Assembly (NCBI GenBank): GCA_002763225.1
Contig: PFAI01000038.1
Coordinates: forward strand, 1-14,487
Source of the DNA: Candidatus Diapherotrites archaeon CG10_big_fil_rev_8_21_14_0_10_31_34
Lineage (GTDB): Archaea; Iainarchaeota; Iainarchaeia; Iainarchaeales; 1-14-0-10-31-34
DNA: 14,487 bases
Direction: 5' to 3'
This document shows positions 1-14,487 of the stretch, one piece after another (within the stretch, counting starts at the first letter, position 1; the number at the start of each line of letters is the position of its first letter). The notes beneath the pieces were generated by a model. The model saw only the letters and a list, made by a program, of their open reading frames with translations. It made no database searches and was not told the DNA's origin. The translations under genes and the position numbers were made by a program.

Positions 1-2510
1 ACTTTTTCTACATTAGTCATAGAAGAAAGAATTTCTTTTGAATTAGAAAAAGAAAGTTTTGTTTCTAAAACTAATTCATTTAATTTCCATCTTAAACGCA
101 TTTTTTCTTTTTCTCTTAAAGACAAAGCAGTCTGGGAAATTTCTTTAACCAAAGAAAACTCTTTTTCTAAATCCAAATCAATCAGTTTTTGATTATGCTT
201 TGGAAAAACAAGTAAGTGAACTGATTCAAGCATTTTTGGTTTTTTAAAATCACTGTAAATGTACTCTGAAAAATGAGGCAAAACAGGAGCCATTAATTTC
301 AGTAAATTAATTAAAACATAATTCATTGTAACTGAAACAGCTTTGTCTTTTCTATTCCTGATTAATTTAATGTAAGTCCTGCTGAATTCTTCTGTTACAA
401 ACCAGTTTAACTGGGAAACAAGCTTTGGATATAAATATTTTTCATATGCTTCAACTGAATCCCTGATTAAAGAATTAAGTTTAGAGACAATCCATTTGTC
501 TTCAGGCATTAATTCCTTTAAATCTTTTTCCTGAATTAAAGGATTTTTTTCTAAATACAAATTTAAGTAATTATAGGAATTAAAAAAGATTCCAAAAAAC
601 TTGTTGATGTCTTTGAATGCATTCCAGTCAAAAACAATGTCTTCTCCTTTTGACTGAGAACAAAAATAATACCTTAAAAAATCCCTGTTATGTTTTTGAA
701 TTACTTCTTTTGGCTGAATTGCATTTCCTTTTGACTTGCTCATCTTTTTTTTGCCTAAATCCAATACCATTCCATGAACCATAATGTTTTTGTAAGGAGT
801 TTTATCAAAACAAATAGTTGAAGTAATTAATTGCGAGTTCCACCAGCCTCGAACTTGCTCTGTTGCCTCAATGTTTAAGTCAGCTGGCCAGAATTTTTTA
901 AATAAATCATCTGATTTAGGGTAATTTAATGCAGCCCAAGAACTTACTCCTGCATCAAACCACACATCCAACACTTCTGAAACCCTTGAAAATTCTCCTC
1001 CACAATCACAAGAAAACTTGACTTTATCTATTTCAGGTTTATGCAAATCAATTGAATCTGAAACCTTTGCTTCTTTTTGTAATTCTTTTAGTGAACCAAA
1101 AACTTTTCTTTTATTACATTTACTGCAAACCCAGATAGGCAGTGGAGTACCCCAATATCTTGCCCTTGAAATAGGCCAGTCAGACAATGATTCAATCCAG
1201 TTATTCATCCTGTCATTCATCCAAGAAGGAATCCAGTTGTTTTCTGAATTTAATTCAAGCATTCTTTTTCTGATTGAACTGACTTTGAAAAACCATTGAG
1301 GAACTGAAAGCATTAACAAAGGAGTTTTACATCTCCAGCAAACAGGATAATCATGTGTGTATGGATGCTTTAAAACCAATGAATTCATTTCCTGTAAATC
1401 ATCAATTATTTCGGAATCAACTTTTCTTGCTTTTTTTCCCTGATATTTTCCTGCCTGTTCAGTCATTTCACCGTTTAATTTTACCGGAGAAAGAGAAGGC
1501 AAATTATTTTCTTTTCCTACTTCAAAGTCTTCTTTTCCATGGCCTGGCGCACAATGCACTAAACCAGTTCCTTCATCTAAATTAACATAACGGGAACTTA
1601 AAACAATTTTATAGCCTTTGCTCATGTCAGGCAAATTCAAATTTTTATTAAGCGGGTTTTCATATTTCCAGTCTTTTAGTTCTTTTCCTTTCCACACTTT
1701 TTTTTCTGTAAAACCTGCTTCAACTGAATCCATTAATTTTTGAACTAGTTCTTTTGCAATAATCCATTTTTCTCCTGAACTTAATTCAATTTCCGAGTAA
1801 TCAAATTCAGGGTTAACCATTACTCCAGTATTTGCAGGCAGAGTCCAAGGAGTAGTAGTCCAGATTATCAGGAAAGTATTTTTTTTGTCTTTTAAAGGAA
1901 ATTTAACATACACAGAATTATCTGTTTGTTTAATGTATTCAATTTCGTTGAATGAAACTGCTGTCTCGCATCTGGGGCAAACATGAACAGAGTATTCTCC
2001 TAAATACAATAATTTTTTTTCTTCTGCTTTTTTAAAAGTCCACCAAATGCTTTCAATGTACTCATTTTTCAGAGTAATATATGGATTCTCCCAGTCCATC
2101 CATACTCCAAGATTTTCAAATTCATTGTTTTGCTGGTCAATAAATTCAGTTGCATATTTCCTGCATTTTTTAATAAAATTTTCTACTCCAAACTTTTCAA
2201 TATCCTGCTTTGATTTAGTGTTAATTTCTTTTTCTACCTGAAATTCAATGGGAGTTCCATGAGTGTCATATCCTGGTCTATCAAAAACATTAAATCCATT
2301 CATTCTTTTATATCTAATTGAAACATCTTTCAAAATCTTGTTTAATGCAGTTCCCATATGAATATGGCCTGTTGCATAAGGAGGGCCGTCCATGAAATAA
2401 AAGCATTTTTTTTGTTTTGAACTTGTTTTTCTGGCTTTTTCCGGAATTTTGTTTTTTGCCCACTGCTTTCTGATTTCTTCTTCTTTTTGCAGAGAATAAT
2501 TTTCTAACAT
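1..2510 (-). CDS. ileS: Isoleucyl-tRNA synthetase (archaeal type); 3' end runs off the left edge of the window
   Basis: Absent from the ORF track because it has no stop in the window; translated by hand from ATG at 2510: MLENYSLQKEEEIRKQW...FYFMDGPPYATGHIHMGTALNKILKD (HIGH-type motif)...PGYDTHGTPIE...IWTTTPWTLPAN...GTGLVHCAPGHG (editing domain)...DWPISRARYWGTPLPIW...LDVWFDAG...QVRGWW...KKMSKSKGN (KMSKS). Confidence 0.97.
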   Translation of the reverse strand, partial: MLENYSLQKEEEIRKQWAKNKIPEKARKTSSKQKKCFYFMDGPPYATGHIHMGTALNKILKDVSIRYKRMNGFNVFDRPGYDTHGTPIEFQVEKEINTKSKQDIEKFGVENFIKKCRKYATEFIDQQNNEFENLGVWMDWENPYITLKNEYIESIWWTFKKAEEKKLLYLGEYSVHVCPRCETAVSFNEIEYIKQTDNSVYVKFPLKDKKNTFLIIWTTTPWTLPANTGVMVNPEFDYSEIELSSGEKWIIAKELVQKLMDSVEAGFTEKKVWKGKELKDWKYENPLNKNLNLPDMSKGYKIVLSSRYVNLDEGTGLVHCAPGHGKEDFEVGKENNLPSLSPVKLNGEMTEQAGKYQGKKARKVDSEIIDDLQEMNSLVLKHPYTHDYPVCWRCKTPLLMLSVPQWFFKVSSIRKRMLELNSENNWIPSWMNDRMNNWIESLSDWPISRARYWGTPLPIWVCSKCNKRKVFGSLKELQKEAKVSDSIDLHKPEIDKVKFSCDCGGEFSRVSEVLDVWFDAGVSSWAALNYPKSDDLFKKFWPADLNIEATEQVRGWWNSQLITSTICFDKTPYKNIMVHGMVLDLGKKKMSKSKGNAIQPKEVIQKHNRDFLRYYFCSQSKGEDIVFDWNAFKDINKFFGIFFNSYNYLNLYLEKNPLIQEKDLKELMPEDKWIVSKLNSLIRDSVEAYEKYLYPKLVSQLNWFVTEEFSRTYIKLIRNRKDKAVSVTMNYVLINLLKLMAPVLPHFSEYIYSDFKKPKMLESVHLLVFPKHNQKLIDLDLEKEFSLVKEISQTALSLREKEKMRLRWKLNELVLETKLSFSNSKEILSSMTNVEK

Positions 2511-2520
2511 TTTATCCCTT

Positions 2521-2548
2521 TTTTGATAAAACTTTTTCTAAAAGTTTT
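2521..2548. repeat. Short palindromic repeat, single-hairpin copy A
   Basis: ttttgat + aaaactttt-tct-aaaagtttt; ends 10 nt from the ileS start codon. Confidence 0.8.
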
Positions 2549-2549
2549 T

Positions 2550-2599
2550 GCAGTACGACTGAAAGTCGTACGTTTTGTTGAACCTTTTGGAAAAGGTTT
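2550..2599. repeat. Palindromic repeat, double-hairpin copy 1
   Basis: gca-gtacgact-gaa-agtcgtac, g, ttttgtt, g-aacctttt-gg-aaaaggtt-t; abuts the tRNA 3' end. Confidence 0.85.
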
Positions 2600-2600
2600 A

Positions 2601-2675
2601 TGGGCGTGGGAGGATTTGAACCCCCGACTCCTGGTGTATAAGACCAGTGCTCTAACCAGGCTGAGCTACACGCCC
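2601..2675 (-). tRNA. tRNA-Ile(UAU), intronless, CCA not encoded
   Basis: 75-nt cloverleaf: acceptor GGGCGTG/CACGCCC plus discriminator A; D arm GCTC-AGCCTGGTTA-GAGC; anticodon arm CTGGT-CT TAT AC-ACCAG (anticodon at 2640-2638); variable loop GAGTC; T arm GGGGG-TTCAAAT-CCTCC. Confidence 0.96.
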
Positions 2676-2762
2676 ATCGCGATTCCGCTCGCGAGCAACG
2701 GCGCACGACATTCATTGCATTCAGTCGTGCTGTCTGAGAAATAAAATAAAACCAATAAAATC

Positions 2763-2770
2763 CTTAAATA
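2763..2770 (-). promoter_or_regulatory. Putative TATA box for the tRNA-Ile (and possibly ileS) transcript
   Basis: Minus strand reads TATTTAAG, about 25-30 nt before the start of the GC-rich tRNA leader. Weak evidence in AT-rich DNA. Confidence 0.45.
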
Positions 2771-2799
2771 CTTATCCAAACCAAAACTTGTTTTTAAAG

Positions 2800-3483
2800 T
2801 TATGCGGAACCAGTTTTTGATACAACTTTTTCCAAAAGTTGTTCTTTGTGTTCAATTGAATGCATTATTAAATCTGCGGCAGTCTTCATCAACAGGAAAA
2901 GAACCAAAACAGAAGAAGTTGCTGCTGAAGCTCCTGACAAATCAATGACAAACCCCTGCACTAAAACAATAATGATTATGTGCATTGGGATTATTCTTAT
3001 ATAAGGAAAAAACATCAGGCTGCCTGCAGTATATTTTTTTGGGGAATCCTTAAACTTAATATAAGAAAAAAGATGGTTTAAGAAAAAAATTATTGCAACC
3101 AAAAAGACGTAACCAAAATCAACTGCAACTGAATTTCCTCCGAATAAAGGGAAAACAAAAGTGATTGAAACCAAAAAAACAAGGTAAACCAAGTGAAAAA
3201 TTCCATAATGGAAAACAAAAAAGAAACCCAAAAAGATTTTACCTAAAGAAGTTATCTGGTTTAATTGTTCTCCCAGAATCAAACGATTTTCTAAAGTAAT
3301 AATCCTAATAAAATTAAAGAATCCAATAATAACACTCTGGAACCAATAAATCCAGACAATAACAAAAACACTCCAGCTGAAAACAACTGCTAAAACAATT
3401 GTAATCAAGTTTGAAAGAATTAATACTTTAGCTGAAGAATCGTTTTGAACTGATTCAATTAAACCCTGAAAAGAAAAAGTCAT
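2800..3483 (-). CDS. Polytopic membrane protein, DUF6498-like
   Basis: 227 aa with about 6 hydrophobic segments; motifs LILSNLITIVLAVVFSW, IYWFQSVIIGFFN, FFFVFHYGIFHLVY, PYIRIIPMHIIII and KTAADL resemble that family from memory. Confidence 0.75.
   Translation of the reverse strand: MTFSFQGLIESVQNDSSAKVLILSNLITIVLAVVFSWSVFVIVWIYWFQSVIIGFFNFIRIITLENRLILGEQLNQITSLGKIFLGFFFVFHYGIFHLVYLVFLVSITFVFPLFGGNSVAVDFGYVFLVAIIFFLNHLFSYIKFKDSPKKYTAGSLMFFPYIRIIPMHIIIIVLVQGFVIDLSGASAATSSVLVLFLLMKTAADLIMHSIEHKEQLLEKVVSKTGSA
2815..2842. repeat. Short palindromic repeat, single-hairpin copy B (inside the 3' end of the CDS)
   Basis: ttttgat + acaactttt-tcc-aaaagttgt; encodes QLLEKVVSK on the minus strand. Confidence 0.8.
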
Positions 3484-3601
3484 AATAAATTAAAGTTATA
3501 GAAGAATAAAAGTGTTTCTATAGAAAAATAGAAAAATAAAAGAAAAAGAGAATAAAACTGGTTTATTCTTTGGTTTCTTTTTTTAAAAAATTGGTTTTAG
3601 C

Positions 3602-4135
3602 TTATTCGTCTGAAGAATCGTCTGAGTCATCGCTGTCTGAATTGCTTTCAGAATCTGAGTCACTTGAATCAGAATCAGAGTCATCTGAAGCTGGTTTTGA
3701 TTCGCTTTTAGGGCTTCTGTCAAAACTTCTTCTGTTTCCGCCGCCACCAAATCTGCCTCTGTTTCCGCCGCCAAATCTGCCTCTTTGTTCAAATTCTTTT
3801 TCTGAAACATTGTTTTCTTTGTTTACTTCGGCAACTTCTTCTTTTGAATCAGTTAATTCGCCGTATCTTCCAATATTCAGTCTTAAACAGTTTTTGAATA
3901 AAGAAGTATATGCGTTTGCAATTTTATAGGTTTTTTCTAGTTCAACTCTGTCAATCATATCATCCCATAAAGTCAATAAAATGATTCCTGATTCATCTCC
4001 TACTAATGCTTCAGTTACTTTATGATTAGAGTTGTCTAGTTTTGAAGTAACTTCTCTTACTTCATTTTTTTCTAATACTTTTACTGCTAATTCAACCTTT
4101 TTTTGAAAAGGTCTTAGTTCACTTATTTTATCCAT
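3602..4135 (-). CDS. ssb: Single-stranded DNA-binding protein (single OB fold, SSB/RPA family) with RG-rich linker and Ser/Asp-rich acidic tail
   Basis: MDKISELRP...VKVLEK..VREV...KVTEALVGDESGIILLTLWD...KIANAYTSLFKNCLRLNIGRYG is a typical archaeal OB fold. Start moved to ATG 4135 because of GGAGG SD at 4146-4142. 177 aa. Confidence 0.9.
   Translation of the reverse strand: MDKISELRPFQKKVELAVKVLEKNEVREVTSKLDNSNHKVTEALVGDESGIILLTLWDDMIDRVELEKTYKIANAYTSLFKNCLRLNIGRYGELTDSKEEVAEVNKENNVSEKEFEQRGRFGGGNRGRFGGGGNRRSFDRSPKSESKPASDDSDSDSSDSDSESNSDSDDSDDSSDE
3728..3784 (-). repeat. Imperfect coding tandem repeat in the SSB tail (RGRFGGGN x2)
   Basis: Plus strand tctgtttccgccgcca(cca)aatctgcc occurs twice. 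Confidence 0.8.
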
Positions 4136-4234
4136 GTTAATCCTCCGGTTAAACAACGAATTTAAAATCCTAAAAAAAATAGGGTAAAATTCGTTTAGTT
4201 AATATTAAAATCTTAGATAAACTCTTTAAAAAGA

Positions 4235-4242
4235 TATTTAAA
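4235..4242 (-). promoter_or_regulatory. Putative TATA box of ssb
   Basis: TTTAAATA on the minus strand about 100 nt upstream of the ATG, implying a leader of about 70 nt. Confidence 0.5.
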
Positions 4243-4271
4243 GCTAAATGCAGGTAAAAAAAAGAGAAAAA

Positions 4272-4321
4272 GAAGTATGGGTTTATCCCATACATTTTGT
4301 TACACCTTTTAAAAAAGGTGT
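4272..4321. repeat. Palindromic repeat, double-hairpin copy 2
   Basis: gaa-gtatggg-tttat-cccatac, a, ttttgtt, acacctttt-aa-aaaaggtgt; begins 2 nt after the TAG of the 4324-5007 gene and is followed by a U-rich tract on the minus strand. Confidence 0.85.
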
Positions 4322-4323
4322 TT

Positions 4324-5007
4324 CTATAGTCCTTTTCTAACTTCCATTACAAAGTTTTTGATGTCTTTTCTGAATGATAATCCAAAAGCAACTCCAAAAA
4401 TTATTGCAATTACTATTACTAAGACTGTAAAAGCAATTCTAAATGCTTCAACTAAAATAGTTGTATCAAAGCCAATATAGGATAAAGCCATTACCACTAC
4501 TAAATACATTACAACTATTTCTGCAATTAATGCCAGCATTGCTTTTTTTGGATAATTTGTTTTGTTTATTGTGTTTCTGATGTATCTGGCTAAATAAAAG
4601 CCTACAGCCAATAACAGCACTGCACTCAAAATTAATGGTACTTCAAAGACCAGCATTCCAATAAAGTCTGATAAAACATCTAATGCAAGCCAGTTAACTG
4701 CCTGAGCCAAAAACAATATTACAACATACCATTTAACTAATTCTCCAATTAAAATAGAAAAAGGTACTCCTCCAATTGCCTGAGGCAATTCATGAGACTC
4801 CAAGAAATGATCAACTTTAAGATATTGAATTATATAAACAACTGCTTTTTTCAACAGCAATGCAACAACATAACCAATTATTAATAACACAATTGCAATC
4901 GCTATTCCTGGAAGCACTTCAATAGATTTATTATACAAAGCTGCAATTGAATCAGCAACTCCTTTACCTAAAATGCCTGCAAAATCTAATGCTCCTTCAC
5001 CAATCAT
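4324..5007 (-). CDS. Conserved TM-helix repeat membrane protein (MscS-associated / CmpX-like)
   Basis: Two repeats of the pattern LPGIAIAIVLLIIGYVVA / VPLILSAVLLLAVGFYLA and a C-terminal AIIFGVAFGLSFRK; SD GGGTGATT upstream. Confidence 0.8.
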   Translation of the reverse strand: MIGEGALDFAGILGKGVADSIAALYNKSIEVLPGIAIAIVLLIIGYVVALLLKKAVVYIIQYLKVDHFLESHELPQAIGGVPFSILIGELVKWYVVILFLAQAVNWLALDVLSDFIGMLVFEVPLILSAVLLLAVGFYLARYIRNTINKTNYPKKAMLALIAEIVVMYLVVVMALSYIGFDTTILVEAFRIAFTVLVIVIAIIFGVAFGLSFRKDIKNFVMEVRKGL

Positions 5008-5055
5008 AATTTAATCACCCTAAAAAATTGTTTAATTGTAAATAATTCTGCTTTT

Positions 5056-5613
5056 CTATTTAAAAAGGTTACCCATTAAATCCCTTGTTTTCTCAAATAA
5101 ATCGTTTAAAGAGCCGTTATTATCTATTTTAAATTCAGCTAACAAAAAAACATTTTTCATCCCCTTTTTTTCTTCATCAAGTTTATCTCTGAAAGAAAAC
5201 TCTTCTAGTTCATCAGGATCCAATTCACTTCTTCTTTCAAACCTTTCATTTTCTTCTGCTTTAATTAAAACAAGTTTTGCTTCAGAAAACCTTTGCTTAA
5301 TTAATTCAATTTCTTCAGTTGACCTTGCTCCAACAAAAACAATTTTTTCTTCTTCTTTTTTGTTCAAACTTTTTTCAAAAGTTTGTTTTTCCAAAAGCTT
5401 TTGTGCTATTACTCCCATTCCAAACTCTTTTCTTAATTCATCTCCAAGCAAAGCCATGCTTTTCTTTGAAACTTCTTTTCCCTGTTTTATTAGTTCTTCT
5501 TCCAAAACAGAAGAAAAAACAAATTTTTTGAATCCAAATTCTTTCACTAAAAAGTCTGCTACCGTATCTTTTCCTGAACGGGCTTTTCCAAGCAAAATCA
5601 AAACTTGTTTCAT
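5056..5613 (-). CDS. P-loop nucleoside monophosphate / dephospho-CoA kinase-like protein (archaeal UPF0200-like)
   Basis: Walker A GKARSGKDT directly after MKQVLILL; LRKEFG, GARS, ERFERR, IDNNGSL. Start set at ATG 5613; the longer ORF-track N-terminus is read-through of repeat copy 3. Confidence 0.8.
   Translation of the reverse strand: MKQVLILLGKARSGKDTVADFLVKEFGFKKFVFSSVLEEELIKQGKEVSKKSMALLGDELRKEFGMGVIAQKLLEKQTFEKSLNKKEEEKIVFVGARSTEEIELIKQRFSEAKLVLIKAEENERFERRSELDPDELEEFSFRDKLDEEKKGMKNVFLLAEFKIDNNGSLNDLFEKTRDLMGNLFK
5358..5385. repeat. Short palindromic repeat, single-hairpin copy C (in frame inside the kinase CDS)
   Basis: ttttgtt + caaactttt-ttc-aaaagtttg; encodes QTFEKSLNK. Confidence 0.75.
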
Positions 5614-5643
5614 AGAAAGAAAAATGAAAGGAAAAAAGTAAAA

Positions 5644-5694
5644 GCAGTATGGGTTTACCCAATACATTTAGTTAAACCTTTTAACAAAAGGTTT
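5644..5694. repeat. Palindromic repeat, double-hairpin copy 3
   Basis: gca-gtatggg-ttta-ccc(a)atac, a, tttagtt, aaacctttt-aac-aaaaggttt; lies in a divergent intergenic region. Confidence 0.85.
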
Positions 5695-5746
5695 AAATAA
5701 AAACAAACGCATTATATTTTCATTATTTTTATGGAAGTGATTTGAA

Positions 5747-5962
5747 ATGGCCTTGATTAAAAAAACAAAACAAGAAAAGACTAAAAAAGAAAAAAAGAAC
5801 AAACCTATGCTAACACGGAAAGAAATAACAGTTAAAGTGATTAAAGAAATGAAACAAAACAAACCATGGGCCAAAGAGTATTCTGAAACAGGCATGCAGG
5901 ATAATTATGGAAAAGAAATTACTGCTGAAGTTAATAGAAAACTAATTAAACAGAAAAAATAA
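5747..5962 (+). CDS. Small Lys-rich hypothetical protein (71 aa)
   Basis: A-rich coding-strand bias like the other genes, SD-like AAGTGAT upstream of the ATG, TTATAT about 35 nt upstream; no recognisable family. Confidence 0.55.
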   Translation: MALIKKTKQEKTKKEKKNKPMLTRKEITVKVIKEMKQNKPWAKEYSETGMQDNYGKEITAEVNRKLIKQKK

Positions 5963-5968
5963 AAAAAA

Positions 5969-6018
5969 GCAGTACGGGCTTGTCCCGTACTTTTGGTTAA
6001 ACCCTTTGAAAAGGGTTT
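5969..6018. repeat. Palindromic repeat, double-hairpin copy 4
   Basis: gca-gtacggg-cttgt-cccgtac, ttttggtt, aaacccttt-ga-aaagggttt; overlaps the thermosome stop codon and is followed by U8 on the minus strand. Confidence 0.85.
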
Positions 6019-7663
6019 ACATCATGCCTGGCATTCCGCCCATACCACCCATGTCTGGAGACATTTGAGCTGAACCTTTGCTTGAACCTGCAACAATGTC
6101 ATCGATTCTTAAAATCATTTCAGTTACTTCTGCTGCAGAAGTAATTGCCTGTGTTTTGACATTTAATGGTTCAATTACATTAGAGTTTTTTAAGTCAACT
6201 AACTGTGCTTTAAAGACATCAACTCCAATGTATTTTCCTTCTGGTTTAGCATGTTTTGATCTCAAACTAACTAGTGTGTCAATTGGATCCATTCCAGCTG
6301 TTTCAGCTAAAGTTCTAGGAATTATTTCAAGTGTTTCGGCAAATGCATCAATTGCAAGTTGTTCTCTTCCGCCAATTGTTTTAGCGTATTCTCTTAATTT
6401 GACTGCAACTTCAATTTCACTGCTTCCTCCGCCTGCAACAACTTTTCCTATTTTAATTGCTGAAATAACTGCTCCTAATGCGTCATTTAAGGCTCTTTCT
6501 GCTTCGTCCATTATGTGTTCTGAACCGCCTCTGACTAAAATTGTTACTGCTTTAGGGTTTTTGCATCCTTCAACAAATACCATGTCTTCGTTAGCTACTT
6601 TTCTTGAAGAAACTAATTCTGCGTTTCCTAAGTCTTTTGAAGAAATATCTGAAACTCTTGTAACAACTTTTGCTCCGGTTGATTTTGCAAGCAATCCCAT
6701 GTCAGATTTTTTTACTCTTCTGACTGCAACAATTCCTTCTTTTGCTAAAAAGTGTTGTGCCATGTCATCAATTCCTTTCTGGCAGAAAACAACAGTTGCA
6801 CCGGATTTTTTTATTGCATCAACCATATCTTTTAACATTTTTTCTTCTTGGTCTAAGAAAGCCTGTAATTGATCTGGGGAAGTAATCTGAATTTTTGCAT
6901 CTGTTTCAGTTTCTTTTATTTCCAAAGCTGAATCAACTAAAGCAATTTTTGCATTCTTCATTTTTCTTGGCATTCCTTCATGAACTATTTCTTTGTCAAT
7001 TACTACTCCTTTAATTAATTCTGAATCAGTTAATCCTGCCCCACCTTTTTTTTCTATTTTAATTTTGTCTCTTTCAACAGTTATTTTATCGTTTTCTTCT
7101 TCTGCAACTGTTTTGATTCCTTCAACAACTAAATCAGCTAATTCTGTTGCAGCTTCAGCTGCTTTTCCTGTCATTGAAGTAACAGCAATGTTCTTCAAAG
7201 TTTTAACATCTTTGATTGTAACTGGATCAGCTATTTCTGTGTAAAATTCTTTTGCTTTTTTTGCTGCCATTCTATAACCATTAATTATAATTGAAGAATG
7301 GATTTCATCATCAAGCATTCTTTCTGCTTTTCCAAGTAATCCGCCTGCTAAAACTACGACTGTTGTTGTTCCGTCTCCGACTTCATTATCCTGAGTTTTA
7401 GCTATTTCTACTAACATTTTTCCTATTGGATGGTCAATACTCATTTCACTTAAAATTGTTGCTCCATCATTTGAGATTGTAACGTCTCCTAAATCATCTA
7501 CAATCATTTTATCCATTCCTTTAGGCCCTAAAGTAGATTTAACTGCATTTGCAACTGCTTTTGCAATTAAAATATTAATTCTTTGTGCGTCTCTTCCTTT
7601 GGTTCTTTTTGAGCCATCAGAAAGAAAAACAACTTGCTGGTTCATATTATCTGTTTGTGCCAT
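6017..7663 (-). CDS. thsA: Thermosome subunit (group II chaperonin)
   Basis: 548 aa; [53 protein letters not shown]-terminal [11 protein letters not shown]. The alpha/beta assignment cannot be made from sequence alone. Confidence 0.97.
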
Positions 7664-7716
7664 AAAATCACGCTCCTATTTATGATTCAATTTATTCATT
7701 AAAATCAAATTAAATA

Positions 7717-7761
7717 TTGATGGATATAAATGTTTAAAAAGCTTTTTGATGGATATGAATG
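7717..7761 (-). promoter_or_regulatory. Thermosome promoter: BRE/TATA-like core flanked by a 16-bp direct repeat
   Basis: Minus strand CATTCATATCCATCAA-AAAGCTTTTTAAA-CATTTATATCCATCAA (repeats 15/16 identical). Confidence 0.6.
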
Positions 7762-7771
7762 ATTAGACGTT

Positions 7772-8104
7772 TTAGGAAATTTTCACTTTAAGCAAATGCC
7801 TGCTTTCAGGGATTAATCTGACATTTTCTCCTTTTTTTAAGTTATAGAATTTAGCTAAATCTGCTGGGACAGTTATTGCTAAGCTTCTTCCAGTAGAAAT
7901 GATGGGCCTTAAAACATTAAAAGAATTGATTTCTTTTTCAGTTTCCCTCATTTGCTCGCTTGAAACAAATTCTTTCCTGCACTTTTTGCATTTATAGTAT
8001 GGCTGTTGTTTTAGAATGACTTTCCCATCAAGGAGTTCAAGTGTTTCAAATTTTAATTCAGTTTTTCCGCCACAAAAACCACAGTCTACTTTTTCTTTTT
8101 CCAT
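7772..8104 (-). CDS. Putative antitoxin / regulator: YgiT/MqsA-type Zn ribbon fused to an AbrB/MazE/SpoVT-like domain
   Basis: CGFCGG...YYKCKKCRKEF, then IISTGRSLAITVPADLAKFYNLKKGENVRL (AbrB-like signature). Confidence 0.8.
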   Translation of the reverse strand: MEKEKVDCGFCGGKTELKFETLELLDGKVILKQQPYYKCKKCRKEFVSSEQMRETEKEINSFNVLRPIISTGRSLAITVPADLAKFYNLKKGENVRLIPESRHLLKVKIS

Positions 8105-8349
8105 AATCCAACCTCTCTTTCATTTGATTCCCAAATGCTAACAACATTAATCTGCTTTTTTGTTTCTTCTTTAATTACAGTAAAAAAATAATCCAATGCT
8201 TTGAAAATGGTTTTGATTGTTCCGTCTTTTTGTTTTTCTTTAACTTTTTGTTTTAAAATATTCTGGTCTGCTTCACCTAAATGAATTCCATAAATCAAAG
8301 AACGCTCAAAAAATCTTTCTCTTGCATGCCTTGACCAAACAATTCTCAT
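8086..8349 (-). CDS. DUF4258 / RelE-BrnT-like putative ribonuclease toxin
   Basis: MRIVWSRHARERFFER...INVVSIW; 87 aa, basic, overlaps the downstream gene by 19 nt. Start set at ATG 8349, about 25 nt after TTTATA (8379-8374), so probably leaderless. Confidence 0.7.
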   Translation of the reverse strand: MRIVWSRHARERFFERSLIYGIHLGEADQNILKQKVKEKQKDGTIKTIFKALDYFFTVIKEETKKQINVVSIWESNEREVGLWKKKK

Positions 8350-8522
8350 AATAAAAAAGTTAAACAAAAAAAATATAAATATATTCACTACCAAAGCATT
8401 ATCTTTTCATTAACAAACTTTAAAAATTAAAGAAAAAAAATTAGCGGGGTTACGCTGCCTGCTCTGGTTCTGCCTGAAACAACTTAAATCTTTTTTTAAT
8501 AGATTTCTCTCAGAATATCTGC

Positions 8523-9686
8523 ATGGAAATAGAAAAACAGGCAATTGAACTGCATGAAAAACTTAAAGGAAAACTTGAAGTTAAAAGCAAAGTTAAAATT
8601 GATTCAAAAGAAATGCTTGCATTAGCTTATACTCCTGGAGTAGCAGAGCCATGCAAAGAAATTCAGTCTCAACCTGACAAGGTCTGGAAGTATACAATCA
8701 AATCAGATACAATTGCAGTAATAACAGATGGAAGCGCAGTACTAGGTTTAGGAAACATTGGAGCAGAAGCTTCTCTGCCTGTAATGGAAGGAAAATGCGC
8801 GTTGTTTAAGGAATTAGCCGGAATAAATGCTTTTCCTATTGCAATTAAATCACAAAAAACAGAAGAAATTGTTTCAGTAATAAAAAATATTTCTCCGGTT
8901 TTTGGAGGAATAAACTTAGAAGATATTTCTTCCCCAAGATGTTTTGGAATTGAAAGACAATTACAGAATTTAGGGATTCCTGTAATGCATGATGACCAGC
9001 ATGCAACAGCAATAGTTGTATTGGCTGCTCTGCAAAATGCTTTGAAAGTAGTTGGAAAAGAAATGAAGGATTTGAAAATTGTTTTGAATGGAATTGGAGC
9101 AGCAGGAACAGCAATAACAAAAATCCTTTTAGCAGAAGAAAAGCCAAAAGAAATAATTTTATGCGACAAACAAGGAATTTTATTTAAAGGAAAAACAGAT
9201 ATGATAGAACACCATAAAGAATTAGCTGAAATAACTAATGAAAAAAAAGTGCAGGGAAATTTGAGTGATGCTTTGGTTGGCGCAGATGTTTTTATCGGAG
9301 TTTCAGCCCCAAATATTTTATCAAAAAAAATGATTAAATCAATGAACTCCAAAGCAATAGTTTTTGCTTTAGCTAACCCTATTCCAGAAATAAGCAGGGA
9401 AGACGCATTGGATGCCGGCGTGGAAGTTTTTGCTTCAGGCAGAAGCGATGACTTAAACCAAGTGAATAATGTATTGGTTTTTCCCGGAGTGTTTAAAGGA
9501 GCATTAAATGCAAAAGCCAAAAGAATTAATGAAGAAATGAAATTAGCCGCGGCAAAAGCACTGGCTTCCTGCATAGATAAACCAACAAAAGAAAAATTTA
9601 TTCCTTCACCATTAGATAAAGAAGTAGTAAAAAAAATCTCTAAAGCAGTGGAAAAAACTGCAATAAAATCAGGCGCAGTGAAATAA
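8523..9686 (+). CDS. NAD(P)-dependent malic enzyme (short prokaryotic type)
   Basis: LAYTPGVAEPC, TDGSAVLGLGNIG, PVMEGK, GGINLEDISSPRCF, MHDDQH, GIGAAG, FALANPIPEI, GRSD..NQVNNVLVFPG. Confidence 0.96.
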   Translation: MEIEKQAIELHEKLKGKLEVKSKVKIDSKEMLALAYTPGVAEPCKEIQSQPDKVWKYTIKSDTIAVITDGSAVLGLGNIGAEASLPVMEGKCALFKELAGINAFPIAIKSQKTEEIVSVIKNISPVFGGINLEDISSPRCFGIERQLQNLGIPVMHDDQHATAIVVLAALQNALKVVGKEMKDLKIVLNGIGAAGTAITKILLAEEKPKEIILCDKQGILFKGKTDMIEHHKELAEITNEKKVQGNLSDALVGADVFIGVSAPNILSKKMIKSMNSKAIVFALANPIPEISREDALDAGVEVFASGRSDDLNQVNNVLVFPGVFKGALNAKAKRINEEMKLAAAKALASCIDKPTKEKFIPSPLDKEVVKKISKAVEKTAIKSGAVK

Positions 9687-9764
9687 AAAAAATAAAAGCG
9701 AAAAAGAAAAATAAAAAAATTGAATGAAAAAAGAAAATAAAAAAAATTAATTTGAAGTGAAAAA

Positions 9765-10646
9765 ATGAAAGAAAAAATTGATTTGATTCAGGCTTTAGTT
9801 GAATTATACAGGCTAACTTCGGTTTGCCTGCCAAAAGATGTTAAACAAAAAATAAAGGAAATAAGAGAAAAAGAAACAAGCATATTAGCAAAAAAAGTAA
9901 TGGAGTCAATAGAGCAAAACCTTGAAATAGCAGAAAAAAAGAATCTGCCTTTATGCGAAGACACTGGAATACCGATTTTTTTCATTGAAATCCCAAAAAG
10001 TTTTGACCAAAATGAAATAAAAGAAAGAATTCTGAAAGCAACAGAAACTGCAACAGAAAAAAATTTTTTAAGGCCAAATGCAGTGGATTCATTAACACAA
10101 AAAAATTCCGGAACAGGAGTTGGAAAAGGGATTCCGACAATTTATTTTGAACAAAAAGAAAGAACCGGCATAAAATTTAATTTAATTCTTAAAGGAGGAG
10201 GAAGCGAAAACATTGGCAGAACTTATTCTTTGCCTAACCCTGAACTAAAAGCAGGAAGAGACTTGGATGGAGTAAGAAAATGCGTGTTAGATGCAGCAGT
10301 TAAAGCACAAGGGCTTGGATGCCCTCCGACAATTGTTTCTCTTGTAGTCGGAGGAACAAAAGATGTTATTTCTTTTGAATCAAAAAAACAGTTATTAGAA
10401 AAGCTTGGAGAAAAAACTGAAGGAAAAGAAAAAGAAGTAATTGAATTTGAAGAAAAATTACTGCAAGAAATAAATTCTCTGGGAATCGGCCCAATGGGAT
10501 TAAAAGGAAAAAACACTGTAATGGGTGTTAAAGCAAAATTCCTGCACAGGCATCCTGCAAGCTTTTTTGTTGAAGTTAGTTTTATGTGCTGGGCAGACAG
10601 AAGGCATTCATTAATCTGGAAAAATGGGGAGGCAGAATATGACTGA
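9765..10646 (+). CDS. Fe-S hydro-lyase (class I fumarate hydratase / tartrate dehydratase) alpha subunit
   Basis: PLCEDTG, LRPNAV, KGGGSEN, GCPP, LGIGPMGL, HRHPAS, CWADRR (three Fe-S cysteines). Confidence 0.93.
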   Translation: MKEKIDLIQALVELYRLTSVCLPKDVKQKIKEIREKETSILAKKVMESIEQNLEIAEKKNLPLCEDTGIPIFFIEIPKSFDQNEIKERILKATETATEKNFLRPNAVDSLTQKNSGTGVGKGIPTIYFEQKERTGIKFNLILKGGGSENIGRTYSLPNPELKAGRDLDGVRKCVLDAAVKAQGLGCPPTIVSLVVGGTKDVISFESKKQLLEKLGEKTEGKEKEVIEFEEKLLQEINSLGIGPMGLKGKNTVMGVKAKFLHRHPASFFVEVSFMCWADRRHSLIWKNGEAEYD

Positions 10647-11226
10647 AACCAAAGTGATTAAACTGCATACTCCGCTCAAAGAACAGGAAATCAGAAAACT
10701 TAATTCAGGGGATTTAGTTGAATTAACCGGAACAATTTTTCTGGCAAGAGACAGAGTGCATAAATCATTAACAGAAAAAATTGATGAAAAGTTTCAGGCA
10801 AAACTGAAAAACGGAGTAATATATCATTGCGGGCCAATAGCAAAAAAAGAAAACGGGAAATGGAAAATTCTTTCAGCGGGACCGACTACAAGCACAAGAA
10901 TGGAAGAATTCGAAGAAACAATGATGGAAGAATATGGAATAAAAGCAGTAATAGGAAAAGGCGGAATGAAAGAAAAAACATTAAATGCATTACAAAATTT
11001 TGGTGCAGTTTATTTATTGGCTGTAGGTGGGACAGCAGCATTATTAGCTGAAAAAATTGTTAAAGTAAAAAACGTGTTTTTTTTAGAAGAATTCGGGATT
11101 CCGGAAGCATTATGGGAATTTGAAGTAAAAGATTTTCCTTTAATTGTGTCAATGGATTCAAAAGGAAGAAGTTTGCATAAAGAAGTACTAGAAGAATCAG
11201 AAAAAAAATTAAAAGAAATTGCTTAA
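10639..11226 (+). CDS. Fe-S hydro-lyase (class I fumarate hydratase / tartrate dehydratase) beta subunit
   Basis: ARDRVH, IYHCGP, AGPTTSTRM, IGKGGM, GIPEALW, MDSKG. Start set at ATG 10639 after GGGGAGG; overlaps the alpha gene by 8 nt (ATGACTGA). Confidence 0.93.
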   Translation: MTETKVIKLHTPLKEQEIRKLNSGDLVELTGTIFLARDRVHKSLTEKIDEKFQAKLKNGVIYHCGPIAKKENGKWKILSAGPTTSTRMEEFEETMMEEYGIKAVIGKGGMKEKTLNALQNFGAVYLLAVGGTAALLAEKIVKVKNVFFLEEFGIPEALWEFEVKDFPLIVSMDSKGRSLHKEVLEESEKKLKEIA

Positions 11227-11278
11227 CAAAAACAAAAAATTAATTAAAAGAAAAACAAAAAAAACGGAATGATTGGAG

Positions 11279-12394
11279 ATGAAAATAAACGGCAGGCATT
11301 ACAAAACGATTTGGGTTAAAGAAGGCGATGAAAAAACCATTCAAATAATTGACCAAAGAAATCTGCCGCACGAATTTGTAATAGAAGAACTGAATTCAGT
11401 TGAAGATGTATTTAATGCAATAAAAGAAATGCATGTAAGAGGCGCGCCATTAATTGGAGCAACCGCAGCTTATGGAATGTATTTAAGTGTATTAGAAGCA
11501 GAAGAAAAAAAAGATGAAAGAATAATTGAAGATTCAGCAGAAAAATTGATTTCTGCTAGACCAACAGCAAAAGACTTGGAGTGGGCAGTAAAACAACAAT
11601 TAGAAAAAATAAATAAAACAAATGATTTAAAAGAAAAAAAAAGAATTGCTTTAAGTAATGCAAAAAAGATTTCAAATGAGTCAGCAGAACAATGCAAAAA
11701 AATAGGCGAATTCGGCGTTAAATTAATTGAAGAAATTAGCAGGAAAAAAAACGGGGAAACAGTTAATATTTTGACTCATTGTAATGCAGGATGGCTTGCA
11801 TGCATTGATTTTGGTACAGCAACTGCACCAATTTATGAAGCACAAAAAAAAGGAATTAAAATTCATGTTTGGGTTGACGAAACAAGGCCGAGAAATCAAG
11901 GAAGTAGATTAACTGCATGGGAATTATTACAGCAGGAAGTTCCTCATACTGTTATAGTTGATAATGCAGGAGGCCATTTAATGCAAAACGGATTAGTTGA
12001 TTTAGTTTTAGTTGGAACAGACAGAACAACATTCAATGGAGATGTTGCAAACAAAATCGGAACTTATCTGAAAGCATTGGCTGCAAAAGACAATGAAATT
12101 CCTTTTTTTGTTGCATTGCCTTCTCCTACAATTGACTGGGAAATGAAATCAGGAAAAAGCATTCCAATTGAAGAAAGGAATTCAGATGAAGTAAAATATG
12201 CCAGAGGATTATTGGATGGAAAAATAAGAAAAGTTTTATTGACTCCAAAAGAAAGCCATGCAAAAAATTATGCTTTTGATGTGACTCCTGCAAGATTAAT
12301 TACTGGATTGATTACTGAAAGAGGGATCTGCAAAGCAGACGAAAAAAGCATTAAAGAACTTTTTTCAGAAAAATTCATTGAAGAAATTGATTAA
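11279..12394 (+). CDS. mtnA: S-methyl-5-thioribose-1-phosphate isomerase (eIF2B-like family)
   Basis: IIDQRNLP, MHVRGAPLIG, SARPTA, LTHCNAGWLA, VDETRPRNQG, GTDR...GDVANKIGTY, FDVTPARLITGLITERG. The start could alternatively be TTG 11273. Confidence 0.93.
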   Translation: MKINGRHYKTIWVKEGDEKTIQIIDQRNLPHEFVIEELNSVEDVFNAIKEMHVRGAPLIGATAAYGMYLSVLEAEEKKDERIIEDSAEKLISARPTAKDLEWAVKQQLEKINKTNDLKEKKRIALSNAKKISNESAEQCKKIGEFGVKLIEEISRKKNGETVNILTHCNAGWLACIDFGTATAPIYEAQKKGIKIHVWVDETRPRNQGSRLTAWELLQQEVPHTVIVDNAGGHLMQNGLVDLVLVGTDRTTFNGDVANKIGTYLKALAAKDNEIPFFVALPSPTIDWEMKSGKSIPIEERNSDEVKYARGLLDGKIRKVLLTPKESHAKNYAFDVTPARLITGLITERGICKADEKSIKELFSEKFIEEID

Positions 12395-12402
12395 GTGAAA
12401 AA

Positions 12403-12996
12403 ATGTCTGATTATATTAAATTTAACTGCAATCTGATTAAAGGAACAGTTGAAAAAGAAAAAATTGAAGAACTGAATTATTGGAGAAACAAATTATTTGA
12501 AATGGGTTTAATTGGTGTTTATGAAAATGGAGTTGGGTTTGGAAACATCAGTGAAAGAACTCAAGGAAACAAGTTTATTATAACTGGAAGTACAACAGGC
12601 GGAAAAGAAAAACTTGACGAAAAAGGTTACTGCAAAGTAACTGAATTTGATTTCAAAAAAAACAGTTTGAGTTGTGTTGGAAAAATAAAGGCTTCAAGCG
12701 AATCATTAACTCATGCAGCAGTCTACCAGTCTTTAGCTGAAGTTAATGCAGTGATTCACGTGCATAACCTGAAATTATGGAATTATTTGCTGGAAAAAGC
12801 TCCTGCAACAAAAAAAGAAGTTAAATATGGTACTCCTGAAATGGCAAAAGAACTTATTAGGTTAGTGAAAGAAAAAGAAGCCAGGGAAAAAAAGATTGTT
12901 GTAATGAAAGGACACAAAGAAGGAATAATTTCTTTCGGAAAAACACTTGAAGAAGCAGGAAAAACACTTTTGAAATATTTTGAGGAAAGCAAATGA
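12403..12996 (+). CDS. Class II aldolase/adducin family protein (MtnB/Ald2/FucA fold)
   Basis: GNISER, FIITGS, ASSESLTHAAVY, AVIHVH, YGTPEMA, MKGHKEG (metal-binding His residues). Confidence 0.9.
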   Translation: MSDYIKFNCNLIKGTVEKEKIEELNYWRNKLFEMGLIGVYENGVGFGNISERTQGNKFIITGSTTGGKEKLDEKGYCKVTEFDFKKNSLSCVGKIKASSESLTHAAVYQSLAEVNAVIHVHNLKLWNYLLEKAPATKKEVKYGTPEMAKELIRLVKEKEAREKKIVVMKGHKEGIISFGKTLEEAGKTLLKYFEESK

Positions 12997-13565
12997 ATTT
13001 TCCCAAAAATCTTTCAGAATTCCTAAAAAAAGAAAACTTAAAACTTGAAAGAAAGATAGCTAAAGGTTTTTCAAGCGAAGTTTTTTTAGTGAAAAAAGGA
13101 AAAAAAGAATTTGCTTTGAAAATAGAGAAACTAAAGTCAAGAAGAGAAGAAATGGCTGAAAGAGAAGTAGAAAATTTAAGGAAAGCAAATGAGATTGGAG
13201 TTGGACCAAAACTTTATGCTTTTGATTTAGAGAAAAGAATTATTTTAATGGAATTCATTAAAGGAAAAACTTTTTCTAAATGGCTTTTTGGATTAAAAAA
13301 AAACAAGGAAAACAAAAAGAAACTGGAAAAATTTATTTCAGAACTTTTTTTGCAGGCAGAAAAAATGGATAAACTGGGTTTAGATCACGGGCAATTAGCT
13401 GGAAGAGGAGTAAACATTTTGGTTAAAAGAAACAAGCCGGTTATAATTGATTTCGAGAAAGCCTCGCAAAAAAGAAGATGTCATAACAAAACAGTTTTAG
13501 AGTCTTTTTTGTTAAAAAACCCTTTTTCAGAAATAACAAAAAAAGTCAAGCAAATTCTGGATTGA
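12993..13565 (+). CDS. Minimal archaeal Ser/Thr protein kinase-like protein (RIO/Bud32-related, COG2112-like)
   Basis: IAKGFSSEVF, FALKIE, EREVENL, GVGPKLY, LMEFIKG, DHGQL, NILV, IIDFE; ATGA overlap with the aldolase gene. Confidence 0.85.
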   Translation: MNFPKNLSEFLKKENLKLERKIAKGFSSEVFLVKKGKKEFALKIEKLKSRREEMAEREVENLRKANEIGVGPKLYAFDLEKRIILMEFIKGKTFSKWLFGLKKNKENKKKLEKFISELFLQAEKMDKLGLDHGQLAGRGVNILVKRNKPVIIDFEKASQKRRCHNKTVLESFLLKNPFSEITKKVKQILD

Positions 13566-13589
13566 AAAAAAAATAAAAAAAAGAAGAAA

Positions 13590-14090
13590 TCATTTTTTTG
13601 GGATTTTTTCTGTGTATTTGTTGACAAAAGTTTTTCTTAAAACAAATTTTCTGTCAACTTCTGAAATTAAAACATCACAAGCTATTTTGATTGTCTCCAT
13701 TTCCTTGATTAAACGCTCTTTTTCTAATTCAATTTCAGAAACATTTTCATATGATTCGATTGCATCCCAAAACATGCTTCCATCAACATAAGTGTATGGA
13801 TGAGAATTCATTTTTTTTGCAATTCTTTCAACCATTTTTCCAAGCCATAAATTCATTTCAACTTTAACCTGACCTTTAATCTGTTTTCCTTTGTCCAAAT
13901 GAGTTCTAAGCATGTTAACTATTGTTGCTCTTGGAAAAGGCAGATTCAATGAATCAGCATCATTGTCATCAATATCTTCTGGAATAGCTGTATCAGATTC
14001 TTTAACTAAATCTTCAGCTTGTTCATCTAAATCTATTTTTTCTTTTTCTTCAGCTTTTTTTTCTTTTTCTGATTGCTTTTCTTTACTCAT
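13590..14090 (-). CDS. Histone-fold-like protein with charged N-terminal tail and predicted C-terminal coiled coil
   Basis: LPFPRATIVNMLR...QIKGQVKVEMNLWLGKMVERIAKKMN...YVDGSMFWDAIE follows the alpha1-L1-alpha2-L2-alpha3 pattern of histone/NF-YB/Dr1 folds; purine-rich SD AGGGGGA upstream. Confidence 0.65.
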   Translation of the reverse strand: MSKEKQSEKEKKAEEKEKIDLDEQAEDLVKESDTAIPEDIDDNDADSLNLPFPRATIVNMLRTHLDKGKQIKGQVKVEMNLWLGKMVERIAKKMNSHPYTYVDGSMFWDAIESYENVSEIELEKERLIKEMETIKIACDVLISEVDRKFVLRKTFVNKYTEKIPKK

Positions 14091-14219
14091 TTAAATTTCC
14101 CCCTATAAAAAAATATACAACAAGCACTAAAATACTGTCAATAAAATAAAGAAAGATTCAAAATATAAATGCTTACTGCAAGAAAATCCTTTCAGGTTTT
14201 TTTATAAAAGTTTCTTTTT

Positions 14220-14487
14220 TTAATTAAAACCATATTCTCGTGCAAATAACAGCACTTCAATAGCTGTTATAATAAAGAAAAAGCCTGCAACATAAGAAAT
14301 CCATGCACTGATTACCAGCACAGGCATAGAAGAATAGTCATTAATAAAAGAAATAAAGTTAAATAAATGCAGTGAAAAAAACATTAAAGCAGTCAAAAAA
14401 ATCCATCTGGTAATGGCTTTTAATTCAGTTAAACGGAATTTTAAAGTGCTTATAAAAGATACAATCACTGCAATAAAAATCAAAAAA
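14220..14487 (-). CDS. Hydrophobic membrane protein, 5' end outside the window
   Basis: Open frame running to the right edge with three hydrophobic segments; stop at 14220-14222. Confidence 0.6.
   Translation of the reverse strand, partial: FLIFIAVIVSFISTLKFRLTELKAITRWIFLTALMFFSLHLFNFISFINDYSSMPVLVISAWISYVAGFFFIITAIEVLLFAREYGFN

Follow-up and report, generated by a model that had tools for sequence, protein, structure and literature searches.

What are the small palindromes that recur between positions 2521 and 6018 of this window, a 14,487-nucleotide stretch of an Iainarchaeota genome, and why do they all point the same way? Their host is a small groundwater archaeon with a genome of roughly 1 Mb and 31% GC. 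We favour, at somewhat better than even, the reading that the hairpins are lineage-specific miniature palindromic repeats that, like REP/BIME and RPE repeats, spread and disappear as DNA.

The seven hairpins reported by the first-pass annotation were all found, at 2521, 2573, 2815, 4295, 5358, 5667 and 5991, with the arms that it listed, and the T-rich flank lies on the + strand in every copy, as it had said; the copies share this orientation because they follow - strand genes (Table 1). Some details needed revision. The proposed flank, TTTTG(A/T)T, is exact in five copies and reads TTTAGTT at 5667 and TTTTGGTT at 5991, and the loops, put at 2-3 nt, measure 2-4 nt. A half-motif pattern from which the second arm was left out, TTTNGWTNNNNCYTTT, matched the window eight times against 0.66 +/- 0.84 times in 200 dinucleotide shuffles, none of which reached 8. 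Seven of these matches are the listed copies; the eighth (3102-3117, - strand) lacks a second arm. Four copies (2573, 4295, 5667 and 5991) belong to two-hairpin modules, in which a GC-rich hairpin (2553-2571, 4275-4293, 5647-5665 and 5972-5990) comes first and the copy second, and the copy at 5358 lies inside a coding gene. An Rfam scan placed only the tRNA above its gathering score; around the modules, 5634-5698 reached 29 bits against aspC (cut-off 100) and 4263-4340 reached 24 against the L20 leader (cut-off 59), both far below threshold.

Table 1. Repeat modules, their companion hairpins and the adjoining tRNA gene in the window.
Feature	Position	Strand	Structure	Context
Module 1	2521..2548	-	palindrome 2528-2548, tail 2521-2527; on the - strand, palindrome then ATCAAAA	class I aminoacyl-tRNA synthetase gene, whose ATG (2510) lies 10 nt downstream
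GC-rich second hairpin	2550..2572	-	stem 2553-2559 / 2565-2571; conserved GCA/TGC flank	links modules 1 and 2
Module 2	2573..2599	-	palindrome 2580-2599, tail 2573-2579	directly 3' of the tRNA-Ile gene
tRNA-Ile(TAT) gene	2600..2676	-		module 2 directly after its 3' end
Module 3	2815..2842	-	palindrome 2822-2842, tail 2815-2821	at the position of the relatives' DUF6498 stop codon, so that the host reading frame extends through the module to 2800
GC-rich second hairpin	4275..4293	-	T-rich run after it on the - strand	hairpin here in 5/5 genus genomes compared; stems differ
Module 4	4294..4321	-	palindrome 4302-4321 plus tail	2 nt after a membrane-protein gene (stop at 4324-4326)
Module 5	5358..5385	-	palindrome 5365-5385 plus tail	within a P-loop kinase gene
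GC-rich second hairpin	5647..5665	-	one mismatch	divergent intergenic region
Module 6	5666..5694	-	palindrome 5674-5694; degenerate tail (TTTAGTT, + strand)	between divergent gene starts; no module here in 4/4 aligned relatives
GC-rich second hairpin	5972..5990	.	flanked by an A-run and T-runs; scored on both strands by the terminator scan	between two convergent genes
Module 7	5991..6018	-	palindrome 5999-6018 plus tail	thermosome stop codon (6017-6019) overlapped by the outer arm and paired in the predicted stem

The window is one sample of a much larger family. The first-pass annotation had proposed a genome-wide scan for further copies, and the host genome (G000) holds 118 tailed ones, against 4-8 in each of five third-order Markov simulations, with 52 and 65 copies on the two strands. 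The unit is an AT-rich palindrome of 19-23 nt (NNNN-C-T3-6, loop, A3-6-G-NNNN) followed by A-W-C-AAAA, for a repeat length of 24-28 nt. Its CTTT/AAAG core is invariant, the unforced positions of the one-sided tag A-W-C-A-A-A-A are 94-98% A, and the outer four pairs fall into at least six subtypes that keep their complementarity. The covariation noticed in the window is a property of the whole family: among 117 instances picked by core and tail only, with the arms not used, 83 have all four outer pairs Watson-Crick, against 10.2 with shuffled partners. In perfect palindromes, arms ending in AC are followed by ATC in 43 of 47 cases and arms ending in CC by AAC in 20 of 23, a linkage of arm and tail subtypes which indicates that AWC travels with the palindrome. 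Adjacent modules are arranged head-to-tail in 27 of 28 pairs (one is inverted), with a modal period of 28 nt, and only 15 of 65 solitary copies have A-runs on both sides.

Placement within the genome is far from even. Called genes contain 23 of the tailed copies and the other 95 lie outside them; 21 copies sit between divergent genes and 40 follow genes in sense orientation. Of 86 copies, 21 have their palindrome side directly against a gene end, where 4.7 +/- 2.1 would be expected; the ends comprise 11 CDS stops, five tRNA 3' ends and five tRNA 5' ends. At the thermosome gene and at several copies with TAAAC arms, the stop codon is itself part of the stem. A strand bias tied to replication could not be shown for the copies.

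Comparison with relatives reveals how volatile the family is. Genomes of the genus have 14-104 pattern matches each, the maximum being that of G003, which has the most of the family genomes, and those of a second genus (g73) have 0-64; across the phylum, only 23 of 215 genomes have at least 10, and a reversed-pattern control gave 0-1 match per strand. The comparison of orthologous loci that the first-pass annotation proposed bore out its expectation of filled and empty sites, with positions occupied in one species and vacant in another. The copy at 5358-5385 is a 24-nt in-frame surplus in the host that is absent from all four genus relatives, and other genes carry in-frame surpluses of 15, 18, 42 and 60 nt. 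The host RNase P RNA contains a 56-nt, two-module insertion missing from 7/7 relatives, and a second site in this RNA is filled in G005 and G006 only. Modules also occur as tRNA introns at position 37/38; that of the G005 tRNA-Asn gene, a 43-nt palindrome plus tail, is absent from G000. No target-site duplication was found at clean filled/empty sites, and no sharp termini emerged. Some empty sites already have a tail-like sequence, so the tail could belong to the element or to the target. No within-population polymorphism was seen in the contigs of four other metagenome runs. The family also breaks assemblies, as contigs of other runs end at modules, and gene callers can be misled because reading frames run through modules.

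Turnover is not uniform. Copies beside tRNA and RNase P genes persist, and other copies turn over. Of the 28 orthologous gaps in relatives that lie away from stable-RNA genes, 26 are empty, whereas beside such genes a loose-type palindrome is present in 8 of 11 comparisons versus 2/28 elsewhere (Fisher p = 1e-4), with a family copy at the same junction in only 4-5 of those eight. Three orthologous copies show compensatory arm changes. Together, the non-random placement, the persistence at stable-RNA genes and the compensatory changes could reflect function rather than tolerance.

If the repeats do multiply as DNA, the inserted unit would probably be the palindrome plus AWC, about 24 nt, landing within an A-tract or immediately 5' of one. 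Folding into a hairpin, as single-stranded DNA or RNA, would be part of propagation and would keep the arms complementary. The survivors would be copies whose weak additional hairpin does no harm, namely those directly behind stop codons, in stable-RNA trailers and leaders, in introns that are spliced out and in protein linkers rich in lysine and glutamate. Any role in the cell, for instance in forming a 3'-end hairpin or helping termination, would be secondary, the repeats being tolerated or co-opted at gene ends.

The moving agent would have to be something other than a Y1/RAYT transposase. The first-pass annotation had suggested a non-autonomous, REP/RPE-like element; the high copy number, volatile counts and filled and empty sites agree with that suggestion, and its HUH/Y1 (RAYT, IS200/IS605) component does not survive. 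PF01797 has no match in G000, which is 81% complete, and Y1_Tnp occurs in 3/9 family genomes, being absent from five of the eight family relatives of G000, including G003 with its 104 copies. Nor are Y1 genes flanked by dense copies, as had been anticipated: no tailed module lies within 1.5 kb of the eight Y1 loci examined, out of 11 Y1 matches. TnpB is found in 3/9 family genomes and is absent from the whole genus of G000, and RVT_1 is found in 2/9; like Y1/RAYT, neither TnpB nor reverse transcriptase tracks the repeat family, and none of Y1_Tnp, TnpB and RVT_1 was detected in G000 (81% complete), G003 or G005. The range of 0-64 copies within one genus makes the mobilising enzyme approachable through gene content.

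One version of mobility would need no transposase at all, and we regard it as unlikely. RNase P, RNase Z or the splicing endonuclease would excise modules that abut tRNA ends and exon-intron junctions, cutting precisely where the palindrome ends, and the freed hairpin, with its A-rich tail, might then be copied into A-tracts through A-tract microhomology by host repair or primase-type polymerases. The tRNA loci would be long-lived sources and other sites would hold short-lived progeny. Were this so, tRNA intron gain in archaea would be tied to the life cycle of a repeat.

The alternative that deserves most weight, although we consider it doubtful, is that the palindrome, often with the GC-rich hairpin, is a functional gene-boundary signal transcribed at the ends of tRNAs, RNase P RNA and mRNAs, where it would help termination, protect the 3' end as a hairpin or mark a site of processing, and copies would have spread as a by-product. 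The first-pass annotation had likewise offered a protein-bound RNA processing or stability motif as its second option. The excess of copies abutting feature ends, the stop codons held in stems, the occupancy of gaps beside stable-RNA genes and the module abutting the RNase P RNA 3' end in 4/5 genus genomes all argue for it, as do the terminator-like scores that three of the window's four second hairpins receive. However, terminator-like sites in the whole window (13) are not in excess over shuffles (8.9 +/- 3.5), and T4 or more, the intrinsic-terminator feature, stands behind no more than 11 of the 43 second hairpins. In the orientation that is commonest, the palindrome lacks a following U-tract; the predicted RNA hairpins are weak (-4 to -8.5 kcal/mol), and there is no preference for G.U pairs (4/71 non-Watson-Crick cells). 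Copies between divergent genes and inside genes also fit poorly, and the wide swings in copy number within each genus are a misfit for a required signal. An intrinsic (hairpin plus U-tract) terminator was considered separately and rejected, the palindrome being AT-rich and weak and followed by AWCAAAA in sense orientation.

Two further readings were weighed. A double-stranded binding site for a dimeric, lineage-specific DNA-binding protein (a roadblock, insulator or nucleoid protein) at gene boundaries would explain the perfect DNA-level symmetry that tolerates no wobble, the invariant core and the boundary placement. We nevertheless judge it very unlikely: the outer four pairs vary freely yet stay complementary, which indicates fold-back rather than base read-out, the one-sided tail breaks the symmetry, insertions fall within protein and RNA genes, and no candidate protein was identified. 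Least probable of all is a portable promoter, read from tail to palindrome, in which TTTTGWT, the T-rich tail, would serve as a TATA-like box centred near -27 and the palindrome as a spacer, with the start right after it. Most copies face the other way, and the 40 sense copies behind genes would fire antisense. The canonical BRE/TATA AGCTTTAAATAT (4225-4236, - strand), partly conserved in relatives, shows the local form of a promoter, and a G within a TATA box is unusual. In its favour, reversed modules abut the +1 of six tRNA genes and adjoin a Shine-Dalgarno sequence and then an ATG in four cases, with the tail at about -29 to -23 and AAAG-type bases often before it. RNase P RNA, however, is present in 9/9 family genomes, which means that an exact start is not required for tRNA 5' ends. 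The volatility of copy number counts against this reading too.

The REP-type repeats whose life cycle is known come from bacteria, and our literature search found no paper on an archaeal counterpart or on repeats in Iainarchaeota. Among species of a single genus, the entry of this 24-28 nt unit into protein genes (in frame) and into RNase P RNA can be traced, as can its creation or filling of tRNA introns, which bears on the origin of archaeal tRNA introns and on the tolerance of repeats in streamlined DPANN genomes.

Among known systems, MITEs can be set aside, as the unit is a single 24-28 nt hairpin with no terminal inverted repeats around an internal segment, and clean filled/empty sites show no target-site duplication. 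IS200/IS605 elements offer a closer likeness, having a subterminal hairpin beside a short fixed sequence and inserting next to a short specific target, much as the archaeal unit seems to land at an A-tract. Derivation from them was rejected, since TnpA (Y1) and TnpB are absent from G000 and most of the genus and no copies lie near the Y1 genes examined in relatives. The resemblance to REP, BIME and REPIN repeats is broader: both are short palindromes (20-40 nt in REPs) that carry a conserved tag on one side, number about 100 per genome, lie mostly right behind genes and are maintained vertically within a lineage, with subfamilies. PMC3733652 describes bacterial REPs of which some supply stop codons and some lie inside ORFs, and mentions Rickettsia palindromic elements (RPEs). 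Unlike REPs, the present repeats occur in an archaeon and have a weak, AT-rich stem in place of a GC-rich one, and their tag is AWCAAAA instead of GTAG or CGTC. REP systems include a RAYT (Y1 HUH), whereas no RAYT tracks the archaeal family, and its head-to-tail arrays differ from the inverted doublets of REPINs and the alternating orientation of BIMEs. Its copies also abut tRNA ends and form tRNA introns. RPEs, which have no known transposase, are palindromic repeats of about 100-150 nt inserted in frame in protein genes. The archaeal family resembles them in its in-frame surpluses of 15-60 nt and its RNase P RNA insertions, but its units are only 24-28 nt long and are concentrated at tRNA genes.

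We favour, with slightly more confidence than doubt, the view that the hairpin modules form a spreading repeat, given the volatility of their copy number and the filled and empty sites found among relatives. Each module, about 28 nt long, consists of a 19-23-nt AT-rich palindrome with a one-sided tail, A-W-C-AAAA (W = A/T). The seven copies in the window lie where the first-pass annotation had placed them, with the arms it described and in one common orientation, which matches the gene strand; from the placement of the modules relative to minus-strand genes, this shared orientation follows the gene strand and is no local peculiarity. The flank reported at the same time, TTTTG(A/T)T, is exact in five copies only, the copy at 5667 having TTTAGTT and that at 5991 TTTTGGTT. 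Flank plus first arm matches eight times in the window (the eighth match is missing the second arm), against 0.66 ± 0.84 matches in dinucleotide shuffles, none of which reached eight in 200. On the minus strand every module reads from the palindrome into the tail, followed in four by a second hairpin and then TGC; read the other way, each of the copies at 2573, 4295, 5667 and 5991 comes after GCA and a GC-rich hairpin of 7-8 bp, the two hairpins making up one module. Module 3 takes the place of the DUF6498 stop region, so the reading frame of that gene continues through it.

Location of modules, genes and related repeats. Window coordinates unless a contig is given; for modules the start is listed.
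Feature	Location	Strand	Placement or content
Module 1	2521	-	end 10 nt ahead of synthetase ATG
Module 2	2573	-	begins directly at tRNA-Ile 3' end
Module 3	2815	-	takes the place of the DUF6498 gene stop region
Module 4	4294	-	begins 2 nt past a stop codon
Module 5	5358	-	inside kinase gene, in frame
Module 6	5666	-	between divergent gene starts
Module 7	5991	-	overlaps thermosome stop codon, which is paired within the stem
Window genes	3-5667 (all genes) and 6017-7663	-	in order: class I aminoacyl-tRNA synthetase; tRNA-Ile(TAT); DUF6498 membrane protein; OB-fold SSB; membrane protein; P-loop kinase; thermosome
7-bp GC-rich hairpins	2553-2571, 4275-4293, 5647-5665, 5972-5990		4275-4293 at membrane-protein gene 3' end
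Hairpins upstream of tRNA-Ile(TAT)	2677-2735		TCGCGA..TCGCGA and GCACGAC/14-nt loop/GTCGTGC + TG
BRE/TATA-like element	4225-4236	-	together with the leader that follows it, spans 4137-4236
RNase P RNA gene	C47 1688-2071		384 nt
Fic-motif segment	C47 12349-13735		between tRNA-Tyr and a second copy of its last ~17 nt
Polypyrimidine/polypurine palindromes	C3 1487, C14 1978, C15 25840, C27 325, C39 12557, C42 12648, C45 2548, C51 15329, C53 9783, C58 154, C64 17506		within or beside tRNA gene pieces

The source contig, C44, is longer than the window and belongs to a genome of 1.04 Mb in 65 contigs (31% GC, 81% complete). Its host is an archaeon, as seen from the thermosome, whose closest relatives are archaeal MAGs (55-69% identity), and from an RNase P RNA of archaeal type found in the genome. 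Separately, a canonical-looking BRE/TATA, AGCTTTAAATAT, lies ahead of a leader some 90 nt long in which a hairpin, AACGAATT...AATTCGTT, precedes the Shine-Dalgarno sequence and ATG of the OB-fold SSB gene; the hairpin is conserved in the same-genus relative G002 and partially in three others, and the leader may be regulatory.

Scans by regular expression and by pattern, run alongside controls, bore out the expectation of further copies. Under a loose definition (core C-T3-6, loop, A3-6-G, plus at least 3 of 4 outer pairs) the genome holds 262 palindromes, of which 118 carry the one-sided tail (split 52 to 65 between the strands, plus 1 tailed on both sides), as against 97-117 palindromes, 4-8 of them tailed, in five third-order Markov simulations. 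When copies were found by core and tail alone, leaving the left arm unconstrained, all four outer positions formed Watson-Crick pairs in 83 of 117 instances, compared with 10.2 for shuffled partners, in agreement with the earlier proposal that the outer arms vary yet stay paired. Six arm subtypes dominate (ACAAC, AAACC, TAAAC, CAACC, AAAAC and CAAAC). Because G.T accounts for only 4 of the 71 non-paired cells of the outer arms, pairing is kept as exact complementarity and not as RNA wobble. Tail positions left free by the search are 94-98% A, and among copies with perfect outer arms the tail is linked to the arm: AC-ending arms carry ATC in 43 of 47 cases and CC-ending arms AAC in 20 of 23. 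Modules that neighbour each other run head-to-tail in all but one of 28 pairs, most often with a 28-nt period.

The family is unevenly distributed among relatives. Counted with the pattern CTTTT, 1-5 nt, AAAG, NNNN, AWCAAAA, this genome has 91 hits, five others of its genus 14-104 each, three other genera of the family 11-55 per genome and 17 genomes of a second genus, g73, 0-64 each; most other families of the order have 0-3 per genome and other orders of the class 0-1. At least 10 hits occur in 23 of the 215 phylum genomes searched, and a reversed-pattern control gave 0-1 hits per strand. Coding DNA is about 80% identical in synteny with same-genus genomes, and 526 kb of the relative G005 plus 180 kb of G002 allowed 55 of the 118 copies to be bracketed, yielding 39 locus-by-relative comparisons. 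Away from stable-RNA genes, such a palindrome was missing from the relative's gap in 26 of the 28 comparisons, so that the filled and empty sites sought earlier do exist. Module 5 is a 24-nt in-frame surplus missing from all four aligned relatives, and four other genes contain in-frame surpluses of 15, 18, 42 and 60 nt. The RNase P RNA, at 384 nt compared with 271-331 nt in most relatives, carries a 56-nt two-module insertion lacking in all seven aligned relatives. At a second site in the same RNA, G005 has a single module and G006 a pair, and this genome, G001, G002 and G003 have none. Near the 5' end, some 57 extra nt are common to this genome, G002 and G003 and absent from G005 and G001. 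The tRNA-Asn of G005 contains a 43-nt intron at position 38 made of palindrome, tail and 14 nt; the ortholog here has no intron. Contigs from four groundwater DNA runs contain the same strain and break at modules, with no clean empty-site joint among them. Contig depth in these runs reaches 29-149 at 5216-5416, over module 5, compared with about 1-10 alongside, and a run-2 contig across the module differs by one shifted base, which together point to near-identical modules in other, more abundant members of that community.

A primary role as boundary signal, which we consider rather unlikely, would draw on the placement of the copies and on their persistence beside stable-RNA genes. Relative to genes from a simple caller and tRNAs from ARAGORN, the 118 copies lie between tandem genes (40 sense, 19 antisense), between divergent (21) or convergent (6) genes, inside genes (19 sense, 4 antisense) and at contig ends (8), the one tailed on both sides being left unclassed. 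Among 86 copies, 21 have their palindrome side -4 to +6 nt from a feature end (11 stop codons, 5 tRNA 3' ends and 5 tRNA 5' ends), against 4.7 ± 2.1 and a maximum of 14 in 2,000 trials of random placement in the same gap. For the tail side the figure is 1 of 86, a contrast that is artefactual in part: mRNAs begin with a Shine-Dalgarno leader, and several tails lead directly into such a sequence. In a test for terminator-type T-runs, T5 or longer occurred within 30 nt for 6 of 11 stop-abutting modules versus 279 of 911 other genes (small numbers). In gaps adjoining tRNA or RNase P genes, 8 of 11 comparisons show a loose-type palindrome in the relative, two tRNA-Ile rows from the window having been relabelled by hand after the script missed them, versus 2 of 28 elsewhere (Fisher p = 1e-4); in these eight, the junction is the same in 4-5, the palindrome has moved between intron and flank in two and another repeat family is present in one. 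Three orthologous copies (upstream of tRNA-Val, beside the C31 tRNA fragment and after RNase P RNA) have changed on both arms with pairing kept, which may reflect compensatory evolution or replacement by another subtype.

Against a boundary signal stand the swings in copy number, the copies between divergent genes and inside genes, and the weakness of the hairpins: single ones are predicted to fold as RNA at -4 to -8.5 kcal/mol (z-scores -1.8 to -3.3), and two-hairpin modules at -19 to -23 kcal/mol (z-scores -4.4 to -5.3). That the modules are sites for a protein on double-stranded nucleic acid strikes us as improbable, and that they act as promoters in the reversed direction as a shade more so. 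As for a replication-strand bias, module orientation did not switch clearly with GC skew across 526 kb from G005 plus 180 kb from G002, on low counts. Leader-trailer pairing around a single tRNA was rejected, none of 23 listed tRNA genes having modules on both sides, and the idea of leaderless tRNAs with a missing RNase P was dropped, as RNase P RNA is present in all nine family genomes.

For the spreading repeat that we prefer, several junctions bear on what is inserted. Module 5 and the second RNase P site each show a 24-nt surplus, made up of palindrome and AWC, immediately before an existing A-run, and at the first RNase P site and two coding sites the entire tail-like stretch is already present in empty relatives. 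AAAA stands directly ahead of the palindrome in 15 of 65 copies without an upstream module, and the array period of 28 nt equals 21 + 3 + 4. From these alignments, which are ambiguous at AT-rich junctions, we infer that the inserted unit would be 24 nt entering A-tracts; the arm-tail linkage supports AWC as part of it. As to the mobilising agent, the proposed tie to HUH/Y1 enzymes did not hold: by Pfam, Y1_Tnp occurs in 3 of 9 family genomes, the TnpB zinc-ribbon domain in 3 of 9 (none in the genus) and RVT_1 in 2 of 9, and none of the three is found in this genome, G003 or G005. Nor was a Y1 gene flanked by copies, no tailed module lying within 1.5 kb of the 8 Y1 loci examined (of 11 matches), three of these loci have an untailed palindrome of the loose type. 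Six genes here have modules on both sides, none nuclease- or transposase-like by residues; the one in the window, the sole one of the six run against Pfam, had no hit. In a viral contig collection at least 127 stretches match the pattern, and most of those among the 80 loci listed are single matches consistent with chance. A few of these listed loci, on giant-virus-bin contigs (L202, L204, L218-L220 and L228), have 3-9 tandem matches and probably represent archaeal DNA from this lineage that was binned in error.

Other repeats share the surroundings of tRNA genes. With introns allowed, ARAGORN finds many tRNAs with introns of 43-254 nt (contigs C13, C15, C16, C23 and C47 here, and C2 of G005) that begin with palindrome and tail directly past position 37/38, several ending in a reversed module. 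The 7-bp GC-rich hairpins, with a G-Y-R-C start and TG(C) after, form a second, genome-wide family of 43 perfect copies versus 0-2 in simulations, 17 directly behind a palindrome tail and 11 with T4 or more behind; further subtypes occur within longer composite repeats. All five genus genomes carry a GC-rich hairpin at the membrane-protein gene's 3' end, with differing stems and with the AT-rich palindrome ahead of it in only some. The two hairpins upstream of tRNA-Ile(TAT) recur beside other tRNA genes in both orientations. A further hairpin module, AAACGTTTCGCCGTTTAAGCAC, stands behind the 3' ends of several tRNAs and, as its reverse complement, ahead of the 5' ends of several (C9, C13, C23, C24, C25, C31, C47 and C48), an outward-facing polarity like that of the palindrome family. 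Polypyrimidine/polypurine palindromes (T/C-rich arm, CGG-type loop, A/G-rich arm), joined to a GCAAC..TGCAC-type segment, are apparently part of long tRNA introns. On C47, a gene with a Fic motif (HPFxxGNKR) lies in what looks like a small island integrated at a tRNA 3' end, the same palindrome, tail and hairpin following both the tRNA-Tyr end and its duplicate.

Full-text literature searches, judged on titles and abstract openings, gave no account of this module family or of Iainarchaeota repeats. A prokaryotic MITE census reports high MITE density in some DPANN genomes, by a method aimed at longer elements with terminal inverted repeats (PMC11602168). The REP-like reading first offered for the palindromes stands in part: the RAYT link that defines bacterial REPs, and their inverted-doublet architecture, were looked for in the archaeal modules and not found, whereas size, a one-sided tag, location behind genes, provision of stop codons and copies inside ORFs, as described for bacterial REPs (PMC3733652), are common to both.

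Follow-up and report, generated by a model that had tools for sequence, protein, structure and literature searches.

A double-hairpin repeat confined to one genus of DPANN archaea abuts tRNAs, tRNA introns and protein genes

Genes and hairpin modules of the locus

The window studied here, the whole stretch of 14,487 nt, comes from a tiny groundwater archaeon that hosts a double-hairpin repeat. In gene sense, which is the minus strand of the window, the module consists of an AT-rich hairpin (hp2), a linker AACMAAAN, a GC hairpin (hp1, GYRC…GYRC) and a terminal TGCAA; this structured unit, the family-A bipartite module, is about 50-55 nt long. Read on the plus strand, the linkers of all four copies in the window are T-rich. 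The earlier note had listed four such copies and all are present where it placed them, among the following features.

2520..2549, minus strand: single hp2-type unit made of a hairpin and the tail ATCAAAAA, following copy 1 in tandem
2548..2599, minus strand: copy 1, family-A bipartite module, covariance model 71.1 bits (hp2 ~2580-2599, linker 2572-2579, hp1 2553-2571, tail TGCAA 2548-2552)
2600..2676, minus strand: tRNA-Ile, anticodon UAU (ARAGORN 2600-2676, Infernal 2601-2675)
2677..2736, plus strand: GC-rich bipartite module of another family, at the tRNA-Ile 5' end in opposite orientation with hp2 beside the tRNA (hp2 TCGCGA-ttccgc-TCGCGA 2677-2694, linker GCAACGGC, hp1 2703-2730, tail TG)
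2814..2843, minus strand: single hp2-type unit within the last codons of ORF 2800-3483 (DUF6498)
4252..4274, minus strand: T-rich tract behind copy 2, CTTCTTTTTCTCTTTTTTTTACC in gene sense, ancestral flank outside the module
4271..4323, minus strand: copy 2, covariance model 71 bits (hp2 4302-4321, linker 4294-4301, hp1 4275-4293)
5357..5386, minus strand: single hp2-type unit within ORF 5056-5613
5643..5694, minus strand: copy 3, degenerate, with one bulged base in hp1, covariance model 62.3 bits (hp2 5674-5694, linker 5666-5673, hp1 5647-5665)
5953..5968, minus strand: T8-A-T6 tract behind copy 4, ancestral flank
5967..6019, minus strand: copy 4, covariance model 73.7 bits (hp2 5999-6018, linker 5991-5998, hp1 5972-5990, tail TGC 5969-5971)

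Three of the copies start at gene ends, as had been noted before. Copy 1 begins 1-2 nt past the end of tRNA-Ile(UAU), copy 2 begins 2 nt beyond ORF 4324-5007 (MS-channel-TM-helix), which ends in TAG, and the hp2 of copy 4 overlaps by 2 nt the TAA (6017-6019) of the thermosome ORF (6017-7663). In the gene calls, which come from a crude purpose-made ORF caller, copy 3 has no confirmed gene 3' end beside it; the ATG at 5613 that opens a P-loop kinase-like ORF (5056-5613) is 30 nt downstream of it. The tRNA-Ile(UAU) gene carries outward-facing modules on both flanks, and the single unit behind copy 1 takes up the remaining spacer to a class I aaRS ORF (ATG at 2510). At the single unit 5357..5386 contig depth jumps in four metagenomes, as a repeat would give.

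Folding, copy number and placement

Each of the four copies folds into the two hairpins previously described for it, with minus-strand RNA energies of -14.8 to -22.8 kcal/mol and z values of -3.31 to -5.39, and 0/200 shuffles fold equally well. The proposed compensatory swaps are genuine: among 24 genome copies both sides change in five of the seven hp1 pairs, 95.8% of hp1 cells are paired, and the hp1 covariation score of 0.327 (0.158 in shuffles) was reached by none of 500. The hp1 stems are 98% Watson-Crick, with counts of 159/168 and 297/301 cells, and the more than 30 stem/loop variants of hp1 are nearly all fully paired, several being common to different species. There is no excess of G·U pairs relative to A·C on the transcribed strand (2 against 4 and 0 against 1 in hp1, 10 against 8 and 10 against 10 in hp2). 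The pairing within hp1 and within hp2 is best read as palindromy at the DNA level rather than as strand-specific selection on RNA, although selection on an RNA helix would also yield more than 30 compensated stems.

The covariance model matches 27 copies in this genome (G000) at E<1e-4 and 33 at E<=0.01. The module family was found in all five congeners (G001-G005; 2, 4, 12, 22 and 37 matches) and was not found in 35 further genomes of the order, three representing other genera of its family and 32 belonging to other families. It is confined to one genus, of which six species are compared here.

The gene-end bias suggested by the four copies holds genome-wide. Eleven of the 27 covariance-model copies abut a same-strand gene 3' end, against a null rate of 4.2% (P=4.6e-9), and 15/31 do so when HMM matches are included; the unbiased scatter that the earlier note had named as contrary to its proposal is therefore not what the genome contains. 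Modules lie directly past stop codons and the tRNA discriminator base with hp2 towards the gene, directly before tRNA position +1 in reversed orientation, and at the two ends of tRNA introns, the intron 5' edge being the start of three copies (tRNA-Trp and two tRNA-Arg). At edges, hp2 is always the side facing the gene: its end is no more than a few nt from the edge of a gene, tRNA or exon in 20/31 HMM matches, while the hp1 end is <=5 nt from any called feature in 3/31. Among 41 copies in the sister genomes, 10 are at tRNA 3' ends, 5 reversed at tRNA 5' ends and 6 at ORF stops by ARAGORN or ORF test, and flanks read by eye add two further tRNA 3' ends and about five intron edges. The module start coincides with the end of the Infernal RNase P RNA match in G001 (C41) and G004 (C84).

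Unit types, T tracts and orthologous sites

In the double hairpin a GC-rich cap follows an AT-rich unit (hp2 plus A-rich tail), which is also found some 100 times by itself and in tandem. Tailed hp2 units number 119 in the genome and 4 in a reversed-sequence control; there are about four single hp2-type units to each double form, and they build tandem arrays of their own. The cap (foot G-Y-R-C, tail TGCAA) also stands behind several quite different, GC-rich hp2 families. Hairpins with a GYRC foot followed by TG number 56, against 13 in the control, and about 44 of the 56, with flanks read by eye, come behind an AT- or GC-rich hp2-type hairpin. Truncation of full-length elements, suggested as the source of the single hairpins, is a poor fit; given the excess of single units and the joining of hp1 to other hp2 families, the bipartite form is instead a mosaic of two unit kinds.

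A U tract had been reported after the GC hairpin in three copies, and it is indeed present behind copies 2, 3 and 4 and absent behind copy 1. In the whole genome a T run of at least 5 follows hp1 in just 6/27 copies and is absent from 21/27. The tract behind copy 2 is older flank, because in G004 the TAG runs directly into the same tract without a module, and that behind copy 4 is ancestral because G005 has the same tract behind a different, simple hairpin. The tRNAs without a module end straight in T5-8 runs. Several copies occupy tight co-directional spacers, between tRNA-Ile and the aaRS gene (37 nt beyond the module), tRNA-Leu and the next ORF (1 nt) and S6e and the next ORF (11 nt). These spacers and the intron starts are sites where a terminator would be harmful, which argues against a dedicated terminator.

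Orthologous sites hold different hairpin families in different species. At the thermosome 3' end each of the six has a hairpin module of its own, that of G005 being a GC hairpin plus T8 only. At the 3' end of the TM gene, G000 has a 48-nt module exactly between the TAG and the T-rich tract, and G004 is empty, with the TAG followed by the tract; this filled/empty pair, the one clean pair examined, shows no target duplication and could be explained by a deletion in G004. Three different families are found at the tRNA-Ile 5' edge in G000, G002 and G004, and the site is empty in G001, G003 and G005. The tRNA-Arg(CCT) intron, about 90-180 nt long, occupies the same site in 6/6 species, and both its exon edges are abutted by hairpin units; in G000 the family-A double module occupies the 5' end of this intron, and in G005 it lies reversed at the 3' end. 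Contigs from four other groundwater samples showed no insertion polymorphism.

Possible origins and roles of the repeat

We consider it fairly probable that the double hairpin represents one of the mosaic forms within a group of genus-specific, mobile, small palindromic DNA repeats resembling REP/BIME elements; the repeat is best read as fast-spreading and placed precisely where tRNAs, tRNA introns and protein genes begin or end. Copies are gained and exchanged at the DNA level and persist in narrow strips beside mature RNA or ORF edges that are transcribed but dispensable. A copy downstream of a gene would be transcribed into its 3' UTR or trailer, thereby setting a stem-loop before the older oligo-T terminator of the gene, and would probably stabilise the 3' end or help termination where a T tract exists. 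Copies in introns, leaders and operon spacers may be tolerated as passengers that are removed or read through. Bacterial REP sequences are mobilised by RAYT (Y1/HUH) transposases. No mobilising enzyme or transposase was found for this repeat: the Y1 transposase domain (PF01797) is present in 1/6 genus genomes (G004 only), a reverse transcriptase in 1/6 (G002 only) and the TnpB zinc-ribbon domain in 0/6, with G000 only 81% complete.

The earlier note had read the module as a 3'-UTR element dedicated to termination, to blocking the exosome or to processing. Of this, the structured unit and its bias towards gene 3' ends stand; the dedicated roles are not supported as stated, for the T tract is external, copies lie in introns, in spacers and reversed at tRNA 5' ends, the range is a single genus, copy number runs from 2 to 37 and families differ at orthologous sites. 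By itself the module is neither a terminator nor a processing signal. That it is nevertheless a selected 3'-end RNA module, a hairpin-assisted terminator or barrier to 3'-to-5' decay recruited where a stable end is needed, we regard as unlikely. Such a module would account for the same-strand 3'-end bias (11/27 against 4.2%), for the hairpin module of some kind kept between the thermosome stop codon and the T tract in every congener and behind the TM-helix gene in 5/6 species, for the terminator-like hp1 and flanking T run on the gene strand at copies 2 and 4, for the 8 terminator-like sites of the region (1.9 expected) and for perfect stem pairing maintained through more than 30 variants. It accords badly with a T run of at least 5 behind only 6/27 copies, with the three copies that open tRNA introns and others reversed in 5' leaders, with copies 1-37 nt before co-directional genes that leave no room for a promoter, with the lack of a G·U excess on the transcribed strand, and with a one-genus family varying 18-fold in copy number among congeners. 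Exact edge abutment, repeated independently at the same sites, does exceed what neutral tolerance predicts and could reflect a selected RNA-end function.

Somewhat more doubtful again is that hp2 marks an endonuclease cut for tRNA ends, splice sites and mRNA 3' ends, which supposes long polycistronic transcripts in a genome with few promoters. The hp2 foot does lie 0-2 nt from established RNA maturation sites, namely the tRNA discriminator, tRNA position -1, the RNase P RNA match end and, in three tRNAs with introns, positions 37/38. Within the tRNA-Trp intron a GGTTTG downstream can pair, as partly read by eye, with the module's first 6 nt to give a BHB-like fold; however, a canonical BHB could not be drawn for the tRNA-Arg introns, and sense and reversed copies are complementary, different RNAs that one enzyme would not see alike. 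RNase P RNA was found in 6/6 genomes, which makes a new enzyme for tRNA 5' ends unnecessary, and the hairpin at the tRNA-Ile 5' edge is dispensable for maturation since the site is empty in 3/6 species. There is very little probability that the module is a promoter cassette, with the hp2 3' arm and linker (GGTTTAACAAAA) as a TATA-like box, hp1 as spacer and TGCAA as start, or in the reverse version a terminator-promoter in which hp1 plus TTTTGTT terminates and TTGTTAAAC promotes. TTTAAC does lie about 30 nt ahead of the TGCAA tail, two copies are 1 and 11 nt ahead of a start codon, module-free tRNAs have upstream promoter-like boxes (G)CTTTAAA(A), and reversed copies place TTTGATAAAA at roughly -31 to -22 relative to tRNA position +1 (hand count). 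Against this, any AT-rich box is missing from GC-rich families of the same architecture and positions, many copies are directed into introns or convergent genes, and in G000 the tRNA-Ile promoter box is upstream of the reversed module, which puts the module in the leader. Binding sites for a dimeric protein (a nucleoid, topology or replication factor) acting on DNA with no RNA role seem just as improbable: near-perfect Watson-Crick palindromes without strand asymmetry, and a G-Y-R-C foot and TG(C) tail conserved over otherwise unrelated stems, would suit them, but the free variation of the stems (more than 30 variants) fits structure better than sequence-specific binding, and placement tracks transcript edges to the nucleotide, as a site of chromosomal architecture need not.

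The mobile palindromic repeat that we favour has its closest counterparts in the bacterial REP sequences, BIME mosaics and REPINs (PMC12306157, PMC2817692, PMC3116915, PMC3733652). Both are short extragenic palindromes that number tens to hundreds of copies, with several unit types linked into mosaics, many copies directly behind stop codons, lineage-specific distribution and rapid turnover, and a conserved tag at the hairpin foot (G-Y-R-C plus TG(C) here, GTAG or CGTC in REPs). Unlike REP/BIME elements, the present repeat has an archaeal (DPANN) host, neither this genome nor 4/5 congeners yielded a RAYT or Y1 gene, the stems are essentially perfect, array units mostly run in the same direction rather than alternating, and copies are nucleotide-exact at tRNA 5' and 3' ends and at both intron ends, with the same end towards the gene. 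Prokaryotic MITEs are likewise small, non-coding and multi-copy (PMC10969869). The inverted hp2-type units that bound the G000 tRNA-Arg intron resemble terminal inverted repeats. Unlike MITEs, the one filled/empty pair shows no target-site duplication, a search for a parent insertion sequence gave none, and most copies are single-ended modules, not TIR-bounded segments. Termination by archaeal RNA polymerase is described as occurring at oligo-T with no hairpin involved. Like intrinsic (Rho-independent) terminators, copies 2 and 4 have a GC stem followed by a T run on the gene strand, and on the opposite strand the linker gives a terminator-like stem plus T run at copies 1, 2 and 4; unlike them, the gene-strand T run is older flank and is missing from 21/27 copies. 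In Thermoproteales, 'tRNA intron transposition' (Fujishima et al. 2010) denotes related introns common to different tRNA genes, by a mechanism that, according to a review (PMC4090602), is not known and is believed to operate on DNA. Near-identical sequences also occur here in the introns of tRNA-Trp and two tRNA-Arg; here, however, the shared sequence is a dispersed repeat equally common outside introns (3' UTRs, leaders, trailers), and within introns it is limited to the edges. These introns were there before it and have the same position in 6/6 species.

Architecture and size of the module family

Contig C44, whose first 14,487 bases form the window, belongs to a draft genome (termed G000) of 1.045 Mb, 65 contigs, 31% G+C and 81% completeness. 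Reading positions 2400-6200, we found the four double-hairpin copies that the earlier note had claimed, and their placement at gene ends was borne out for three of them (copies 1, 2 and 4). Genes in this region lie on the minus strand throughout, with the sole exception of a doubtful small ORF at 5747-5962 (+).

Modules in the window
2548-2599, minus strand: copy 1, starting 1-2 nt past tRNA-Ile(UAU)
4271-4323, minus strand: copy 2, starting 2 nt past the TAG of an MS-channel-TM-helix ORF
5643-5694, minus strand: copy 3, with a bulged hp1 and no confirmed gene end adjoining
5967-6019, minus strand: copy 4, overlapping the TAA of the thermosome gene
2677-2736, plus strand: GC-rich module of the same architecture adjoining the tRNA-Ile 5' end, a mirror arrangement within the window

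Parts of copies 1-4 in gene sense (minus strand)
hp2: AT-rich hairpin, AAACCYTTT-nn-AAARGGTTT
Linker: AACMAAAN
hp1: GC-rich hairpin, 7-bp stem, 5-nt loop
Tail: TGCAA or TGCTT

All four copies form the two-hairpin fold as minus-strand RNA (z of -3.3 to -5.4; equally stable shuffles, 0/200). An HMM built from 16 copies found 31 genome matches at E<0.01, and a covariance model built from 24 copies found 33 at E<=0.01 and 27 at E<1e-4. The compensatory changes that had been noticed in hp1 hold up in the 24-copy alignment, where both sides change in 5/7 pairs and pairing is kept in 95.8% of cells; covariation scores 0.327 against 0.158 in shuffles, a value that 0/500 shuffles reached, and the signal was lost when the 3' partners were slid. 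More than 30 hp1 stem and loop variants exist, nearly all fully paired and several common to different species. Cells in hp1 are Watson-Crick in 159/168 cases in G000 and 297/301 in the sister genomes, and on the transcribed strand G·U is in no excess over A·C, at 2 v 4 and 0 v 1 in hp1 and at 10 v 8 and 10 v 10 in hp2. Repair or copying within a DNA palindrome would account for this stem pattern no less well than would selection for an RNA helix. Across the genome, hp1 stems with an inner GAC bear a TTTCA or TTTCG loop and all others bear A-rich loops (RYAAR), and the GAC hairpin looks as if it were a flipped copy of the cap.

The Rfam check proposed in the earlier note was run, and the module matches no curated RNA family. 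No Rfam 15 family reached its gathering score at the window modules, the best matches being sub-threshold and attributable to chance (aspC motif, 29.1 bits with a cut-off of 100; L20 leader, 23.9 with a cut-off of 58.7), and at three other loci only tRNA and RNase P RNA were matched, none at the modules.

Initial generic hairpin scans were too noisy or too strict and were superseded by scans for the hp2 tail and for a G-Y-R-C foot. Units of hp2 type with an A-rich tail number 119, against 4 in the reversed-sequence control, and many are solitary or tandem. Hairpins with a G-Y-R-C foot followed by TG number 56, against 13 in the control; with flanks read by eye, about 44 of the 56 come after an hp2-type hairpin, either AT-rich or of several GC-rich families, usually through an AAC-containing linker. 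Since the G-Y-R-C hairpins are carried on varied hp2 families, and hp2 units stand so often alone or in tandem, the bipartite form combines two types of unit as a mosaic and is not the full-length parent of truncated single hairpins, which had been suggested as an alternative. Clusters are commonly two-type mosaics; tandem units mostly keep one orientation (window 2520-2599; C64 17583-17720; arrays of 39-40-nt period in the congener G004), and inverted pairs are seen at intron ends. Most palindromic units lie in spacers and few within ORF calls. Those within ORF calls include units at 5357-5386 in a P-loop kinase-like ORF (5056-5613), at 2814-2843 in the final codons of a DUF6498 ORF (2800-3483) and at G000:C17:3785-3843 inside a 682-codon ORF, and may be in-frame protein insertions.

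Contigs assembled from four other groundwater runs reproduce the modules with 0-1 differences and break at the repeat inside ORF 5056-5613. They showed no module-less allele over 2400-6200, a result uninformative about mobility. In four metagenomes the contig covering 5321-5447 is 20-30 times deeper than the contigs next to it. A search for RNA runs containing window positions 2400-7700 gave none. The small ORFs 5747-5962 (+, 71 aa, lysine-rich) and 5668-5895 (-, 75 aa) overlap on opposite strands and cannot both be real; the latter would traverse hp2 of copy 3 and have its stop codon in the copy 3 linker.

Placement at gene and RNA edges

Genes were called with a simple custom ORF caller, and tRNAs with ARAGORN and Infernal. 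Eleven of the 27 covariance model matches start -6 to +3 nt from the 3' terminus of a gene on the same strand (6 tRNAs, 5 ORFs), against 4.2% of random non-coding positions (binomial P=4.6e-9), and 15/31 matches of the HMM set lie at such ends (7 tRNAs, 8 ORFs). The positional and orientation bias to gene ends on which the earlier note's reading depended is present genome-wide. Three copies form the first bases of tRNA introns, directly past the anticodon loop, in tRNA-Trp(CCA) and in two paralogues, tRNA-Arg(CCT) and tRNA-Arg(UCU). Two more, in opposite orientation, adjoin tRNA-Val and tRNA-Leu at their 5' ends. Of the 31 HMM matches, 20 have their hp2 end at the edge of a gene, tRNA or exon, and 3 have their hp1 end no more than 5 nt from a called feature. 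The placement rule is wider than 3' ends: hp2 points toward the boundary of the mature RNA or ORF, whether the module stands before or after it. By Pfam, the adjoined ORFs encode an FtsZ C-terminal domain, an MscS-type channel, ribose-5-P isomerase, ribosomal protein S6e, thermosome, the MS-channel TM-helix protein and two products without a match, and no functional theme is common to them.

tRNA-Ile with anticodon UAU is uncommon in archaea. In the window this gene (2600-2676, minus strand) is flanked by the modules at 2548-2599 and 2677-2736 and is followed, 89 nt downstream, by a class I aaRS gene (3-2510, minus strand), with a spacer built entirely of hairpin units; the order tRNA-units-aaRS is retained in at least the congeners G002 and G003.

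The tRNA-Arg(CCT) intron occupies the same site in 6/6 species of the genus, at ~90-180 nt, and each of its exons is always adjoined by a hairpin unit; in G000 the double module of the window type (family A) occupies the 5' end of this intron, and in G005 it occupies the 3' end in reverse. The tRNA-Arg(CCT) and tRNA-Arg(UCU) introns of 129-140 nt (G000:C16:27969-28178 and C47:13525-13735; orthologues at excised loci L047-L051) are bounded by inverted hp2-type units with possible pairing over ~30 bp. No canonical bulge-helix-bulge (two 3-nt bulges, 4-bp helix) could be drawn for the tRNA-Arg introns, nor any at the stop-codon copies. For the tRNA-Trp intron, a partly by-eye reading gave a BHB-like fold that uses the first 6 nt of the module and has one central-helix mismatch. 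ARAGORN mis-calls tRNA-Arg(UCU) as Tyr and this tRNA-Trp as Thr: G000:C13:13020-13159 (minus strand) is reported as tRNA-Thr(cgt) with a 47-nt intron, and is more likely tRNA-Trp with a ~66-nt intron, because its anticodon loop reads CU-CCA-GA. It bears a second module at its own 3' end.

The covariance model matched all 5/5 congeners (G001-G005), with 12, 4, 22, 37 and 2 matches at E<=0.001, and found family A in 0/3 other genera of the family and 0/32 genomes of other families in the order. We excised 41 sister-genome copies with their flanks (the flanks of L101 and L102 are identical, and these two may be one locus).

Sister-genome copies by adjoining feature
tRNA 3' end: 10 (ARAGORN)
tRNA 3' end, additional: 2 (T-arm and acceptor sequence read by eye)
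tRNA 5' end, reversed: 5 (ARAGORN)
Stop of an ORF of >=50 codons: 6 (ORF test)
Intron edge: about 5 (read by eye)
Edge without called feature: the rest of the 41

In G001:C41 and G004:C84 the Infernal RNase P RNA match ends where a module begins. RNase P RNA genes of the genus directly precede modules or terminate in a hairpin unit (G001:C41:8672-8998; G004:C84:231-677; G000:C47:1688-2071), and the match is 384 nt long in G000 against 294 nt in G005, a difference that suggests that repeats have inserted within the RNA gene or at its end.

Occupancy of orthologous edges turns over within the genus. The thermosome 3' end carries a different hairpin family in each of the 6 species. The tRNA-Ile 3' edge is occupied in 6/6 species by varied families, in G004 by a tandem array of 40-nt period, and its 5' edge carries three different families in G000, G002 and G004 and a plain short leader in G001, G003 and G005. 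The G004 arrays of 39-40-nt period (C14:22322-22497; C93:6433-6591; C134:3713-3851) repeat half of hp2, the linker, hp1 and TGCC. This genome has the top copy number in the genus and is the sole one with Y1 transposase genes.

Signal, repeat and edge-targeting readings

The observation itself is confirmed, and the interpretation given in the earlier note is partly supported: a structured module with a bias to gene ends is supported, a dedicated terminator is not. The U tract noted there after the GC hairpin in three copies is not part of the module; where a T run is present, orthologous sites that are module-free or differently filled have it too. A T run of >=5 follows hp1 in 6/27 copies and one of >=4 in 9/27, the usual tail being TGCAAT or TGCAAA; an intrinsic terminator, in contrast, has a GC stem with a U run. 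In G004 the TAG of the TM-helix gene is followed directly by CTTCCTTTTTCTTTC…, and in G000 a 48-nt module lies exactly between the TAG and CTTCTTTTTCTC…, with the promoter-like region downstream aligning with that of G004. The thermosome tract TTTTTTTTATTTTT comes after the module in G000 and after a different, simple hairpin in G005. By these comparisons the T tract predates the module at both genes. Module-free tRNAs end directly in T5-8 runs, and several copies sit where termination would be harmful: at tRNA intron starts and in co-directional spacers, namely from tRNA-Ile to the class I aaRS gene (37 nt left after the module, occupied by another hairpin unit), from tRNA-Leu to the next ORF (1 nt) and from ribosomal protein S6e to the next ORF (11 nt). 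On these grounds we consider it unlikely that the module is in itself a terminator. A consensus scan does give terminator-like calls on the opposite strand of copies 1, 2 and 4, because there the linker always puts a T-rich run after hp1; that strand reads into the gene ends. A promoter formed by a TATA-like linker with a TGCAA start was largely rejected, since GC-rich families have no AT box, and TTTAAC or GTTTAAC showed no positional peak upstream of ORFs. Pairing of leader and trailer across a tRNA was likewise dismissed, since the two flanks usually belong to different families and cannot pair with each other. In DPANN genomes the modules can pass for intrinsic terminators or small RNA genes, and annotation will be misled by them.

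Turnover at orthologous sites, near-perfect palindromes and modular build are evidence for the modules being a putative mobile mosaic DNA repeat. Dispersed palindromic repeats are well studied in bacteria, where a known transposase and mRNA stability have been linked to them; to our knowledge they have hardly been studied in archaea. Like bacterial REP/BIME/REPIN elements, the modules are small, mosaic, lineage-restricted and located after stop codons, and like REP/BIME they are short palindromic units in many, mostly extragenic copies (27 double modules, 119 tailed hp2 units). They differ in their near-perfect stems, in the nucleotide-exact siting at tRNA and intron edges and in the cognate RAYT (Y1/HUH), which was not found in G000 (81% complete) or in 4/5 congeners. 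Y1 transposase (PF01797) had 0 matches in G000, G001, G002, G003 and G005 and 4 in G004; the one G004 match inspected looks IS200-type with its own end hairpins, which share the TTTCA loop alone with hp1, a likeness judged coincidental. A TnpB zinc-ribbon was found in 0/6 genus genomes and a reverse transcriptase in 1/6 (G002). Unlike MITEs, the modules have no Y1 parent found, no target-site duplication was seen at TAG-module-CTTC, and TIR-like ends occur only around intron fillings. The REP tag is described as a conserved GTAG or CGTC at the 5' foot of the palindrome (PMC3733652), whereas the module foot is G-Y-R-C (GTAC, GCAC, GTGC, GTCC) with TG(C) past the 3' arm. RepRanger, in the section consulted, mentions REP-like palindromes in Euryarchaeota and Crenarchaeota in general terms only (PMC12306157). 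The literature searched gave no published account of hairpin repeats at tRNA or gene edges in DPANN or Iainarchaeota.

Why copies sit exactly at edges has a sober account: dispensable transcribed strips are only 0-10 nt long here, so any persisting copy must appear edge-abutting. Oligo-T does begin directly behind stop codons and the tRNA discriminator base, and a leader of ~10 nt is estimated for tRNA-Ile from a TATA-like box. Short strips, however, leave unexplained the fixed polarity and the repeated matches at position -1 and at both splice junctions, and for this reason we retain a targeted mechanism, although we consider it unlikely: the modules would be set by a transposase-independent process that reads mature-RNA edges and always joins the same end, hp2. 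The edges read may be tRNA position -1, the discriminator base, splice junctions, the RNase P RNA 3' end and stop codons. Such placement could be transcription-coupled, could be templated by processed RNA ends, or could be structure-guided recombination at folded single-stranded DNA.

The interest of the system rests on this unexplained edge targeting and on its tie to tRNA introns. In a 1-Mb genome one small recognisable module marks RNA edges of every kind, including both tRNA intron ends, nucleotide-exact and with fixed polarity, with no transposase gene in sight. If the aiming is real and not a by-product of short strips, it points to a new insertion or gene-conversion mechanism. Targeted modules would be raw material from which tRNA introns, leaders and trailers of DPANN archaea grow and are swapped. 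The arrival and expansion of tRNA introns in archaea, a long-standing question, would thereby gain a concrete, testable donor. In a 2026 preprint on the tRNA introns of Asgard archaea, the arrival of introns is still called unexplained (10.64898/2026.10.13.758758). The sharing of introns between tRNAs in Thermoproteales, described in a review (PMC4090602), is related but concerns whole introns.

At G000:C37:4500-4604 (L110 1200-1305) the module comes after a conserved ~45-nt segment (…GGGAGGTGGGATT), which no Rfam family matches and which could be a micro-ORF of 16 codons entering hp2. Module and flanks of this locus are conserved in three species (L074 in G003, L085 in G004).
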